Part shown: piece by piece, positions 1-64,000 of the stretch | How positions within the stretch are numbered: position 1 is the first letter of the stretch | Layout of the letters: each line of letters begins with the position of its first letter | Virus record (IMG/VR): IMGVR_UViG_3300022555_000030 | Span: 24,295-88,294 of that record | Length of the DNA stretch: 64,000 bases | Direction: 5' to 3' (one strand) | From: a virus | Taxonomy: Duplodnaviria > Caudoviricetes | Made by a program: the position numbers and the translations under genes | The notes under the pieces: generated by a model | Databases searched by the model: none | What the model was told of the DNA's origin: nothing | What the model saw: the letters and a program-made list of their open reading frames with translations, nothing else

Positions 1-137
1 CTGTAGTGAGAAACCTGAACTATTAAAGGGACAACCTTTAGGACAGTATCATTGCCCCGATTGTGGTGCTATGATTATAGCTGGAATAAAACACCCACCT
101 ATGTGTAAAAAATGTATAGATAGAAAACATCCAATGT

Positions 138-497
138 TTGATGAGAGAAATTAAATTTAGGGCATGGGATAAAAAACACAGCAGAATGACTCCTATTATA
201 GCATTAGGTCTTTTATCGAAAGAAGCAGTTGGTGATTCTTGTACTTTGAAATTTAACAAAGATTGTGAGCTTTTACAATATACAGGACTAAAAGACAAGG
301 ATGGTAAAGAGATTTATGATGGGGATATCGTCACACACGGATTCCAAAGCAATCCAACTAAAATTTATTGGGATAATTTCAATGGTAAATGGGTAAGAAC
401 CAGTTACACAGGGATAACTCAAGGTGATATGGAATTAATGGGTAAAGTCATCGGCAACATTTATGAAAATCCAGAATTAGTTGATAAGGAGGAATAG
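138..497 (+). CDS. YopX-family phage protein
   Basis: MREIKFRAWDK...LLQYTGLKDKDGKEIYDGDIV...VIGNIYENPEL, the characteristic YopX signature. Confidence 0.9.
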   Translation: MMREIKFRAWDKKHSRMTPIIALGLLSKEAVGDSCTLKFNKDCELLQYTGLKDKDGKEIYDGDIVTHGFQSNPTKIYWDNFNGKWVRTSYTGITQGDMELMGKVIGNIYENPELVDKEE

Positions 498-499
498 AG

Positions 500-865
500 A
501 TGAAAGTGGAAATAATAATACCAGACGGAAAATATTGTGATGGTTGCCAATTATTTGATAACGGTTCGAGTTATGAATATTCCTGTTGGTGTAATTATAT
601 TGACAAAAGCCTTGAGACAGTATACGATGGCGGTTTTGTTAAGAAAACTCTTAAGCATTCCAAATGTCCAAGTTATGAGGAGTATAGAATGGATAAGTAT
701 TTATTGGAAATAGTAGCAAGGACTATATACGATTGGTTTGGAGACGAAGATACAGAATGGAAAGATGTAGGAGAAGTTACTCAGGATAGATTTACTGATG
801 CCGCAGAGTCAGTTCTTGCTAAAGCCGAGCCATTAATCAGACAGGAAACTGTCAAGGAGGAGTAG
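500..865 (+). CDS. Hypothetical protein; probably two fused cassettes (Cys-rich N-half + helical C-half)
   Basis: Coupled ORF; internal junction-like GAGGAGTATAGAATG at 677-691. Confidence 0.7.
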   Translation: MKVEIIIPDGKYCDGCQLFDNGSSYEYSCWCNYIDKSLETVYDGGFVKKTLKHSKCPSYEEYRMDKYLLEIVARTIYDWFGDEDTEWKDVGEVTQDRFTDAAESVLAKAEPLIRQETVKEE

Positions 866-868
866 AGA

Positions 869-1453
869 ATGATTGAGATTAAATCAAGGTTTACAGGTGA
901 TGTAATTGTTTCAGGAGATTATCAATCAGTCGGGGAATGCCTCGAAAAAAACAGAGGTGCTTGTCTCAGAGGCGCTGATCTCATAGGCGCTAATCTCAGA
1001 GGTGCTAATCTCGGAGGCGCTAATCTCGAAGACGCTAATCTCGAAGACGCTAATCTCGTAGGCGCTTATCTCGGAGGCGCTAATCTCGTAGGCGCTTATC
1101 TCGTAGGTGCTTATCTCGTAGGAGCTGATCTCAGAGACGCTGATCTCAGAGGTGCTGATCTCGTAGGAGCTGATCTCAGAGACGCTGATCTCGGACGCGC
1201 TAATCTCATAGATATAAAAAATTACTCTCAAAATCACAGTATATTTGTGGAATTAATCCACAAACAAAAAGCAGACATATTTACAGAAGCGGAATGGTCT
1301 GCTATTGCACAAATTATGATATATACTCTATGTTGGGGTTCCATACGAAAGCGGTTTGCTAATGCCATCCCTCATGTATTTGAGATATTGGCTCATGCAG
1401 GTTGGAGAGAATATCTTGACCACTGGAATAAATTAGTTAAGAAAGAGGAGTAG
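869..1453 (+). CDS. Pentapeptide repeat protein
   Basis: About 17 A(D/N/Y)LxG/D pentapeptides; 15-nt DNA periodicity. Confidence 0.92.
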
Positions 1454-1456
1454 AGA

Positions 1457-1741
1457 ATGGATAAGATTTTATTGACTGATGAGGAACTAATAAGTATAAC
1501 TGATGAGACTTGCCTGAGACACAACAAAACATGGAATGACATTGAGAAACTTGATGAGTGTAATCTAATTATTGATCTATACGAATCAGCCGCCAAAGCT
1601 CAACATATCAAAACAGCTAAGGCGATATTTGATGAGTTAAGAAAAGTCAGGCAGGTACGGTTAACTGATAAATATTTACCAGAAATCTTTTTTGATGCGC
1701 CCAAATTTAATAGGATAGAACAGTCATTTTTTGGAGGGTAA
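1457..1741 (+). CDS. Hypothetical protein, ILL/KAQ paralog family
   Basis: MDKILLTDEE...AKAQHIKTAKAIFDEL, shared with ORFs at 2230, 2647, 3709 and 4787. Confidence 0.75.
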   Translation: MDKILLTDEELISITDETCLRHNKTWNDIEKLDECNLIIDLYESAAKAQHIKTAKAIFDELRKVRQVRLTDKYLPEIFFDAPKFNRIEQSFFGG

Positions 1742-1746
1742 ATAGT

Positions 1747-1932
1747 ATGTGCGAATGTATAGAATTGGTAACTAAGGCCGGATACGTAGGTAAATCTATT
1801 TTAGGCCACCAACCGAATTATCTTCTATACCCCTTAGAGTTCAAAAATGGGAAAGTAAAAGTTAAGAAAGACCCATACTTATTCATTACATATTGCCCTG
1901 TTTGTGGTAAACAGTTATTGGAGGATAAATAG
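1747..1932 (+). CDS. Small Cys-containing (Zn-ribbon-like) protein
   Basis: MCEC...YCPVCGKQL; SD GGAGG upstream. Confidence 0.75.
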   Translation: MCECIELVTKAGYVGKSILGHQPNYLLYPLEFKNGKVKVKKDPYLFITYCPVCGKQLLEDK

Positions 1933-2229
1933 ATGAGCAAGTGGCGACCTGAGGGATGGCCAGAACCACGTTGTGTTGATTGTCCAGACAAAGCTGAAGA
2001 TCAATATGGACTACTTTGTAATCTGTCATGCGGTGTGGAATCACTGGATAAAATGTATGAAGCTGGTGCTGATGCCATGCTAGCGGCATTGAGGAAAGAG
2101 GGCTATGGCAGAATGGTAACAAAAACAATACCGCCATATCCTCAGAGAAACTTTGCGGATGGAGAATTTACACCAGGTTGTGGCCATGAAAGCCATGTAA
2201 CATATTTTGAAAAGTTGGAGGGGAAATAG
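1933..2229 (+). CDS. Hypothetical protein
   Basis: Coupled ORF; WRPEGW...YEAGADAML; ends LEGK. Confidence 0.75.
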   Translation: MSKWRPEGWPEPRCVDCPDKAEDQYGLLCNLSCGVESLDKMYEAGADAMLAALRKEGYGRMVTKTIPPYPQRNFADGEFTPGCGHESHVTYFEKLEGK

Positions 2230-2448
2230 ATGGTGATATTGCTGGATAAGAAAGAATTTAGGAAAGTACTAAATGAATGCTCAGTATGGGAAGGAAAATA
2301 CGACCCCTTGCTCAAAGCTCAAGCTCTCAAGGTACTGGATGAGCTGGGGAAACCGTGTCCACACGTTCATAAGATTTTGCCAAATAGACCGAAAAGAGCT
2401 TGTGAAGAATGCATGGCGGAAATTAGCGCGGCATTGGAGGGTAAATAG
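2230..2448 (+). CDS. Hypothetical protein, KPCPH...CxxC paralog family
   Basis: LLKAQALKVLDELGKPCPH...KRACEECMAEI...LEGK. Confidence 0.8.
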   Translation: MVILLDKKEFRKVLNECSVWEGKYDPLLKAQALKVLDELGKPCPHVHKILPNRPKRACEECMAEISAALEGK

Positions 2449-2449
2449 T

Positions 2450-2647
2450 ATGGAGACGAGAGAGGAAATAGCAAAACATTTACTCGATTTAGTTACAAGA
2501 TTCGAGTCAGATTTAGTTAGACATTTGTCGCCCAAAGTGCAGAAATCTATTGATTATCAGAAATTCACCTGGAAGACAATTTCAGAGTACCAAAAATCTT
2601 TTTGGCTAGAAGAAGCTGATAAGGTAATTAAGTTGAGAGATAAATAA
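2450..2647 (+). CDS. Hypothetical protein (65 aa; start re-assigned from 2273)
   Basis: ATG directly after the TTGGAGGGTAAATAGT junction; METREEIAK... Confidence 0.7.
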   Translation: METREEIAKHLLDLVTRFESDLVRHLSPKVQKSIDYQKFTWKTISEYQKSFWLEEADKVIKLRDK

Positions 2648-3027
2648 TGGATAAAATTCCTTGGTATGGCTTAATGCAAGATTCTATTCATGAGCAAAAA
2701 GGAAAACTGATTAAGTGTACTCCAATAAGGAGAAATAAAATGTCTAATCTAATACTTCAAAAGCAAATAGCTGTAATGTTTACTGCTTTGTATTGGGGAT
2801 TGTCAGAGAATGCAGCCCTAAATTTTTTTGATGATGCTTCTAAAACTCAAAAGCAAATGTTTTTGGACTATGCTGATAAAGCTATTAAAGAAGTGCGACA
2901 AGAACTTATTAAGGCAATATTTGAGGAATTGTCTAAACCATGTCCTCATCCAGTTAATAAAGGTTATCCAAAACGAGAATGTACTGTGTGTTGCAATAAA
3001 TTAAGAAAAGAATTGGAGGGTAAGTAA
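2647..3027 (+). CDS. Hypothetical protein carrying the KPCPH...CxxC module
   Basis: KAIFEELSKPCPH...KRECTVCC...LEGK; possible internal start at about 2740 (AAGGAGAAATAAAATG). Confidence 0.75.
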   Translation: MDKIPWYGLMQDSIHEQKGKLIKCTPIRRNKMSNLILQKQIAVMFTALYWGLSENAALNFFDDASKTQKQMFLDYADKAIKEVRQELIKAIFEELSKPCPHPVNKGYPKRECTVCCNKLRKELEGK

Positions 3028-3236
3028 TGGAGATACTGCAAACTATATATGAGTTTACTAATAAAGAATGCGAAACAACCTGCGGTTTATACCATGTAAA
3101 ATTAGATAGTGGTGCAACACATTACCTATTACGTAATAATGATTCTGTGGCTGTAATAGCACATTACTTAGGGCATTCAGCAACAGAGTGTTTAAGTTTA
3201 ATCATAGACGATGTAAAAAAAAGAATTCTTCGATAG
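3027..3236 (+). CDS. Hypothetical protein
   Basis: TAATG overlap with upstream stop; SD present. Confidence 0.65.
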   Translation: MEILQTIYEFTNKECETTCGLYHVKLDSGATHYLLRNNDSVAVIAHYLGHSATECLSLIIDDVKKRILR

Positions 3237-3250
3237 GTTGGAGGGTAAGA

Positions 3251-3343
3251 ATGCTTACAGACGATGATATAATTTTGTTTGCTATATGCTTCATCAGCAT
3301 ATTGATAGTTTTGATTATTATAGCTTGTAGAGTTGGAGGGTAA
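3251..3343 (+). CDS. 30-aa single-TM membrane peptide (not in ORF track)
   Basis: MLTDDDIILFAICFISILIVLIIIACRVGG; flanked on both sides by the junction motif. Confidence 0.6.
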   Translation: MLTDDDIILFAICFISILIVLIIIACRVGG

Positions 3344-3348
3344 ATAGA

Positions 3349-3558
3349 ATGGAATTAATAAAAGTGCCAATGACTCATAAGGAACTATTAACTCTACCTA
3401 TAGAATTACAGAGAAAAATTATAGAGCGGCAAGTTGCGGAATTACAATCACTTAAAACAGGTGCATTATGTATAACCTGTTCAGAGATTATAAATTGTAA
3501 AATGCGTGATGCAGTTCAATATTGTGGTGGATTTAAACGAAAAAAGGAGGGTAAATAG
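3349..3558 (+). CDS. Hypothetical protein with CxxC
   Basis: Junction-coupled; ends KKEGK. Confidence 0.7.
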   Translation: MELIKVPMTHKELLTLPIELQRKIIERQVAELQSLKTGALCITCSEIINCKMRDAVQYCGGFKRKKEGK

Positions 3559-3708
3559 ATGAATAAAACACCAAAGAATTTACCCATATTGCATATCCAT
3601 GAATGGGAATATCCTAAAACTAGACACCATAAACTCATGCGTAAATGTAAATCATGTCCTGTGATTGAAAAATTAAATGATAAAGCATTAAAGATTAAGG
3701 GTAAATAA
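3559..3708 (+). CDS. 49-aa hypothetical protein (not in ORF track)
   Basis: MNKTPKNLPILHIHEWEY...RKCKSC...IKGK; TAGATG coupling. Confidence 0.6.
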   Translation: MNKTPKNLPILHIHEWEYPKTRHHKLMRKCKSCPVIEKLNDKALKIKGK

Positions 3709-3939
3709 ATGATGGGGATATTGTTGAGTGATGAGGAATATGAAATAGCCCATAAAGCTGAGGGACATTCAAGAACATTTATAAATTCGTGGACAGTACA
3801 ACCATACTTAAAAGCCCAAGCCTTGAAGTTGTTGGATGAGTTGAATAAGCCTTGCCCACATGAAACATACGCAAATATAAAAAGAGAATGTGAGGAGTGC
3901 ATGACAGAAATCCGAAAGGAGATTGAAGATGTGGGCTAA
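3709..3939 (+). CDS. Hypothetical protein, KPCPH...CxxC paralog family
   Basis: GILLSDEE...LKAQALKLLDELNKPCPH...KRECEECMTEIRKEIE. Confidence 0.8.
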   Translation: MMGILLSDEEYEIAHKAEGHSRTFINSWTVQPYLKAQALKLLDELNKPCPHETYANIKRECEECMTEIRKEIEDVG

Positions 3940-4069
3940 ATTGTTATGCAAGCTGGGTATCCACTCTTACGGAGAGTGGGAAACAGTCAAAGTAGCAGAT
4001 GTCCTGTATTGGCGAGCCTGCAGGCGTGGATGCGGTTGTAGAGAAGTAATTATGCTGGAGGGTAAATAG
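3929..4069 (+). CDS. 46-aa Cys/His protein, DUF1660-like (not in ORF track)
   Basis: MWAKLLCKLGIHSYGEW...RACRRGC...LEGK. Confidence 0.65.
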   Translation: MWAKLLCKLGIHSYGEWETVKVADVLYWRACRRGCGCREVIMLEGK

Positions 4070-4070
4070 A

Positions 4071-4307
4071 ATGGAAAATGTAACAGTAATTTGTGACAGA
4101 TGCAAGAAAAAAGTTCATGGCACAGAAAGCCCAGGTACAACTGGTGGGTTTTATCGCCGTGCAGCATGGTTTATGTACATGGAAGATGGTGAAAATATAA
4201 TCTGTGATGAGTGTATGTTTGCGAATCCAGAATATACAAAGATTTTCGGTAAACATGAAGCCAAGATTGGGAACCTTAATCATCATTTCAAGACATTTGA
4301 AGGGTAA
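4071..4307 (+). CDS. Zn-finger-like hypothetical protein
   Basis: CDRC...ICDEC; junction-coupled. Confidence 0.7.
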   Translation: MENVTVICDRCKKKVHGTESPGTTGGFYRRAAWFMYMEDGENIICDECMFANPEYTKIFGKHEAKIGNLNHHFKTFEG

Positions 4308-4311
4308 ATAG

Positions 4312-4467
4312 ATGAATCAACGAACAGGTAAAGAGTGTAAAAAGATAAACTGTAAATACTATAAATACTATTCTAATTGGTTTAGTAATTTAGGACAAAG
4401 AGAACTTGAAATTTGTATGAATTGCCGTAACTCTCATTTATCTCAATATGTTAAGGAGTTGAAATAA
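4312..4467 (+). CDS. 51-aa Cys-rich protein (not in ORF track)
   Basis: MNQRTGKECKKINC...CMNC; follows GAAGGGTAAATAGATG. Confidence 0.6.
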   Translation: MNQRTGKECKKINCKYYKYYSNWFSNLGQRELEICMNCRNSHLSQYVKELK

Positions 4468-4468
4468 C

Positions 4469-4786
4469 ATGTTTGAAAACCATATAAATGCTGGAAACAG
4501 GAGAGTAAAAGTGGAAGATTTTGATAAATTAAAAGCACAAAAGGATGAGATTGTATTACGGCAAATGGCAGATACGTGCCGTCTGGACTGGCTGGAAAAA
4601 CAGGACGGATGCGGTTTAATCAGTGACGATGCTGGAAGATGGGCGATGAACAAATGCGGATATCAGAACTACCTTAATCCTGATAAAACCATCAGCTATG
4701 CTAAATCTTCCGTTTGGGTGGGAGCTCACGAATGGAAACCCTCAATCAGGGCGGCTATTGATTACGCTATGAGGGAGGGTAAATAG
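4469..4786 (+). CDS. Hypothetical protein
   Basis: ADTCRLDWLE...SIRAAIDYAMREGK; a phage small-protein pattern. Confidence 0.7.
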   Translation: MFENHINAGNRRVKVEDFDKLKAQKDEIVLRQMADTCRLDWLEKQDGCGLISDDAGRWAMNKCGYQNYLNPDKTISYAKSSVWVGAHEWKPSIRAAIDYAMREGK

Positions 4787-5023
4787 ATGGGGATATTACT
4801 TAATAGCAAAGAGCGTCTTAAAATTATAGGTGAGTCCAGAATCGGAAAGGGTGTTGACAATGTAATGAAAGCCCAAGCCATCAAGGTACTGAATGAGCTG
4901 GATAAGCCGTGCCAATATACATATACTTCTGCTGGGCATGCAGTAGAATACAGGCTGAAAAAGTATTGCCCTTATTGTATGACAGAAATTAGAAAGGAGA
5001 TTGAGGGAATAAATAATGGATAA
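4787..5023 (+). CDS. Hypothetical protein, KPC...CxxC paralog family
   Basis: GILLNSKE...MKAQAIKVLNELDKPC...CPYCMTEIRKEIEG. Confidence 0.8.
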   Translation: MGILLNSKERLKIIGESRIGKGVDNVMKAQAIKVLNELDKPCQYTYTSAGHAVEYRLKKYCPYCMTEIRKEIEGINNG

Positions 5024-5183
5024 TAATAAAAGTAATATATCATGCGATGAATGTAAGAAACTAATGAATTGTCCTCGGGATTATGTGCCAATTGATTTGC
5101 GCAAAGAAATGGCAAAAGAAATGGGCTGTTCTGACTATAAATTTGCCAGTGAAAGAAAATTTGCCAGTAAAAGAAAAAAATAA
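5016..5183 (+). CDS. 55-aa Cys-containing protein, last ORF of the array (not in ORF track)
   Basis: MDNNKSNISCDECKKLMNCP...; 3' end has a duplicated AATTTGCCAGTNAAAGAAAA. Confidence 0.55.
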   Translation: MDNNKSNISCDECKKLMNCPRDYVPIDLRKEMAKEMGCSDYKFASERKFASKRKK

Positions 5184-5277
5184 ATAACCCATAAAATCAA
5201 CCGCGCTGACTACCTGTATATCTTATATACGAATAATACACATACTTTATAAAAGCACAATTTCTCTTATAAAGTTT

Positions 5278-5304
5278 TTGCTATTTATTATTATAATATA
5301 TAAT
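5278..5304 (+). promoter_or_regulatory. Promoter TTGCTA-N15-TATAAT
   Basis: Upstream of ORF 5349; one of 16 near-identical sites. Confidence 0.75.
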
Positions 5305-5348
5305 ACATATATATAAATTAATAAATTATATATATAGAGGATAATAAT

Positions 5349-5549
5349 ATGGATACAGAAAATTATATTCAAAGAATGCAAGAAATTAGAGATGGAATTG
5401 AATTTAAAATCGGCAAAAAATTAACCGCCAAGCAATGGGGAGCCATTTCATACCAAGCATATGAAGATGGCCATTATGCTGGTATGTCAGAAATAGTAAG
5501 CAAAGCAAAAGACTTAACTGAATTAGTAATAGATTTGTTAAAAGAATAA
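5349..5549 (+). CDS. Hypothetical protein
   Basis: SD AGAGGA; first gene after the promoter. Confidence 0.7.
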   Translation: MDTENYIQRMQEIRDGIEFKIGKKLTAKQWGAISYQAYEDGHYAGMSEIVSKAKDLTELVIDLLKE

Positions 5550-5742
5550 TAATATGGATGAGGTATTTATATGCCATATGAAGTTAAGACTTATGATTGT
5601 GTATACATGACCCCAGAAGAAATGGGAATAATATTATATTTTATAGGTAATTATAATAAAAAGATATTATTAAATGCATTATTCGGGGATGAATTATTTA
5701 TAATGCTAGCATATAAAAATTAAATAAATAAGGAGCAGATAA

Positions 5743-5937
5743 ATGGCTAATAAACCCCAAAAAAGTAATGAAAAATATAATGTAATGATTGATGAATATA
5801 AGGGAAGTCCTATATTGCAAATATGGTCTGAAGAGAATTCACAATTCCCGGTAATATCATTTGGGATTAAAAGGGCTAGAGCAATACATAGTTGTATGCC
5901 TGATATAGAGAAATTTATTCATGATAATGAGGCATAA
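5743..5937 (+). CDS. Small phage protein (EYKG..IL...ISFG..KA..I family; possibly PC4-like nucleic-acid binder)
   Basis: Motif pattern; SD AAGGAG. Confidence 0.6.
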   Translation: MANKPQKSNEKYNVMIDEYKGSPILQIWSEENSQFPVISFGIKRARAIHSCMPDIEKFIHDNEA

Positions 5938-5941
5938 ATAA

Positions 5942-6163
5942 ATGTCCAGAACTAACCGGGATATTAATCATAATATGTGTAAAAGATTACGCCGGGAAGG
6001 AGAATATATGACTATAGACTGTTTAGAATGCCGGGGATGTCCTACACATACTACATTTCTTAGGAAAGAAGCAAATACAACTGCCAGAGCAAAGCAAAAT
6101 AATGCATTCAAAGCACAAACAGATGATCCAGAAATACCTATCTTTAAATCAGGAAAGGAATGA
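5942..6163 (+). CDS. Basic hypothetical protein
   Basis: ORF track; MSRT start; CxxCxxC. Confidence 0.6.
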   Translation: MSRTNRDINHNMCKRLRREGEYMTIDCLECRGCPTHTTFLRKEANTTARAKQNNAFKAQTDDPEIPIFKSGKE

Positions 6164-6387
6164 TGGGATTAAATATTATAAATAATATATATAAAGCATT
6201 GATAATTAATGCAATCCTGGATAATAAATTGGCCCTGGGGGCAGGAAATATGGATAAATACTTGGTCCAGGATCAAAAAATTAAGCAAAATATCAATAAG
6301 CACTCAAATAATGGCACAGACCACCTGCATATCTTATAAGAACAACTCATATAATATTTTCAAAAGCAGTAAGATTACAATAAATTT

Positions 6388-6414
6388 TTGCTTTTTACTA
6401 TTATATTTTATAAT
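6388..6414 (+). promoter_or_regulatory. Promoter TTGCTT-N15-TATAAT
   Basis: Same consensus as 5278. Confidence 0.75.
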
Positions 6415-6624
6415 ATATATATAAGAGTAAGAAAAGAAAGGAGTAATAAAATGTTAAGCCCTATTATTATTACAATCCATAAATGCCCTAAATGTAATTG
6501 TAATTTATTCCTGGACAAAAAGAAATTAACCTGTGAATTATGTAATAAGGAGATAAAGAATAAATAATGAAATTAATTAGTATTGAAAGAAAAATAACAA
6601 AATGCTATTCTAGAAGGAGTTATA

Positions 6625-7119
6625 ATGGGTGAATATTTTATTGCTACAGCACGTACGTATAGTTTTAGTGTGGCTGGTCATTCTACAGTAATTGCAAATG
6701 GTCTAACAATGGATGAATGCATCATTAATGCTGAAAAATTTCTTATCCAACATCCTGGAGAATTTACTAAACTGATTGATGTATATGAAGCTAAACAGGT
6801 TGCCTATAAAAGTAGCGAATGGCAGGATTTACGTCAAAATCAAAATGTTACATACAATTTTACAGACCTAATGAAAACGTATATCAAAAGAAAAGAATCA
6901 TCTGTTTTAGCTAAAAAGATCGCGGAATTAAAATGTGAAACTAAATTAAATATGATTTGGCCAATTGGTGCATCCATAACTTGTGGTATATTAATGTTTG
7001 TTAATCATAAAATTGATTATTTTGCATGGTTTATGGCTATAAGCTTGGTATTTTGTATTGCATCAATTTTTGAAAAATATAAAGAATACAAATATAAATT
7101 GTATAAATTAAATAGATAA
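6625..7119 (+). CDS. Hypothetical membrane protein (2 C-terminal TM segments)
   Basis: SD AAGGAG; hydrophobic IWPIGASITCGILMFV and YFAWFMAISLVFCIASIF. Confidence 0.75.
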   Translation: MGEYFIATARTYSFSVAGHSTVIANGLTMDECIINAEKFLIQHPGEFTKLIDVYEAKQVAYKSSEWQDLRQNQNVTYNFTDLMKTYIKRKESSVLAKKIAELKCETKLNMIWPIGASITCGILMFVNHKIDYFAWFMAISLVFCIASIFEKYKEYKYKLYKLNR

Positions 7120-7138
7120 AAACAGGAGGAATAAATAA

Positions 7139-7489
7139 ATGGCCAGAGATTATATGAATATTGGTTCAACCCCTGCTGGAGAGGAATGTGTCCAAGTCGG
7201 TACTTCCGATTATTATTCCAAGTCCATGAAAGAAGGTAAAGCATTCATAAATCAATTAACTAGAATGTTTGGTGATCCATCAGAATATAATTGTTCATTC
7301 CGGGTTAAAGCATTCCCCCATGATTTCGGTACATATCATGAAGTTGTTGTCTCATATAATGACGAAAATGAAGACGCTTGCCAATTTGCATATAAGGTTG
7401 AAGCCGAAGCTCCTGAGTATTGGGATAATGAGGCAAAACTTGAATTACGAATACTAGAAGTAGCATTCCCAACAAAGGAAAGTAAATAA
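7139..7489 (+). CDS. Conserved-looking acidic phage protein of unknown function
   Basis: SD AGGAGG; IGSTP..EECVQVG...FPHDFGTYHEV...PEYWD. Confidence 0.8.
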   Translation: MARDYMNIGSTPAGEECVQVGTSDYYSKSMKEGKAFINQLTRMFGDPSEYNCSFRVKAFPHDFGTYHEVVVSYNDENEDACQFAYKVEAEAPEYWDNEAKLELRILEVAFPTKESK

Positions 7490-7493
7490 ACTT

Positions 7494-7521
7494 TTGCTAT
7501 TTATGAATCATATATTATAAT
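7494..7521 (+). promoter_or_regulatory. Promoter TTGCTA-N16-TATAAT with no ORF downstream
   Basis: Consensus match; followed by hairpins. Confidence 0.6.
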
Positions 7522-7525
7522 AATA

Positions 7526-7615
7526 ATGAGCTTGGAGTGATACACCAGGCTTCATAGTTACTCCTTTTTGGGAGGGTAGAGGAATGATATACCTTTGCCC
7601 TCTCATATTTTTATG
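7526..7615 (+). ncRNA. Candidate small RNA (two hairpins)
   Basis: ATGAGCTTGG/CCAGGCTTCAT stem, alternative GGAGTGA/TTACTCC stem, and a 13-bp stem 7570-7604 followed by a T-rich tail. Confidence 0.4.
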
Positions 7616-7743
7616 GGGGATATTAATTAATTAGGTACGGGATCTTAGACTACCTTCATATTTCCAGGGCTAGACTACCTGGCATTTCATATACGCGATA
7701 TATCTATAAAATTATTTAAGCCGGCATTAACTTGATAATATTT

Positions 7744-7944
7744 TTGCTTTTTATTATTATATTATATAATATTAATATAATAAATTAATAAATATTAATT
7801 ATATATTACTATATTAATAAATAAATTAATAATTTAATAAATTTTTGCTTTTTATTAATCTATTATATAATATATATATAAAGTGATTAATAAATAAATA
7901 AATAATTTAATAAATTTTTGCTTTTTATTAATCTATTATATAAT
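7744..7944 (+). promoter_or_regulatory. Three tandem promoters (7744, 7845, 7918); the last two lie in a 73-bp direct duplication
   Basis: TTGCTT-N15-TATAAT at each; identical flanks 73 bp apart. Confidence 0.8.
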
Positions 7945-7998
7945 ATATATATAAAGTGATTAATAAATAAATAAATAAAAGATGAGAGGAGAAAAGAT

Positions 7999-8298
7999 AT
8001 GACATTAGAGGAAAAAATTAATTATTATGCAGAACTCACTGCAAAAGCAAAACAATTCGAAGATATGAAAACTGCACTCAGCAAAGAACTTATTGCAACT
8101 ATCAAAGGGATGGGATTGACTGAAAAAGAAACTGAAATATACATGGCGAAAGTATATCCAGTATCAAGAGATTATGTAGATGCTAATAAAGCTCGCGAAT
8201 TATTACCAGCTCCTTTGCTCTCTCAAATGATGAAAACAACTACATATGATTGTCTTAGAACTACTCGCAAGAACCTTGTTCCTTCCTTCGGTGACTAA
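7999..8298 (+). CDS. Hypothetical protein with coiled-coil N-terminus
   Basis: SD AGGAG; behind the triple promoter. Confidence 0.8.
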   Translation: MTLEEKINYYAELTAKAKQFEDMKTALSKELIATIKGMGLTEKETEIYMAKVYPVSRDYVDANKARELLPAPLLSQMMKTTTYDCLRTTRKNLVPSFGD

Positions 8299-8310
8299 AT
8301 AATAATAAAA

Positions 8311-8333
8311 TGAGGGGGTGAAATTCCCCCTCA
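8311..8333 (+). terminator. Hairpin TGAGGGGG-TGAAATT-CCCCCTCA
   Basis: Inverted repeat after ORF 7999; no clear U tract, and it abuts the next SD. Confidence 0.5.
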
Positions 8334-8348
8334 AGGAGTTATCAATAA

Positions 8349-8648
8349 ATGGATAATGTAACCAGGAATAGTCTTCAGAATATTATGAATGGTCTTACAG
8401 CCGAAGATGTTAAAGAGGTTAATGAAATGCTCCGGGAAGTTATTAGTCGAAGTAATTACATTGCTAAAGGTAACTTCTGCATTGGTGATACAGTAGAATT
8501 TACTTCCCCTCGTACCGGTTATAATATAACTGGCACAATTATGAAGAAGAATACAAAGACTGTCCAAGTCAGAGTTATAGATGCTGGAATGTGTGATAGT
8601 CAATTATGGAGAGTCCCACCAACTATGTTAAGAAAGGTGACAAAATGA
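8349..8648 (+). CDS. Hypothetical protein with SH3-like C-terminal barrel
   Basis: IGDTVEF...GTIMKKNTKTVQV...WRVPPTML. Confidence 0.7.
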   Translation: MDNVTRNSLQNIMNGLTAEDVKEVNEMLREVISRSNYIAKGNFCIGDTVEFTSPRTGYNITGTIMKKNTKTVQVRVIDAGMCDSQLWRVPPTMLRKVTK

Positions 8649-8863
8649 GTTTATTCCCTCAAAGCGGGTTTAAACATTCTAAAGAAGAGACTGAATCATG
8701 GAATAGATATTGGGAAGTAACTAATGTTAAAGAAAAAGAATTTGAAATAGGCGAAGAAAAAATTTGTAACGATTGTATGCGTAGTCACGATGATTGCCCA
8801 GATTGCTGTGATGGAGATAAATATTGTAGTCCTGATTCTTATGAAAGAGATATGGATAAATAA
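8645..8863 (+). CDS. Cys-rich acidic hypothetical protein (start probably 8645 rather than 8606)
   Basis: ATGA overlap with upstream stop; SD AAAGGTG. Confidence 0.6.
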   Translation: MSLFPQSGFKHSKEETESWNRYWEVTNVKEKEFEIGEEKICNDCMRSHDDCPDCCDGDKYCSPDSYERDMDK

Positions 8864-8874
8864 GGAGAATAAAT

Positions 8875-9060
8875 ATGGAAGAGAAAAGAAAATTAAAGAA
8901 ACCTTTATGGATTAGAAAAGCAGTAATAGAACAGAACCCTTTAATGACTCCGCCATTATTTTATTCCAGGAAGTATACTCTAGATAATATGGATAAGACA
9001 TTATTAACTACTAGATATTCTTCCCCGGAAGATCTATTCCATTCAATGAATATGAATTAA
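8875..9060 (+). CDS. Hypothetical protein
   Basis: SD AAGGAG. Confidence 0.6.
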   Translation: MEEKRKLKKPLWIRKAVIEQNPLMTPPLFYSRKYTLDNMDKTLLTTRYSSPEDLFHSMNMN

Positions 9061-9074
9061 TAATCAATAAAAGA

Positions 9075-9125
9075 AAGAGGGGGGTATTAATGAATTAATA
9101 ATTCTTTAGTATCCCCTTTTTTTAT
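9075..9125 (+). terminator. Intrinsic terminator-like hairpin
   Basis: AGAGGGGGGTATTAA...TTAGTATCCCCTTTTTTT. Confidence 0.55.
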
Positions 9126-9358
9126 CTCATAATTGATAAATAGGATACTTATATATTATGAGCCGGTAGACTACCTATATATTATTGGCATATGGACTAC
9201 CTACAAATTATTAAGTGATAGACTACTTCATATTTCTTTAGCGCTGACTACCCGCATATTATTTCTAGCTCTGACTACCTATACTTCATATATGCGATTT
9301 GCTCATAAAATTATTAAACCCAGGAATTATTAGATATTATTAAGCATTTATAAAGTTT

Positions 9359-9557
9359 TTGCTTTTTATTATTTAATTATATAATATATATATAAGATAG
9401 TAAATTAATAAGTTATATGAATATTTTAAATAATTTTTGCTTTTTATTAAAACATTTTATAATATTTATATAACAATTAGTTAAAGTACATTAATAAATA
9501 AATAAAGATTATAAAGACTTCAAGTAATTTTTGCTTTTTATTAATACAATATATAAT
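9359..9557 (+). promoter_or_regulatory. Three tandem promoters (9359, 9437, 9531)
   Basis: TTGCTT-N15-TATAAT at each, upstream of the ligase gene. Confidence 0.8.
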
Positions 9558-9620
9558 ATAAATATAAAGAATTAATTAAGAGCACAGTAAAGTATAAACG
9601 AAAAGTGGAGGGTATATAAA

Positions 9621-10739
9621 GTGACTATGATGTTAGGGGCAGATCCAGAATTTGAAGTTCAAACAAAAGGTGGTATATTCAAGAATGCTAGTGGTTTCTT
9701 CTCCACTGATACTTCTGAGAAACTTGGCTGCGATGGGTGCAGTAACACAGGAGAACTCCGCCCAGCTCCAGGTGATGGCAAATTTGTTACTAATGAAATC
9801 AAAGGACTATTAACTCGTGCTTTCCAACGTATTGGTGCTAACAATAGATTAATCGGTGGTTGTGGTGTTACTGTCTCCCTCGGTGGGCATATTCATCTTT
9901 CTGATGTAGCTCGTGACTCTACTATCCTGGCAATGCTTGATAAGTTTATTGCTATTCCTCTTAGACAAGTGTCTAATACTCGTATCCGCGATAATCATGG
10001 TTATGGTAGGCTTAGTGAATACAGAAGTCAACCCTGGGGATGGGAATATCGTGCTCCATGTTCTTGGATTATCCATCCTGCCATTGTTAAAGGGGTATTA
10101 TTAACTGCTGAGTACATTGCAAAAGCCAAGACGGCTAACAGGACATTATTAGAATTTGATGATCTCTATAATTTTGTTGCTGAGACATCTCAAGAAGATA
10201 TGCTCACTGTTAAACGTTTCCAGCACATTGTCTATTCCTTAATACAGAATAACCGTAAAATTGAATCAATGGAAGTCTTTAATGGTTGGGGCTTTATGGA
10301 CAATGTAGCAACCACGGTAATTCAAAGCAAGATATTCAGATTTGAATTCTCAAGTGATTACTTAATGGATCAAATTAATAGAGAGTTAGATTATACACGG
10401 ATTAATCTGTCCCATATTCTCCCTGTTGAAACAATCCGAATATGCGGTGCGTCTGATATTCGTGCTAACTTTGAACCGGCATTCTTTGTGCCTGTACGAC
10501 TTCGCCCAGTGTTTCCTCTTTATGTGCAACATACAAAAGTATTGACTTGGGACTTGGATACTATTGGTATCACTCGAAAGTTAAGAGAAGTATATTCACC
10601 CGTAAAGATTGCTTCTATGCTCAATGAACTTCGACGTTATGCAAAAAGGAATTATTTTAAACTCAGTGAGAATAATACCTGCACAATTGATAGAGAAGCA
10701 ATAACAACTAAAAGAATAATTGAAGGAGTAACTGTATAA
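9621..10739 (+). CDS. phiEco32-like COOH-NH2 ligase (type 2) with C-terminal extension
   Basis: LGADPEF, LGCDG, GELRPAP, LGGHIH and GWEYR motifs; GTG start with SD GGAGG. Confidence 0.85.
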   Translation: MTMMLGADPEFEVQTKGGIFKNASGFFSTDTSEKLGCDGCSNTGELRPAPGDGKFVTNEIKGLLTRAFQRIGANNRLIGGCGVTVSLGGHIHLSDVARDSTILAMLDKFIAIPLRQVSNTRIRDNHGYGRLSEYRSQPWGWEYRAPCSWIIHPAIVKGVLLTAEYIAKAKTANRTLLEFDDLYNFVAETSQEDMLTVKRFQHIVYSLIQNNRKIESMEVFNGWGFMDNVATTVIQSKIFRFEFSSDYLMDQINRELDYTRINLSHILPVETIRICGASDIRANFEPAFFVPVRLRPVFPLYVQHTKVLTWDLDTIGITRKLREVYSPVKIASMLNELRRYAKRNYFKLSENNTCTIDREAITTKRIIEGVTV

Positions 10740-11515
10740 TGTGTGGAATCTCTGGGTACATCTCAAATAAGAATAATCCCCTGGGATGGGATAAAATCCA
10801 GAAGTTATGGCTTAGTATTGAAAACCGTGGCAAAGATGCAAGCGGTGTTGCATGGAGTAATGGTGACTATTATATTAATATCTTAAAGGGGAATATGAGT
10901 ATATCTGAATTCATAAAATCTCCTGAAGTATTAGCTCATAGAGAGTCTATAGAGAACTCAAAAATGGTTATGCTTCACACTCGCGCCGCAACGCATGGAT
11001 CCCCTACAGACAATAATAATAATCATCCTATATTCAATGGTCGTGGCGTCTTAATTCATAATGGTATTGTAAAGACTAAAAAACAATACAAAGGGAAAGG
11101 AATTTGTGACTCTGAACAATTAATGCTTGCTATACAGAATGAAGGTTGGGAGAAGTCAATTGTAGGTACATCCGGTATGATGGCTATTGCATACTTTGAT
11201 ACTTTAAATAAAAGTTTGTATTTATACCGGGATACATCTCCGATGTTCTATACTGATGATAAAGAATTAATTGTGTATAACTCATATTTTTATCCTTTGA
11301 AGTCGAATATATCTGACAATGTAATAGAAAAGAAACCATATTCAATCCTTCGAATTAAAGAGGATACTCTTGAAAAGAAAGTTATCATGACATTCGTCGC
11401 TCCCAAGACTCAGTCATTCATTCCAAAGCATAATAAGACTTATGCTCCTGCTTATGGTGCTGCGCATGATTGGAAACAAACTTATGGATATGGTATGTAC
11501 GATGGTTGCTATTAG
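10739..11515 (+). CDS. Class II (Ntn) glutamine amidotransferase
   Basis: MCGI N-terminal Cys; RGKDASG; HTRAATHG; HPI; HNG; DSE. Confidence 0.9.
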   Translation: MCGISGYISNKNNPLGWDKIQKLWLSIENRGKDASGVAWSNGDYYINILKGNMSISEFIKSPEVLAHRESIENSKMVMLHTRAATHGSPTDNNNNHPIFNGRGVLIHNGIVKTKKQYKGKGICDSEQLMLAIQNEGWEKSIVGTSGMMAIAYFDTLNKSLYLYRDTSPMFYTDDKELIVYNSYFYPLKSNISDNVIEKKPYSILRIKEDTLEKKVIMTFVAPKTQSFIPKHNKTYAPAYGAAHDWKQTYGYGMYDGCY

Positions 11516-11518
11516 TTT

Positions 11519-11545
11519 TTGCTATTTATAAATTAATAGTATAAT
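11519..11545 (+). promoter_or_regulatory. Promoter TTGCTA-N15-TATAAT
   Basis: Consensus match. Confidence 0.75.
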
Positions 11546-11577
11546 AATAATATAAAGAATAGATAAGTGAGGATAAT

Positions 11578-11829
11578 ATGTATAGCGAGATATTCGAGAA
11601 GTATGATGGAACCGGCAAGCAATTAGATAATGCAAAATATTTCCAAGGTGAATGCTCTACATCTTATGACTTAACTGGAGATGATATACTCTCCTTCAGA
11701 TTAGGATACACTGACGAAGATGTAGCAGCATCCCCTGGGTATCCTTGGATAATCATGAAATTAAAGAGTGGTAAAATAATAACATTTGTAATTAATGATA
11801 TAGTACAGGAGAAAAGTAATGTTGAATAA
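11578..11829 (+). CDS. Hypothetical protein
   Basis: SD GAGGA. Confidence 0.65.
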   Translation: MYSEIFEKYDGTGKQLDNAKYFQGECSTSYDLTGDDILSFRLGYTDEDVAASPGYPWIIMKLKSGKIITFVINDIVQEKSNVE

Positions 11830-12232
11830 TAATGATGACTTTAGACATCCATTCCCTGGAGAATCATGGGTAAGTCTGCAAGATATAAGGAAAGAGATAT
11901 ACCGCATTGAAGGTATAGTCGATGGATTATATGATAAGATTGCAAAAGATGATAAGCTAGATGAGAGAGTTATCAAGAAGATGGAGGAAGACCTTCAATT
12001 TAATGAAGGGAAGATAGCCGGCCTTAAATTTGCACTAGGCATTGGGGATAAGTATGACTCATATAATATTAATGATGATACCACAGCAATCACTAAAACA
12101 AATTATATAGCTGATGCCAATGGTTATATCTCCACAAAAGAATTAGTCTCCCCTGGATCCAGTGCAGGGTACCTCATAAAAACAAATAATAAATTGCCTG
12201 AAATTTCTTACAACGTAATTAAGTATAAATAA
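11819..12232 (+). CDS. Hypothetical protein
   Basis: SD AGGAG. Confidence 0.65.
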   Translation: MLNNNDDFRHPFPGESWVSLQDIRKEIYRIEGIVDGLYDKIAKDDKLDERVIKKMEEDLQFNEGKIAGLKFALGIGDKYDSYNINDDTTAITKTNYIADANGYISTKELVSPGSSAGYLIKTNNKLPEISYNVIKYK

Positions 12233-12263
12233 ATAATTAATAAATAATAAGGGGATTAATAAA

Positions 12264-12545
12264 ATGCCTATAAATGATGCAACAGTAGTATGGGATAGCA
12301 ATAGACTGCATATGCGTGGCAGGAAGGCTTCTAGGAGCCTACAGATAGTAAAGGACATGGCAGTAGGGGAAATAATAAGTCTATGCCATGATGATGTACA
12401 ATGTACAGTAGGAATACCTAATACGAAACCCGCTTGCAGCTTAGGTATGGGAATATATTACTTGAATAAGAAGGGTGGTGGCAATATATTATATGAGTAT
12501 TATCATACTAATAATAAAATTGCTGTAGTGAAAAGAATAAAATAA
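12264..12545 (+). CDS. Hypothetical protein
   Basis: ORF track. Confidence 0.6.
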   Translation: MPINDATVVWDSNRLHMRGRKASRSLQIVKDMAVGEIISLCHDDVQCTVGIPNTKPACSLGMGIYYLNKKGGGNILYEYYHTNNKIAVVKRIK

Positions 12546-12551
12546 TTTCTT

Positions 12552-12578
12552 TTGCTTTTTACCCCTTAATAATATAAT
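12552..12578 (+). promoter_or_regulatory. Promoter TTGCTT-N15-TATAAT
   Basis: Consensus match. Confidence 0.75.
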
Positions 12579-12623
12579 AATAATATAGTAAATAAATAAT
12601 TGATAAATAAATAGTAAGGAGAC

Positions 12624-12866
12624 GTGGAAATGAAGTGCCCTCATTGTAAGAAAGAATTAAAAGAAGTTGTTTGGGAAACAAGTGGTGGTGTGACAGAAGA
12701 ATACTTTAAGATTGATAAAAAGAATAAGAAATTAATATATGAAGATACAGAAACTGGAGATGCTAATGATTCAAATTTTGTATGTCCTCTTTGCTGGGAA
12801 AGATTACCTTATGATTTATTAGATGATTATGGTATAGGGGGGATAGGCAATAAAGATGTTATATAA
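12624..12866 (+). CDS. Zn-ribbon protein
   Basis: CPHC...CPLC; SD AAGGAG. Confidence 0.75.
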   Translation: MEMKCPHCKKELKEVVWETSGGVTEEYFKIDKKNKKLIYEDTETGDANDSNFVCPLCWERLPYDLLDDYGIGGIGNKDVI

Positions 12867-13236
12867 AGATAAGAATAAGGAGATTAAAGTCAATGTAGTA
12901 GCAAAGACTAATGATGGGTGGTTAATCATTGAACGTTGTGACAGTGAGTTATTCTCAAATAATGTAGAAAGGAAAATAGTTATTCCTGAGGAGGTATACG
13001 AAGAAAAGAAATCATCAAATGATATTGTTCATATTAATCCTAACTCAAAAAGCTTTTATGTAGAAACAAATAATAATCCAGCAATTCTTAAGAAAGCTAT
13101 TATGGCTACTCTTCCGTGGTTAATAATCTTTGGGATCTTATCATTAACAACTTTACCTACTAGTCTCATAGTATGGCCATTTATTTATCTATTAATATTA
13201 TGGAGGGCGTTGAGTAAGAGAGGATACTTTAAATAG
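12856..13236 (+). CDS. Hypothetical membrane protein (C-terminal TM segments)
   Basis: LPWLIIFGILSL...LIVWPFIYLLILW. Confidence 0.7.
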   Translation: MLYKDKNKEIKVNVVAKTNDGWLIIERCDSELFSNNVERKIVIPEEVYEEKKSSNDIVHINPNSKSFYVETNNNPAILKKAIMATLPWLIIFGILSLTTLPTSLIVWPFIYLLILWRALSKRGYFK

Positions 13237-13246
13237 AATAATATTT

Positions 13247-13273
13247 TTGCTGTTTATTCATTGGTAATATAAT
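13247..13273 (+). promoter_or_regulatory. Promoter TTGCTG-N15-TATAAT
   Basis: Consensus match. Confidence 0.75.
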
Positions 13274-13338
13274 AATAATATAATAATTAAGTAATTAATA
13301 AGCAATAAATAAATAAATAAGGAGTTACAAACAAACAA

Positions 13339-13659
13339 ATGAAGAAAGCAGATTTGAAGAAAGGGGCAGAAGTAATGATTGTCTTTGGCAAGTATAAAGG
13401 ATCCACCGGTGTTATTTCTCGAGCTCTTGATAAAGGTACATCTTCTGCCAGGGCCAAGGTTAAGATGAGCAATGGCAGTGTTATGACTCTTGCGTCTGGT
13501 TATATGCAACCTCTAAGTAACTTCACAGGTGTTCATACAGGAGCATGTAATAATGCAGCAGCTATTAATGATACAGCTGCTAATGATATAAACGCATTCA
13601 TTAATAGTCTTGTAAAATGTATGGCGAATGCAGAGGAATTTAAAAGAAAATATATGTAA
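13339..13659 (+). CDS. KOW/SH3-like domain protein
   Basis: LKKGAEVMIVFGKYKGSTGVI resembles a KOW motif. Confidence 0.7.
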   Translation: MKKADLKKGAEVMIVFGKYKGSTGVISRALDKGTSSARAKVKMSNGSVMTLASGYMQPLSNFTGVHTGACNNAAAINDTAANDINAFINSLVKCMANAEEFKRKYM

Positions 13660-13683
13660 TTAATTTATTACATATAAATAGTA

Positions 13684-13712
13684 TATAAAGGATTAGCGGT
13701 ACATCCTTTATA
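13684..13712 (+). terminator. 10-bp hairpin after ORF 13339
   Basis: TATAAAGGAT-9 nt-ATCCTTTATA; no clear U tract. Confidence 0.45.
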
Positions 13713-13716
13713 GATA

Positions 13717-13807
13717 ATTTGCTAGAGGTGTGCAGGGTATCAACAAAAGGAGTGCCCATCTATTAATAATAGACAAAAGCCTTAAAAATTTCAGTCCTCT
13801 AGCAAAT
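13717..13807. ncRNA. Candidate multibranch structured RNA
   Basis: Perfect 12-bp closing stem ATTTGCTAGAGG/CCTCTAGCAAAT enclosing GGGTA/TGCCC and TCTATT/AATAGA stems. Confidence 0.4.
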
Positions 13808-13837
13808 AACTAATAAATATTATGAGGTACAAAACAT

Positions 13838-14050
13838 ATGGCTGACTGCAATAAAAGAAAAAGAAGAAGGACAGGTAATATGAAGTATATAAAGGAGGGA
13901 TATACATTAATATTAGTCGGTCCGAAGAGTATTTTATATACTATTGATCTTCATGGTATTTCATCTGATAGTATAGATAACACTGATATGAAATTAGACA
14001 CGATTAATGATATAATCGAGAATATTCCCAATGAAGCCTGGGAAGGATAA
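13838..14050 (+). CDS. Hypothetical protein (start may be internal, MKYIKEG)
   Basis: ORF track. Confidence 0.55.
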   Translation: MADCNKRKRRRTGNMKYIKEGYTLILVGPKSILYTIDLHGISSDSIDNTDMKLDTINDIIENIPNEAWEG

Positions 14051-14142
14051 TTAATAAGTAATAAATAATTAATAATAGGAGGATAAAGAGTAGGTAACCT
14101 TATAATAGTAAATGAATAAATAATTAATGTAGAGAAATAATG

Positions 14143-14190
14143 TGGGGGAGAAAGAATATCTATAGATTAATAGAATATCTTTCCCCCCTT
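14143..14190. terminator. Hairpin at the end of the + strand block
   Basis: GGGGGAGAAAGA...TCTTTCCCCCC. Confidence 0.55.
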
Positions 14191-14439
14191 ATTATATATA
14201 TATGTGTGTATTGCTAGGCTCAAAAGATATATAATAATAAATACATTAAATCATTTTTTGATAAGCACATCACTTTCTTCTTCTTCGCCTTAGTTTTATT
14301 GTATCATGTTTTTTTCAAAAGTAAATACCATGTATTTTGGATAATTTTTAATAATCAGAATTTTGTCCAACTATTAATAATATGAGTTAATTATATTATT
14401 TTTGTTCTAGAAATTTATTATTTATCAATTTTTTTTGTT

Positions 14440-14620
14440 GATTATTTATTAATAGATTATTTATTAATAGATTATTTATTAATAGACTACCTACATATTT
14501 ATGCATGAATAATTTATATATTTTTTTAAGTGGCATATTCATTTAGTTATTAATTTATTATTTATTAGTTGACTACCTCAATATTCATAGATGAATAATT
14601 TATATATTTTTCATAGGGGC
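14440..14620 (+). repeat. (ATTATTTATTAATAG)x3 followed by two imperfect direct repeats of about 40 bp starting GACTACCT
   Basis: GACTACCT...ATGAATAATTTATATATTTTT at 14485 and 14571. Confidence 0.8.
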
Positions 14621-14627
14621 ATTATTC

Positions 14628-15266
14628 TCATAAAAATGATGTCTCTTCTTCTTTCTCCCCTTCCTTCTCTTCTTCCTCTATCTTCATTCTATACTTATTA
14701 GTATCATGTTCTGCTATCTCTTCTAAGGTCATTCCTCTCTTTGCTTCCCACCTTTCTTTCTGATATTCAAATGAACTACTTATTAATAATTTATTCCCCG
14801 TAGCTGTCTTCCTTAATTCATTTCTTGAGAGTTCCAAGATCTTTAATAAGTATGCTGTATCCTTATTCCTTTTATCTCCCTCCCCTTCCTCGGGGAGATA
14901 TTTATACTCACATTCTGATTTACGGATACATTGCCAGGGATTACTTCCCATTAATACATCATTATATATTATGAATTTACAGAACATATTATGCATCAAG
15001 CATCTATCAGGATTAAACCCTTGAATGATGTCTGGCTCAGTTTGTCCCTTTATATATTCTTCTTCTATTGCTATATCTTCTTCTTTATCTTCTACTACTA
15101 TATCCTTTTCTTTATCTTTTACTATTATTGTATCTTCACAGGTTCCTGGCAATATGGGCATTTGAATATTTGTGATGCTTTGTCTTTCGTTGGTATCATC
15201 TCCGATATATGGATCCTCTCTTTGCATTTCTTGCATATTATATATACTCCCATTTTCCTCTCCCAT
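14628..15266 (-). CDS. Hypothetical protein (acidic/basic, Cys-containing)
   Basis: ORF track. Confidence 0.6.
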   Translation of the reverse strand: MGEENGSIYNMQEMQREDPYIGDDTNERQSITNIQMPILPGTCEDTIIVKDKEKDIVVEDKEEDIAIEEEYIKGQTEPDIIQGFNPDRCLMHNMFCKFIIYNDVLMGSNPWQCIRKSECEYKYLPEEGEGDKRNKDTAYLLKILELSRNELRKTATGNKLLISSSFEYQKERWEAKRGMTLEEIAEHDTNKYRMKIEEEEKEGEKEEETSFL

Positions 15267-15280
15267 TATATACTCCCATT

Positions 15281-15530
15281 ATTTATCCATTATTAATTAT
15301 TTATCAATTATTAATTATTTATCCATTATTAATTATTTATTTATTATTTATATAATATTTATATATTCGCTTTTCCCCGGGGGTGATACTTTTTATTTAT
15401 CAATGTATGATGCCCCGATATCAATTTATCAATAAGTTGTTTTTGACCGGGGAACATATTATTTATCAATTATTAATCATTTATCAATTATTAATCATTT
15501 ACTTATCAATTACTTATCCATCATTTATTA
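15281..15530. repeat. 18-bp tandem repeats ATTTATC(C/A)ATTATTAAT(T/C) flanking a GC-rich core
   Basis: Copies at 15281, 15299, 15317, 15461 and 15479, plus degenerate TTATCMA copies; CCCCGGGGG, GCCCCG and CCGGGG lie in between. Confidence 0.85.
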
Positions 15531-15542
15531 CTTACTAATCAT

Positions 15543-16634
15543 TTATTTATTACTAGGTAACTTACTAAATCGATCCTTTACATGATTTAATGCTTCCGCA
15601 TAATCTTTATATTTACCTACGACTTTACCATTCTCTTTTACATATGCTCCTTTTAATCCTTCATTAATATCTATAAAGAATTTCTTATCCTTTGTTGAAT
15701 ATCTTGTAATAGGTGAATACCCAGTATCATCTAATTCACTAACTGTTACTCCATGCTCTTGCATCCATGCATTTGGGCCTTGTTCAAGTTCTTGATTTTG
15801 CATTCCTTCAGCTTCATTTTGATCTGTCATACCAGCAGGATCTCCTGCATGAACAGCATTCATATCCTCTTCTTCTTCTCTTTCAAATGTTACATTAGCT
15901 TTCTTTCTGCTTTGAGGAGAATCATATGTTGGTACATATTTCTCCCCTTTTGATTTCGCTTCTGCTCTTCCTATGTTCCCTGGAGTATTCATATTTAATG
16001 GTTTCCAATAAAATTGCTTTCCATTAGGAGATGTTTCAATTGCTGCTCCTTTTGGTGCAGGAACTCTAGCCGTTACATATTTTCTTTCAAAGCCAGGACG
16101 ATCTTGGAATAGTTTAGGACGACCCTTTAATAAATTATCACTATTATTATCACTTGATTGATTATTTATTGATTGATAAATAAATGGTGAAGAATCCCCT
16201 AAATCGTAGAGTTTTTGAAATTCTTGGAGAGGGATTTCCATTTGGGTATCTTTACTTAATACAAAGTATCCTTCCTCAGATACATGACCAGTAAATATGA
16301 AATTAGTATCTTTTGGCATCTCCATTGCTTTACGAATAATCTGTAATTTTAAATCATTATCAGATACACCTTTTATCTGTATATTATTCCCCTCTTTCTT
16401 TATATAAGCATTTTCTTCTATATCTTTATCTTCTATATTATTATTTATATGAATATCTTCTATATCTTTCTTCATATAAGCTGATGCATCATTCATTCTA
16501 TTATTTATTTCTTTAGTATTGTCTGTATTAATACCTTGTTTATTACTCTTAATTTCTGAAGAATCTTTATTATTTATAAAGTCTTTATATTTATTAAGTG
16601 CTTTATATTTAGTATCTTCTGGTTCTTGTAACAT
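15543..16634 (-). CDS. Low-complexity protein with APKG...YW motif (possible head-associated protein)
   Basis: RKYVTARVPAPKGAAIETSPNGKQFYW resembles the N-terminus of ORF 20385. Confidence 0.7.
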   Translation of the reverse strand: MLQEPEDTKYKALNKYKDFINNKDSSEIKSNKQGINTDNTKEINNRMNDASAYMKKDIEDIHINNNIEDKDIEENAYIKKEGNNIQIKGVSDNDLKLQIIRKAMEMPKDTNFIFTGHVSEEGYFVLSKDTQMEIPLQEFQKLYDLGDSSPFIYQSINNQSSDNNSDNLLKGRPKLFQDRPGFERKYVTARVPAPKGAAIETSPNGKQFYWKPLNMNTPGNIGRAEAKSKGEKYVPTYDSPQSRKKANVTFEREEEEDMNAVHAGDPAGMTDQNEAEGMQNQELEQGPNAWMQEHGVTVSELDDTGYSPITRYSTKDKKFFIDINEGLKGAYVKENGKVVGKYKDYAEALNHVKDRFSKLPSNK

Positions 16635-16690
16635 ATTAATTATCCCCCATTATTTTTATTATGAACCCACCAATTATATAAATATTATAT

Positions 16691-16894
16691 TTATGTAATA
16701 ATCATCAATGTCTTATACTTTTCTTCTTCATTACAATTCTTCATAAATTCTTTTAATGCATTATGAGCTATTTCACTATTTTCTTTATTATTCCGGTCAA
16801 ATTTTAAGTTTAATCGTTTATTGCTAGGAGATATTACTTCCATTTCTATTATATCTTTTACAATACAAGATGAACTAGAAATTTTATAATCCAT
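16691..16894 (-). CDS. Hypothetical protein
   Basis: ORF track; SD AAGGA. Confidence 0.55.
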   Translation of the reverse strand: MDYKISSSSCIVKDIIEMEVISPSNKRLNLKFDRNNKENSEIAHNALKEFMKNCNEEEKYKTLMIIT

Positions 16895-16921
16895 TCCTTT
16901 ATCTCCTTATATATACTTATA

Positions 16922-17518
16922 TTATACTATTTTATCAGCAATACCATAATCTATAGCTTCTTCCGCCCCCATCCAATATTCCTTATTTATATCTTTTAAT
17001 ATTTGCTTACTACTTTTAGTTGCACCACATTCTATTAAATTATCAATTAATAATGATTTATTTTTATTAATTTCTTTAGATTGCAATGCAATATCATCTG
17101 AATCACCCTCAGCATTGCCTGACGGCAAATGTAACATTATTCTAGTATTCTTATATACATATCTATGTCCTTTTGTACCTGCAGCTAATATGAGCACTGC
17201 CATAGATTGGCAACTTCTACCATATGTATGTATCTCTGAACCAATTTTCGATACTTCTCTCATAGTATCAAATAATGTGAAACCACTAGATACATAACCG
17301 CCAGGGGAATCAATATATAATTTTATAGGTGCATGTTCTTGAGCATCAAGTGCAAGAATCATATCTTGAGTATACATAGAACTATATGCATCTGAACGAA
17401 GCATTACAGGTGCAATTATTCCATAAAGAAATAATGATCTATTCTTTCTGAGTAATAGTTCATGAGGTCCCATTAATTCATTCTTTTTAATATTATCAGG
17501 CCTTTGAAAATATTCCAT
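16922..17518 (-). CDS. clpP: ClpP-like serine protease (S14), copy 1
   Basis: LYIDSPGG, QSMA (Ser), IMLHLPSG (His), AEEAIDYGIADKI. Confidence 0.92.
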   Translation of the reverse strand: MEYFQRPDNIKKNELMGPHELLLRKNRSLFLYGIIAPVMLRSDAYSSMYTQDMILALDAQEHAPIKLYIDSPGGYVSSGFTLFDTMREVSKIGSEIHTYGRSCQSMAVLILAAGTKGHRYVYKNTRIMLHLPSGNAEGDSDDIALQSKEINKNKSLLIDNLIECGATKSSKQILKDINKEYWMGAEEAIDYGIADKIV

Positions 17519-17537
17519 AATTCTTTTCTCCTTTCTA

Positions 17538-18107
17538 CTATTCTTTAATATTTATATTAATATATGATCTAGAAGCTATATAATCACTAGATTGAACTAT
17601 AATTTGCAATATATCCCCAGTCTCTACCCCATTTTCAAATGGAAAATCCCAATGGCTCATATGAGTAACTATAAGTTTTGCTATTTTCTTAAAATTTTTA
17701 TTATTTGAAATATATTCAAATTCTTCTTTACCAGAGAACATAGTATAAAATGCACATCCATGGCCATGTATACAATATCCAAGATCATTAGGATAACCAT
17801 GATGAGTTATATCATGCAATAATAGTGCTGATAATATACAATCTCTATCATCACCTGATATATTAAATTCTCTACAAAGATCTTCTCCTACTTTAAATGC
17901 TTTTTTAATATGGATTACTAATCCCCCGGCACAATTTTCATCAGCAGGATGATATTTGCCAGAACTTGAAGATGCTATATTCCAAAAATATTCAGGTGCG
18001 CGTAATAATGTATTAATAGTAAATTGCTGAATATCTTGATTATTTATTTTTCTTATTTCTGATAAAAAATTCTTATCTATTCTTGATCTATTATTATTTT
18101 GCACCAT
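17538..18107 (-). CDS. HD-domain phosphohydrolase
   Basis: SSSGKYHP...GGLVIH...LLHDI...HGH...THM...SDY. Confidence 0.85.
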   Translation of the reverse strand: MVQNNNRSRIDKNFLSEIRKINNQDIQQFTINTLLRAPEYFWNIASSSSGKYHPADENCAGGLVIHIKKAFKVGEDLCREFNISGDDRDCILSALLLHDITHHGYPNDLGYCIHGHGCAFYTMFSGKEEFEYISNNKNFKKIAKLIVTHMSHWDFPFENGVETGDILQIIVQSSDYIASRSYININIKE

Positions 18108-18480
18108 TTTCTCCTAAACTATTTTTAATCTTTTCTTTAGTTTCATCAGATTTTTCTGCAATACAAGTTATAAATTCTTCTCTTTGTGTTTTATCTACTA
18201 ATGCAAGATTAATAAGTCTATTTAATTCACTAGACATTAATTCAAATATTTCATTTATTTTTTGTATTACTTTTTCAGATGACATATTAAACATTAAATC
18301 TCTAGTGCCATATATTTCTGTTTCAAACATCTTTTTAAGTCTTTCTTTTTTTGAATATCTATCATTAGATGCAGAATCCATTGTTATATCAATATAATCT
18401 AACATCCTTCCAACAAACCATTTCATTTCATCTTTTATAATAGAATCTTTTGTACTAATAATAGGCTTTCTATCTATCAC
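18094..18480 (-). CDS. Hypothetical helical protein
   Basis: ORF track; SD AGGAG. Confidence 0.7.
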   Translation of the reverse strand: MIDRKPIISTKDSIIKDEMKWFVGRMLDYIDITMDSASNDRYSKKERLKKMFETEIYGTRDLMFNMSSEKVIQKINEIFELMSSELNRLINLALVDKTQREEFITCIAEKSDETKEKIKNSLGENGAK

Positions 18481-18491
18481 TTTATGCTCCT

Positions 18492-18869
18492 TTAAGTAAT
18501 TTCTACTCTCCCATATTTTTTTAATTTATCACCAATATCATACTTTAATTTTTTAAGTCCTGCCCTTGCAGCTTCTCGTAATACTGCAGGATCAGTATGT
18601 TCATGTTTTGTATTTACTTTTTTAGTATAAGGTTTTACACGAGTTCCATCACTTTTTGTATAACCATATACGTGCTTAGTAAAATTACCATAAACAATAT
18701 AATATGAAGGATATTCAATATCTCCACCACCATTATTATTAGCAGTAAATGTACCTTTAAGATATATAGAATATCTAAGAGCTATATTTTTAGAAATATC
18801 AAATATCCTTCTAGTATTATTAGCTAATCCTTCATTAATTGATTTAACTAATTCATTGATCTGAACCAT
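18492..18869 (-). CDS. Hypothetical basic protein (YTKSDGTRVKPY motif)
   Basis: ORF track. Confidence 0.7.
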   Translation of the reverse strand: MVQINELVKSINEGLANNTRRIFDISKNIALRYSIYLKGTFTANNNGGGDIEYPSYYIVYGNFTKHVYGYTKSDGTRVKPYTKKVNTKHEHTDPAVLREAARAGLKKLKYDIGDKLKKYGRVEIT

Positions 18870-19042
18870 TATTCTTCCTGTGATTTTTTATTCTTTTTAG
18901 TTTTCTTAATTTCTTTTTCTTCAATTGATGGCATATCATCCATTTTATGGCATGAATCACAAATAAAGTCTTCATTAGAGCCACTTATTACTCTCATAGA
19001 GATTAATGCCCCACAAATTTTGCAATTAACATACTTACCCAT
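18869..19042 (-). CDS. 57-aa Zn-ribbon protein (not in ORF track)
   Basis: MGKYVNCKICG...FICDSC; TAATG coupling. Confidence 0.6.
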   Translation of the reverse strand: MGKYVNCKICGALISMRVISGSNEDFICDSCHKMDDMPSIEEKEIKKTKKNKKSQEE

Positions 19043-19073
19043 TTAATTTTACCTCTATCTCCTTTTATTTTTT

Positions 19074-19289
19074 TTATTTATGGCTACAAATAATACTTGT
19101 AGTATATGTTATATTAGGACTAGCAATTGTAGTAATATAAGGGCATGTATTCCAATGATAATAATGACTTAATTCACATTTTTTAAACCATTCATACCCA
19201 CAATCAATACAATATACAACATCACATATATCACAATATTTTACATTAAAGTGCTTGCAAGTTTCTTTTTTATGCAAATGATTATTCAC
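19074..19289 (-). CDS. Small Cys/His-rich protein
   Basis: CKH..VKYCDICDVVYCIDCG. Confidence 0.65.
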   Translation of the reverse strand: MNNHLHKKETCKHFNVKYCDICDVVYCIDCGYEWFKKCELSHYYHWNTCPYITTIASPNITYTTSIICSHK

Positions 19290-19306
19290 AATTATCTCCT
19301 CATTTA

Positions 19307-20383
19307 TTATTTAATAGTTATTGGATATCTCCAAGTTACGCCTTTATGTACGTTCACTCCAATAATCCATTGGCTAGGGTTAGATGATATACCAAGTGTA
19401 GAAAGTGCCCAATCATCATCACTGACTAATGTCCCACACATAAAATACTCAAATTTTGAGGCTATTTCATCACAGTGTCTTTTATGAAAATGGCCACTAG
19501 CCGCATAATCAAAGCCATTAAATTGAATATACCAAGATTTTAACTTTTTATCAAGTGCAAAATATGGAACACCCTGAGAGCATTTTATACTATCGCCATG
19601 AAAGCAAAAAAATCTAAAACCATTAATCATTACAATATCCCCAAAGTCTTCATGGATATTAATTTTAATTCTAGGGTATGTATTTAATCCTGCTTTAATT
19701 ATATCATATAATAATAAATCATAACTAGAAGTCTCTGGAGCTAATTTATCTTTACCATGATTACCTTTAAAACCATCAAATTCTACTTCTGTAAATTCTT
19801 GTGCGAATGAACATATTATATTATTCCATGTAGGAGCTGCAAGCTTTGTTACTTGATCTCTACCACCCATTTCTGTAGTACCTATTTTAGAACCTTGAAA
19901 TGGATTTTCACCTTGAACATTATCACCTAAGTTTAGAATATGTAATTTATTAATTTTATACATTTTTCTATGAAGATTAACTATCCTCATAGTAGTTTCG
20001 AATAATTCATGCATTCTATTTTTATAAATTTCTTGATTAAAAGATTTTGTAACTTTACCAGCATGACCATCACTTGTAATTAATACTGCAATTTCTTCAT
20101 CTTCAGTATGAGTATATTTTTTAGGGGTAAGCAAATTAATTTTTGGAAGATTAACAATTAATTGTTCATCATTTTTCTGTTCCATATTCTCTATTGTTTT
20201 ACTTTTAGGATATTCTATTTTTTTATCTCTTCTATGCGCACCAGCTAAACGCATCATTCTTAAATATGAAGTATATAAAATTTTTAATTCTTTAGCCCTA
20301 TCTTTTATTTGTTCTACAGTAGCATCTTCAAAAAATTCCTTTTCTTGTTCAAATTCTTTAGTATCTTTTCTTGGAATAGGCAA
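19307..20383 (-). CDS. Calcineurin-like metallophosphoesterase
   Basis: SDGHAG, LGDNVQG, GNHG, FHGD, SGHFH. Confidence 0.9.
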   Translation of the reverse strand: MPIPRKDTKEFEQEKEFFEDATVEQIKDRAKELKILYTSYLRMMRLAGAHRRDKKIEYPKSKTIENMEQKNDEQLIVNLPKINLLTPKKYTHTEDEEIAVLITSDGHAGKVTKSFNQEIYKNRMHELFETTMRIVNLHRKMYKINKLHILNLGDNVQGENPFQGSKIGTTEMGGRDQVTKLAAPTWNNIICSFAQEFTEVEFDGFKGNHGKDKLAPETSSYDLLLYDIIKAGLNTYPRIKINIHEDFGDIVMINGFRFFCFHGDSIKCSQGVPYFALDKKLKSWYIQFNGFDYAASGHFHKRHCDEIASKFEYFMCGTLVSDDDWALSTLGISSNPSQWIIGVNVHKGVTWRYPITIK

Positions 20384-20384
20384 T

Positions 20385-21314
20385 TTATTTTCTCCTTTTC
20401 TTTTTATTCGTTAATATATCAGAACCACCAAAAGTTGGGGTAAATATACCTACATTCCCACCAATTCCTACACCAAAACTTTTCATTAATAAATCATCTG
20501 TCATTAAGTTAGCTATTGATGTTTTATTCATATCAATCCAATGGCTGCCTGAAGGTCTTTCATTATTTTTATTATTAGCTTTAATTAATGGTGCTTCATA
20601 TTCTGTACCATTGAATACTTTTGATTTCATAAATTGATAAGTTTCTTCATCTTGTATTAATAAAGATAATGGATCTTGAATATAATATAAATAACTTTCT
20701 GCAAATCTTTCATCTAAGTCTGTATCACCATATTTAGTAATTGCCGGCTTATCATGATTAAGTTGTTTCCATTCAGACATAAAATTAGAAGCAACTCTAT
20801 GCCCTACCTCATGAAGCATCATTATTCTCCAAGGAGAAGATATTCCAGGAAATTCTGAGGAATAATATTCTGCTATTTGTTCAGAAGTAATATTCCCAGA
20901 TGCTTTTGTAAGGAATATAGAATCTGTCATTTCATTATATTCAGCTAAATCACCAATTTTAGAAGGTGTTGAAGTTAATATAATCCTTACTCCATTCCAA
21001 TGTTTAGAAGGTAAATTAGAGAATAATTGCATTGAATTAGTTTTTACTCTATCTGATAATTGTTTTAATTCTTCTTCTGCCGATTCTACAGAAATTTCTC
21101 CTTGGAATTGTTCTTGCTCTTCTTTTCCTCCTTCATTTTTCTTTTCTTCATCTTTTGTACCTTCTTTACCAGTAGGTACATAATATAACCCTCCTTTACT
21201 TCCTCTCTTTACTTTAACCCCCTTAGGAGCTTCACTTTCACTACTTATATATGTCCTAATTGGGTCTGCTTCTTGTTCAGTTACCCATTTTTTAAGAAAT
21301 TCTAAATTACTCAT
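20385..21314 (-). CDS. Zincin (lethal-factor/MPTase-like) metallopeptidase with N-terminal APKG motif
   Basis: MLHEVGH (HExxH); TKYGDTDLDERFAESY; directly downstream of the portal gene. Confidence 0.8.
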   Translation of the reverse strand: MSNLEFLKKWVTEQEADPIRTYISSESEAPKGVKVKRGSKGGLYYVPTGKEGTKDEEKKNEGGKEEQEQFQGEISVESAEEELKQLSDRVKTNSMQLFSNLPSKHWNGVRIILTSTPSKIGDLAEYNEMTDSIFLTKASGNITSEQIAEYYSSEFPGISSPWRIMMLHEVGHRVASNFMSEWKQLNHDKPAITKYGDTDLDERFAESYLYYIQDPLSLLIQDEETYQFMKSKVFNGTEYEAPLIKANNKNNERPSGSHWIDMNKTSIANLMTDDLLMKSFGVGIGGNVGIFTPTFGGSDILTNKKKRRK

Positions 21315-23217
21315 TATCTTCTTCTTCGGATAATTCAGTATTTTTATTATTCTTTATTTTTTTAGGAATATTCTTTTTAATAAGAGGTGACATTTTAAAA
21401 ACATCTAATAACATATTATTTCTACTAAATATTGCAGAATATTCTTCATTTTTACTGATAAAAGATAATGCAATTGAATCATTTATATTATAAATATTAT
21501 TTACATTATCTACTTTATAACCTTTAGAAATTAACTGTTCTCCCCAAGATTTATTAACAAATGATTTAAACATATTTTGTTCTTCATCAGTAAGATTTGT
21601 TGTTGGGTTTTCTGCATTTCCTAGTACTTTTTCTCCACCAGTTGGAGGTTGGCCGCCATCAGCTTGAGGAACTCCGCCAGGCATCCCATTAGGCATTCCA
21701 CCAGCCATCATTTGTTGCTGCATTTGATCTAGTTCACCTGATATAATATAATCAATATCATCAATTGTATCTGTAGCTTCTTTTATTTCAATTTTAAAGC
21801 CAAGTGATTTAAGTTGTGTAGCAACCATCGTTCTTTGCTGGGCAAATAGAATTCTAGTTGATTCAGCTTTTTCTTCTGGCTGCTGTACTACCATTTTCCA
21901 ATCAATAATACCAAATGCGTCCATAATAAAAGGAAACACATTTTCATTAAAGATTCTTTGGTCTGATTCTACAACTCTAGAAAATTGTGTCATTTGTTGA
22001 GATTGACCGGAAAGACCACCTATACCTGTCTGTTCAGATTGCCACATAGGCGGAAGACCCCATAAAGCTGCAATCCTTTCACGAATTTCAGTTCTTACTG
22101 GCATATAATCCATTTCTTGAAGATTATGAAATAATCTAACTAAGTCTACTTTACCGCGCATATTTTGTCTTGAAGAATAACCTACAATAGGAATATGTTC
22201 AGGATCAGCTTTTAATTGTGATACTACATCAGCACGCAATCTTCTTATTGAATCTGTATCATCTGTACCAATCATTAGCATACTAGCAGGTATTTTTCTT
22301 TCAAAGAAATACCTATATACTGTTTTGTCCATCCCTATAATTGAAAGTGCTTTTTCGAATATAGTTAATATAGGAGAAAACCCTGTAGTTTCTGAAGGGA
22401 AAAATTTAGACTTATGAAATACTTCATTTCTTAAAAAATAATGAAATTTGCCACGAAATTTAAAACGATACATAGCGGGAGATAAGTCTCTTCCACATTT
22501 TTCACATTTGCCAGGAGTATCAGATACTGCTTCCGAACGATGGAATACACAAAGCCAATGTGAATTCTCTGGATACCCAGAAGTATCAAGATCATAATCC
22601 ATACCAGAAGGTCTTAAATGGCGTATTTCTATAGGCTTTGATCTTATAATTTCTTTTCCATTTTTATCTTTTTCACCAGTTCCTAGATATTCTTTGCGTA
22701 TATAAAGATATGCATCATCAACTGCATTTACTGAAAAATGAAATTGTTTTAAAATATTTTCAAGATTTTCGCCAAGGATATTTGATTCTTTAATAAATTT
22801 TTTAAGTTCTTCTGTTTGAGATTCTTCGGGTTCTCTTAAATGAGTACTTTCACAAGCATCGCATTTTTTAATAGAATTTTGGAATTCTTTCCCGCATTCT
22901 TCACATTTTTTAGCAAATTTCTTTTCAATAGTAATACCACGCCTAAATACTTCATTTCTAAGATGTAATATGGGGGCTGCTACTTCAGATACAGTCTTAG
23001 CAATAGTAATAAGATCTTCTGTTAATTGCTCTTTATATGCAAATTGTTGTTTAACCCAGGAATTAACAATAGTATCAATACCAGTTGAAATACCTCTACC
23101 AGTATCTCCCTGATTTGCACCAGATTTAGATAGAAAATTGAGAAATCCTATAATTTCGTCTTCTCTATCATGCGCCAATAATAAATTATTATCACCGAGA
23201 TATTCTTTCAATTTCAT
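21307..23217 (-). CDS. Portal protein with Zn-ribbon insertions
   Basis: Follows TerL; EIRHLRP, GFSPI, IAALWGLPP; CxxC pairs. Confidence 0.8.
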   Translation of the reverse strand: MKLKEYLGDNNLLLAHDREDEIIGFLNFLSKSGANQGDTGRGISTGIDTIVNSWVKQQFAYKEQLTEDLITIAKTVSEVAAPILHLRNEVFRRGITIEKKFAKKCEECGKEFQNSIKKCDACESTHLREPEESQTEELKKFIKESNILGENLENILKQFHFSVNAVDDAYLYIRKEYLGTGEKDKNGKEIIRSKPIEIRHLRPSGMDYDLDTSGYPENSHWLCVFHRSEAVSDTPGKCEKCGRDLSPAMYRFKFRGKFHYFLRNEVFHKSKFFPSETTGFSPILTIFEKALSIIGMDKTVYRYFFERKIPASMLMIGTDDTDSIRRLRADVVSQLKADPEHIPIVGYSSRQNMRGKVDLVRLFHNLQEMDYMPVRTEIRERIAALWGLPPMWQSEQTGIGGLSGQSQQMTQFSRVVESDQRIFNENVFPFIMDAFGIIDWKMVVQQPEEKAESTRILFAQQRTMVATQLKSLGFKIEIKEATDTIDDIDYIISGELDQMQQQMMAGGMPNGMPGGVPQADGGQPPTGGEKVLGNAENPTTNLTDEEQNMFKSFVNKSWGEQLISKGYKVDNVNNIYNINDSIALSFISKNEEYSAIFSRNNMLLDVFKMSPLIKKNIPKKIKNNKNTELSEEEDNE

Positions 23218-23698
23218 TAATATTCTCCGCTACAGCTAATTTAGATAATGTATTAATAATCTGAGATTTTAATTTATAACTTTCTGTTCCTGAATTTTTT
23301 TGTATCTCTTCTCGTAAAGTATTATTATATTTTTCAAGATCTCTCATTTTATTAGTTTGTTCATTATACATTTCTTGATAATTTTCAATATCATGCTTTA
23401 ATGATTCTATTTCTAATTTATTATCAGAACTAGATCCTTTACCTAATCCTACTACACTTTCATCAAGAACACCCTCTTTAATGGCTGTAGCAATTAATTT
23501 AGAGAACATTGCATCTGTAAGAATAGTAACTGCTGGACTATCATCAGGAATATCAATATCAACTCCTTCTAAATCAAAATTCTGGATTTTCTTAATAGAT
23601 TCATTTTGAATATCTAAGATTCTCCATGTTCCTGTAATCTTATTAAAAGTTATTTGATATTTATCTAATTTCCCAAAGTCATTTGATAATGTATTCAT
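23192..23698 (-). CDS. Hypothetical coiled-coil protein between TerL and portal (start probably 23698)
   Basis: ATGA overlap with the TerL stop. Confidence 0.7.
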   Translation of the reverse strand: MNTLSNDFGKLDKYQITFNKITGTWRILDIQNESIKKIQNFDLEGVDIDIPDDSPAVTILTDAMFSKLIATAIKEGVLDESVVGLGKGSSSDNKLEIESLKHDIENYQEMYNEQTNKMRDLEKYNNTLREEIQKNSGTESYKLKSQIINTLSKLAVAENINEIERISR

Positions 23699-25464
23699 TC
23701 CTTCTCCATTACTGCCCCACAAATAAGGCATTTTATTTTAGTTTCTTCTCCGGGGTTAACTAAACTATTATTTTTACTATATACTAACCCTTCTTTATAC
23801 CCACATGATACACATACTCTATTATTCTTATTATAATCAAAATTATTAGGAATTGGTAATTTCCTATTTTTCATATCTATAAGATCAAATGCTTCTTCTA
23901 ATGAATTAGAAACTTGTATATATGTGTTACTTTCACTAGGACGATCTGAAAATATAGAATTTAAAGACCCATAACTTACTATATTAGAGCCTTTGCCTGC
24001 AAATGACATAGCTACTGCATCAAACTTATCAGGACTCCTACCAATACGTTCTTTAGTGTCTTTTTTAGGCTCTACTTTAAATTGACCTTTTGATGTAAAT
24101 TCAAATTGTATACCAGTAATTTCTGCAGCTAAATCATTATCTTCAGGTAATTTAATTTCATTCTTTTCTAATGCATTACGAACATTCCAATACATTTCTG
24201 AACGCAAATTAAAATAATGTTCTGGATCATGAGCAGTTGCGCCAGCAATAATAGCATTAATATCATAACCTAATTCTTTTAAACGGTCACATACTCCATT
24301 ACCAACACCAATATAATCTATATTAACAGCATCAGGTTTTATTTTATCTATTTCATTTTTAACTATGCCGGCGGTTTCCATTGTATCTTTATGTTGCCAT
24401 TCTTTTAATGGTTCTATAATATTACCATCACGAATACATAATACAGAAGAATCTTCACCTTGATTAGCTACATCAACAGCTAATATTTTTTTGCCTCTTT
24501 CTGCATCTTCTTTTTCCATTGCTCTTTCAACCCAAGATAATGGAACAAACTGATTATCACCAACTAAAGGAAATTCTCCAAGTACTTTTACTCTAAATAA
24601 TGGATTATCCATACCCCATGTAATAAATTTTTGATATGCCCAATAAGGATTTGATAAATATTGGCGAGGTAATTTATCAGTTATTTTTTGTTGCCATGTA
24701 TTATTTATAAAATCTTCAAGTGTTATTCCAAATTTAGTAAAATTAGGAGAATCAAATACAGAAACATGAAACGATTTATAAAATTTTGACTTAAATGATC
24801 TTCCAAAATCTGTTTGTTCATCTGTAGGATTTCCTATTAATAATAAGCGTACTATATAACCTGAGGATAAAAGACCTTCAATAGCTTCAAAAATTTTTGA
24901 ACCAACACCAGCGGCTTCATCTACAATTACTAATATATAATCATTATGAAAGCCTTGGAATCTATCTAATGATGTTTCATCTGTAGTAAAACCTTCAGCA
25001 AACCATTTTTTTTCAGTTGACATTATTAATTGCTGGGTAAGCATTCTCCCGCCAAGATTAACTTTAGCTGCATAATATTGAGCTGCAATTTCTTTCCAAA
25101 GAATACCACGAACTTGGCGCCCTGTTGGTGCTGTAGTAATTACTGTTGAAGGCATATATGAATTAATAAACCAATGTACTGCCGCACCAGCAATCCAAGA
25201 TTTACCCATACCATGAGCACTTCTTACAGTAGTCCTTTCATTATCTCTTAATGAACATAGAATTTCTTGCTGTTTTTCATAAGGATCAGAATTTAATATT
25301 TCTCTACAAAATTCTACTGGGTGAGTCCTATAATATATTCTTTTTTCATCTGTAATAGGAACTACTTGCTCTGCAATTTGTTTTTTAGAAGATACTACTA
25401 ATAAATCACCAGCAGCTTTTAATGCATCTTCTAAAGATAATAGTTTTTTACTATTATTATCCAC
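23695..25464 (-). CDS. terL: Terminase large subunit
   Basis: Walker A SAHGMGKS, Walker B VIVDEA, GNP, nuclease DVA...D and SPDKFDA; C-terminal CxxC...CxxC. Confidence 0.95.
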   Translation of the reverse strand: MDNNSKKLLSLEDALKAAGDLLVVSSKKQIAEQVVPITDEKRIYYRTHPVEFCREILNSDPYEKQQEILCSLRDNERTTVRSAHGMGKSWIAGAAVHWFINSYMPSTVITTAPTGRQVRGILWKEIAAQYYAAKVNLGGRMLTQQLIMSTEKKWFAEGFTTDETSLDRFQGFHNDYILVIVDEAAGVGSKIFEAIEGLLSSGYIVRLLLIGNPTDEQTDFGRSFKSKFYKSFHVSVFDSPNFTKFGITLEDFINNTWQQKITDKLPRQYLSNPYWAYQKFITWGMDNPLFRVKVLGEFPLVGDNQFVPLSWVERAMEKEDAERGKKILAVDVANQGEDSSVLCIRDGNIIEPLKEWQHKDTMETAGIVKNEIDKIKPDAVNIDYIGVGNGVCDRLKELGYDINAIIAGATAHDPEHYFNLRSEMYWNVRNALEKNEIKLPEDNDLAAEITGIQFEFTSKGQFKVEPKKDTKERIGRSPDKFDAVAMSFAGKGSNIVSYGSLNSIFSDRPSESNTYIQVSNSLEEAFDLIDMKNRKLPIPNNFDYNKNNRVCVSCGYKEGLVYSKNNSLVNPGEETKIKCLICGAVMEKE

Positions 25465-25693
25465 TATTTTTATTCCATTTAAAGAACTTTATCATTGTCC
25501 CGCATTTATGTTTATATTTATTAGTATTTTCAATTTGGGTCATTGTAGAATCTTTTTCAAGTCTTCCATTAATAATATCTAAAAAGTACATTGATTTGCA
25601 TGTACTACATTGTGCTATTACTGTTTCGCACTGATAAGATTTCCGAGGCTTCATCATGTAACCTCCTTGCGATTCTTCCTTTAACTTCATCAT
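25457..25693 (-). CDS. Small Cys-containing protein
   Basis: CSTC...HKCG. Confidence 0.6.
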   Translation of the reverse strand: MMKLKEESQGGYMMKPRKSYQCETVIAQCSTCKSMYFLDIINGRLEKDSTMTQIENTNKYKHKCGTMIKFFKWNKNSG

Positions 25694-26162
25694 CCGTTAT
25701 CTCTTCTGCTAATATTTTCATTATTTTTTGAATAAATTTAAATGATACTAATCCTGTAATTGCTTGCCTTTCACCTTTAACGCCTATATCTATAAGACCG
25801 GCTGCATCTGTAATTTTATCAATTATTAATGTATCATCCCGTAATCCTTCAACACCTTTATCAATCATTTCACGATATACATTTTTATGTTGTTCAATTC
25901 TATTAATGATAGAATGTTCTGCATCTGATTCTATAATATTACTAGCTTTTTCTATCATTGCAGTACGCTTTTCAGCCCAACCTCGTGAAATAATCCACGT
26001 ATTTACTAATGTTTGGCTAGCATTACGGCCTACAAGTTTAGATATTTCTTCTGCTATTTCTCGAGAACAAACGCCTTTATAAAACATTTTTTCCGCTATA
26101 AGCTTTACTTCTTCAGGCCATAACATAAATTTTTTACCAGAAGTATTTGGAGATTTACCCAT
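25605..26162 (-). CDS. Probable terminase small subunit (HTH)
   Basis: N-terminal HTH-like segment ending TW...GW; upstream of TerL. Confidence 0.55.
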   Translation of the reverse strand: MGKSPNTSGKKFMLWPEEVKLIAEKMFYKGVCSREIAEEISKLVGRNASQTLVNTWIISRGWAEKRTAMIEKASNIIESDAEHSIINRIEQHKNVYREMIDKGVEGLRDDTLIIDKITDAAGLIDIGVKGERQAITGLVSFKFIQKIMKILAEEITDDEVKGRIARRLHDEASEILSVRNSNSTM

Positions 26163-26468
26163 TTATAGTTTCCTTTTTGTCTTTACATTCTTCATATCTT
26201 TTTCTGGAATTGATATAGGCTGCATCTTTGTAAAATCAATATGTCCTAATGATTTATCGGATCTTGTACGACATTCTGCTAAATTATAATCTATTATCCC
26301 ACCACAAATATTTCTAGGTTCAATAGCAATTTCTTTACGAATACATTCCCCAAAATATCCATCATCTTCCCCAATAGGTTTGTAATCTTTACAAAATTCA
26401 ATAATATGTTTTTCTTCAAGTTTTTTCCACCAAAGACATTTTATATCATTGCAAAATACTTTAGGCAT
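26163..26468 (-). CDS. Cys-rich hypothetical protein
   Basis: Coupled ORF. Confidence 0.65.
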   Translation of the reverse strand: MPKVFCNDIKCLWWKKLEEKHIIEFCKDYKPIGEDDGYFGECIRKEIAIEPRNICGGIIDYNLAECRTRSDKSLGHIDFTKMQPISIPEKDMKNVKTKRKL

Positions 26469-26806
26469 TACTTGTCCTCCGCTATAACTTTAATAGGGAA
26501 CATAAGATCATACCAATCATTAACACTATCATCTTCAACATTCATATATGATATTATTGTTAATTCATTACCAAGTTCAGTATATTTGCCACATCCTAAA
26601 GATACTTCATTAGGTTTTCCTTGAGTTACAAAAGCTTCAAAATATTCACTAGTAGAATTATTATATACTTTTACAATTTCGCCTATAGCAATACTAGCTT
26701 TTTGTAATAGAGCACTATCTATTTTAATACTGCCATATTCAGCACCAAAATCATTTATTTGCAAATTAGTAATTTTACTTTTAACCATTACTCTTTCAAA
26801 TTTCAT
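26468..26806 (-). CDS. Divergent aspartate 1-decarboxylase (PanD)-like protein
   Basis: RVMVKSKI...YGSIKIDSALL..A.I...E.V.VYN...FE.FV...G..L.IISY; Gly-Ser cleavage site retained. Confidence 0.75.
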   Translation of the reverse strand: MKFERVMVKSKITNLQINDFGAEYGSIKIDSALLQKASIAIGEIVKVYNNSTSEYFEAFVTQGKPNEVSLGCGKYTELGNELTIISYMNVEDDSVNDWYDLMFPIKVIAEDK

Positions 26807-26808
26807 AT

Positions 26809-27393
26809 TTACTCCTCTATCCTATCAATTAAACCTAATTCTAATGCTTCTTTACAATCATAATATTGTGGGGTGCTTTCATCAAGAATTGATGCCCAAA
26901 ATTCTTTTGTATGATGAATAGGATCTTCTGAAGTATTCTCAATTGCAATAATTTCAGAAAAATCTACTTGGAACTTATCCATAATCTTTTTCTGTGAATC
27001 AATATCTTTCTTATCACCAATAGAAAATCCTGATGCTCCATGGCACATAAGTACATCATATTTACCCATTATTCGTTCATCACAACATTGTAAAATCATA
27101 AAAGCTATAGACATTGCATAGCCTTGAACATTTCCAATAAATCTAATACCCTGTTTTTGAAATTCTTTCATTGCACGAATAATAGCTAAACCACCATATA
27201 CTTCACCACCAGGAGATGAAATATTCAATTTGATATCTTTATGCCCATAATATATAGCATATTTAACTTGTGCTCTAAAGTATGATATCTCATTCCCAAA
27301 TATTTCATCACATATTTCAACTTCACCATTTTTACCAGAGATATAATCTTTAAATTCAAATTTAAGCTTTACATCTAATTCAAGATCTTTCAA
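26809..27393 (-). CDS. clpP: ClpP-like serine protease (S14), copy 2
   Basis: ISSPGGEVYGG, AMSIA (Ser), LMCHG (His), EALELGLID; probable TTG start with SD AAGGAG. Confidence 0.85.
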   Translation of the reverse strand: MKDLELDVKLKFEFKDYISGKNGEVEICDEIFGNEISYFRAQVKYAIYYGHKDIKLNISSPGGEVYGGLAIIRAMKEFQKQGIRFIGNVQGYAMSIAFMILQCCDERIMGKYDVLMCHGASGFSIGDKKDIDSQKKIMDKFQVDFSEIIAIENTSEDPIHHTKEFWASILDESTPQYYDCKEALELGLIDRIEE

Positions 27394-27448
27394 TTAGTAA
27401 CTCCTTTATATATTTATATTATACACTATTTATTAGAATGCAAGTAAA

Positions 27449-30343
27449 CTAAATACTACATTTTCCCCCATCACATTCACTAAGATGCCCATCATTAGTG
27501 GCTTTTAATGGTGCATCTCTACTACCATCACGATATACTGTAATTCCTTTACAACCTAAAGAATGAGCAAGAAGATATGCATCATTAATATGCTCTAAAG
27601 TTGCATTATTATGAAGATTAATAGTCTTACTTACTGCATTATCTGTATATTGCTGAAATGCTGCTTGCATATTAATATGCTGTTCAATTGTTAATTCATG
27701 AGAAGTGACTACAGCCATTTCCTGTTCTTCAGTATATTTTTTACTAAGATCCAATTTTACTCCATTCAGCACAGTCTTTGTATATTCTCTAGCAAATAAT
27801 GGCTCAATACTACTAGATGTATTAGCTAATACAGAGAGGGTACCGGTCGGGGCGATTGTGGTGAGGGTTGCATTACGTCTTTTTAATTGCTCTAATGCCC
27901 CTAAACCTTTTTCTTTGCCTAAATCTCTTGAAGTCATATGAGCAACTTCTCTAATATTCATCATAAGCCTTTTAGCAAGTTTTATGGCTTCTTCTGAGTC
28001 ATATCTAATACCCATTTCGATAAGAGCATCAGCCCAACCCATAATTCCTAAACCTACTTTTCGAGTCATTTTTGTTTTACGTTCAATTTTAATAGTAGGG
28101 AACTTATTTACATCAATAACATCATCAAGAAATCTAGCTGCAATAGCTACCACTACTGCTAATTTATCCCAATCAATTTTATTCCCTTTTATAAATTTTG
28201 CTATATCAATAGACCCTAAATTACAACTTTCATATGGTAAAAGAGGTTGCTCTCCACATTGCATTGTATTTATAAATATCTGTTCTTTCCCATTTTCAAA
28301 ACCGCCTATATAATAATTATGGAAATCATCGACTGTACCATTATAAACATCTTCATATCCATCTTCCGTAACATAAATTACTTTATGATTTGAATATACA
28401 AATAATTCTTTTGGAATACCTTTACGTTGTTCAGCAAGTTTATTATTCCAGCATTTATGGCTACAATAAGAAACTTCTCTTTTTGCCCATTTTACTGAAA
28501 AATTAATGCCACATCTCTCACATTTTTTCTCAACCATTACAATATTATTATTCAAATAACATCTTAAATCTGTTTTATTTTTACATTCTTCTAACTTTTG
28601 TTGAGATCGTTCTTTAATAGCTAAATCAAGATTTTCTAGAGCGTTATTAAGACCATTCCTATCTTTATGATGAACAATTGATTTATAGCCTATTTTTCCA
28701 AAACCATAATTAGCAATTAATCTATGCTCTAAATTAAAAGTTTTTTCATTGCTATTTTTTATCCATATATAATCTTGAGAAATGCTATTTGAATGCGCTA
28801 AAATTTCGTTAAATTTAGCTTTTTTCTTAATTAAAATATTTAAACTATCTCCATTTTGTAATTTCTCTGCTTCTTTTTTAGTTCCATCTGAAAGAATAAA
28901 TTTATGATTTCCAGTAACTCTTAAGCTATTACCATCATCTAAAGTAATCTTATATATTTTTTGTGAATATCCTGTAACTCTTGGATTTCTTAATATTCTA
29001 ATTTTTGTTTTTCCATTATCACTACAATATACAGGAACATCTTTTCCTTCTTCTGCTAATTGTTTAATTGATATTGCACCTCTCCCATCTGCAATTGCAA
29101 TTAAAGTATCTCCCGATAAACAAGGGTTAGTTCCTTCAATATTCCCAAGCCATGGAGTAGGATTTTTAGCATTAATAGAGTCTAAGAATATAAGTCCGGG
29201 TTCTCCAGTCTTCCAAGCTTGGGTGCATATAGCCTCCCATAATCTTTCAGCTTTAATATATATCTTTTCTTTAGTCCTAGGATTAATTAAAGGATATCCA
29301 TTCCTTTGCTTTACTGCTTTTAAGAAATTATCAGTAATTCCTACACTCATATTAAAATTACTAAATTGAGAAATATCTTCCTTACATCTTATAAAATTAA
29401 AAATATCTGGATGAGAACAATGAAGAATACCCATATTTGCTCCACGGCGAACACCACCTTGCTTAACTACATCAGTAGCAGTATCAAATACTCTCATAAA
29501 TGATACTGGGCCAGAAGCAACACCGGATGTACTTGCGACCATACTATTTGCTGGTCTTATATTAGAGAATAAAAGCCCGGTACCCCCTCCACTTTTATGT
29601 ATAAGCGCTGTTTGTTTCACTTGTTCAAAAATATTAGATAAATTATCCTCCATCGGGAGAAGAAAACAATTATGAACAAAAATATTATTTGCAGCAAAAT
29701 TATGATATTTATCTACTGATAAATCATATACATCTTCTCTACCGCAATATTCTATAGATACGACTTTATGATTATAATCATAATTAAGAGGCATTATTGA
29801 TTGACCTACAGATAATTCATCTACTCTACTAAATTTACCATTTCTATGCATAATAAGATGATCTTTTGTAGCTTTTAATTCACTCCCGTCATCAAATTTA
29901 ATTAAGAATACTTCTTCATTTTTTCTTGTTAATCTAGGATTAAAAGCCTTTCCTATACCTAACTCTGAAAAAGATGCAGCACAAAAAACATCAAATTTTT
30001 CATTAGGTTTATCTTTATATTTTTCTGCTAATTCTTTTATTGTAAAATCACCAGCACAAGTTCTAATAATAGTATTCCCAGAAAGACAAGCACTCAATTG
30101 TCCTAATTCTTTTCCTGAATTCATAAGTGTAGGACTATTAGGTAAAAATTCAAGAGTATCCATAATACTCATAAATTTATCATACCAATAATTTTTTAAT
30201 TCATTTGTTTTCTCTGCATTTGATATATGTTTTGCAACACGCTCAAGCATTTGGTCTGGTGTCTCTATTACAACCCCTTTTTTATCTTTTAATAGATATC
30301 TTGCTTCCAAAATAGGAATAGCATTATTACTCCATTTAGCCAT
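27449..30343 (-). CDS. nrdJ: Class II (B12-dependent) ribonucleotide reductase with two inteins
   Basis: FLPNSPTL, QLSA/CF, RRGANMG, GEPG, NP/CGE, SCNLGS, TIAPTG, SKTIN; C-terminal Cys pair. Confidence 0.93.
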   Translation of the reverse strand: MAKWSNNAIPILEARYLLKDKKGVVIETPDQMLERVAKHISNAEKTNELKNYWYDKFMSIMDTLEFLPNSPTLMNSGKELGQLSACLSGNTIIRTCAGDFTIKELAEKYKDKPNEKFDVFCAASFSELGIGKAFNPRLTRKNEEVFLIKFDDGSELKATKDHLIMHRNGKFSRVDELSVGQSIMPLNYDYNHKVVSIEYCGREDVYDLSVDKYHNFAANNIFVHNCFLLPMEDNLSNIFEQVKQTALIHKSGGGTGLLFSNIRPANSMVASTSGVASGPVSFMRVFDTATDVVKQGGVRRGANMGILHCSHPDIFNFIRCKEDISQFSNFNMSVGITDNFLKAVKQRNGYPLINPRTKEKIYIKAERLWEAICTQAWKTGEPGLIFLDSINAKNPTPWLGNIEGTNPCLSGDTLIAIADGRGAISIKQLAEEGKDVPVYCSDNGKTKIRILRNPRVTGYSQKIYKITLDDGNSLRVTGNHKFILSDGTKKEAEKLQNGDSLNILIKKKAKFNEILAHSNSISQDYIWIKNSNEKTFNLEHRLIANYGFGKIGYKSIVHHKDRNGLNNALENLDLAIKERSQQKLEECKNKTDLRCYLNNNIVMVEKKCERCGINFSVKWAKREVSYCSHKCWNNKLAEQRKGIPKELFVYSNHKVIYVTEDGYEDVYNGTVDDFHNYYIGGFENGKEQIFINTMQCGEQPLLPYESCNLGSIDIAKFIKGNKIDWDKLAVVVAIAARFLDDVIDVNKFPTIKIERKTKMTRKVGLGIMGWADALIEMGIRYDSEEAIKLAKRLMMNIREVAHMTSRDLGKEKGLGALEQLKRRNATLTTIAPTGTLSVLANTSSSIEPLFAREYTKTVLNGVKLDLSKKYTEEQEMAVVTSHELTIEQHINMQAAFQQYTDNAVSKTINLHNNATLEHINDAYLLAHSLGCKGITVYRDGSRDAPLKATNDGHLSECDGGKCSI
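28259..29122 (-). mobile_element. Intein (288 aa) at NP/CGE with HNH domain and C-terminal Gln
   Basis: CLSGDT...TGNH...HRL...VHHKD.N..NN..ENL...VYNGTVDDFHNY...INTMQ followed by Cys+1. Confidence 0.9.
29669..30088 (-). mobile_element. Mini-intein (140 aa) at QLSA/CF
   Basis: CLSGNT...TKDH...VYDLSV...FVHN followed by Cys+1. Confidence 0.92.
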
Positions 30344-30383
30344 TAATTTCCTCTCTAAGATATTATTTATTTATTACTTTATA

Positions 30384-30410
30384 AGTATATATTAATATCA
30401 TTTATAGCAA
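30384..30410 (-). promoter_or_regulatory. Promoter TTGCTA-N15-TATACT for the RNR operon
   Basis: Consensus match on the minus strand. Confidence 0.7.
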
Positions 30411-30428
30411 AAATAATTATTATATTAA

Positions 30429-30881
30429 TTATTCATTAGTCATTCTTATCCAACCATATTGACAAATACATGAAGCATCAGCGAGATCTTGATTTGTAAT
30501 TAAATCCCCCCATTTTGCTTTTGCAAATTCCATAATAGCTTCTTTTTGCACTTTGCCATTACCAAGTATTGATTTTTTCCAACTCGTGACTTCTACCGTT
30601 TGTACAGGAATATTATTAAGTACACAGGCAAATCTTACCGCGTCAACTACTGAATGAATAGCTAATGTCACTTTGATATTCTGAAGATATGGAGAATTTT
30701 CTACAAATACCATATCAGGATTTAATACTTTAATAGCAGTTTTTACTTTTAAAAACATTTCATTAATACGCATATTTGTATCTTTATTATTTGATTCTAT
30801 TTCAACTCTAACATTTTCTCCATTATCAATAACAAATATTGCAATCTTTTTTGTACTACAGTCTATACCTGCTACTATCAT
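30429..30881 (-). CDS. RuvC-like Holliday junction resolvase
   Basis: AGIDCS, VFVE, DLADA. Confidence 0.85.
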   Translation of the reverse strand: MIVAGIDCSTKKIAIFVIDNGENVRVEIESNNKDTNMRINEMFLKVKTAIKVLNPDMVFVENSPYLQNIKVTLAIHSVVDAVRFACVLNNIPVQTVEVTSWKKSILGNGKVQKEAIMEFAKAKWGDLITNQDLADASCICQYGWIRMTNE

Positions 30882-30883
30882 CT

Positions 30884-31657
30884 TTATACTCCTATACTAT
30901 GACAAAGTGAAAAATATCCACACCATTTTTCTCCGCACCACCAACCGCAAGGATTTGGAGGGAATATCCCTGAATTAATTTGCTTATCAATATTAATAAT
31001 AAGATTTTTAAACCATTCAATATCATTAATAGTCTTAGATACATGAACTAATTGTATTTCAGGTACCTTCTTCTTTACTGCTACATGGAATGTGAATTCA
31101 CGTTTTCCATTTAATAATGCATATGAATAAGGTTGTAGTTCTTTATTAGCATCATCTTGTGACATTGAACGACTTTTTAATTTATGATCTGCTGTTTCTC
31201 CTAATAATTCTAAATCAATAAACCCCATAAAATGAATATCGCCTATATTAACATCCCTTCTTTGTTCTACTGCCAATGGACGTATCATAGGTGCAATCTT
31301 AGAATGATATACCTTTAATGCATTTATAGTTTCATCTTTAAGTTCACCGGGGTCTTTATCTTCCCAATTAACTTTTTCTTCTATAATATCATTAAAGTCT
31401 TCATCATCTTTTACTGCTTTAGTATTATTATCCCATGATGTTGAGAATGCATCTAACAAATCATTAGCAAGTAAATCATCCCCTGTTCTAATTTTATTTT
31501 CAAAATTAGCTTTTAATGCTTCATGATAAGATGACCCTTGCACAAGTGCGCCTGATGGTCTAATCTTTAACCCTTTAATATAACGAAATTCCCATTGTCG
31601 AGGACAATGCAACATAGTCCCTATTTGTGAATTACTTATATACTCTGGTCTTCCCAT
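30884..31657 (-). CDS. PD-(D/E)XK exonuclease (RecB/Cas4-like)
   Basis: SNSQI...CPRQW...GSSYHE...GFIDL...DHK...C-terminal Cys cluster. Confidence 0.85.
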   Translation of the reverse strand: MGRPEYISNSQIGTMLHCPRQWEFRYIKGLKIRPSGALVQGSSYHEALKANFENKIRTGDDLLANDLLDAFSTSWDNNTKAVKDDEDFNDIIEEKVNWEDKDPGELKDETINALKVYHSKIAPMIRPLAVEQRRDVNIGDIHFMGFIDLELLGETADHKLKSRSMSQDDANKELQPYSYALLNGKREFTFHVAVKKKVPEIQLVHVSKTINDIEWFKNLIINIDKQINSGIFPPNPCGWWCGEKWCGYFSLCHSIGV

Positions 31658-31660
31658 TAT

Positions 31661-31957
31661 TTATTCTCCTTCTATCTCTAAAAACTTATTTAATTCTTCT
31701 TTATCTTCTTCTGATTTATAACGAAATATTTGTATCTTATAAGCCTCTAATATATATTTATCTCTTTTTTCATCTCTTCTTTTACCATGAAAAGGTTTCC
31801 CATCATATTCTATTGCCTTATTAAGTTCTGGGAGAAAAATATCTAAAATAAATGGTTCTACTTTATATTCTAGAATTGTTTGTAATCCTTTACTTTCTAT
31901 ATATTTCTGTAAATCCATTTGGCCTTTTGTAAATCTAGTAGGTATAGTATGCGCCAT
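31661..31957 (-). CDS. DUF559/Vsr-like endonuclease
   Basis: LDIFLPE...AIEYDG..FH...DEKRD. Confidence 0.8.
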   Translation of the reverse strand: MAHTIPTRFTKGQMDLQKYIESKGLQTILEYKVEPFILDIFLPELNKAIEYDGKPFHGKRRDEKRDKYILEAYKIQIFRYKSEEDKEELNKFLEIEGE

Positions 31958-32496
31958 TATTTTGAACCATCTCTTATTATTACCCCGGCTTCTATTAGAA
32001 GATCATATCCAGTAATACCAACTTGTTTATAAATAACAGGTTCTCCTTTTAAAATAACTTCTTTAATGCCGGCATTAATAATAAGTTTAGCACATTCCCT
32101 ACAGGGCATAATTTGAGAATTAATATATATTGCTGAATTATCAATTTTTACACCATTTCTTGCTGCAAAGACTATTGCATTAGCTTCTGCGTGAGTAGCA
32201 GAACAGTATTCTAATCCTTCCCCGGATTTATAACCCATCCTTTGTCGTGGACATTCAAATTTCGGTTTATATACACTATGAATAAAATCGTTTAAAGTCT
32301 TTAATTTGGCCCATTCCCCTCTATCATTACGCCATTCACAATGCATTATCCCAGATGGTGGCCCATTATATCCTGTACTTAATATCCTTCTATTATTAAC
32401 TATTATACATCCAAGGTTTCGTGATAAACAGTGAGACTTTTTAGATACTTCATCTGCTATATTTAAAAAATATTTATCCCAAGTTAAGTTGTCCAT
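31957..32496 (-). CDS. dCMP deaminase
   Basis: STGYNG, HAEANAI, PCRECAK. Confidence 0.92.
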   Translation of the reverse strand: MDNLTWDKYFLNIADEVSKKSHCLSRNLGCIIVNNRRILSTGYNGPPSGIMHCEWRNDRGEWAKLKTLNDFIHSVYKPKFECPRQRMGYKSGEGLEYCSATHAEANAIVFAARNGVKIDNSAIYINSQIMPCRECAKLIINAGIKEVILKGEPVIYKQVGITGYDLLIEAGVIIRDGSK

Positions 32497-33490
32497 CTAC
32501 TATTCCTTCTTCTTTATTTACTTTCTCAAGTTTTGCTACTTCACCACGTAATGCTGCCCGTAATTTATCACAAATTTCTGTATTGCCTGTAAGTGCTTCT
32601 CGTAATTTTAATTTCCCATGAATTTTTTCACCAAATAAATAATATGATGCTCTATCATGAGGAATAATATTATTTTCAAGGCATATTTCTATTAACCCGC
32701 CAATAGAATCTATCATACCACCTTCATAAATAAAAGGCAATTCACAACTTTGGAATTGTTTACCACTAACTTTATCTTTTTCAAGAGTAATTCTTTGAGT
32801 AAATCCAATCTTTTTAGCATTATCATCTTTAATTGCTGAACCTCTTGATATAAACATCATTAAAGATGCAAAATCTTCTTGAGCTTTACCGCCTGGAATA
32901 GACTTACTTGCAAATCTTCCTACACCTTCTCTAATATGATTTAATAATACTAATACTGAATTATGATTCTTTTGTTGTGCAAGTCTTATCCCTCTAGTAT
33001 TACATTTAGCTATTTCAGTACCATATGATACATTCTCCATAGATGTATCAATAACCGTAGGAATAATAGCATCAAGACTATCCATAACAATAAGGTCTAC
33101 TTCATTATCAATAGCTTTATGAACATAATCCCATGCTTGTTCCCCATAATCTGGAATTAATATAGGAAGATCAGTAACATCCACACCAACAGTAGCACAC
33201 CAATCGGGTTCAAAAGTCTTATCAATACAAACATATAATATTTTCTTACCAAGTTTTTGAACCATAGCAAATAATTTATAACAAAGAAATGTTTTGCCTA
33301 CTGATCCTTCCCCATATATTAAAGTGAATCTGCCATAAGGTAATCCGCCATTTGTTAAATCATCTAGTAAATCAATACCAAAAGGAATTTTTTCTTTCTT
33401 TAATTTTTTATCATTACCAGTAGTTAATATCATACCTTTAATTTTCTTTTCTGATAATCCTTTAATTACATCATCCGCCATTGTCCCCAT
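32474..33490 (-). CDS. recA: RecA-like recombinase
   Basis: GEGSVGKT, VMDSL, NHIR, PGGKA. Confidence 0.9.
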   Translation of the reverse strand: MGTMADDVIKGLSEKKIKGMILTTGNDKKLKKEKIPFGIDLLDDLTNGGLPYGRFTLIYGEGSVGKTFLCYKLFAMVQKLGKKILYVCIDKTFEPDWCATVGVDVTDLPILIPDYGEQAWDYVHKAIDNEVDLIVMDSLDAIIPTVIDTSMENVSYGTEIAKCNTRGIRLAQQKNHNSVLVLLNHIREGVGRFASKSIPGGKAQEDFASLMMFISRGSAIKDDNAKKIGFTQRITLEKDKVSGKQFQSCELPFIYEGGMIDSIGGLIEICLENNIIPHDRASYYLFGEKIHGKLKLREALTGNTEICDKLRAALRGEVAKLEKVNKEEGIVDGQLNLG

Positions 33491-33510
33491 ACTTTGTACC
33501 TCTCATTTAT

Positions 33511-36222
33511 TTATCTATAATAATATTTTTTTATTTTATAATCGTTCCGTTTATTATATAATTCACAATTATATGCATCTATTCTATTAAAATACTTTTC
33601 TTTATCAAATTCTAATGCTCCTGCAGCTAATAATGCTTCTATGATTCTCTTATTAATTTTATTCTTAGGAACACGATTCATAAAATTTTCTAATGATGTA
33701 TATTTACCATTCTTTATACGTTCTTGTTCTATTATTGCTGCTGCCTTACTACCTATATTTTTAATACTTAATAAACCTTCCCGTATAGTATTATTAATTA
33801 ATGAATAATCTGATGATGAATTAATATGAGGTGTTAATATCTTTATTCCTTCACATACTGCATCAACCTTATATTTTAATATATCCTCATCAAAAAGTGC
33901 ATGCTTTATTTTTATAAACCAAAAATATTTAGAATAATATAATTTATAAAACATTTGGTATATACTAATTACAGCATAACCTGTTGCATGGCCTTTATTA
34001 AAAGAATAAACAACCATACTATTAAATAATTCATCTGCATCTTTTTCTATATACCCTGATTTACAAGCCCCAGCAACAAATTTGCTTCTTAATATATCCT
34101 CTTCAGTTTTACGTTTAGCTAATACCGTTTCACTAATAGAACCACCCTTTAATAATTTCATTAGCTTATCTATATCACCCCATTCCATAAGTCCTATATT
34201 ACGGCATATAGCCATAATTTGTTCCTGATAGACAATAGTTCCATATGTTTCTTTTGTATATTTAAGGAATGGATTAGCATCATCCATAATCATTTTTGAT
34301 TTATTCTCAGCATATTTTTGAGGCATCTTTAAAGATAATGGCCCAGGACGATTTAATGCTTCTGCTGCAATAATGTCTTCAACACAATCAGCCTTCATAC
34401 CTTGCAATATATTTTTAGCCGCATTCTTTTCAAATTGGAATATGCCATCAGTATTACCTTTAGCAAATTCCTGGAATAAATCAGAATTATTAAAGACTTC
34501 ATAATCTACTTTTACATTAGTTAAAATCTCTAATTCTTTTAATTCTGATACAGTCTTTAACCCTAAAATATCAAATTTAATTACATTAATACTTTCAAGA
34601 TTTAATAAATCATACGCTGTTACAAATTTATCAGTTCTTTTTTGAATAGCTGTGTATTTAATAATATCTACAGGGGTAATAGCTATGCCAGCTGCATGTA
34701 CACTAATAAACCTTACTTGCTTATAAAGATTAATAAAATGAATAATAATATTATCATAAGTTGTATTATATTCATTATAACGTTTATCTGTGGTAAGCTT
34801 TACAATATTTAGTGCATCTTCAATAATATATTCACTAATATAATTCTTAATCTTTACTTTAACATCCGCTGCATTGCATACTTTGCATAAATCATTCATT
34901 AAAACATCCGGCTTATATAACCCATAACTGCATATTTGTGCGGCTCTTCCTTCATACTTATTAAGTATATAATTAATGACTTCATCCCGTCTTTCCTTTT
35001 CAAAATCAAGGTCAATATCAGGTAATTTTTTCTTATCCATTCTTAAAAATCTATTAAAATCAAGTTTAAAGAATATAGAATCTACTTCAGTAATACCTAA
35101 TGCATATGCAATTAATGAATTACAAACTGATCCTCTCCCGGTACCAACTTTAATTTCATTATTTTTAGCATATTTTACATAGTCTTCTACTATTAAGAAA
35201 TAGTCTTCAAAGCCATGCTTTGTAATTACTTCATACTCTTCTTTTGCTCGTAATACATATTCCCTATTATATTTATTTAATTGTTTTAATCCAGCAATAA
35301 TATTATCATGCAATAATACTTTACTATCTATATTGGGATCAAATTTAGGAATCTCCAACTTTAAATTGCTTAAAATTTTATCTTCAACTTTATTGTATAA
35401 ATCATTCATATTATTAATTATTGTTCTAAGCAAATGCTTTTGCTCAGGATGCATTCCTAAAAATCTTTGGTATAATTCTTTAGGGGATGGCATATAACGA
35501 TCAATATAAGTTGCTATAACTTCTACTTCATTCTGAATTCCACCAATTTTATGCATTTTAATATATGTAGGGAAATCTTCTTTAGAACTATAATGGCTAT
35601 CTGATGTTAATATAAGTTTTACATTACTTATTTCTGATAATTCAAAAAGACATTTATTTATAATTTGCTGCCTATTACTTAATTCAATATTCTTTATCTT
35701 CCCAGGGCTTATTTCATATGGCATAATTTCTATATACATATCATCATGAAATATTTCAATAAATTGCCCCATTTCATGCATAATAATAGAGCCCTTTTCA
35801 TCATCTATTACTAATGATGGGATATAACCATCCACACAAGCAGTGCTGCAAATTAATCCTTCATGATATTTTTTTAATAAATCAAAAGTAACAATTGGAT
35901 GATAATAAAATGTATCTTTACTCGCTTCAGTAATTATTCTATTAAGATTTTCATAGCCTTTAATATTTTTAATAAAAAGGCATAAATGATATCTTGGCTT
36001 TTCTTTATCAAATTCTGGTTGGAAATATGCTTCTATGCCTAATATAGGTTTAATATCATTATCATTACAAGCATTATAATGTTCAATTAAGCCACTAATA
36101 TTACCATGGTTTGATATGCCTAATGCTTTATGACCTTTTTGTTTAGCGAGCATAGCTAACTTTGCAGCTTTGCCATACCCATCAAAACTACTAAATTCAT
36201 CATGTCTATGTAAATCAAACAT
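33511..36222 (-). CDS. dnaE: DNA polymerase III alpha-like (family C) with PHP domain
   Basis: LHRHDEFSSFDG, GRGS, PDIDLDF, HAAG, KFDILGL, YSFNKGHA. Confidence 0.95.
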   Translation of the reverse strand: MFDLHRHDEFSSFDGYGKAAKLAMLAKQKGHKALGISNHGNISGLIEHYNACNDNDIKPILGIEAYFQPEFDKEKPRYHLCLFIKNIKGYENLNRIITEASKDTFYYHPIVTFDLLKKYHEGLICSTACVDGYIPSLVIDDEKGSIIMHEMGQFIEIFHDDMYIEIMPYEISPGKIKNIELSNRQQIINKCLFELSEISNVKLILTSDSHYSSKEDFPTYIKMHKIGGIQNEVEVIATYIDRYMPSPKELYQRFLGMHPEQKHLLRTIINNMNDLYNKVEDKILSNLKLEIPKFDPNIDSKVLLHDNIIAGLKQLNKYNREYVLRAKEEYEVITKHGFEDYFLIVEDYVKYAKNNEIKVGTGRGSVCNSLIAYALGITEVDSIFFKLDFNRFLRMDKKKLPDIDLDFEKERRDEVINYILNKYEGRAAQICSYGLYKPDVLMNDLCKVCNAADVKVKIKNYISEYIIEDALNIVKLTTDKRYNEYNTTYDNIIIHFINLYKQVRFISVHAAGIAITPVDIIKYTAIQKRTDKFVTAYDLLNLESINVIKFDILGLKTVSELKELEILTNVKVDYEVFNNSDLFQEFAKGNTDGIFQFEKNAAKNILQGMKADCVEDIIAAEALNRPGPLSLKMPQKYAENKSKMIMDDANPFLKYTKETYGTIVYQEQIMAICRNIGLMEWGDIDKLMKLLKGGSISETVLAKRKTEEDILRSKFVAGACKSGYIEKDADELFNSMVVYSFNKGHATGYAVISIYQMFYKLYYSKYFWFIKIKHALFDEDILKYKVDAVCEGIKILTPHINSSSDYSLINNTIREGLLSIKNIGSKAAAIIEQERIKNGKYTSLENFMNRVPKNKINKRIIEALLAAGALEFDKEKYFNRIDAYNCELYNKRNDYKIKKYYYR

Positions 36223-36581
36223 TATTTGCTCTTACATTTATTTTTGATTATATTTTCTATATTATCAGAATTATATAATGCACTTATAATTTTAATATAT
36301 GCTGATACATCCATTAATCTAGACTTTATATTCTCTATTTTACCATCTTCACCACGTTCTAATAATGAAAATACTGCATCCAATTGTTTTAGCATATAAG
36401 TGCATGCAATCCCTTCCGGAGTAGACCAATCAGTATTTGGGTATAATTGTTTAATGACTGATACTCTTCTAATTGCTGTATAATTATCCCCAAACTCAGT
36501 ACCGTTATATTCTAAATTCTTTTTCTTATGGAGTTCTATTTCTTCTTCACAGAATTTAACAAAATTATCAGTTTTATTCAT
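36222..36581 (-). CDS. Small helical protein, DUF1599/nucleotide-modification-associated-like
   Basis: KKNLEY...DNY...KQLD...ENIKSRLMDVSAY pattern; nucleotide-metabolism gene context. Confidence 0.55.
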   Translation of the reverse strand: MNKTDNFVKFCEEEIELHKKKNLEYNGTEFGDNYTAIRRVSVIKQLYPNTDWSTPEGIACTYMLKQLDAVFSLLERGEDGKIENIKSRLMDVSAYIKIISALYNSDNIENIIKNKCKSK

Positions 36582-37306
36582 TACTGTCCCCTTATACTCT
36601 TAAACTTTTTATCCCATGCCTGCATTGGCCATGTGACTCCACAAGGATGTTTTTGCCGGCATTTATTATTAGTAACACAATCAGGCCCAAGAATTGGGAA
36701 TATTTCAGGGGCAGTTTCTTTTAATAATTTATATACACAACCAGCAACATAAAGTGTCTCTGACGTATTCCTAAGGCAAAGACGCTGATTAAGTATCCAT
36801 TTCCATTCACGAGCATTAGCAGTCATCAATAAATTCAATCGAGTTGCATTAGTAAGTACTTGCCTTGCAACTTCATGCTTAACCTTTAATTTGTCTTTTA
36901 AATATAAGTAATTATCAATTGCTGTCTGTTGGGCTTCATGATAAAATGATTGTGCATCTATATCTGCTTCAATAATTTCTATAGGAGTTACATATGATAA
37001 ATTTTCTGCATCATAATTAATCCAATGTTGGGAAGAAGCAGTGAATGAAGCAAGCCTATGACGAGTAATTTGAGCTAAAAAGCTTCTACTAACACCTTCA
37101 AAAAGAAATGTATATACAAAGTGTTCAAATACACTTTCATGCCCCATTTCTAATAATGTTTTAGTAAGATTATTTTTATCTTCATAACTCTGCATCTCTG
37201 AAGATATATCATTCTGCCATTTACCATTTGATGTAAGTTTAGCAATAGCCGCAGGACTATAATCCATCTTTGTCGCTTGGTGTATTGTTACTTTAATTTT
37301 ATCCAT
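36581..37306 (-). CDS. thyX: Flavin-dependent thymidylate synthase, variant
   Basis: GHESVFEH, SRSFLAQITRHRLASFTASSQH, AREW. Confidence 0.85.
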   Translation of the reverse strand: MDKIKVTIHQATKMDYSPAAIAKLTSNGKWQNDISSEMQSYEDKNNLTKTLLEMGHESVFEHFVYTFLFEGVSRSFLAQITRHRLASFTASSQHWINYDAENLSYVTPIEIIEADIDAQSFYHEAQQTAIDNYLYLKDKLKVKHEVARQVLTNATRLNLLMTANAREWKWILNQRLCLRNTSETLYVAGCVYKLLKETAPEIFPILGPDCVTNNKCRQKHPCGVTWPMQAWDKKFKSIRGQ

Positions 37307-37332
37307 TCTCTTATCCTTTCGTCTATTTATTA

Positions 37333-37668
37333 TTAATTTGATTTAGTCATATGAATTTTACCGCGATCAATATTCTTATTTCTTTTTTTGAAGTATAATT
37401 CTTCAACTTCTTCTATATTAGTAACTCCCCATATGATATATAGTTCAAGGACAAAATGAAGAATATCCGTAATTTCCTCGAGTAGATACTCCCTATCAAT
37501 CTCTTTCGACTTACTCCATGGAAAACACGCATATCCATCCGATAATTCAGAAAGTTCTTTAATAATAGCATGAATCATCATATTAGAACTTTCAATTTTA
37601 TTATCTTGATTTAGTAAATCTGGCCAATGCTTCTTTACTAATTCCAGTTGTCCTTGAACTATGTCCAT
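37333..37668 (-). CDS. All-alpha (MazG-like, dimeric) dUTPase
   Basis: KELSEL...FPW...LEEITDILHF...YFKKRNKN..R. Confidence 0.85.
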   Translation of the reverse strand: MDIVQGQLELVKKHWPDLLNQDNKIESSNMMIHAIIKELSELSDGYACFPWSKSKEIDREYLLEEITDILHFVLELYIIWGVTNIEEVEELYFKKRNKNIDRGKIHMTKSN

Positions 37669-37672
37669 CTAT

Positions 37673-37987
37673 TTATACCTCTTTTTCTACTTTTTTAATA
37701 ATTTGAGATTTTAATTCTTCTATCTCAATATCAAGTTTTTTAAACTTTCTTTGAAGTTGTGATACTAATTCTTTATCCATATCAAAATTTATTAGAATTT
37801 CGTCCCCTGCAATATTACTTATTTTATCTAAAGTTTCCTTTAAAGCCTTTTCTGCAAGTTCCAATTGTGGATAAATATCCACATTAGTATCAATATCAGA
37901 AATACCAATCTCAGGACGTATAAACTCATAACTATCCTTTTTATTTATTTTAAGAGTAAAACCTAACTTTGCTTCTACTTTAGCCAT
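37673..37987 (-). CDS. Hypothetical protein
   Basis: ORF track; SD GAGGA. Confidence 0.75.
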   Translation of the reverse strand: MAKVEAKLGFTLKINKKDSYEFIRPEIGISDIDTNVDIYPQLELAEKALKETLDKISNIAGDEILINFDMDKELVSQLQRKFKKLDIEIEELKSQIIKKVEKEV

Positions 37988-38007
37988 TTAATTATTCCTC
38001 ACTTATC

Positions 38008-38754
38008 TTAGAATAGGTCTTCTACTTCTTGGATACTAACCCCATCTTGTTCTTTAGTAGAAACATTATTAGTAGGTACTGTATTAGTAGCAGTAACGGT
38101 ATCTTTATTCCTATTCCCTATAACAATATCTTCAATAGTAGGAGCTTCTGCTTTTGCTTTCATAACTTCTTCAGACATCTTACTAGGGTCTTTAGGAAGG
38201 AATGAATAATGGGTACTCATACTCTCCCCAGTTCTTGTATATTTATAGTCTCTATCACAAAGAGTACCATATTCATTTACAAACTGTATAATGGATTCTT
38301 TAATATACCCATCTTTACCAAACTTAGTCCTAAGAATACGTAAACCATTTACAGTCTCTTTATAAAATACTTGGTTCCCTTGTTTAATAGGTTCCCATGA
38401 TATTGCGTTGCTATCTTTATTAAGTGCTGGATTTTGATTCTTATGAGCAATAGAATATACATATACCAAGAATACGTATACATTCCTAGCAATATTCCCT
38501 GCCGCACACCATTTGCAAGGTGCACCAGTCAAATGTTCATAACAATAAGTATCTTTATATTTTTTACCAGTCACAGCAATTTCTTCATATTCATGAATTT
38601 TTGTTTGGAGCATTTGCTCATCATCAATAAATCTGATAAGTGCAGTTTCACCAGATTTAATCCAAAGAAAATTCATTCTATTAGGATTAGTTTGCTGCTG
38701 TTCTGCAGGCTCCTCTGCCTTTTCTTGTATACCCTTAAGACCTTTAATAAACAT
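38008..38754 (-). CDS. Probable ssDNA-binding protein (gp32-like)
   Basis: FLWIKSGETALIRF, CxxC, acidic tail ending EVEDLF; next to primase. Confidence 0.7.
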   Translation of the reverse strand: MFIKGLKGIQEKAEEPAEQQQTNPNRMNFLWIKSGETALIRFIDDEQMLQTKIHEYEEIAVTGKKYKDTYCYEHLTGAPCKWCAAGNIARNVYVFLVYVYSIAHKNQNPALNKDSNAISWEPIKQGNQVFYKETVNGLRILRTKFGKDGYIKESIIQFVNEYGTLCDRDYKYTRTGESMSTHYSFLPKDPSKMSEEVMKAKAEAPTIEDIVIGNRNKDTVTATNTVPTNNVSTKEQDGVSIQEVEDLF

Positions 38755-38772
38755 TTTTTTATTTTCTCCTTT

Positions 38773-39627
38773 TTATATTGCTTCTTTTAATATTTTTTCT
38801 ATTTCTTCTTTTGATAAATTATCTGGGTCTTTGCCCATTGGAAGTGTACAAATTCTTTTTATGAATCTAGAACCAAGTAATGTTCTTATTTTTAAACTTG
38901 CATTAATTCCGGCTTGATCTCCATCAAGCATTGTATATACGTAATCTGTTACACCCCCTAATATTTTTATTTGATCTCTAGTTATATCAGCATGTAATAA
39001 AGCTAATGCATTATGAAATCCTAATTGATGTAGGTATATACAATCTAAACTTCCCTCTACTAATATTATTGAAGTTGCTAATTTATCTAATTTACTTAAT
39101 CCAAATAATGTTTCTGATATTTTAGTTCCTGTAACATACTTATACTTCTTTGGGGCGTCCTTATTTATATACCTAATAATATATCCTTTATCCTCTACTG
39201 TAATTACTATTGCATTCTCTGATTGCCAATATTGAATATTCCAATACTTAATAGTTTCTGTAGTAATACCTCTTTTATTTAAATATTCTTCCCCAATATT
39301 ATTTACAGCTAATGGTAATAAAGGAATTGAAGGAATAATCTTCCTATCTTCTTCTCTTTTATATGATAATTTATTAAAAATAACATCTTTTGCAGGTACA
39401 CCAGCTACACTAACACCAGTTAATTGAAAAATTAATTGATGAATACCCCTTCCTTTAAGGCAGCCTGCAAAACAATGATATACCCCTGTATCTAAATTGA
39501 AGAAAAAGCTAGGGTTTGAATCACTATGCTTTGGGCATTTGCAATTAACTTCTTTGCCCACTACTTTTACAATTTCAATATTTAATTTTTCTATTTGTTT
39601 TATTATTTCTAAATCTTTATTATTCAT
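38773..39627 (-). CDS. dnaG: DNA primase (CHC2 Zn finger + TOPRIM)
   Basis: CPKH...YHCFAGC; LVEGSLD; LDGDQAG. Confidence 0.92.
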   Translation of the reverse strand: MNNKDLEIIKQIEKLNIEIVKVVGKEVNCKCPKHSDSNPSFFFNLDTGVYHCFAGCLKGRGIHQLIFQLTGVSVAGVPAKDVIFNKLSYKREEDRKIIPSIPLLPLAVNNIGEEYLNKRGITTETIKYWNIQYWQSENAIVITVEDKGYIIRYINKDAPKKYKYVTGTKISETLFGLSKLDKLATSIILVEGSLDCIYLHQLGFHNALALLHADITRDQIKILGGVTDYVYTMLDGDQAGINASLKIRTLLGSRFIKRICTLPMGKDPDNLSKEEIEKILKEAI

Positions 39628-39637
39628 TTGTATTTAT

Positions 39638-39664
39638 ATTATATTCTTGATTAATAAATAGCAA
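39638..39664 (-). promoter_or_regulatory. Promoter TTGCTA-N15-TATAAT immediately upstream of primase
   Basis: Consensus match; ATG lies about 10 nt below the -10, so the mRNA may be near-leaderless. Confidence 0.65.
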
Positions 39665-39672
39665 AAGTATTA

Positions 39673-40884
39673 TTACATAGATATTATGCCCTCATTAATA
39701 TTAAATGTTATTTCAATAGGAGTATTTATTGCTTTACCTGTACGTCTTTTAGGAATTGTAATATATCTTGAAAGAGGTTTATTAATATTTTGTTGCATAA
39801 AAATTCCAAAGTCTGCGGCTTGCATGAATGCATCCCCGAATGATACTTGATCTGGGCGAGGCATTTCATCCCCTACAGCCCTATTAGCTTGAGAAGTAGC
39901 AATAACAACTACTTTATTATTTTGAGCAATTGCTTTAAGGCCATATGAAACATCCATCATTTTTACCCAGCTTTGTTCGCCTACACCATCAAGTAATGGT
40001 ACGCCATCTACAATAACCATATCTGGTGCAAATTCAGTAACATACCCATTAATATTATTAATATTGAATTTTTTGCCATTAGCACTATCAATAGTTAACC
40101 AATCTTTTCTAGTTGATATCCCTTCAAGCCATTTTTTATAATTTCTGAGATCAATATCCCCTACTTGTAATTTATCATTTAAGAATGTATACCCATTCAT
40201 TTTACCCATAAATGTATCAAATTTTAAATTAACTTCTTCTGCAGACATTTCAGGAGATATAAATAATACTCTTTTACCTGCTTTATATGCTGTACATCCT
40301 AAATATTGCGCTACTGTACTCTTCCCTACCCCTAATCTTCCTATAATTCCAATAAGATTTCCAGGTTGCCATCCAATATTATTATCATCAAATATTTTTA
40401 TACCAGTTTTAATACCATTTGTTACACCTTTAGTAATATTATCACGATTTTTTACTGCTATATCATAACGTCTTAATGCATCACCATCCGCATAACTTTT
40501 AGAATTTGTAGTTTGTTTCCTAATATTAGTTAATTTAGTTACTAATGAATCAATTGCTCCATAAGTATCTAATGATAATAATTCAGCGGAAGTATTAATA
40601 TAGGCAATAGCTTTTCTTCTAGCAGAGGATTTAAATAGCTCATCGCATAGATATTTTATTTCAATATCTTTTACATCATCTAAATACTTAAATCCTGGAT
40701 ATGTTGATTCAATAACCGCCATTGATGGGATAGAATTATACTTATTAAAGTATTGCTGTATAAAACTAAATTCTTCTGTATGAATTATAAATTCATCTGA
40801 TGTGACTCCCCTCAAAATAATATCACTTAATATTTTTTCATCTTTAATTACTGAAATAAGACGTTGTTCAAGGTCTTGTTGCAT
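39673..40884 (-). CDS. dnaB: DnaB-like replicative helicase
   Basis: GRLGVGKS, VIVDG, SQANR, QAAD. Confidence 0.92.
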   Translation of the reverse strand: MQQDLEQRLISVIKDEKILSDIILRGVTSDEFIIHTEEFSFIQQYFNKYNSIPSMAVIESTYPGFKYLDDVKDIEIKYLCDELFKSSARRKAIAYINTSAELLSLDTYGAIDSLVTKLTNIRKQTTNSKSYADGDALRRYDIAVKNRDNITKGVTNGIKTGIKIFDDNNIGWQPGNLIGIIGRLGVGKSTVAQYLGCTAYKAGKRVLFISPEMSAEEVNLKFDTFMGKMNGYTFLNDKLQVGDIDLRNYKKWLEGISTRKDWLTIDSANGKKFNINNINGYVTEFAPDMVIVDGVPLLDGVGEQSWVKMMDVSYGLKAIAQNNKVVVIATSQANRAVGDEMPRPDQVSFGDAFMQAADFGIFMQQNINKPLSRYITIPKRRTGKAINTPIEITFNINEGIISM

Positions 40885-40885
40885 A

Positions 40886-41158
40886 TTATAAATTCTCCTC
40901 TTCCCAAACTTCTGTAAGTATTGCAGTTTTTATAATAGAATCACAATCAATACATTTTTTAATTTTTTTTGCCGGTACAGTTTGATATTTCTTATAGCAC
41001 TTATTCCATAGAGTAAAATTAATACTTTCGCCTTTAATTTCAACTTCTTTAGTTTCAGTAATAATCCAATTAGTTAATATTTTATGAAAACATTTATTTT
41101 TTAATTCATTAATTTCTTTTTGATGGCGTTTTTGCATTTCTTTAAGATTTTTTTCCAT
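40886..41158 (-). CDS. Hypothetical protein
   Basis: ORF track. Confidence 0.65.
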   Translation of the reverse strand: MEKNLKEMQKRHQKEINELKNKCFHKILTNWIITETKEVEIKGESINFTLWNKCYKKYQTVPAKKIKKCIDCDSIIKTAILTEVWEEENL

Positions 41159-41587
41159 TTAATTCTCCATTTCTATATTTTTTAATTCATTTATTATTAC
41201 TTTCATTATTTCTATATCCTCTGAGGATAATGATATAGCATATATATAATGTTTATATAATTGTATTAAATTTTTTACTCGTTCTTGATTTTCTTTACTA
41301 TACCAAAGTATCATCCTATTATATTGAACAACATCTTTTTCTTTAATTAAACTTCTAAAGGCTGAAGTAAAATATTTTTTAGAAGCGAATAAAAGAATAT
41401 TTGCTTGTTCTTTTCTGGCAATAAGAAAGAAATTATCAATTGCTTCTAAAATTAGGAATTGATTATAAGTCTTTAGCAAATAAGATAATAGGAATGATTC
41501 TATTTTAGCTTTTTTTGGTTTATATGATTCATGAAATTTATTCTCGTATTTAGACAACCAATATAAACGGAGAGTATAAGTATCCAT
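41159..41587 (-). CDS. Hypothetical protein
   Basis: First gene after the promoter at 41618. Confidence 0.7.
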   Translation of the reverse strand: MDTYTLRLYWLSKYENKFHESYKPKKAKIESFLLSYLLKTYNQFLILEAIDNFFLIARKEQANILLFASKKYFTSAFRSLIKEKDVVQYNRMILWYSKENQERVKNLIQLYKHYIYAISLSSEDIEIMKVIINELKNIEMEN

Positions 41588-41617
41588 ATAATTTCCCTCT
41601 TTATTATCTATTTAAAA

Positions 41618-41824
41618 ATACTATTTTAGATTAATAAAAAGCAAAAACTATTTTTTACTTAATAAATTTCCTAATAGATCATGAACTCTAGCACACATTA
41701 AGCATTTAAGAATATATGTATTTCTAGTATCTTCTTCCTTTAGAAGTGAAGGTGCTCCACAATGTTTACATTTTTTATATATCATATTCATAAATGTATC
41801 TTATTAAAGAATAATAAATAGCAA
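41618..41824 (-). promoter_or_regulatory. Two promoters (41644-41618 TTGCTT-N15-TAGTAT; 41824-41798 TTGCTA-N15-TAAGAT) heading the replication operon
   Basis: Consensus match on the minus strand. Confidence 0.65.
41648..41791 (-). CDS. 47-aa Zn-ribbon protein (not in ORF track)
   Basis: KKCKHCG...KCLMC. Confidence 0.55.
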   Translation of the reverse strand: MNMIYKKCKHCGAPSLLKEEDTRNTYILKCLMCARVHDLLGNLLSKK

Positions 41825-42008
41825 AAATAATACTATATAAGAAATAATATGAATTATACTAAGCATAAATGCTTACTTCTTTTTCTAGAAAAAAAGCCTA
41901 GAATAAGATATACGAGGAAAACCAAAGAATGTACTAATAATAAAGATTAAAGATATATAAATTGTTTTCCGAGTATATAATGTACTTATATATATATTAA
42001 TATATTAT

Positions 42009-42314
42009 TTATTTATTATTATTTATTTTATATATATTATTAACTATTCTTATTCTACTCTTAATAGTAACATATCCTAAATTAGAAGCTACATTCCTAA
42101 TAAAGTCTAATATAGTTCTACATTCTTTTATAGCACTTACTAAATTTTTTCCTAATATAATGTATTCTTCATCAGTAAAAGTACCATCTACTTCTGCAGC
42201 TTCAAAATCTTTTCTTGCTTGGATAATAATCCTCCAAAGATTAGCAAAAGCTAATATGGTGCCAAAAAATCCAGCAGCTAATACTACAATAATGAATGTT
42301 TTAATTGTTTCCAT
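42009..42314 (-). CDS. Small membrane protein, holin candidate
   Basis: N-terminal TM segment FIIVVLAAGFFGTILAFANLW; end of the structural operon. Confidence 0.5.
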   Translation of the reverse strand: METIKTFIIVVLAAGFFGTILAFANLWRIIIQARKDFEAAEVDGTFTDEEYIILGKNLVSAIKECRTILDFIRNVASNLGYVTIKSRIRIVNNIYKINNNK

Positions 42315-42352
42315 ATTATGTACTCCTTATATTATATATATTTTATAATATA

Positions 42353-42835
42353 TTACATTTCTATAAATTGTATCTCATTCCCAAAATAATCTTGCCACGT
42401 TTCAAATAATGCATCACTCTGCGGTTCCATAAACCATAATTTGCCAGTGTTATCTATAAACAATTTAAATGCATGAAGATTAGTCCAGATAGTACCATCG
42501 GCTATAGTACTCCATCCAGGTATAGATAAATTACCTGTTACTCTATATGTAAAGTCATCACAATCAAATTTTTCAGGGATATATATATATTCATTTGTTT
42601 TATCCCAAAATAAAAATTTTTGATAATCTTCTTTAGAACATAGCTCATAATAATTATCTGATATATATATATGAGGTGCAGTAGGGAAAGCCTTATTCAA
42701 AATATTAAAGATATAATTACCATCTACTATTTTTTTAGTAGTAGGCAATGGCATTTGGGTTTCTATAACAGGGGGAACAACAATCTCAGTTGCTGTTGAC
42801 TGGATAAAAAAATCAAGAATTTGTTTTAAGCACAT
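42353..42835 (-). CDS. Papain/transglutaminase-like cysteine peptidase (MOA Agglutinin_C-like)
   Basis: FDCDDF (Cys), LHAF (His), MEPQ (Glu). Confidence 0.75.
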   Translation of the reverse strand: MCLKQILDFFIQSTATEIVVPPVIETQMPLPTTKKIVDGNYIFNILNKAFPTAPHIYISDNYYELCSKEDYQKFLFWDKTNEYIYIPEKFDCDDFTYRVTGNLSIPGWSTIADGTIWTNLHAFKLFIDNTGKLWFMEPQSDALFETWQDYFGNEIQFIEM

Positions 42836-42850
42836 AATATTTTATCCTTC

Positions 42851-43003
42851 CTATTTTTCTTTTTCTTCTGCTAGCTTCTTTGCAGCCTCAGTAATAACAA
42901 TTTCTTGAAGTACTGATAATGCATCTTTAATATTAACATTACCTACAATATTATGTACCTTTGTTTCAGTATCATATGAAAAGCTAACTAATACTTGTGC
43001 CAT
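42851..43003 (-). CDS. 50-aa hypothetical protein (not in ORF track)
   Basis: MAQVLVSF...EEKEK; SD AAGGAG. Confidence 0.55.
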   Translation of the reverse strand: MAQVLVSFSYDTETKVHNIVGNVNIKDALSVLQEIVITEAAKKLAEEKEK

Positions 43004-43061
43004 TTCTTTCTCCTTATATCTTGCTATACTATATATATTATACCACTTTTATTACAATTTA

Positions 43062-45407
43062 TTAAAGATATGCAGCTTCGCCAGTAAATCCTCTCATATA
43101 TCCTAATTCATCTATATACATAAAATTTGCATTATCAATCCAAATATACCCCGCATATTCTATACCAATAAATCCATAGTCAGAGCCTGAAAATGCACAT
43201 ATATTCCCAGAAGCATCTACCATGCATAAGTATTCATCTTCAACCCATAAATACCCAGGAGTTCCAATATCAATATGTTCTGTATCGAGATAGCATGCTT
43301 GCTTCCTTTTTTCAGTATTAGCATCAAGATAACAAAAAAAGTCTGTGGTGTCTTCAATATCGCCTGCTTCTATCCAAGCAATTCCGGGTGTATTCACGGT
43401 GGTATGGAAAGTTCTATCTGCACCATTTATTCTAACAATTCCAGGATACCCTATTATTACTGCTCTGTAATGATATAATTTATTTACTTCAAGAGCTCCA
43501 GTTGTTATATGATGATGAATAGTGCATATATTAGTAACATTTTGTGATGCATTATAGCTGCCATAACTAGTATTTAGCCCCCACTCGAAATAAACATCTG
43601 CATTATTATAAGAGTATAATCCTGTAACTTCTGAATTTAATATAGCAGATGAATAATATACAGAAGAAGGTGCATCAGTAGTTATACCTAATGCTATTAA
43701 TTTTCTCCATCCTTCTGCATAAATAGATAATAGAGGGGACTCAACTACATATGATGAAGTAAGCTGTAATTTATAATATTTATGTATTCCATCTCTAGGG
43801 GCAGTGCCATCATTATAAGGTACAGATGTAGCAGCAAGAATATCGCTATATATACCACTTCCTGTATCTGCACGTTTCCATTGGTATGTAAGTATCTGCC
43901 CATTCCTATGGCCAAAATCAGCTTCGCTACCAGTACTTCCTACCCCGACAGAAGTTCTTGCAATAACATAATAATAATGAGTAGTACCATCCGATACTAT
44001 TCCACCACTATCTAATGATAATAAAACATAATCTTCATATATTCCTTGTGATGCAGAAATAGTAGGGGCGGATATATGGGGAGGGTCTGCATAATAATCA
44101 GAAAATGAGTATGTAGAAGCACCGGTATCTAGTATAGAATTAAGATAATTATATACATAACCACCATCATCACTTCTATATATCCAATATGAATATGTTC
44201 CTATAACTTTATCCCATGACATATTAACCCCAGAGCCATCATTTATTGACGAAACAATAAAGTTAGAAGGTGCTGCAGTTCTCCATTGGGCATATAAAGT
44301 AATATTCGCTGAAAAACTATAGGATGCGCTATCATTATATTGTGTGCCAGTACTATCAGCAGATGTATTCCAATAAGCAAATGTATAATTAGTTCTAGTA
44401 AATGAGTTAGCTGTTAAATTTGTAGGGTTACTCGCACTTTGAGGGCTCATAAAACCAGAACCGCCATTACTATTGAATGTGGCAGTATATGTACTTAATG
44501 TAGTGAATATTACTTCTTCGCCATAATTTATAGTTTCAGCCCCCGTACTGTTATCTTTCATATAGGCATATGCACGACAATGATATTCAGTACCAGGGGT
44601 AAGTCCAGTAATATTAGAAGTAAATGGTGTAGTAATAGAAATAGGAGTGTAGGTAGGATCAGTTATATATGGAGTACTCCCAGACTTTACACATACTCCT
44701 ATCTCTTGTATAAAAGTAGAATCATATGCTATATATGACCCACCACTAATTGCAGAAATATTAGTAATACTTGAAATAGATACAGTATGGACTTCTGGCA
44801 AAGAAAAATAATACACATGATTACTTTCTCTATAAAGAGTAGAACCATGGTATAATCTACCATATATTTCATATTCTCGCCCAGAATTAACTGTGATAGA
44901 ATGTTCATAGCCATTAGCTAATTCATACCATGCAACATTATCACCAGTATAGCTATTTATTCCACCGCCAGTACCTTTCCAATAAAATTTAAGACCATTA
45001 TCAGTATCATCAGAATAATAAAGAGCTTCTACCCATGAATATAAATTCATAGATGTAGTAGTAATACTATCTTCAGCAGGATAAGTACTTAAATATAAAC
45101 CACAAGTAAAATATTTTGTAGCACTTGTTGAAAGATATATAGGATAAGTATAATATGCTGTTGCATATACTTCATATTCTTGGCCAGTAATTAAAGTTAT
45201 TGATTGATTGTAAATAGTCCCAATTGTGCTTGAAGATACCCATACACCACCTGTCTGTGACCAAGAAGATGCAGATCGTAATTTATAAAAGAATTTATAA
45301 AAAAGTCCAGAATAGCCATAAAAATTATTTATAGAACATCTAAAAAATAATGATGAGGTAGGAAGACCTCTAGTATTTATAGTGGGCTGATAAATATTTA
45401 CCGACAT
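43062..45407 (-). CDS. Tail fibre/adhesin with FN3-like domains and an InlB B-repeat
   Basis: YTATFNSNGGSG...YTFAYWNT..D.TG..Y...ITLYAQW; Tyr/Ser/Thr-rich. Confidence 0.75.
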   Translation of the reverse strand: MSVNIYQPTINTRGLPTSSLFFRCSINNFYGYSGLFYKFFYKLRSASSWSQTGGVWVSSSTIGTIYNQSITLITGQEYEVYATAYYTYPIYLSTSATKYFTCGLYLSTYPAEDSITTTSMNLYSWVEALYYSDDTDNGLKFYWKGTGGGINSYTGDNVAWYELANGYEHSITVNSGREYEIYGRLYHGSTLYRESNHVYYFSLPEVHTVSISSITNISAISGGSYIAYDSTFIQEIGVCVKSGSTPYITDPTYTPISITTPFTSNITGLTPGTEYHCRAYAYMKDNSTGAETINYGEEVIFTTLSTYTATFNSNGGSGFMSPQSASNPTNLTANSFTRTNYTFAYWNTSADSTGTQYNDSASYSFSANITLYAQWRTAAPSNFIVSSINDGSGVNMSWDKVIGTYSYWIYRSDDGGYVYNYLNSILDTGASTYSFSDYYADPPHISAPTISASQGIYEDYVLLSLDSGGIVSDGTTHYYYVIARTSVGVGSTGSEADFGHRNGQILTYQWKRADTGSGIYSDILAATSVPYNDGTAPRDGIHKYYKLQLTSSYVVESPLLSIYAEGWRKLIALGITTDAPSSVYYSSAILNSEVTGLYSYNNADVYFEWGLNTSYGSYNASQNVTNICTIHHHITTGALEVNKLYHYRAVIIGYPGIVRINGADRTFHTTVNTPGIAWIEAGDIEDTTDFFCYLDANTEKRKQACYLDTEHIDIGTPGYLWVEDEYLCMVDASGNICAFSGSDYGFIGIEYAGYIWIDNANFMYIDELGYMRGFTGEAAYL

Positions 45408-45418
45408 TAATTAATTCC

Positions 45419-48400
45419 TTAACTGTACATATTAGAACCGACAGGAATTTTTAATCTTGTACTAAATATACCATTATTGCCATTTATTGTTCCGCCATTT
45501 AGTATATCTCTATTAACATCATTATTACTATCATATAAATTAAGATTATTAAATATTTGAATACTGTATGAAGGATCACTAGTAAATAAATATATCCCAT
45601 TTTTACCATATAATGAAAGAATATTATTATAAAAGTTATATCCTGTTAATGCTCCTGCATTAATAGAAATACCAAAATTACTAGCAGAAGATATTCCTAA
45701 ATAATTATTTGATTCTAATCTTAATATACCACTAGTCCCTGGAGTTGTTCCTAACCCACCAGAGCTTATTGTTAAATCTTGAGAAGCTGAGGAATAAATC
45801 TGGTTGCCATTTGTTGCAAAATCAGTACTTAAAGCGCCATGATAAATAAAAGTATAACTTGCAGGATGTAATGTTATTGCACCCCCAGGAATTATATCAA
45901 CATTACCATGTGGGGTTATATTCACATCAACTGTAGGGTGTAAAGTAATATCATTTACAGCTTCGAAAGTAATATCATTAGAAGGAATACTCAATGGAGT
46001 ACTGCCTGCATATAAAGATATACCGTAACCAGATGCACTAGTAGCATAAATTGCTTTATCAGATAATAATGAAATAGAATCTGCAGCGCTTAATAATAAT
46101 ACACCAGAAGCAGGAGTTGTTGCAGAACCGCCTGCTTTTATACTAATACCATAGCTACTAGCGGTAGATTCATATATATGATTGAAGGCATATATATCAA
46201 TATCACTAGCAGCTCTAATACGAATTTTATTACTTATTGGGGTTTCTACAGCACAACCCGCATTTATAACTATACTATTATTACCTATTTGGCAAGTATC
46301 AGTATCTAAATAGCATTTCCCATCATATGAATTTATTTGTATTCTGCCATCATCATTATATATATCAATAACTGGAGCATGCAAATAAAGATTGCCTAAC
46401 TCATTATCTACCATAATTGTCATATATTGTTCAGTAGTGGCTATTGCCTGGCCATTAGTATCAAGGGTAGTAGATAACATAGGACTATCATCATCATATA
46501 GGCTATGTAGTGCCCCTACATAATTATTAATAACATACTCTAATGCACTTTCCGTAATAATTTCTGTTTGTATTATTGCATCATGTTCATATATAGGGTG
46601 CGCTAAATTTGTTATTCTATATACAGAATTTGCATCTAAATTAGTTTGTAATAATGTATTATAAAGATATACAAACCCATCTGGATTTATTTTAATATTA
46701 CCTACAGATTGCAATGTTAATTCATTCTCAATTGGTACGGAAGCAACACCACCCGCTTTAAGTACAATACCATATGTACATTCTTGTATTATTGAACCAT
46801 AAGTGGTTAATTTTATATCTCCTGCTATATCATCAACTGAATATCCAGACATAAGTTTTATTCCACTTAGTCCATATATACTTACACTATCATCATGTGT
46901 AGGAATTATAGAGGAGGAATACCCAGCATTTATAACTACTGTATTATTGCCTATTTGATAATTATCACAGTTTAATATCCCACCTAATGTAGGATTACTA
47001 TCCTGTTCAAGTTTAGTCATTCCAGTACCAGAAGCACTTCCCCATGAAATATTGCCTGAACCATCATTTATTAAAACTCTATCAGCTACAGTACCGGAAT
47101 CTAATCTTGTAACAGCCCCTGCTCCTGTACCTATTACTAAATCACCTTTAGCCTCTATAGTAGACAATGGAATGCCACTACCACCACCTGTAGATCCTAT
47201 TGTAGAAATAATTCTAGCATCTATTGGTTGTGTGATATCTTTTACACCAGTATTATCAGGTGAACCATATTCATTTTGGTTAGAAGCAAGACCGGCGGTT
47301 GTCCACTCCCCAAGATCAAAATTATAGTACATTCCTACTAATTCTATAGTTGCTATACCTGGTGATTCTTCATAATCAATAGAGATAACCATCATAGGCT
47401 TATCATCTACTGTTTCTAATCGTGAATTATATACTGTTACTACATCCCCAGCACGTAATATATGCCATTCTTCATCAGTATCATAATAGGCGGGGTATTT
47501 ATTTATTCTAATAGTCCCACGCTGGGTAGAATAATTGACCTTAGATCCTATATAAGACGCTTGTTCATTTAATTGTTCAGTAGCAACAGTATCGTTATTC
47601 TGAGTATATAATCTTTTATTTATTTTATAATTTTTAGGAATATCAGTATTAAATGACTGTCCCATTATTTTAGTACTTGAATCTGTTACACTTTCTACTT
47701 GTATTATTGAATTTCTTTCTTTTTCTGGTGTAGGGAATGAGTAATCAGCATTATATGTAATTACTGTAGGATAATCTGTTTCTGTTACATCATACCCTAA
47801 AATTAATGGCTTCATATATGAAACTTTTTCATTTCTTGGAATATAATGCATATTAACAGGAACAAATTCTGAGCCAATATACCATCCTAAAGACTCTGAA
47901 TAAATTAATTCTTCAGAATCACTATTATCAACATAAAAATCTGCCCTATCCACTTGCGTTGCTATTTGCTGTAGAATCCTTAATGCTGATTGTGAATTAT
48001 TTCTAAAATTACCATAATATGCTGATGAAGCTCCATGAACATCTGATAAATTTATAGTATAAAAATAACCATTAGTAAGTGATATTACTCCGGTATTAGT
48101 AGTACATCCAGTATCAGGGTCAGCATTAATTATTTTAGTATCTGGGTCACAAAGATATTCTGTGACTGTATTGCCTGCCATAAATGCCATATTAAAAGGA
48201 TCATAAGAATACATATCTACTACATCTGTAATACCTAGAGTCTTTGAATCTTCATCCCAAAAAGTTATCTTTGCCATACCATTTCCAGAAAAGCCTGTAT
48301 ATGGTGCTAAAATATAATTCCCAGGAGTAAATGAACCAGAATAACTAGATAGATGTAACTCAGCATATCTATAATATTGTGCAATAGTTGCGAATATACT

Positions 48401-48787
48401 TCCAGTACTATACCCACGAAAATCCATATCGACTGGTGAAGCATAGGCAAATTCAAGTAAATGATCTTTTGCTTGTATTTTTAATGTAGGACCATTGCCA
48501 TCAGGGTCATTATCAGAATCACAAAATTCTACACGACCTAAAAATGATACTTTGCCAGTATCACCTTCAACAATTAATATTCTTCTGAAATTAGTGTATC
48601 TACCATATGTACCATCACCATTATATACAGTTTGTTTAGAATGGTCATGATCTTCAATAATAACTTCTGCCCAGCGAGGCTGGTTAACAGTATCAATAAT
48701 ATGATGACGTATTACATCTGCCTCTAACTGCCAGTCGCCAGAGCCTACTTGCGCTAATTCATAATATATTTTACTTGGTCTAGACAT
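45419..48787 (-). CDS. Tail hub/baseplate (Tal-like) protein with repetitive C-terminus
   Basis: Position after TMP and Dit; repeated GISIxAG...L.L.S units. Confidence 0.65.
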   Translation of the reverse strand: MSRPSKIYYELAQVGSGDWQLEADVIRHHIIDTVNQPRWAEVIIEDHDHSKQTVYNGDGTYGRYTNFRRILIVEGDTGKVSFLGRVEFCDSDNDPDGNGPTLKIQAKDHLLEFAYASPVDMDFRGYSTGSIFATIAQYYRYAELHLSSYSGSFTPGNYILAPYTGFSGNGMAKITFWDEDSKTLGITDVVDMYSYDPFNMAFMAGNTVTEYLCDPDTKIINADPDTGCTTNTGVISLTNGYFYTINLSDVHGASSAYYGNFRNNSQSALRILQQIATQVDRADFYVDNSDSEELIYSESLGWYIGSEFVPVNMHYIPRNEKVSYMKPLILGYDVTETDYPTVITYNADYSFPTPEKERNSIIQVESVTDSSTKIMGQSFNTDIPKNYKINKRLYTQNNDTVATEQLNEQASYIGSKVNYSTQRGTIRINKYPAYYDTDEEWHILRAGDVVTVYNSRLETVDDKPMMVISIDYEESPGIATIELVGMYYNFDLGEWTTAGLASNQNEYGSPDNTGVKDITQPIDARIISTIGSTGGGSGIPLSTIEAKGDLVIGTGAGAVTRLDSGTVADRVLINDGSGNISWGSASGTGMTKLEQDSNPTLGGILNCDNYQIGNNTVVINAGYSSSIIPTHDDSVSIYGLSGIKLMSGYSVDDIAGDIKLTTYGSIIQECTYGIVLKAGGVASVPIENELTLQSVGNIKINPDGFVYLYNTLLQTNLDANSVYRITNLAHPIYEHDAIIQTEIITESALEYVINNYVGALHSLYDDDSPMLSTTLDTNGQAIATTEQYMTIMVDNELGNLYLHAPVIDIYNDDGRIQINSYDGKCYLDTDTCQIGNNSIVINAGCAVETPISNKIRIRAASDIDIYAFNHIYESTASSYGISIKAGGSATTPASGVLLLSAADSISLLSDKAIYATSASGYGISLYAGSTPLSIPSNDITFEAVNDITLHPTVDVNITPHGNVDIIPGGAITLHPASYTFIYHGALSTDFATNGNQIYSSASQDLTISSGGLGTTPGTSGILRLESNNYLGISSASNFGISINAGALTGYNFYNNILSLYGKNGIYLFTSDPSYSIQIFNNLNLYDSNNDVNRDILNGGTINGNNGIFSTRLKIPVGSNMYS

Positions 48788-49481
48788 CTTGTGTTGTCAC
48801 CGCAAAATCTAATTTAAAAGAATATCTATCTTCTCTGCCAGCATCAGCAGAATATTGAATATTTTTTGGATAGCCATAATATGTTCCAGAAAGAGTAGTA
48901 AGATATAATTTACCACTTGTATACCAATATACGGATGCTTGTTTTAGTCTATAGAGAGTCACAAATGGGAGAGATACTAATGCAGAACGTCCTGTGTAAC
49001 TAGTACAAGCTTCATCTTCATATTCCCCTACTGCTTCACTATGGACAAAAAAGAATTTATGATAATCACCATATCCTGAATCTATAGATGTTACATCTAA
49101 CATTATACGAGCATAATTTGAATCAATCATTTGGAAACTTTTAATTTGCCCTCTAGGTCTGTATGTTCTAGTAGGATTTATAGTTTCTGTAGAATAATCA
49201 CCTATACCAGAAAATCCTAATAAATAATTCCCTGGAGTAAAATTACTAGTAGGTTGCCAAACTATAAGTTCTGTTATATATGAATCTACTATCCCTGTTA
49301 AAGATATTGTAGGCTGTGCCCTACCTAAATCAAGACCAAATAATGTTCTGCCTGGCAATGATATTACAATAGGACTTCTTGATTGAGATTCAGATTCATT
49401 CTCAACTTTTAATGTTAAATTGTCAGAAAGATGAGGATAAGCTAATGGCCATTCTGATATGAATGTCTGTAACATTGTCAT
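48780..49481 (-). CDS. Distal tail (Dit)-like protein
   Basis: Position after TMP; ISLTG and YSFKLDF beta pattern. Confidence 0.55.
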   Translation of the reverse strand: MTMLQTFISEWPLAYPHLSDNLTLKVENESESQSRSPIVISLPGRTLFGLDLGRAQPTISLTGIVDSYITELIVWQPTSNFTPGNYLLGFSGIGDYSTETINPTRTYRPRGQIKSFQMIDSNYARIMLDVTSIDSGYGDYHKFFFVHSEAVGEYEDEACTSYTGRSALVSLPFVTLYRLKQASVYWYTSGKLYLTTLSGTYYGYPKNIQYSADAGREDRYSFKLDFAVTTQDV

Positions 49482-49486
49482 TTATT

Positions 49487-50374
49487 TTAATTTCTCCTGG
49501 CAACACTAGTTAAGTTATTAGATACTTGTTTTCCAAGCATTGATGACAGATAATTAACATCCGAAACATTGCCTAATTCAAGATTATTCTGAATATTAAA
49601 TGTTATTGGAGCATCATTTTTATTAATATTAGATGCAGAAGATTTATCTGACATTAAATGATAACTTCTTAATAATTCTTTACCTATATTTTCAGCAAAT
49701 TGTCCTATAAAAGATCTTTGTGGGTCATAATTAGAAAAAGTTTGGGCACCTTGTGTAATAGGAGATGCCATTATACTTGCAGCACCAGAAAGTTGCTTGC
49801 CAACCATTATAGGCCCACCAGATTTTCCTATTATCCAATTAATACTATCCACTAATGCTTTAATAATTATTCCTAATTGATCGAACATGGGCTTAAGTAA
49901 GGGTGCTATTTGCTCTATTACTTCTATAATTAAAGGTATTGAAGTCTCTACCAAAGGAATAAGTGCATCTATAATTGGTGTTATTAGTTGGTCAAATAAA
50001 TCCATAAGGACAGGCATTAATGGTGCTATTTTCTCAAATATTTTAGCGAATAAAGGCATAGATGGAATTAAGAACATATCTACTACTGCACCAACAATAT
50101 CCAATATCCCATTCAATACAGCATTAGCAGCTTGCGAGTATTTAGCTAATACAGATAATAGTCCTCCACCAGCAAGGAATTTTGTAGTATTATTAATTCC
50201 TTTGTCTATATTCTCATAAAATTTTAATGCTTTCTTTTCATTTGTAGTGCCACCAGCGGTTCCTGCACTAGATTGTCCAGAACTAGGAGAAGTGCCACCA
50301 GCAGAACTACTACTAGTCTGGCTATTAGATTCTATTATTAATTTAATTACACCAGATAAATCATCTTGAGGCAT
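49487..50374 (-). CDS. Short tape measure protein
   Basis: Follows the frameshifted chaperone; amphipathic LxPLxD/ExxP helices. Confidence 0.7.
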   Translation of the reverse strand: MPQDDLSGVIKLIIESNSQTSSSSAGGTSPSSGQSSAGTAGGTTNEKKALKFYENIDKGINNTTKFLAGGGLLSVLAKYSQAANAVLNGILDIVGAVVDMFLIPSMPLFAKIFEKIAPLMPVLMDLFDQLITPIIDALIPLVETSIPLIIEVIEQIAPLLKPMFDQLGIIIKALVDSINWIIGKSGGPIMVGKQLSGAASIMASPITQGAQTFSNYDPQRSFIGQFAENIGKELLRSYHLMSDKSSASNINKNDAPITFNIQNNLELGNVSDVNYLSSMLGKQVSNNLTSVARRN

Positions 50375-50564
50375 CTTCTATATCCTCTGCTTGTTTTTCT
50401 AATATTGCAAATATTAAAGCTATTTCGGATGTGCTCATGTCAGCAATTGAATCTCTTGAATATCCTATCTTTATTAATGTTAACTCAATACTTTTTCTTC
50501 GTATTAAGAAGTTTAACCATACATCTTTTAACGGATTATCAATTACTGACTTGATTCTTTTTTT
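50361..50564 (-). CDS. -1 frameshift extension (gpT-like) of the tail assembly chaperone
   Basis: Slippery A7 run (minus strand 50564-50558); the -1 frame is open (KKRIKSVIDNPLKDVWLNFL...EDASR*) into the TMP start. Confidence 0.8.
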   Translation of the reverse strand, partial: KKRIKSVIDNPLKDVWLNFLIRRKSIELTLIKIGYSRDSIADMSTSEIALIFAILEKQAEDIEDASR

Positions 50565-50893
50565 AAGTCATCTACTTCCTCTCCGAAAGGAGATTGAATA
50601 TTTGCTTCAATAAGCATAGCAAAACCAGATTTAGCCCTTTTCAGAATCATTCTAGTCTTTGATAATTCCCAAGGAGCTTCCATTAATGCTTTTTCAAGAT
50701 ATGAAATCATATATTCTGCTTTATCTATACGAGTACCAGATTTATCAATTATTACACATTTTGATATTAAATCTGAAATAGATACATAAGGTAATTCTTT
50801 AATTTTAAATTTAAAATCGGCTCCTTCCCATTGAATTGCAAATTCTTTAGTAGAATTATCACTTACTAGGATACTTGACAAATCTCTTTCCAT
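50543..50893 (-). CDS. Tail assembly chaperone (gpG-like)
   Basis: Between tail tube and TMP; slippery site near its 3' end. Confidence 0.8.
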   Translation of the reverse strand: MERDLSSILVSDNSTKEFAIQWEGADFKFKIKELPYVSISDLISKCVIIDKSGTRIDKAEYMISYLEKALMEAPWELSKTRMILKRAKSGFAMLIEANIQSPFGEEVDDLKKESSQ

Positions 50894-50918
50894 AATAGAG
50901 CACCTTCCTTTTCATTTA

Positions 50919-52064
50919 TTATATAGGATAACCAGCTCCAGTATTTTTATCCTTAATTACTACTTTTAATGTAGGAAATATCATTTCTACACGAGTGCTA
51001 ACAACACTATCACGGACAATAGGATGTGATGCTCTTAATATCATTGCACCTTGTTCACCAACAGCACCAGTAAAATTAGCGCCAGGTATAGTAAATTTAA
51101 TATAATCATCTGCATCATTAAGTCTTGAAAATGTAATTTCTAATGATATACCCTTAAAAACACTATCAGCAGTATCAACACCTTGGCGGAGTAAATCAAG
51201 AAAGAAATCATTTTTATTAAAGGAATCAGTAGATGTACTATCATAATCTACAAGATCTACCATCATCCCTAATTTGTAATCTCTTCTCCCTTCATATATT
51301 TGATAAGGCACCTTTTCATCACTTGTAGTCATATAATATTTGGGGTCAAGATTATTACTAACTTCAAGACTAAAATTTCTTATTGATTTTATAGTTTCAA
51401 TTACTGTAGTATCTTTTGCTAAATTAATACTAAAATTTGCTTTTGAGAAGTAGTATGGTTCTGTAGATGCTAAAACTGGTACTTGTTCTACAGCATATTC
51501 ATTATACCATGGAGTAATCTCTGCGGAAGTATTATCTTTATAATATGGCATTTTAAAAGCCATATCATCTAATGACATCGTTAATAAGCCACCTTCTTCA
51601 CATTTATAAGTAGCTCTATTAACTTTCCCGCCTACAAACCATCTAGTAAGTCCTGCGGCACCAGCAGTACTGCTGTTATCAAGATATGTAGCTGCAACCC
51701 TAAACGGTGAAAGATTTACAGTATCAGTAATTGTATGGGTATAATATGCAGTACTACCAACCTGTGCATGATCTATATCATTAGCAATAGGAAGGAATAT
51801 AGGATATCCATTTAATAATACAATATCAGGAATAGACCCTGAACATTTTGCGCGACCTTTATATGCCATAGAATAGCTTCTATTATTTGTATTCTGAAAC
51901 CAAAATGGCTGAAAATCAAACTCTGGGTCTGCAAGAGTTGCATCATCAAATACTCCAAATGAATGTACAGCGGTAGTACTTTCTGTTGGCGCTTCTCCAT
52001 AGTCTGATTCTATGCCATATGATAATTTCCAGCGTTCTCCACGATATAAATAATTATTCCCCAT
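50919..52064 (-). CDS. Major tail tube protein
   Basis: SYGIESDYG N-terminus; NFSLEVSNNL; synteny. Confidence 0.8.
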   Translation of the reverse strand: MGNNYLYRGERWKLSYGIESDYGEAPTESTTAVHSFGVFDDATLADPEFDFQPFWFQNTNNRSYSMAYKGRAKCSGSIPDIVLLNGYPIFLPIANDIDHAQVGSTAYYTHTITDTVNLSPFRVAATYLDNSSTAGAAGLTRWFVGGKVNRATYKCEEGGLLTMSLDDMAFKMPYYKDNTSAEITPWYNEYAVEQVPVLASTEPYYFSKANFSINLAKDTTVIETIKSIRNFSLEVSNNLDPKYYMTTSDEKVPYQIYEGRRDYKLGMMVDLVDYDSTSTDSFNKNDFFLDLLRQGVDTADSVFKGISLEITFSRLNDADDYIKFTIPGANFTGAVGEQGAMILRASHPIVRDSVVSTRVEMIFPTLKVVIKDKNTGAGYPI

Positions 52065-52065
52065 C

Positions 52066-52518
52066 TTATTGCTCCATCATGATTCTATTATTTTCAAGTG
52101 TGCAAGTAATATTCCCGCCCCACATATTAAATTGCTCTCTATTATATTCTGTAAATCCTGTATAACGTAATACTTGATAATCATCAAGCGAATGCTTTTG
52201 GTTATGTATAATCCTTCTAATTTCCTGTTTTAAATCATATAATCTCTGTCTTGATACTTTTGTAAATATTTGAAGTTCTACTCTATTTGTCCTATCAACA
52301 TAATACCATGAATCTCTCCATGTTTCCTCTTCCCCAGGAGTTCCTAATTGTATTAATATAGTATCACCTGTAAAGAGATCATGGCGTAAGGGTGTAACAC
52401 CATCATTAATATCTATTAATCGTGGTTTTGGTATTGTATTAGAATATGTTAGCCATTGTTCATCAAGAACTGTCTTAAGAACAAGAGTAGGCATTGGTTC
52501 AGCAGAATAAGTTGCCAT
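52066..52518 (-). CDS. Tail terminator/completion protein
   Basis: Size and position; VELQIFT...LYDLKQEIRRII. Confidence 0.6.
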   Translation of the reverse strand: MATYSAEPMPTLVLKTVLDEQWLTYSNTIPKPRLIDINDGVTPLRHDLFTGDTILIQLGTPGEEETWRDSWYYVDRTNRVELQIFTKVSRQRLYDLKQEIRRIIHNQKHSLDDYQVLRYTGFTEYNREQFNMWGGNITCTLENNRIMMEQ

Positions 52519-52521
52519 ATA

Positions 52522-53652
52522 TTACCATACCTCTATAGATCTTAATGATTCCATTTTATCTTCTGTTTCTATTTTCCAGTTTTCTATCTTCCTATCAAAG
52601 GGTACCCTGTCCGTACCCCCAACTGTAAATAAACTATAATCATGATTTGTATATAAATCAATTGCAGTTAACTTAGTAGCTATATCTTCTGCTATATATC
52701 CTTGCCCATCAGTTTCAAGATCTCTTCCCCATATATATGAAATCCTAACTGCATATGTAAATTCTCCTATACCCCATCCCCACCAATGAGGACCTGTAAA
52801 CGCAAGTCTTGCAGGCAACATAAAGAATCTTGAATAATATACTTCACCAGTGTCCGGGATAAAGAAATAATCATTAGTTCTTCCTAATGTCTTAGTTTCC
52901 ATCCCACCACCAGTCCATATTTCAAGCTTTATAATTTCAATAATAGGTTTTCGTGTTAATCTTTGCCCCATTAAATTAAATTCATGATATTCATCAAGTA
53001 CAAAATTATATTTCCATGATTTTTTTGTTCTATAGTCTATTTCATCTTGTTTTCTATGAATAATATCTTCTATTTGATTATATGTAGGAGTAGTTGCTTC
53101 AGTAAATTCTGGAAGGCTAAGAAGTGCCGCAACTTTTGTAGGTGTAGTATATCTAGCAATTGGATTACATCTAATTCTTTTAATTAAAGGATATCCACTA
53201 CTAACTGTAGCTGTCATTTTCATATAATATCTTGAACGGTTATCAGGGACTGCCTCAACGGCATGAGGAATAGTATCAGTGAATGCAGTAGATTTCCAAA
53301 ATGATAAATTTGGGAAGAAATCACCACCACTATAGCTATAATCATAACCTATTCGTGGTTGTATTCTAGTCCATAAATTACCAGTCCATATATAGTACTG
53401 AATATTCGAATAACCACCACCAGATACACCTTCAAATATTAATGAATCAAATCGTGATTCACTTCCAAAATATAATACATGCTCTGTCATAGTCAATACC
53501 GAAAATGAAGTAGAAGAATTTAAAGTACTTTGGGCAGATAATGTATAATCTTGATATGTAGAACCATCATATTCCCATACTGCTGTTAAATATGGAAGTT
53601 GAGTATATTCTTTTAATACATTAGTTGTTGGTATTTCTATTCCTACACCCAT
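52522..53652 (-). CDS. Head-tail adaptor with extra N-terminal domain
   Basis: YTTPTKV...IEDII...DEID...; YIWGR...AEDIATKL. Confidence 0.6.
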   Translation of the reverse strand: MGVGIEIPTTNVLKEYTQLPYLTAVWEYDGSTYQDYTLSAQSTLNSSTSFSVLTMTEHVLYFGSESRFDSLIFEGVSGGGYSNIQYYIWTGNLWTRIQPRIGYDYSYSGGDFFPNLSFWKSTAFTDTIPHAVEAVPDNRSRYYMKMTATVSSGYPLIKRIRCNPIARYTTPTKVAALLSLPEFTEATTPTYNQIEDIIHRKQDEIDYRTKKSWKYNFVLDEYHEFNLMGQRLTRKPIIEIIKLEIWTGGGMETKTLGRTNDYFFIPDTGEVYYSRFFMLPARLAFTGPHWWGWGIGEFTYAVRISYIWGRDLETDGQGYIAEDIATKLTAIDLYTNHDYSLFTVGGTDRVPFDRKIENWKIETEDKMESLRSIEVW

Positions 53653-53695
53653 ATATCATACCTCATATAATATAATTATATCAAATTAGAAATAT

Positions 53696-54268
53696 TTAAG
53701 ATACATTTTCAATATCTGGGTCAGTAAAGATATAACCAGACTTACTTCTAAAAATAAAATAATTACCCGGATCTAAATAACAAGATATTTTACCACTTGA
53801 ATCAGTAATACCTTTTGTTACAACTGATTTGCCTGCAGTATCCAAGCATACAGTAATATTCGCACCTTGGATTGGATATCCGGTATTAGCTTCTGTAAGA
53901 ATATATTCCCATAAATGCCCTAGACCCATTCCCTCGATAAAATATGAATATTGTATTTCTTTAGAATATTTTTCTTCTTCTAATAATTTAATAAAACAAC
54001 ATAATTTATTGCCTATAGGAATATTTCCAGGGATTAATAGTAGTCTATTACTATCTTTCTTTATTATCTTATTATAAAATATATTACTATTATTATTATC
54101 TATATTATATTTTAATATTAATTCTATATCTACTTCTATATTATTAAAATTAATCCATATACCTTCAAGAATATTACAAGATTCAGATTCAATACTAAAT
54201 AATAACTGCTCTTCTAATATAGAGGATATTTTAACTTTATCTTTATAATTTCGTAATATAATAGACAT
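53696..54268 (-). CDS. Structural protein with prealbumin/Cna-like C-terminal domain
   Basis: PIQGANITV...G.TDSSG...LDPGNY...KSGY.F. Confidence 0.6.
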   Translation of the reverse strand: MSIILRNYKDKVKISSILEEQLLFSIESESCNILEGIWINFNNIEVDIELILKYNIDNNNSNIFYNKIIKKDSNRLLLIPGNIPIGNKLCCFIKLLEEEKYSKEIQYSYFIEGMGLGHLWEYILTEANTGYPIQGANITVCLDTAGKSVVTKGITDSSGKISCYLDPGNYFIFRSKSGYIFTDPDIENVS

Positions 54269-57180
54269 TAATTAAACTTTGTATCTATACTAAATTCTGG
54301 GTATTCTCCAGCAGATATATTAAGTGATTTTTGATGTTTTATTGTATCTTCTTTCTCAGTAATATATAAAATCTTAATATTTAATTCTTTGTATATTTTA
54401 GTTAATATATCTAAATCTTGTATTAATGACACAAGAATATTTGTGTTATCATGCAGGTACATACTCCCCATAGTAATAGCCAAAATCCCTGCAATAGGAA
54501 TTATTTCTTTATTCCCACTATTATTTATTTCTGGTTTATAAGAAGTTAATATTAGCTCAGCATACGCTGGAGTTATTATCTCATTAAGTAATAGTTCATA
54601 AGAATTAATTATAATATATTTTGTTTTTGGTATAATACATGAATTAATAATTGGATAGTATGGAGTAATTATTAAAGAATTAGCTACTGATATTATCTCA
54701 TTATTAATGACTGGAATATACGGGATAGTATATAAAGAAGCATTAGACGGTTTTATTATTAAATTAATAATTGGGGTATAAGATGTTATAGTAATATTGT
54801 AATATGGAATAAATATCCCATTTTCAATAATAGGAGAATAAGAAGATATAATTAAATATTTATTAGCAGGTACAATATAATTATTTATAGTTTTAGAGAT
54901 TATTGGTTCATATTTAGTTATACTTAATATTGTATTACTAATATATCTATTATTACCATTAAGTATTAATGGTTCATATGCAGTAATAATTAATGATTTA
55001 TAATCAATATATATATTATTATTAATTATTGGTACATATGAACTTATAGATAATCCATAAGATATAGGTTCTATATCATTATCAATATTTTGTATTATTT
55101 GCGGATTATATAATGTTAATAATACAGTAACTTCAGGCACATAGATATTACTTCCAACTATTGGCGCATAAGATATTATAGATATAGAAGAATATATAGG
55201 AATTATATTATTTTTAATTATTGGCTCATATAATACAATAGATAATGATTTATTATTAGGTGTTAATCCTTTATTAATGATAGGAATATATTTAGTAATT
55301 AATAATTCTTTATATGGTACATTAATATTATTAATGATTATTGGATTATATGATGTAATAATTAAAGATTTATAAATTGGATTAATTCCATTATTTATTA
55401 TTGGAGTATATAAAGTTATAGATAAACTTGTATTTATAGACTTAATATTATTATTAAGTATAGGGGAATATTTAGAAAGACCTAAGTTATAATTTGCAGG
55501 ATATAAAATACTGGCAGAAGTAGTAAAAGTTTTTATAGCACCATTAGAAGAACCTATAGGCGAATTACCATATGCAATATAAGAATAAGTAGTAGAAGGA
55601 CTAAGATTAATTAAAGAACTATCAAAAGTATCTATATCATATTGAGGATTAGACCCTAATATAAATATTTCTGGCACTATTACTGGAGCATAGCCAGTAG
55701 ATGAAACTACTACTAATGCACCATCAGCATATGCACTAGCATAAGTTAAACTATCCGCTTCTACTATTAATCTTACTGTAATACCATTAACACTTGATAA
55801 ACTACTCCTTAATGACTTACTTACTGATAATAACTGCCATGTTGAATCGCCAGTATGATATGAACTATTTACAGTTTCATAAGTAGAATCATTATAATCA
55901 ATAATTTGTAACCGTATTCTATTCAAATTTGATGCATATACCCACATAGAAAAAGTAAGATCTTGGCCAGAATATAAATTAGAATTATTAGGCTGATGAT
56001 ATAACCATACACTTTTATCTATTTCTGCCCCTGGCCCTTCCCATTGATGTACATGTGCTACATAACTATTAAAAACATTTGAATTTAATATTATATCAGA
56101 AGAATAAATTGCTGCATCACTACCAGTTTGCCATGGGGTAGGATATGCAGACCATCCTATAGTATCATATTCGAATGATGTTGACTCAAGAATTTGTAAA
56201 GAATTGTCACTTCCATCAAATCCATGTATTTCGAATATAAAATCATTAGGGGAAATATCAAACCAATAAGGATCATAGCTATATAAAGCATATATATTGC
56301 CGCCAGAATAATCATTAGTAGATATTTCCCAAGCAACAGAAGTTCCTTGAACATCAGTACTAGAAGATAATACTATTGCATATAATGTACCGGCTGATAA
56401 AGTAACTTGAGTATTAAATATAATTTCATAAGGATAAAAATCCTCGGTAGATATACTAGAGATTGATATTTGCCCAGAACATAATATAGTACCTGAAGGT
56501 TTACCATCAATAGTAGTCTGTATAGAAGCAATCACATATGATGGATTTGGGGGCTCAAATCTTGCTAAATTACAAATTATATTTGTAATAGTAAAATCTG
56601 ATAAAGGAGTAAATGTCTGAGCCATGTATGTATCTTGTAAAACACCATGCCCAATAGCCCACCAATCATAATAACTTCCTGCATTACTTATTCTTGCAGA
56701 AATAGATGAGGGTAAACCTTTAGAATATATTACCCCTCTTGTATATAAATAACTACCGCCTATATCGGCAGTTTCTCCATTGCCAGTGGCTGAATTACCT
56801 GTAATTGTGTTTACTATTCCTGTAATATTTGTAGAGATATCAGGAGTAGTAATCCATTCTATACTACTCCAACCATCACCTGCACTATTTTCTGCAACAG
56901 CACGGATATAATATGTAGTACTAGGCAATAATCTCCCTAATTCATTATTCCACCATGAAGTATAATTGTCTGAGGGTATCCTAATAGTATAATTTCCTGT
57001 AGAATAGCCCGAACCATTATAATAATATGCATAATTATCTGCCCAATTAGGTATATTATTAGTAGAAGAAAAACATACACCAATATAAGTAACATCTGTA
57101 TCCCCCGTATCAGATAAATTAAAAGTTATAGTAGCAGGAGTTACAGTCGTTGAAATAATACTAATACTAGGTAAAGTCAC
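54268..57180 (-). CDS. Large virion protein: FN3 + carbohydrate-binding-like domains + repeats of about 20 aa
   Basis: LLPSTTYYIRA; LTFSMWVYA..HTGDSTWQLLSV; repeated L.I..Y.P.I.N units. Confidence 0.7.
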   Translation of the reverse strand: MTLPSISIISTTVTPATITFNLSDTGDTDVTYIGVCFSSTNNIPNWADNYAYYYNGSGYSTGNYTIRIPSDNYTSWWNNELGRLLPSTTYYIRAVAENSAGDGWSSIEWITTPDISTNITGIVNTITGNSATGNGETADIGGSYLYTRGVIYSKGLPSSISARISNAGSYYDWWAIGHGVLQDTYMAQTFTPLSDFTITNIICNLARFEPPNPSYVIASIQTTIDGKPSGTILCSGQISISSISTEDFYPYEIIFNTQVTLSAGTLYAIVLSSSTDVQGTSVAWEISTNDYSGGNIYALYSYDPYWFDISPNDFIFEIHGFDGSDNSLQILESTSFEYDTIGWSAYPTPWQTGSDAAIYSSDIILNSNVFNSYVAHVHQWEGPGAEIDKSVWLYHQPNNSNLYSGQDLTFSMWVYASNLNRIRLQIIDYNDSTYETVNSSYHTGDSTWQLLSVSKSLRSSLSSVNGITVRLIVEADSLTYASAYADGALVVVSSTGYAPVIVPEIFILGSNPQYDIDTFDSSLINLSPSTTYSYIAYGNSPIGSSNGAIKTFTTSASILYPANYNLGLSKYSPILNNNIKSINTSLSITLYTPIINNGINPIYKSLIITSYNPIIINNINVPYKELLITKYIPIINKGLTPNNKSLSIVLYEPIIKNNIIPIYSSISIISYAPIVGSNIYVPEVTVLLTLYNPQIIQNIDNDIEPISYGLSISSYVPIINNNIYIDYKSLIITAYEPLILNGNNRYISNTILSITKYEPIISKTINNYIVPANKYLIISSYSPIIENGIFIPYYNITITSYTPIINLIIKPSNASLYTIPYIPVINNEIISVANSLIITPYYPIINSCIIPKTKYIIINSYELLLNEIITPAYAELILTSYKPEINNSGNKEIIPIAGILAITMGSMYLHDNTNILVSLIQDLDILTKIYKELNIKILYITEKEDTIKHQKSLNISAGEYPEFSIDTKFN

Positions 57181-57300
57181 TCTACAATATCCCTTTTAAA
57201 TTGTGGGTTATTAACTGCAACAATACTTGCCTTTTTAATATCTACATACATAACTTATTACCTCTTTTCTCAAAGATATATTTATTAAGAAAAAGAGCTA

Positions 57301-57729
57301 CTAAGCCAATGTAAATGCACCATAAACAGCATTAGGAGATATTGTTAATGTATTGCCTGAAGTGGTAGTGACATCATTACCGCCTGAATCAAGAGTGCAA
57401 TAGCATAAAATATTACCAGATACTTCGTAAATTGCAGCAAATTTAGCCGTAAGATTAGCACTACCGGCAGTCCAGGTAACACTAGTAAATGTTACTATAA
57501 CAGTAGAAGTTCCAGTTTTAGATAAAGTAGTTGAAGCACCACCAGTAGAATATCCTGTATTACTTATACCTACCTCATTAGTAACTCCTGAATATGTAGT
57601 TGTAGAAGCACCTAAATTAGAAGATGAAGTAAATAATGCTATTTTATATGTATCACTACCAATAGCGGTTGTCCCATCAATTAAATATCCTCTCCCTGTA
57701 TTTGTAAATGTCCACGTTCCAGCAGCCAT
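57301..57729 (-). CDS. Small Gly/Thr-rich virion structural protein
   Basis: KIALFT...NEV...GYSTGG...VTWT pattern seen in phage tail modules. Confidence 0.7.
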   Translation of the reverse strand: MAAGTWTFTNTGRGYLIDGTTAIGSDTYKIALFTSSSNLGASTTTYSGVTNEVGISNTGYSTGGASTTLSKTGTSTVIVTFTSVTWTAGSANLTAKFAAIYEVSGNILCYCTLDSGGNDVTTTSGNTLTISPNAVYGAFTLA

Positions 57730-57755
57730 ATTATATTCCCCCTTTTATTTATTAT

Positions 57756-58061
57756 TTATATATCTTCTATTACTTGAAATTTACTAAGATTGCTAGTTAT
57801 CCTAGAATTATTTGTTGATCTAATAAAAACTTTCCAAATACCTGTATTCGAATCATCTTCGATACCATAATAAAATACATATTCCCCAGTAGAAACTTTT
57901 GAAGCTGTATCTCCTTCTTCTTGATTAGTGCACATATTATTACCCTTAGAATCAAAGATAAATACTTTTACATTATCAGGGTCATAAAGGCCGCCATCAT
58001 CGTCTTTAATAATGATTTTTATATCTACTGAATCACCACGATAATATTGTTGTATAGGCAT
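57756..58061 (-). CDS. BppU N-terminal-like Ig-fold protein
   Basis: YYRGDSV...D..G..YDP..V...TGEY. Confidence 0.6.
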   Translation of the reverse strand: MPIQQYYRGDSVDIKIIIKDDDGGLYDPDNVKVFIFDSKGNNMCTNQEEGDTASKVSTGEYVFYYGIEDDSNTGIWKVFIRSTNNSRITSNLSKFQVIEDI

Positions 58062-58399
58062 TCATTAATCTCCATATACTATTGCATATATATACATTAT
58101 ATAATATATTTTAATATTTTAATAAAAATTATTCATATGTACTAAAATTATAATTATTATTATACAGGGCATTCTTGGATATAGCCTGTTCTTAATGTGA
58201 TATCAGCATAAACTGCGCCACCGGTATATGGTTATACCGAGTGCTATAATGCCAAGGCCTATAAGTTCCATACCAGCACATCCTTACTGTATTAAAATAC
58301 AAATATAGAGCAAAGGAGTAACAGGATAAGTAATATGTTAAGTGTTTTTATCATGCTTTTAATTCTCCATTAAAGTTCTTGTCCTCTTCTATCCCCTTT

Positions 58400-58807
58400 T
58401 TACACCTCTAAAAATGGTTCCAAAACTGCTAATATATTAGACTCAATCTCTAGCGGTTTATCCATGTTGTGGTGACATTTATCACAGGTAGAGGAAACCA
58501 TTTCTGGAAGTTTGATTTTATCCTTTTGATCTAGATCAGTTTCCTCTTCCATCAACTCGTTGACTTTGGCTTCGAGTTCCTTTTGCTGGATTTCAGTCAA
58601 AGGTATATTCACGCCCTTATCATCTTTTTTAAGCGGCAGGTATTCTTTGACAATATCCTTCCTGACCTGCTCAATAGGCTTCTGAGCATCCACCAGTTTT
58701 ATAGTGAGTTTAGCCACCGCCAAACTTGTTCGGACTGGTAGTTTGACTTCTCCTAATCGCTGAATAGTGTTACCTGCAAGATAGATAATATGATTTTTAA
58801 CCTTCAT
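58400..58807 (-). CDS. DUF1617-like hypothetical protein
   Basis: KLPVRTSLAVAKL...R..IVKEY...ELMEEE. Confidence 0.6.
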   Translation of the reverse strand: MKVKNHIIYLAGNTIQRLGEVKLPVRTSLAVAKLTIKLVDAQKPIEQVRKDIVKEYLPLKKDDKGVNIPLTEIQQKELEAKVNELMEEETDLDQKDKIKLPEMVSSTCDKCHHNMDKPLEIESNILAVLEPFLEV

Positions 58808-58822
58808 CTCCTCTCCTTCTTT

Positions 58823-60682
58823 TTACGCTGTATCTAATATCCCAATGCTAACCAGAGCATTGACCAGATCGCCGAGAGCCGCCCAATTGTTGTAACTGGC
58901 TTTCAATGGCTGAATATTCGCCGCATGACCGAAGAATCCCATCTTTCCAGCATTGAACGTCAACTCTTGTGAAGCTACTGCGGTTACGTCCGTGGCACTA
59001 TAAGCGGCAAATTTGCCCCAAATTAAGGACTGAGCATCCTGATGTGCTCTAGTTGTTCTATCAAAAGCGTCAATAAAAAGTTCCGATGTAGCATCGGCAG
59101 CAGCCTTACGTCCACCTGCATAATATCCAAGAGCAACACAGTTGGCAGCAGTAGTCTCCGTAGCAAGTGCATAAGCTCCAACTGCTGTATTGTTGCTTCC
59201 GCTTGTATGTGCATACATAGTATGGAAAGCAACCGCTAAGTTATTACCACTAGCAGAAGAAGTCATTGAATAAAGTGATTCAGAGCCGATAGCCGTATTT
59301 TGATACATTGATGTAGATTGCCAAGCGGCTAATTGGCCTATCATAGTATTGTGATTACCAACTGTCATGCTGTAGCCAGCATTATAACCCATCGCAACAT
59401 TCAGATAACCAGTCGTAATGCTGCTAAGAGTCTTATATCCAAATGCTGAATTGCGATATCCAGATGTGATACTTTCCATAGTGGACTGACCAGTAGCTAC
59501 ATTCCCATAACCAGTAGTCAAAGAGTACATACTTCTAGTCCCTACAGCCGTGTTATAATAACCAGTAGTCAAGGAATACAAACTTCTCATGCCAACGCTA
59601 GTATTAAATTGTCCTAATTGCAATTTATCAGGAACTATAATATTTGCCGCTGTGATTGTCCCGTGAGAAATCGGACTTATAAATGTTGCGGGAGTAAAAG
59701 CGGTTGAACCTAAGATATTCCCAACGGCAGTATAGCCAAGAGTGTTCATATGGATATGGTCGCCAGAATCATAAAGAGTATTTAAGGTGGCTGCTGGACT
59801 CATAATGGGTATACCGGCCCAGGTGCCGTTATAAAGGCCAACGACCCTGTCGACATTGGCAGCTGTGGCAATCCATGTATTAACAGTTTCAAGAGCGGTC
59901 TGTTTTTGTGCGTTCCAGCCGGAGTAACCTGTCATTGGTGTTTCAGTACAGGCAATTACATAAGCGCCTGCCGTTTTAGCTGCAAGGTAGATAGAAGCCA
60001 AAGCGGTTTCGATAGCGGTAATCGCGGCAGCATCACCAGAACCAATACTATTGATAAATCCCCAATGGATGAAGATACCAACATTATTCAAGTTGGTGAC
60101 ATCTGTGGTCATACGTGTCAGCATATCAGTAACCGTTGAACCGTCCACGCCTCTATTGATAACGTCATATTTAGGAGGAACGGTAGATGTGATGACCAGC
60201 GTTGCTGTGCCGGTTGTCGCGCCTGAATCACAGGTATTAAGGCCAGCTACTAATGATTTCGGAGAACTGGCTATGGTTGCCGTTCCAGAAGTCAAGGTTC
60301 CTGTAACTCCATAAGGCAAGGTAATCGTAAATGTTCCTGCTGAAGTGATATGAATGGTTGTAGTACCGGCGGCGATTACTCCAGCTTCGGTAACTACACC
60401 AGTAAGGCCATTAGCAAGAATGGTATTTTGTAACAAACCCTGCAAAATATATTCAGTTACCCTAGCATTCAGGCGAGAATCTCCCATGCAGTAAACGGAG
60501 GTTATTGCATCCAGATCAGGAGTAGTAAAATCGCCGTCACCGATATTCAAACCTCCGAGCTTGAGGTTCTTGTAAGTCCCCCCGGCCAGGTTTTCCAGGC
60601 CGAGAGTATTGGCATTATATTCATAAAGCCTCAGATTGGGTGTTTCCAATCCCACATCGTATTGTCCTATAGTTCTTCTCAT
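58823..60682 (-). CDS. Tailspike with SGNH/GDSL esterase and autotransporter-head-like repeats
   Basis: GDS, G, N and DxxH (GDHIH) blocks; 14-aa NTAVG repeats. Confidence 0.85.
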   Translation of the reverse strand: MRRTIGQYDVGLETPNLRLYEYNANTLGLENLAGGTYKNLKLGGLNIGDGDFTTPDLDAITSVYCMGDSRLNARVTEYILQGLLQNTILANGLTGVVTEAGVIAAGTTTIHITSAGTFTITLPYGVTGTLTSGTATIASSPKSLVAGLNTCDSGATTGTATLVITSTVPPKYDVINRGVDGSTVTDMLTRMTTDVTNLNNVGIFIHWGFINSIGSGDAAAITAIETALASIYLAAKTAGAYVIACTETPMTGYSGWNAQKQTALETVNTWIATAANVDRVVGLYNGTWAGIPIMSPAATLNTLYDSGDHIHMNTLGYTAVGNILGSTAFTPATFISPISHGTITAANIIVPDKLQLGQFNTSVGMRSLYSLTTGYYNTAVGTRSMYSLTTGYGNVATGQSTMESITSGYRNSAFGYKTLSSITTGYLNVAMGYNAGYSMTVGNHNTMIGQLAAWQSTSMYQNTAIGSESLYSMTSSASGNNLAVAFHTMYAHTSGSNNTAVGAYALATETTAANCVALGYYAGGRKAAADATSELFIDAFDRTTRAHQDAQSLIWGKFAAYSATDVTAVASQELTFNAGKMGFFGHAANIQPLKASYNNWAALGDLVNALVSIGILDTA

Positions 60683-61254
60683 GCCAATGTACCTCCTGCG
60701 ACTTCGGCTCTGAAATGAGCGGAAACAGTACAGACATAATTTACACCGGTTGCGCCGCCCATTATATATAACTGTATTAATTTACCAAGTCCTACTCTGC
60801 AAATACCCTCCCAGGTTAACTGGTTCCCAGAGGTTAAATTAACTACCAAACCCTGTACCGTTGTGATTAAAACTTGCGGTGTAGCGTCATTAGTTTGGAT
60901 ATAAATCCCAGTTAAAGCGCCACCAGCCGCTAACGCTGGCATCTGAATAACCAGTTTTTCCAGATCTACAGCTCCTACGCTTCCAGTGAACAATATGTAG
61001 CCTGCTGAGGCCTGATTTAAACTAATCGTAGTGGTCTTTAGCTGATAAGTTCCAGCACCAGATCCAGAAATACTAAGTAACCCTTTAAGATATGCCATTT
61101 GAGATGATGTTGTATTAGCTGTAGTTACAGCTGTATCAGCTTTATTGCCTATTACATCACGTTCTAATATATTATCTACAGAATCTTGAGAAGGAGTAGA
61201 TAAATATGCCGCAATTGAACTAAGTAATGACCCCCATTCTATTTTCCAGCTCAT
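60679..61254 (-). CDS. Hypothetical structural protein
   Basis: ATGA overlap; SD AGGAG. Confidence 0.7.
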   Translation of the reverse strand: MSWKIEWGSLLSSIAAYLSTPSQDSVDNILERDVIGNKADTAVTTANTTSSQMAYLKGLLSISGSGAGTYQLKTTTISLNQASAGYILFTGSVGAVDLEKLVIQMPALAAGGALTGIYIQTNDATPQVLITTVQGLVVNLTSGNQLTWEGICRVGLGKLIQLYIMGGATGVNYVCTVSAHFRAEVAGGTLA

Positions 61255-61339
61255 ATTAAGGCTCCTATAAAGATATATTTATTATTTATTTAATTATCAA
61301 AAAACCATTAATAATTTTAATATTATTTTATATCCCCTT

Positions 61340-63967
61340 TTAATTCCCCATTACTGTTACAACATATCTAGATACCCAACTTGTAGTTGCCGCTAATGAA
61401 TAAAAATTCAGATATCTATTATTTGTACCAGTATCCCATACTACGGGTATTGTTTGTGTTCCTGTAGTGGTAGTTTTCACAGAATTACCAAATGCAGGTG
61501 CAGTTGCCGATACCGTTGTATCTGTTGGGAAAGCAGTAAATAACTTGGCAGTGAATGTATCACCAGTAGTTCCAGTATAGGTTCCAGCGTCAAGCGTACC
61601 AGAAGCAGCACTTGCAGTGGTTGTGATTAAATCAATAGATAATATACTAACTTGCTGTCCAAAAGGATTATCAAGCGATAAAATCATTGTTGTTGCAGTA
61701 GTACCAGCTAATATTCCCGAATATGTGCGGATTTCACCAGGTGCGATACCCGTATTGTTTGTCATGGTTGCAATCTTGCTAACAGTGGTTGCCGATAATG
61801 GATAGGCTGAATAGTCAGACCAACTATTTCTTGATACCTCTACACCCGTAACTGTCCCTGAATCAAAGTTAATAGGAGCGTTCTGAATAATACTAACGGT
61901 ATTGATATTGTCGTTTGCTGAATGGGCATGACCGACGGCAGCATACAAGTAAATTGTTTTAGCGTAAGCGTCTATAAATTGGATACGTGGATTATCAGTA
62001 ACACCTGTCGCTATCTCAAGCCTCATGCCTTCACTAAGAGTTTTTAGATAACCTGTACCAGTTAAAACAATCGAAGTCTCTGTTCCTGAAAGATTACCTG
62101 CCAACTTCCATGTTCCTGCAGCAAGCAAAGTAGCTGAATCCCTGAAAGTGTTATTGGTGATTTTACCACCAGTCAAAGTACCTGTGACTGTAATAGGGTT
62201 AGTATTTCCATGTCTTTGATTTCCACTGTCGAAAGTGCAGGCATTTACAGTTAAATTATTGACGGTATAAGACACAATCTTAATATCTTCTCTGCCAGCA
62301 TAACGAGAAGTAACGTTATTGAACTCTATATTGTCTCCACTATAAAGATATATTGACTCGTATGTAGCACCATTGATTGTCAAACCTTCAATCTTTATGT
62401 TACGTGAAGGACTACCAGCAGGGTCAACCGATGTAACATGACCAACCTGCACTCCATATTGAGCACCGTTAATCTCTCCACCAGTCCATGTAATTTCATG
62501 CGAACCATGACTAATCCAAAGGCCTTTATATTCTGAAAGCATCTCAACTGTACGATTATAATAGTTGCCTGTTAGCACAATTCCGTAAGACTCAAAAACT
62601 TCATAACCAGTATACCCTACATTGGTTACGTGGTTATTGGAGATAGTCACGTCATGGGTGGCTCCCGTTACGCTGTCACCAGATAAGACCATAACACCAT
62701 AGCCAGAAGCGTAAAGCATATTGCTAATATTATTGTTGTCAATTTGAACGTCCCATGAGTCATGCTCGGCTACTATACCACCGTAGCCATACCCTTCAAA
62801 TATATAGAAGTTTCCAGTGGTCACTCCTGTTATTGTATTTATACCAGGATTAAGGTGTTGATAGTTGGTAGTTGGAATGGTTGAGCCAATAGCCATTCCC
62901 CAAACACCATCAGGCAAGGTAACAATAACATCGCCTGTGTTGGTAGTGGGGACTTGATATTCATAGACGCTTCCGACTGTTATCGGAAAACCCGTAACAT
63001 ACGTCCCTGAAACTGTGATTCCAGTTAGAGAGTACATCAAACCTATGACGGTATTATCATGGACGTTAATCCCGTGCGCTCGTTTAGTGGTAAGAGACGG
63101 AATGACGGCATTTCCGATTGAAACAGCTTCCCATGATACACCTTTAAAGTAGTTAGAATCTATCTCCCAATTCGTGCCGTAGCCTGTTTCGATAGCTTTC
63201 TGGATAGTACTATGCAATAAGTTAGTGGTACTTCCAGATGTGGGAATCCCAATAAAGGTACAGTCGTGGATATGCACATCATCAGCCAATGGGTCGTCAC
63301 CGTTCAACCCATCATTATAAGGGCCTGTTATACATTGAGGTGGCATTACGGGTGCGACTGTGGTATCGGTATAAATAAAATTAACATGGTAAAACTCAAT
63401 ATTGGAAGCTTTGATTCTAAAAGTCTCTTTGTTGAATGTACCGCCTTGATAAACGTCAATAGAAGAACCTGGGCCACCTTCAATAGTGATATTATTCTGA
63501 TTGACAATACATTTTGCCGACATGACAGCCCGACCTGTAAAATAAATCTTCCCACCAGTAGAAGCTAATGCGGCTATTGCGGTATCAAAATCAGTATTGG
63601 CAGTAGTCGCACTTCCTATTACATTTGCGTGGACTAATTCTATGGCAGTTGAACCTGGGAAAGCTATAACATAGGTAGCTGTACGACCTGTAGAGGCTGT
63701 AAGGTTAGTAGTAGTTAATGTACTTGTGCTTAAATTAGTAACCGTTAATGTATCTGTATCTGAGTTATAAGTTAAGCCAGAATCATCTACTAATAAGCCA
63801 CCAGACCCTTCAATAGGTATTCTCCCAGCCGTTAAATTAGGTATACATGTCATAAGACTATTATTTTCTATAAAAGCCTTATGGCATGAAGGGCATGTAT
63901 ATGTTGAGCCTTCTAATCTATGCTGAACTAATGTTAATTCAATACTATCATAAGGACAATTAGCCAT
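61340..63967 (-). CDS. Tailspike with right-handed parallel beta-helix (pectate-lyase-like)
   Basis: Repeating G/N/I beta-helix rungs; FDTAIAAL..TGGKIYF entry motif. Confidence 0.8.
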   Translation of the reverse strand: MANCPYDSIELTLVQHRLEGSTYTCPSCHKAFIENNSLMTCIPNLTAGRIPIEGSGGLLVDDSGLTYNSDTDTLTVTNLSTSTLTTTNLTASTGRTATYVIAFPGSTAIELVHANVIGSATTANTDFDTAIAALASTGGKIYFTGRAVMSAKCIVNQNNITIEGGPGSSIDVYQGGTFNKETFRIKASNIEFYHVNFIYTDTTVAPVMPPQCITGPYNDGLNGDDPLADDVHIHDCTFIGIPTSGSTTNLLHSTIQKAIETGYGTNWEIDSNYFKGVSWEAVSIGNAVIPSLTTKRAHGINVHDNTVIGLMYSLTGITVSGTYVTGFPITVGSVYEYQVPTTNTGDVIVTLPDGVWGMAIGSTIPTTNYQHLNPGINTITGVTTGNFYIFEGYGYGGIVAEHDSWDVQIDNNNISNMLYASGYGVMVLSGDSVTGATHDVTISNNHVTNVGYTGYEVFESYGIVLTGNYYNRTVEMLSEYKGLWISHGSHEITWTGGEINGAQYGVQVGHVTSVDPAGSPSRNIKIEGLTINGATYESIYLYSGDNIEFNNVTSRYAGREDIKIVSYTVNNLTVNACTFDSGNQRHGNTNPITVTGTLTGGKITNNTFRDSATLLAAGTWKLAGNLSGTETSIVLTGTGYLKTLSEGMRLEIATGVTDNPRIQFIDAYAKTIYLYAAVGHAHSANDNINTVSIIQNAPINFDSGTVTGVEVSRNSWSDYSAYPLSATTVSKIATMTNNTGIAPGEIRTYSGILAGTTATTMILSLDNPFGQQVSILSIDLITTTASAASGTLDAGTYTGTTGDTFTAKLFTAFPTDTTVSATAPAFGNSVKTTTTGTQTIPVVWDTGTNNRYLNFYSLAATTSWVSRYVVTVMGN

Positions 63968-64000
63968 TTATTTATTCCCCCATAATACTATTATACTATC

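Follow-up and report, generated by a model that had tools for sequence, protein, structure and literature searches.

Genes and junctions of the array

The window, a stretch of 64,000 nucleotides from a lake phage, begins with a string of tiny early genes. Twenty abutting ORFs of 30-194 aa fill positions 138-5183 on the plus strand with gaps of -11 to +14 nt (ORF list and junction table), in place of the roughly 24 micro-genes counted in the original prediction. Small early genes run on for at least 10 kb from a point upstream of the window, and the array makes up the 3' portion of that run (extension seen in contig L064). Promoter- and terminator-like sites show no excess inside the array: positions 1-6000 contain 23 promoter-like sites against 26.9 expected, none of them at a junction, and one terminator-like site, on the opposite strand, against 3.1 expected.

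Neighbouring genes meet in a junction that consists of the last 4-5 codons of the upstream gene, its stop and the next start; the Shine-Dalgarno (SD) sequence of the downstream gene lies inside the end of the upstream gene, and stop and start overlap or lie a few nucleotides apart. In 12 of the 19 junctions a GGAGG precedes the ATG by 8-9 nt. The type II junction has the layout (TT)GGAGGGTAAATAG(N0-1)ATG, and its 13-mer GGAGGGTAAATAG occurs six times exactly and three times with one mismatch, always on the plus strand, at gene boundaries, and between 1733 and 4786 (Table 1). Each copy is arranged as SD, stop, 0-1 nt and ATG. As predicted, no copy lies elsewhere in the window; shuffles of the 64 kb give an expected count of 0.09, and none of 100 shuffles reaches nine. 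The sequence GGAGGGTAA occurs eight times, every copy within the array. Upstream ORFs run into the motif in either of two frames and end there as ..EGK-TAG or as ..GG / ..EG-TAA, in agreement with the claim that the motif is kept whichever frame the upstream ORF uses. The further claim, that a single junction recurs at nearly every boundary, holds for the type II sites, but the first three boundaries use a second type (type I), (A)GGAGGAGTAGAGAATG, whose layout can also be written as AAGGAGGAGTAGAGAATG. No inverted repeats were found at the junctions, which are purine-rich direct repeats, and no RNA family or structure was found for the motif.

Table 1. Junctions, paralogous genes and recombination genes of the window
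Feature	Position	Strand	Evidence or remark
Type I junction GGAGGAATAGAGATG, YopX gene / 121-aa gene	488..502	+	Block shared with lineage B begins at ~474
Fossil type I junction inside 121-aa gene	677..706	+	90% identical to live junction 1445-1474; L066, L063 alignment
Type I junction before pentapeptide-repeat gene	856..871	+	Block start at 851
Type I junction after pentapeptide-repeat gene	1445..1459	+	Then four different genes in four contig kinds
Weak paralogue family member	1457-1741	+	Family HMM E = 3e-4
Type II junction with exact 13-mer; TAA ends upstream ORF (..FFGG-stop)	1733..1749	+	
Type II junction, one mismatch; left end of 98-aa module common to lineage B	1920..1935	+	
Type II junction, one mismatch; right end of 98-aa module	2217..2232	+	
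Paralogue family member (MGILL..KAQALKVLDEL.KPC..CxxC..EIRKELEGK)	2230..2448	+	Alignments
Type II junction, exact	2436..2452	+	19 nt identical to 1731-1749
Paralogue family member (C-terminal part)	2647-3027	+	Alignments
Type II variant GGAGGGTAAGTAATG	3015..3029	+	
Type II variant GGAGGGTAAGAATG, in 14-nt spacer before 30-aa membrane-peptide ORF	3240..3253	+	
Type II junction, exact; TAA ends upstream ORF (..VGG-stop)	3335..3351	+	
Type II junction, exact; left end of 49-76-46-78 block transplanted into lineage B (L067, L069)	3546..3561	+	
Degenerate type II junction TAAGGGTAAATAAATG	3696..3711	+	
Paralogue family member	3709-3939	+	Alignments
Type II junction, exact; left end of 78-aa module (98% identical in lineage B)	4057..4073	+	
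Type II junction, one mismatch (GAAGGG..); right end of 78-aa module	4299..4314	+	
Type II junction, exact; right end of 105-aa module, two alternative right neighbours	4774..4789	+	
Paralogue family member	4787-5023	+	Alignments
PD-(D/E)XK nuclease	30884..31657	-	Pfam PDDEXK_1, E = 9e-14
RecA-family recombinase	32474..33490	-	Pfam RecA, E = 2.8e-34

The original prediction allowed that the motif might be equally common at all gene starts, and this is not what the window shows. GGAGG stands upstream of 12 of 19 array genes and 4 of the 71 other window genes (p = 2e-7), TAG stops end 9 of 19 and 7 of 71 respectively (p = 6e-4), and junction information is 10.0 bits in the array versus 6.7 in the other 71 genes, with a maximum of 9.3 in 1000 subsamples. 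The motif is absent from those 71 genes, and the 10 kb upstream, with about 25 small early genes of the same phage, contains no copy. The rest of the genome favours a similar layout, AGGAG + ATAAATAA. In IMG/VR the motif 16-mer matched 54 contigs, a scrambled-spacer control 60 and the TAA variant at least 112; the motif is not over-represented there relative to control 16-mers and is therefore not a universal optimum.

The cargo, described earlier as unrelated, is so for most genes, although one paralogue family takes in four genes clearly (family HMM E-values of 1e-18 to 1e-35) and a fifth at a weaker level. In all, 5 of the 20 array genes, about a quarter, are paralogous. Also in line with the original prediction, Pfam matches confirm a RecA and a PD-(D/E)XK nuclease in the window, and no site-specific recombinase (integrase or resolvase) was found among the ~50 window ORFs scanned.

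Shared blocks and alternative neighbours in relatives

The relatives of the window (lineage A) are all short metagenome contigs from mixed communities; lineage B comprises L061 and L066-L070. These otherwise diverged phages share single-gene blocks of 96-100% identity whose ends lie inside the junction. Between A and B, identity is 96.6% in the 98-aa gene (96% over its block, 1909-2232), 98.3% in the 78-aa gene and 99-100% in the 49-76-46 genes that belong to the transplanted block, whereas the neighbouring YopX and pentapeptide proteins are 31% and 68% identical. At the right end of the 98-aa module, lineage-B homology ends at the ATG. Nine of 17 distinct block ends fall in the junction zone, which makes up 13% of the sequence (p = 9e-5), so the predicted placement of gene gain and loss breakpoints at the motif is borne out in the relatives. 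Among the other ends, two lie just outside the zone, three at the paralogue box and one at the fossil junction, where A/B homology stops (breakpoint 706) and where the stop TAG is now TAT, fusing two former cassettes. Block end 4484 and the variable joint F04->F08 are without the motif.

Right neighbours vary, with three alternatives for one gene and four for another. After the 78-aa gene comes a 51-aa gene in the window and L068, a 49-aa gene in L067 (MEGAHIT) and L069 (scaffold assembly), or a mosaic family gene of 89 aa (L061, L070 and, by gene arrangement, contigs qb1gPlmm and 7lZnmO5o) or 86 aa (L066); three alternative gene clusters thus lie downstream of the 4299..4314 junction across contigs, one of them being the two mosaic genes. 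At the 1445..1459 junction the right neighbours of F02 are F05, F19, F29 and F32. At the joint between the 78-aa and 49-aa genes, the left-hand sequence is that of lineage B and the right-hand sequence that of lineage A; the parents have only AGGGTAAATAGATG in common, which bounds the crossover to a 14-nt interval within the motif. Exact shared identity at the joints is 14-22 nt. Crossovers also lie at other short conserved stretches, namely the KAQALKVLDEL box of the paralogues (intragenic family crossovers at 2314, 3811 and 4911) and conserved first codons, and the recombination is therefore of a generic short-homology kind and not motif-specific or site-specific.

Gene order is permuted, with the 121-aa gene before the pentapeptide gene in A and the pentapeptide gene before a 148-aa gene in B; identical order in relatives, which would have spoken against the original prediction, is thus not observed between lineages. 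The index places the queried lineage-A proteins in 41-62 blocks, and in all arrangements shown, 22-23 contigs per look-up, lineage A's own array order is constant; exchange is therefore rare, and no active shuffling machine is at work. Unrelated genes are joined by the same junction in no fewer than six lake-phage lineages (31-46% GC). In L058, L071/72, L075 and the temperate phage L073/74 (34-46% GC) it flanks genes without DNA similarity to the window.

Probable coupling and crossover at the junction

We consider that the junction probably couples the translation of neighbouring genes, through its SD, two-frame stops and start, and also serves as a short-homology crossover site for cassettes. 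The array would then be a polycistronic block of phage early micro-genes. The junction sets a full GGAGG Shine-Dalgarno 8-9 nt ahead of the next ATG and closes the upstream frame by TAA or TAG in two of three frames; only a few bases separate stop from start, which suggests translational coupling. Since the same 13-22 nt are common to unrelated genes and to several co-occurring lineages, short-homology recombination would use the junction as its crossover point. In this way single genes or small groups may be replaced, added, lost, duplicated or moved in register, and a functional stop, ribosome site and start would be preserved in each recombinant. The restriction of the motif, the differing gene orders and the block ends at the junction lend support to the cassette shuffling originally proposed.

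The agent of such relaxed or short-homology recombination is possibly the phage RecA, a candidate catalyst of the exchanges, together with the PD-(D/E)XK nuclease as a candidate end-processing enzyme, or else template switching. Co-infection may have been the setting of the exchanges. What weighs against the coupling and crossover reading is the constant order within lineage A, the block end and the variable joint without the motif, and the fact that the relatives are all short metagenome contigs. Selection for intact genes in any model also places surviving joints at gene boundaries, and the shared 14-22 nt fall below the minimal efficient pairing segments of E. coli RecA (31-34 bp) and Red-beta (23-27 bp) (PMC3945230).

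Of the competing explanations, the one that fares best, though we think it unlikely, is that the motif is only a strong ribosome site for translational coupling and that illegitimate joints arise at random, those at boundaries surviving selection, in which case the motif would mark the boundaries but not bring about the exchanges. The motif does combine a stop with a perfect GGAGG that is correctly spaced from the ATG, a similar layout prevails in the rest of the genome, the same junction stands at two adjacent boundaries in three IMG/VR phages of 43-61% GC, and gene order in lineage A is stable. However, random joints would yield new, differing intergenic sequences, whereas the joints of several lineages have the same 13-16-mer, including the unusual TAG and the G after GGAGG. 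A mere ribosome site also sits poorly with the neighbouring small early genes of the same phage that are without the motif, with the IMG/VR counts no higher than those of the scrambled control, and with a joint that lies inside 14 shared nucleotides; and crossovers at conserved stretches within genes are unexplained by selection for intact boundaries.

The junction might be a shared 'universal adaptor' of ribosome site, two-frame stop and start, kept by selection for evolvability, which would maintain a common pool of plug-in micro-genes, possibly with dedicated short-homology recombination functions and circular intermediates. Such an adaptor would serve a lake-phage community whose members (31-46% GC, lytic and temperate) differ in host or lifestyle, and would be an integrase-free, translation-level counterpart of the integron; we hold this, too, to be improbable.

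Still less probable is that the motif is an mRNA operator through which a phage translational repressor or endoribonuclease shuts the gene block off together. The motif is confined to one co-transcribed block and conserved beyond the needs of an SD; in T4, RegA and RegB act at early-gene ribosome sites, and RegB cleaves within their GGAG. A candidate regulator was not identified, however, nor was an RNA family or structure found; block boundaries and alternative neighbours are left unexplained, although an operator could coexist with exchange, and the motif is common to lineages of very different genomes, including a temperate one.

Very unlikely, in our judgement, is a reading of the junction as the conserved 3' end (..ELEGK stop) and 5' start (MGILL) of one tandemly duplicating paralogue family. 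It draws on the 4-5 array genes of one family that end in ..EIRKELEGK and start with MGILL, and on L051 (IMG/VR), in which gene ends around the motif are duplicated. Against it, at least 11 junction-bearing array genes lack family similarity (E > 0.3), the motif is retained in another reading frame (..FFGG, ..VGG, ..FEG), and the upstream family members in L064 are without it.

We give hardly any credence to an assembly artefact in which repeats let a contig cross from one co-occurring phage to another. The relatives are short contigs of mixed communities, and the near-identical 240-320-nt genes common to A and B could mislead an assembler, but joints share only 14-24 nt, far under the final k-mer sizes, the joint to the 49-aa gene comes from two assemblers and different samples, those to the 89-aa and 86-aa genes are seen in the contigs listed above, and a simple jump within the shared 78-aa gene cannot yield L067.

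Relation to known gene-shuffling systems

Phage genomes are mosaics, and it has long been disputed whether they arise by homologous exchange at boundary sequences or by random illegitimate recombination followed by selection. For lambdoid phages, short conserved boundary 'linker' sequences were proposed, at least in the summary given by PMC3029335 (Susskind-Botstein; Clark et al., as cited there), and the array resembles that idea in that homologous recombination at short boundary sequences would join unrelated modules. In most phages such sequences could not be found at mosaic joints (PMC3029335), and no motif of this kind was found in 90 lactococcal 936 phages (PMC4759559). Unlike most phages, the array has one defined sequence at most joints, recurring across lineages of 31-46% GC. 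The marks of boundary-sequence recombination are present, that is, the same short sequence between unrelated genes in different phages and joints inside the shared sequence. With single genes swapped, inserted and reordered at this junction between related phages, the array offers a clear example in nature of genes being shuffled at short boundary sequences that are conserved.

The original prediction drew an analogy to gene shuffling at the promoter-early stem-loop (PeSL) cassettes, which in T4-type phages occupy hyperplastic regions (Arbiol et al. 2010, PMC2839356; Comeau et al. 2014, PMC4122927). In both systems ORFan early genes are separated by a short, repeated expression signal, relatives differ by insertions, deletions and replacements that go with the repeat, and the signal moves with the gene, so that recombinants remain expressed. 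The analogy holds insofar as indel and replacement ends coincide with the repeat, but not as regards promoters or terminators: the PeSL is an intergenic, transcriptional element of ~100 bp (sigma-70 promoter plus terminator), whereas the array junction is translational (SD, stops, start), 13-22 nt long and overlaps the upstream coding end, and neither a strong sigma-70-like early promoter nor a stem-loop terminator was found at the junctions. In addition, PeSL mini-circles have been shown physically, while the array is known from assembled sequences.

As in relaxed homologous recombination by phage recombinases (De Paepe et al. 2014, PMC3945230), the array has high-identity mosaics flanked by short prior similarity, and phage recombination genes are present. 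The two differ in that the identity shared here is shorter than the pairing minima given above and in that the recombinase in the part of the phage seen is of the RecA type and not of the Rad52 type. The likeness to an integron stands as an analogy only, in promoterless single-gene units that run in one direction and are gained or lost as units. It fails as a mechanism, since no IntI-type recombinase was found among the ~50 window ORFs scanned and there is no attC-like hairpin; exchange is homology-based, and each unit carries the ribosome site of the next gene, not a recombination site.

One sequence of 13-16 nt marks most joints of a whole array in several co-occurring lineages, which makes the array a concrete, testable system for the dispute over mosaicism. 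It also suggests that translation-coupling junctions, besides the promoter/terminator cassettes of T4-type phages, can be gene-swapping points for small early genes. As a class, small early genes include host-takeover and anti-defence functions.

Anatomy of the array and its junctions

The window (31.5% GC) is a portion of a large lytic-type phage genome, and its array consists of 20 abutting ORFs, which encode 30-194 aa each and are separated by -11 to +14 nt. The micro-gene array of the original prediction is thus present, with 20 genes in place of about 24. The cargo had been described as unrelated, which holds for most of the genes and fails for a family of paralogues (MGILL start, central KAQALKVLDEL box, ..EIRKELEGK end) with four clear members and one weak one. 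In searches of Pfam and PHROGs the array proteins were ORFans except for a YopX protein and a pentapeptide-repeat protein. One further cargo match was to a single PHROG of unknown function, and a phage database search gave short YopX matches only.

The 13-mer core of the junction, GGAGGGTAAATAG, is found in six exact and three one-mismatch copies, as first counted, against a chance expectation of 0.09; every copy sits at an ORF boundary, and all lie in the stretch 1733-4786. Once the looser forms GGAGGGTAAG.. and TAAGGGTAAATAA are included, this junction type is present at 12 boundaries; a second type, AAGGAGGAGTAGAGAATG, occupies the array's first three. The motif closes upstream ORFs in two frames (..EGK-TAG, and ..GG or ..EG-TAA), and the constraint is therefore on DNA or RNA and not on peptide, as had been proposed; a C-terminal peptide signal was ruled out on the same ground. 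Read-through or recoding of TAG behind the TAG-rich junctions was also ruled out, since seven other genes end in TAG and the window has no tRNA. Promoter-like and terminator-like sites are not in excess in the array region, inverted repeats were not found at the junctions, and Rfam holds no family for the region, the single match being a sub-threshold chance one.

The 71 window genes outside the array have AGGAG-like sites followed by AT-rich spacers of variable length. Junction information is 10.0 bits in the array versus 6.7 bits in equal-sized samples of other genes (maximum 9.3 in 1000), and TAG stops end 9 of 19 array genes versus 7 of 71 others (p = 6e-4). GGAGG lies upstream of 12 of the 19 versus 4 of the 71 (p = 2e-7), so that the motif is not equally common at all gene starts. 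It is restricted to one sub-array: the 10 kb directly upstream (contig L064) extend the operon-like run by about 25 small genes and contain no copy of the motif. Contig L065 was ruled out as an upstream variant, as it is identical to L064 and differs in gene calls. In IMG/VR, the 16-mer GGAGGGTAAATAGATG has matches in 54 contigs, compared with 60 for a scrambled-spacer control and at least 112 for the TAA variant, so phages do not universally favour this sequence as a ribosome site. In three of these 54 (GC content 43-61%), the neighbouring gene boundary bears another copy of the motif, which points to an ability of such junctions to spread locally in other phages as well.

Inside the 121-aa gene, a 30-nt stretch is 90% identical to a live junction, with the TAG now TAT. 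Judged from this match, it is a fossil junction at which two former cassettes were fused in frame. It is also present in the 148-aa gene of lineage B, a related group of metagenome contigs.

Lineages, alternative neighbours and mosaic blocks

Exact-protein look-ups place the phage of the window (lineage A) in many lake/freshwater assemblies. The sequencing runs that contain the stretch are likewise lake or freshwater metagenomes, and may be its source samples. Its gene order is identical in every arrangement shown from the assemblies read, and the sole difference seen is in pentapeptide repeat copy number. This phage is represented mainly by short contigs (the majority of blocks span less than 10 kb); of the three that have sequence, two stop at or just before the AT-rich spacer that follows the array (L055 at window 5213, L057 at 5165).

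A profile of the paralogue family retrieved 22 metagenome proteins, whose contigs show further lineages: B (L061, L066-L070), which has Trans_reg_C and Thy1 downstream; C (L058), whose opposite strand carries genes such as a methyltransferase and ERCC4; D (L071/72, 34% GC); E (L073/74, 41% GC), which encodes an integrase and an HTH repressor; F (L075, 46% GC); and, apart from these lettered lineages, the contig L063. The junction is present across all of them as (T)TGGAGGGTAAATAG(N)ATG between genes, and most of the genes that it links do not resemble the window at the DNA level. The paralogue family is itself mosaic in its metagenome homologues, where crossovers at the conserved central box reassort the N-terminal, central and C-terminal segments. 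No relatives of the family were found in IMG/VR or in GTDB genomes, and one distant relative is on the JGI contig L062. Its AlphaFold model (pLDDT 81) has three helices and a Cys knuckle, for which Foldseek found no PDB match.

All relatives are short metagenome contigs, and several variant arrangements are known as gene tables alone. In the adjacency analysis, three clusters of right neighbours were counted for the 78-aa gene: a 51-aa gene, a 49-aa gene, and a mosaic member of the paralogue family, 89 or 86 aa long. The number is four for the pentapeptide gene and two for each of the 98-aa and 105-aa genes. The junction motif is at 12 of the 13 variable joints. Order is also permuted, the 121-aa gene preceding the pentapeptide gene in lineage A and the 148-aa gene, which has a common 5' half with it, following the pentapeptide gene in lineage B. 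Thus the identical gene order that would have spoken against shuffling is seen within lineage A and not between A and B.

The A and B arrays have a common skeleton that has diverged (protein identity 31% for YopX, 68% for the pentapeptide protein) and contain near-identical single genes in blocks that end in the motif. Identity is 96.6% for the 98-aa gene, 98.3% for the 78-aa gene and 99-100% for three genes (49, 76 and 46 aa) of a transplanted block, with 0-10 differences between A and B copies of shared genes. In ungapped views, identity at right block ends reaches the junction ATG and is gone at the next codon, and at left block ends it begins with the motif's first bases. As predicted for breakpoints of gene gain and loss in aligned relatives, 9 of 17 distinct block ends fall inside junction zones, which make up 13% of the region (p = 9e-5). 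Two more are just beyond such zones (474 and 4761), one is at the fossil junction, three are at the paralogues' KAQALKVLDEL box, and two (1486 and 4484) are 15-30 nt inside a gene.

One joint is located within the motif. L067 and L069, which come from different assemblers and different samples, carry lineage-B sequence through the end of the 78-aa gene and lineage-A genes thereafter. In L067 these are a 49-76-46-78-51 block running into the 105-aa gene, with 99.5% identity to lineage A, and in L069 the start of the lineage-A 49-aa gene. The parents have only AGGGTAAATAGATG in common at the 78-to-49 joint, so the crossover lies within an interval of 14 nt. L067 thereby holds a duplication of the 78-aa gene, and deletion between the two copies would yield the arrangement of L068.

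Probable exchange at short shared sequence and its alternatives

A/B homology stops just past the fossil junction, and this end, together with the crossovers at the central box, indicates exchange wherever about 14-30 nt are shared, the junction being the commonest such stretch. The array block would be one transcript with translational coupling, and exchanges would occur by short-homology recombination during co-infection. Candidate catalysts may be the phage RecA and PD-(D/E)XK nuclease, both encoded in the window, as first reported, and on its - strand, host functions, or replication template switching. The junction provides a two-frame stop, a strong ribosome site and a start, and nearly every crossover within it therefore yields an intact, expressed gene pair, which would explain the survival of junction joints. 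Against a highly active shuffling system stand the constant order of lineage A across the assemblies read and identical stretches of 14-22 nt, below the reported pairing minima of RecA and Red-beta (PMC3945230).

The motif may be merely a strong ribosome site, with selection sorting the joints; we consider this unlikely, as it leaves unexplained the identical joints across lineages, the absence of the motif from neighbouring small genes and the crossovers inside genes. An mRNA operator of a RegA/RegB-like regulator could exist beside exchange at shared sequence, and is an improbable and unsupported reading. Inheritance of the junction by descent from one paralogue family is very improbable, because it accounts for just a quarter of the array genes and fails for the motif in the second reading frame. 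An assembly artefact is extremely unlikely, since the shared sequence is far below assembly k-mer lengths and the same joints occur in independent assemblies.

The closest systems in function are the modular shuffling of T4-type phages mediated by PeSL (promoter-early stem-loop) cassettes (PMC2839356, PMC4122927) and the boundary-sequence hypothesis for lambdoid phages, an old idea as cited in PMC3029335. The proposed analogy is therefore one of function: the junction is not a PeSL, because it lacks a promoter and a terminator and measures 13-22 nt versus about 100 bp, and the array is not an integron, because it lacks attC and the roughly 50 window ORFs that were scanned include no integrase or resolvase.

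Other features of the window and its relatives

Coordinates of features in the window and in related or junction-bearing contigs
Feature	Sequence	Position	Strand	Remarks
Micro-gene array	Window	138-5183	+	
Fossil junction	Window	677-706		
Pentapeptide-repeat gene	Window	869-1453	+	15-nt tandem period; 16 overlapping 120-nt copies
Live junction	Window	1445-1474		Match to fossil junction
Spacer after array	Window	5184-5348		165 nt, very AT-rich
COOH-NH2 ligase gene	Window	9621-11515		phiEco32-like; glutamine amidotransferase gene directly after
ClpP-family protease gene	Window	16922-17518		
ClpP-family protease gene	Window	26809-27393		
RNR large subunit	Window	27449-30343	-	Interrupted by intein with HNH endonuclease domain
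Two 78-aa gene copies	L067	2167-3156		B-type and A-type, 97% identical, around 49-76-46 genes
Lineage C array end	L058	940-1060		Last junction is TGA-stop variant
Paralogue family with GGAGGGTAAATAG junctions	L073	1446-3226		Temperate phage; integrase is of tyrosine type
Two-boundary junction	L051	4836-5031		Unrelated phage, IMG/VR
Two-boundary junction	L003	7339-7873		Unrelated phage, IMG/VR
Two-boundary junction	L043	3763-4021		Unrelated phage, IMG/VR

From about 14.6 kb on, the - strand of the window carries replication, nucleotide-metabolism and structural genes, including PolIII-alpha, DnaB, primase, Thy1, portal and tail tube. The pentapeptide-repeat protein, 194 aa long in the window, is shorter in L057 (179 aa) and in lineage B (159 aa). 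In L051, the gene ends and starts flanking the junction are also duplicated (..AEGK stop, MPR..). In L058, an 8-codon remnant ORF similar to a gene start of L066 comes after the last junction, and a terminator-like hairpin comes next.

Follow-up and report, generated by a model that had tools for sequence, protein, structure and literature searches.

The PanD-like gene examined here lies in a 64,000-nt stretch of DNA (the window) that belongs to a tailed-phage contig of low GC content (31.5%). The replication and nucleotide-metabolism genes in the window include those for a DnaE-type polymerase, RecA, DnaB, a primase, ThyX, a dCMP deaminase and an RNR with an intein. Alongside these are two ClpP-like genes and the TerL, portal and tail genes. 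The minus-strand gene order around the PanD-like gene is RNR, ClpP-like, PanD-like, 101-aa Cys-rich, 185-aa, 78-aa ORF, TerL, 179-aa ORF and portal (Table 1). The 101-aa Cys-rich protein had no match in Pfam, in PHROGs or among phages, and the ESM Atlas returned nothing usable for it. The 185-aa protein, encoded just upstream of TerL, is a probable small terminase subunit. The protein product of the PanD-like gene is referred to as P0001.

Table 1 Features of the PanD-like gene and its surroundings, with positions in the window.
Feature	Position	Strand	Basis or remark
RNR	27449-30343	minus	first in gene order
ClpP-like serine protease ('ClpP copy 2'), 194 aa, upstream neighbour	26809..27393	minus	PF00574 52.2 bits; phrog_94
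GAGGAG Shine-Dalgarno sequence of the PanD-like gene, within the final codons of the ClpP-like gene	26812..26817	minus	sequence inspection
PanD-like ORF, protein P0001, 112 aa	26468..26806	minus	ORF list; PF02261; model with PanD fold
Lys, codon 11 (K11), equivalent of PanD Lys9; Val in P0003	26774..26776	minus	alignments
Gly-Ser (GGC AGT), codons 25-26, equivalent of the PanD Gly24-Ser25 cleavage site; Gly-Val in P0003	26729..26734	minus	alignments
Y-F-E-A-F, codons 55-59, in place of PanD R54-F55-E56-T57-Y58	26630..26644	minus	ungapped alignment
L-G-C-G-K, codons 70-74, shortened PanD L-N-G-x-A-A-R loop	26585..26599	minus	alignments
NDWYDLMFPIKV, codons 96-107, clade-specific C-terminal motif NDWY-x-L-x-x-PIKV	26486..26521	minus	P0001/P0003 alignment, segment identities, predicted secondary structure
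Cys-rich protein, 101 aa, downstream neighbour; start overlaps PanD-like stop	26163..26468	minus	ORF list, sequence
185-aa protein, probable small terminase subunit	25605..26162	minus	L084 homologue (E 1e-8) matches Terminase_5 and TerS_N
TerL	23695-25464	minus	ORF list
phiEco32-type COOH-NH2 ligase and GATase	9621-11515	opposite to PanD-like gene	15 kb away; window ORF scan

The minus-strand sequence was read directly for translation signals. The PanD-like gene begins with an ATG 5 nt behind the GAGGAG Shine-Dalgarno sequence, and at its end the TAA stop codon and the start codon of the following gene overlap in the sequence TAATG. Because the Shine-Dalgarno sequence lies inside the ClpP-like gene and the stop overlaps the following start, the evidence for the gene is good, and its translation is coupled to that of both neighbours. 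A scan for consensus promoters and terminators around the gene gave hits at chance level only, and we therefore infer co-transcription with the neighbours from gene packing only. P0001 is recorded as an identical protein on 34 contigs and as a one-residue variant on 2 further contigs. The gene has a GC content of 27% and a GC3 of 12%, both of which match the surrounding phage genes. With its intact reading frame, strong Shine-Dalgarno sequence, stop-start overlap, occurrence on 34 contigs and neighbour-like composition, the gene looks maintained and long resident rather than recently captured. A search for tRNA genes found none that would point to a host.

To what family P0001 belongs was addressed at the levels of sequence and predicted structure. 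P0001 matches Pfam family PF02261 (Asp_decarbox) with an E-value of 1.7e-12 and 47.7 bits against a gathering score of 25, and its sister protein P0003, described below, scores 36.1 bits on the same model. The best solved relative found by HMMER is the Francisella PanD 3oug (E 3.6e-8). The AlphaFold2 model of P0001 has a pLDDT of 81.5 and a pTM of 0.76. When this model was searched with Foldseek, the top 20 matches were PanD chains, with TM scores of 0.76-0.80. VIA-align, which is independent of Foldseek, aligned the model with three PanDs at Z 12.4, 12.1 and 11.7, the best match being 3oug with an rmsd of 2.4 over 98 residues, and the next unrelated fold scored Z 6.5 or less. As judged from sequence and model together, P0001 is a member of the PanD family with a predicted double-psi beta-barrel fold, and the fold match presupposed by the first-pass annotation has thus held up under structural alignment. 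Other resources were searched as well. PHROGs has no family for P0001, nor for bona fide PanDs; BFVD contains no viral structure sharing the P0001 fold at E<1e-3; PADLOC reported nothing; the ESM Atlas led to generic PanD clusters only; and a word-based homologue search recovered P0001 itself and nothing else.

On the panD equivalog model TIGR00223 (EC 4.1.1.11), P0001 scored 37.1 bits against a cut-off of 106. Among the controls, the bona fide PanD P0013 scored 152.6 bits and two cultured-phage PanDs scored 94.1 and 84.8 bits. P0001 is 18-33% identical to cellular PanDs when aligned by structure, and its sequence matches to them do not exceed about 40% identity. These results bear on the possibility that P0001 is an ordinary aspartate 1-decarboxylase, encoded by an auxiliary metabolic gene that boosts beta-alanine and CoA. 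Such a role would agree with the PF02261 match and with the near-canonical PanDs that cultured phages, Rhodococcus phage Jace for example, are found to carry. It is nonetheless highly improbable, since the equivalog cut-off is missed by 69 bits and since Arg54, Thr57, Tyr58, His11, Asn72 and Ile86 are all replaced.

These replacements were established by mapping residues through HMMER alignments to E. coli and Francisella PanD and through MAFFT, and the three independent alignments agree. The register of residues 54-58 is ungapped and anchored on both sides by E42, V44, N48, F55, E56 and G62. In addition to the equivalents of Lys9 and of the Gly24-Ser25 cleavage site, P0001 retains PanD Tyr22 as Y24. 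The stretch of codons 55-59, on the other hand, has lost the substrate arginine (now Tyr55), the processing threonine (now Ala58) and the proton-donor tyrosine (now Phe59). The loop that follows is two residues shorter, with Asn72 deleted and Ala74-Ala75 replaced, and His11 and Ile86 have become Thr13 and Thr83, respectively. A comparison set of 80 cellular PanDs was retrieved with the motif NGxRFxTY. All 80 have both His11 and Ile86; R54, T57 and Y58 are likewise found in 80/80, but the set was selected via a motif spanning these positions, which makes the invariance at residues 51-58 circular, and the set was used for other positions only. The residue calls of the first-pass annotation, which listed the Lys9 equivalent and Gly24-Ser25 as retained and His11, Arg54, Thr57, Tyr58 and the NGAAA motif as replaced, all proved correct. 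So did its more general point that residues for aspartate binding and protonation are replaced in a protein of PanD fold (Arg54 by Tyr, Tyr58 by Phe).

What these changes may mean can be gauged from work on cellular enzymes. Arg54 has been assigned to substrate specificity and the beta-carboxylate of the substrate, whereas Lys9 contacts the alpha-carboxylate, Thr57 takes part in catalysis and Tyr58 in protonation (PMC3314653). The same source names 13 residues that are strictly conserved among aspartate decarboxylases (PMC3314653), of which 4-5 remain in P0001 and 1-2 in P0003. Mutagenesis around the cleavage site of E. coli PanD identified Thr57 alone as required for activation (PMC3975893). 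The T57V protein is an unprocessed zymogen with no ester intermediate, while Y22F and Y58F still process (PMC3975893); this evidence concerns E. coli PanD only, and the mutant examined was T57V and not the T57A that would correspond to P0001.

The only close relative of P0001 is informative in this regard. An exhaustive HMMER pass of P0001 over 1.84 billion representative proteins gave 14 matches below E 1e-3, and the sole close relative among these representatives was P0003 (111 aa, 44% identity, E 8.6e-21), a singleton on a 1405-bp contig. In P0003, Gly-Val stands at the Gly-Ser site, and Lys9, Tyr22, Arg54 and Thr57 are replaced by Val, Met, Ser and Leu, respectively. Because P0003 is without both Ser25 and Lys9, any function that the two proteins may have in common cannot, by these alignments, depend on a pyruvoyl group. 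In a midpoint-rooted FastTree phylogeny, P0001 and P0003 are sisters (0.98) and are joined by a degenerate singleton, P0015 (0.91, possibly by long-branch attraction); the tree gave no donor lineage for P0001. Viral contigs were scanned with P0001, the P0001 and P0003 alignment, TerL, P0003 and P0015, and metagenome contigs were covered in a first scan with a PanD-like alignment, neither of which yielded a confirmed relative.

The pattern of conservation between the two sisters was compared with that in cellular PanDs. Between P0001 and P0003, identity is 0.75 over residues 1-12 and 0.67 over residues 97-108, as opposed to 0.25-0.33 over the former active-site segments (13-24 and 49-84). In 338 cellular PanD pairs of equal overall divergence, the corresponding values are 0.46, 0.32 and 0.52-0.82, where the cellular value for segment 49-60 is inflated because the set was picked through that motif. 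The comparison shows that constraint has flipped in this clade, leaving the old active site for the N-terminus and a C-terminal motif that is new, as seen in a single pair from a clade of two members. The C-terminal element, NDWY-x-L-x-x-PIKV, is one of the two segments in which P0001 and P0003 are most alike. It is predicted to form a helix and the last strand in P0001, and it includes a 4-residue insertion absent from 80/80 cellular PanDs.

Since Thr57 is lost, only 4-5 of the 13 conserved residues are kept, P0003 has neither Ser25 nor Lys9, constraint has moved and the score is below the equivalog cut-off, the retained Gly-Ser site of P0001 is probably a vestige. The weight that the first-pass annotation had placed on this site is therefore not supported, as Thr57 is Ala in P0001 and P0003 carries Gly-Val. 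Two of the functions it had suggested, a decarboxylase with a new substrate and a self-cleaving structural protein, both become unlikely because of the Thr57 to Ala change and because P0003 is without Ser25 and Lys9. The first of them deserves closer consideration. P0001, at least in this phage, could be an active pyruvoyl decarboxylase for a substrate other than aspartate, with Gly-Ser cleavage independent of Thr57 and a Tyr/Phe-lined pocket for a hydrophobic or otherwise different amino acid. Its product might feed the phiEco32-type COOH-NH2 ligase and amidotransferase (GATase) pair encoded in the window, and the preserved equivalents of Lys9, Tyr22 and Gly24-Ser25 are what such an enzyme would be expected to retain. 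We assign a low probability to this scenario. Not only are Thr57 and Tyr58 changed to Ala and Phe, at positions with known roles in processing and catalysis (PMC3975893, PMC3314653), but conservation within the clade is at its lowest in the former pocket, and neither the serine nor the lysine remains in P0003. Moreover, the ligase operon is encoded on the opposite strand at a distance of 15 kb, and the PanD of Achromobacter phage 2-1, unlike P0001, keeps Thr57 and Tyr58.

A different possibility is that a captured panD gene is drifting to loss and has no function of its own. The massive loss of family-invariant residues could be explained in this way, as could the very limited occurrence, with two sequences among 1.84 billion representatives, and the absence of the gene from related phages. 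Simple decay, however, is not what would be expected of two lineages that are 56% diverged and yet both have open frames of full length and share new motifs at the N- and the C-terminus. The good Shine-Dalgarno sequence, the translational coupling, the confident and compact predicted fold and the identical protein on 34 contigs speak against it as well. We consider it quite unlikely that P0001 is a decaying remnant.

The genomic context was examined by a survey of related loci. Relatives of the ClpP-like protein were collected, and this resulted in 17 metagenomic loci encoding one. No PanD-like ORF was detected at any of the 17 by hmmsearch with PanD and clade-specific profiles at E-values up to 10. 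The closest locus with context, L084, encodes a ClpP that is 54% identical and has the gene order RNR, ClpP, Cys-rich, deaminase-like gene, small ORF and a homologue of the 185-aa protein. This last homologue matches small-terminase HTH families. The Cys-rich protein of L084 is a weak homologue of the 101-aa protein in the window and is encoded directly behind ClpP, with nothing between the two genes, which is exactly the slot of the PanD-like gene. At L092-L097, a dUTPase gene is found directly behind ClpP, and at other loci unrelated small genes occupy this position.

Since none of the 17 loci holds a PanD-like ORF, the slot is empty in L084 and it is filled by a dUTPase in L092-L097, the PanD-like gene is an insert specific to its lineage, in a variable slot where the nucleotide-metabolism module adjoins the packaging module. 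For the same reasons, neither with the ClpP-like protease nor with the terminase does it form a conserved partnership. The first-pass annotation had linked the gene with ClpP copy 2 and the terminase genes. The tight coupling of the gene string behind ClpP copy 2 was confirmed, but the survey did not find the linkage to be conserved, as L084 has the same synteny without the PanD-like gene, and the string is not a conserved functional unit (0/17 loci). As for the statement that no other pantothenate genes were seen, no panB, panC or panE was found among the about 40 window ORFs scanned with Pfam.

We propose that P0001 is a PanD-derived pseudoenzyme that serves as a non-catalytic accessory binding protein, an explanation that we hold to be probable, though with some reservation. 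According to this proposal, a bacterial aspartate-decarboxylase gene would have been captured long ago by a phage lineage and kept as an accessory gene. The protein would have retained the double-psi beta-barrel core of PanD and lost the chemistry. P0001 would not cleave itself and would form no pyruvoyl group; with no pyruvoyl group formed, it would therefore decarboxylate nothing. Instead, it may act by binding, probably as a small oligomeric barrel, through its conserved N- and C-terminal surface. It would be co-produced with the ClpP-like protease and the packaging proteins by virtue of its insertion site and not as part of their machinery. Against this proposal, P0001 itself keeps Lys9, Tyr22 and the Gly-Ser pair, and given these residues it could have residual or altered chemistry. 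Overall, the enzymatic interpretations of P0001 are unlikely.

If P0001 functions by binding, host PanD is one conceivable partner, and the suggestion of a poison or decoy subunit is a special case of the pseudoenzyme explanation in which the partner is named. Here, a dead PanD copy would join the host PanD tetramer and cripple it, or it would titrate a PanD-binding factor, so that the supply of beta-alanine and CoA is altered during infection. The active site of PanD is at the subunit interface, with Lys9 and Arg54 supplied by the other subunit (PMC3314653), and mixed tetramers would be crippled for this reason. P0001 has kept the barrel core residues and lost the catalytic ones, as would suit such a subunit. 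A precedent may be seen in trypanosomes, where the 'prozyme' of AdoMetDC is a catalytically dead paralogue that pairs with AdoMetDC, itself a pyruvoyl enzyme. An analogous case is reported for trypanosomatid deoxyhypusine synthase, the catalytically dead paralogue of which acts through a hetero-oligomer (PMC3663545). Despite these arguments, the chance that P0001 poisons or decoys host PanD seems small to us. Its identity to cellular PanDs, as given above, is low for co-assembly; the depletion of a CoA precursor within one lytic cycle is without obvious benefit; and the best-conserved parts of P0001 are its new termini rather than the PanD interface segments. We similarly have little confidence in a broader version, in which a phage-made dead subunit co-assembles with host PanD or another PanD-fold protein and switches its activity. 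If true, the phage would have a means of influencing the supply of beta-alanine and CoA, and the prozyme-type regulation of trypanosome polyamine enzymes would have its first viral counterpart.

PanD is a textbook example of an enzyme that processes itself, and when a phage carries a copy, the gene is usually interpreted as an aid to metabolism. The case of P0001 illustrates that annotation by family name can mislead, for the fold and the Gly-Ser pair survive while the residues on which the working of the site depends have been lost. If a binding function were found, P0001 would represent the reuse by a phage of a small host enzyme as a non-catalytic module, and the case would also provide a natural test of which residues are truly needed for PanD self-cleavage. 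With a family of just two sequences, the wider significance of the case is modest.

No publication on a dead or phage-encoded PanD homologue turned up in a literature search, and the closest comparison is with the bacterial enzymes themselves. P0001 resembles bacterial PanDs (3oug; E. coli 1ppy/1pt1; M. tuberculosis 2c45) in its length class of about 110-140 aa, its predicted double-psi beta-barrel (Z 11.7-12.4), its sequence homology and its equivalents of Lys9, Tyr22 and Gly24-Ser25. It differs from them in that it is phage-borne, in that His11, Arg54, Thr57, Tyr58, Asn72, Ala74/75 and Ile86 are replaced or deleted, and in its new C-terminal NDWY-L-PIKV element.

PanDs of canonical appearance are rare in real phage genomes of the cultured-phage collection. 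Two were found, gp87 of the Rhodococcus/Gordonia phage Jace and the PanD of Achromobacter phage 2-1. The other PanD matches in this collection were mostly to unannotated or very short records resembling host DNA, and when the phage collection was searched with P0001, only unannotated Listeria and Staphylococcus records resembling host panD were retrieved. Like P0001, the PanDs of Jace and Achromobacter phage 2-1 are encoded by tailed phages outside a pantothenate operon and amid genes for DNA metabolism. They score 85-94 bits on the panD model, compared to 37.1 for P0001. Jace gp87, unlike P0001, has all catalytic residues. In the Achromobacter phage 2-1 protein, Arg54 and Asn72 are changed to His, but Lys9, Gly-Ser, Thr57 and Tyr58 are kept, whereas P0001 has Ala and Phe at positions 57 and 58. 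Within the 1.84 billion representatives, P0001 showed no sequence match to the clade of the Achromobacter phage 2-1 protein beyond that of the general family. By its aligned residues, P0001 is distinguished from both canonical and pocket-altered phage PanDs by the loss of the processing threonine and the proton donor as well, and its sister is without the serine too.

Two kinds of non-catalytic counterparts, one functional and one structural, complete the comparison. As with the AdoMetDC prozyme and the deoxyhypusine synthase paralogue, P0001 would be a homologue of an oligomeric enzyme in which the fold is kept and catalysis and processing are lost. These paralogues differ from P0001, a viral gene product, in being cellular and in having a demonstrated partner and an activating effect. 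The N-domains of Cdc48, VAT and PEX1 have the same barrel topology and function in binding rather than catalysis. They are weak fold matches to the P0001 model (Z 5.2-5.6), with scores far below those of PanD and no sequence relationship, and what they illustrate is simply that this fold is able to serve non-catalytic roles.

The site behind ClpP copy 2 (ClpP2), which the PanD-like ORF occupies in the window, is a variable accessory-gene slot in this phage group. At five metagenomic loci of related phages (L092 to L095 and L097), a dUTPase gene lies immediately behind the ClpP2 homologue. The two of these proteins that were scanned, those of L094 and L097, matched PF00692 with E values of about 1e-24. 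The dUTPase gene in the related phage loci is often followed by genes for a nucleoside-deoxyribosyltransferase-like/DUF4406 protein and RNR.

Location of the features discussed
Feature	Location	Strand	Remark
ClpP copy 1 and HD-domain gene	window 16922-18107	-	ClpP copy 1: PF00574
TerL	window 23695-25464	-	
185-aa protein, upstream of TerL	window 25605-26162	-	homologue L084:2261-2695
Cys-rich protein	window 26163-26468	-	counterpart L084:983-1516
dUTPase slot gene	L092:3801-4229		
dUTPase slot gene	L093:2248-2679		
dUTPase slot gene	L094:1564-1995		PF00692 scan
dUTPase slot gene	L095:5184-5624		
dUTPase slot gene	L097:933-1361		PF00692 scan
Annotated panD, cultured Achromobacter phage 2-1	L083:2974-3366		OQ974181.1
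'Phage' records with host-type panD	OR848172.1, OR846810.1, OR850446.1, OR846675.1, OR845373.1 and others		

The neighboring Cys-rich protein belongs to no known family, and the confidence of its model in the ESM Atlas is very low. Its N-terminal motif, M-x-K-V-[FY]-C-N-x-[IL]-x-C, is also kept in the 177-aa protein at the equivalent position in the related phage of locus L084. The 185-aa protein had no match in Pfam or PHROG. Its L084 homologue, however, hits two helix-turn-helix families, Terminase_5 and TerS_N, which makes the 185-aa protein the probable small terminase subunit. Among deposited phages, TerL is matched best by the Methanosarcinales-associated virus BK063673.1 (38% identity over 82%), with Clostridioides phages ranking behind it (34%). 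Despite this best match, the replication genes DnaE, RecA and DnaB point to a bacterial host. ClpP copy 1 (PF00574, 133.8 bits), which is directly preceded on the minus strand by the HD-domain protein gene (17538-18107), is far nearer to cellular ClpP than copy 2 is.

Three metagenomic singletons of the PanD family have a disrupted cleavage site. The site is S-S in P0004 and G-G in P0009, the remainder of each being canonical. In P0015, V-P-F replaces G-S, and Arg54, Thr57 and Tyr58 are missing as well; this protein, from a contig of only 508 bp, joined the phage clade of the PanD-like ORF with a support of 0.91 in a quick tree.

Canonical host-type panD genes, whose products are 40-54% identical to a bacterial PanD, were found in the phage collection on 'phage' records that lack annotation, measure 1.4-16 kb and come from Listeria, Staphylococcus, Enterococcus and E. 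coli. These records resemble pieces of host chromosome present in phage preparations rather than phage genes. The annotated PanD of Achromobacter phage 2-1, with a DNA polymerase gene directly downstream, carries His at both the Arg54 and Asn72 positions and retains Lys9, Gly-Ser, Thr57 and Tyr58.
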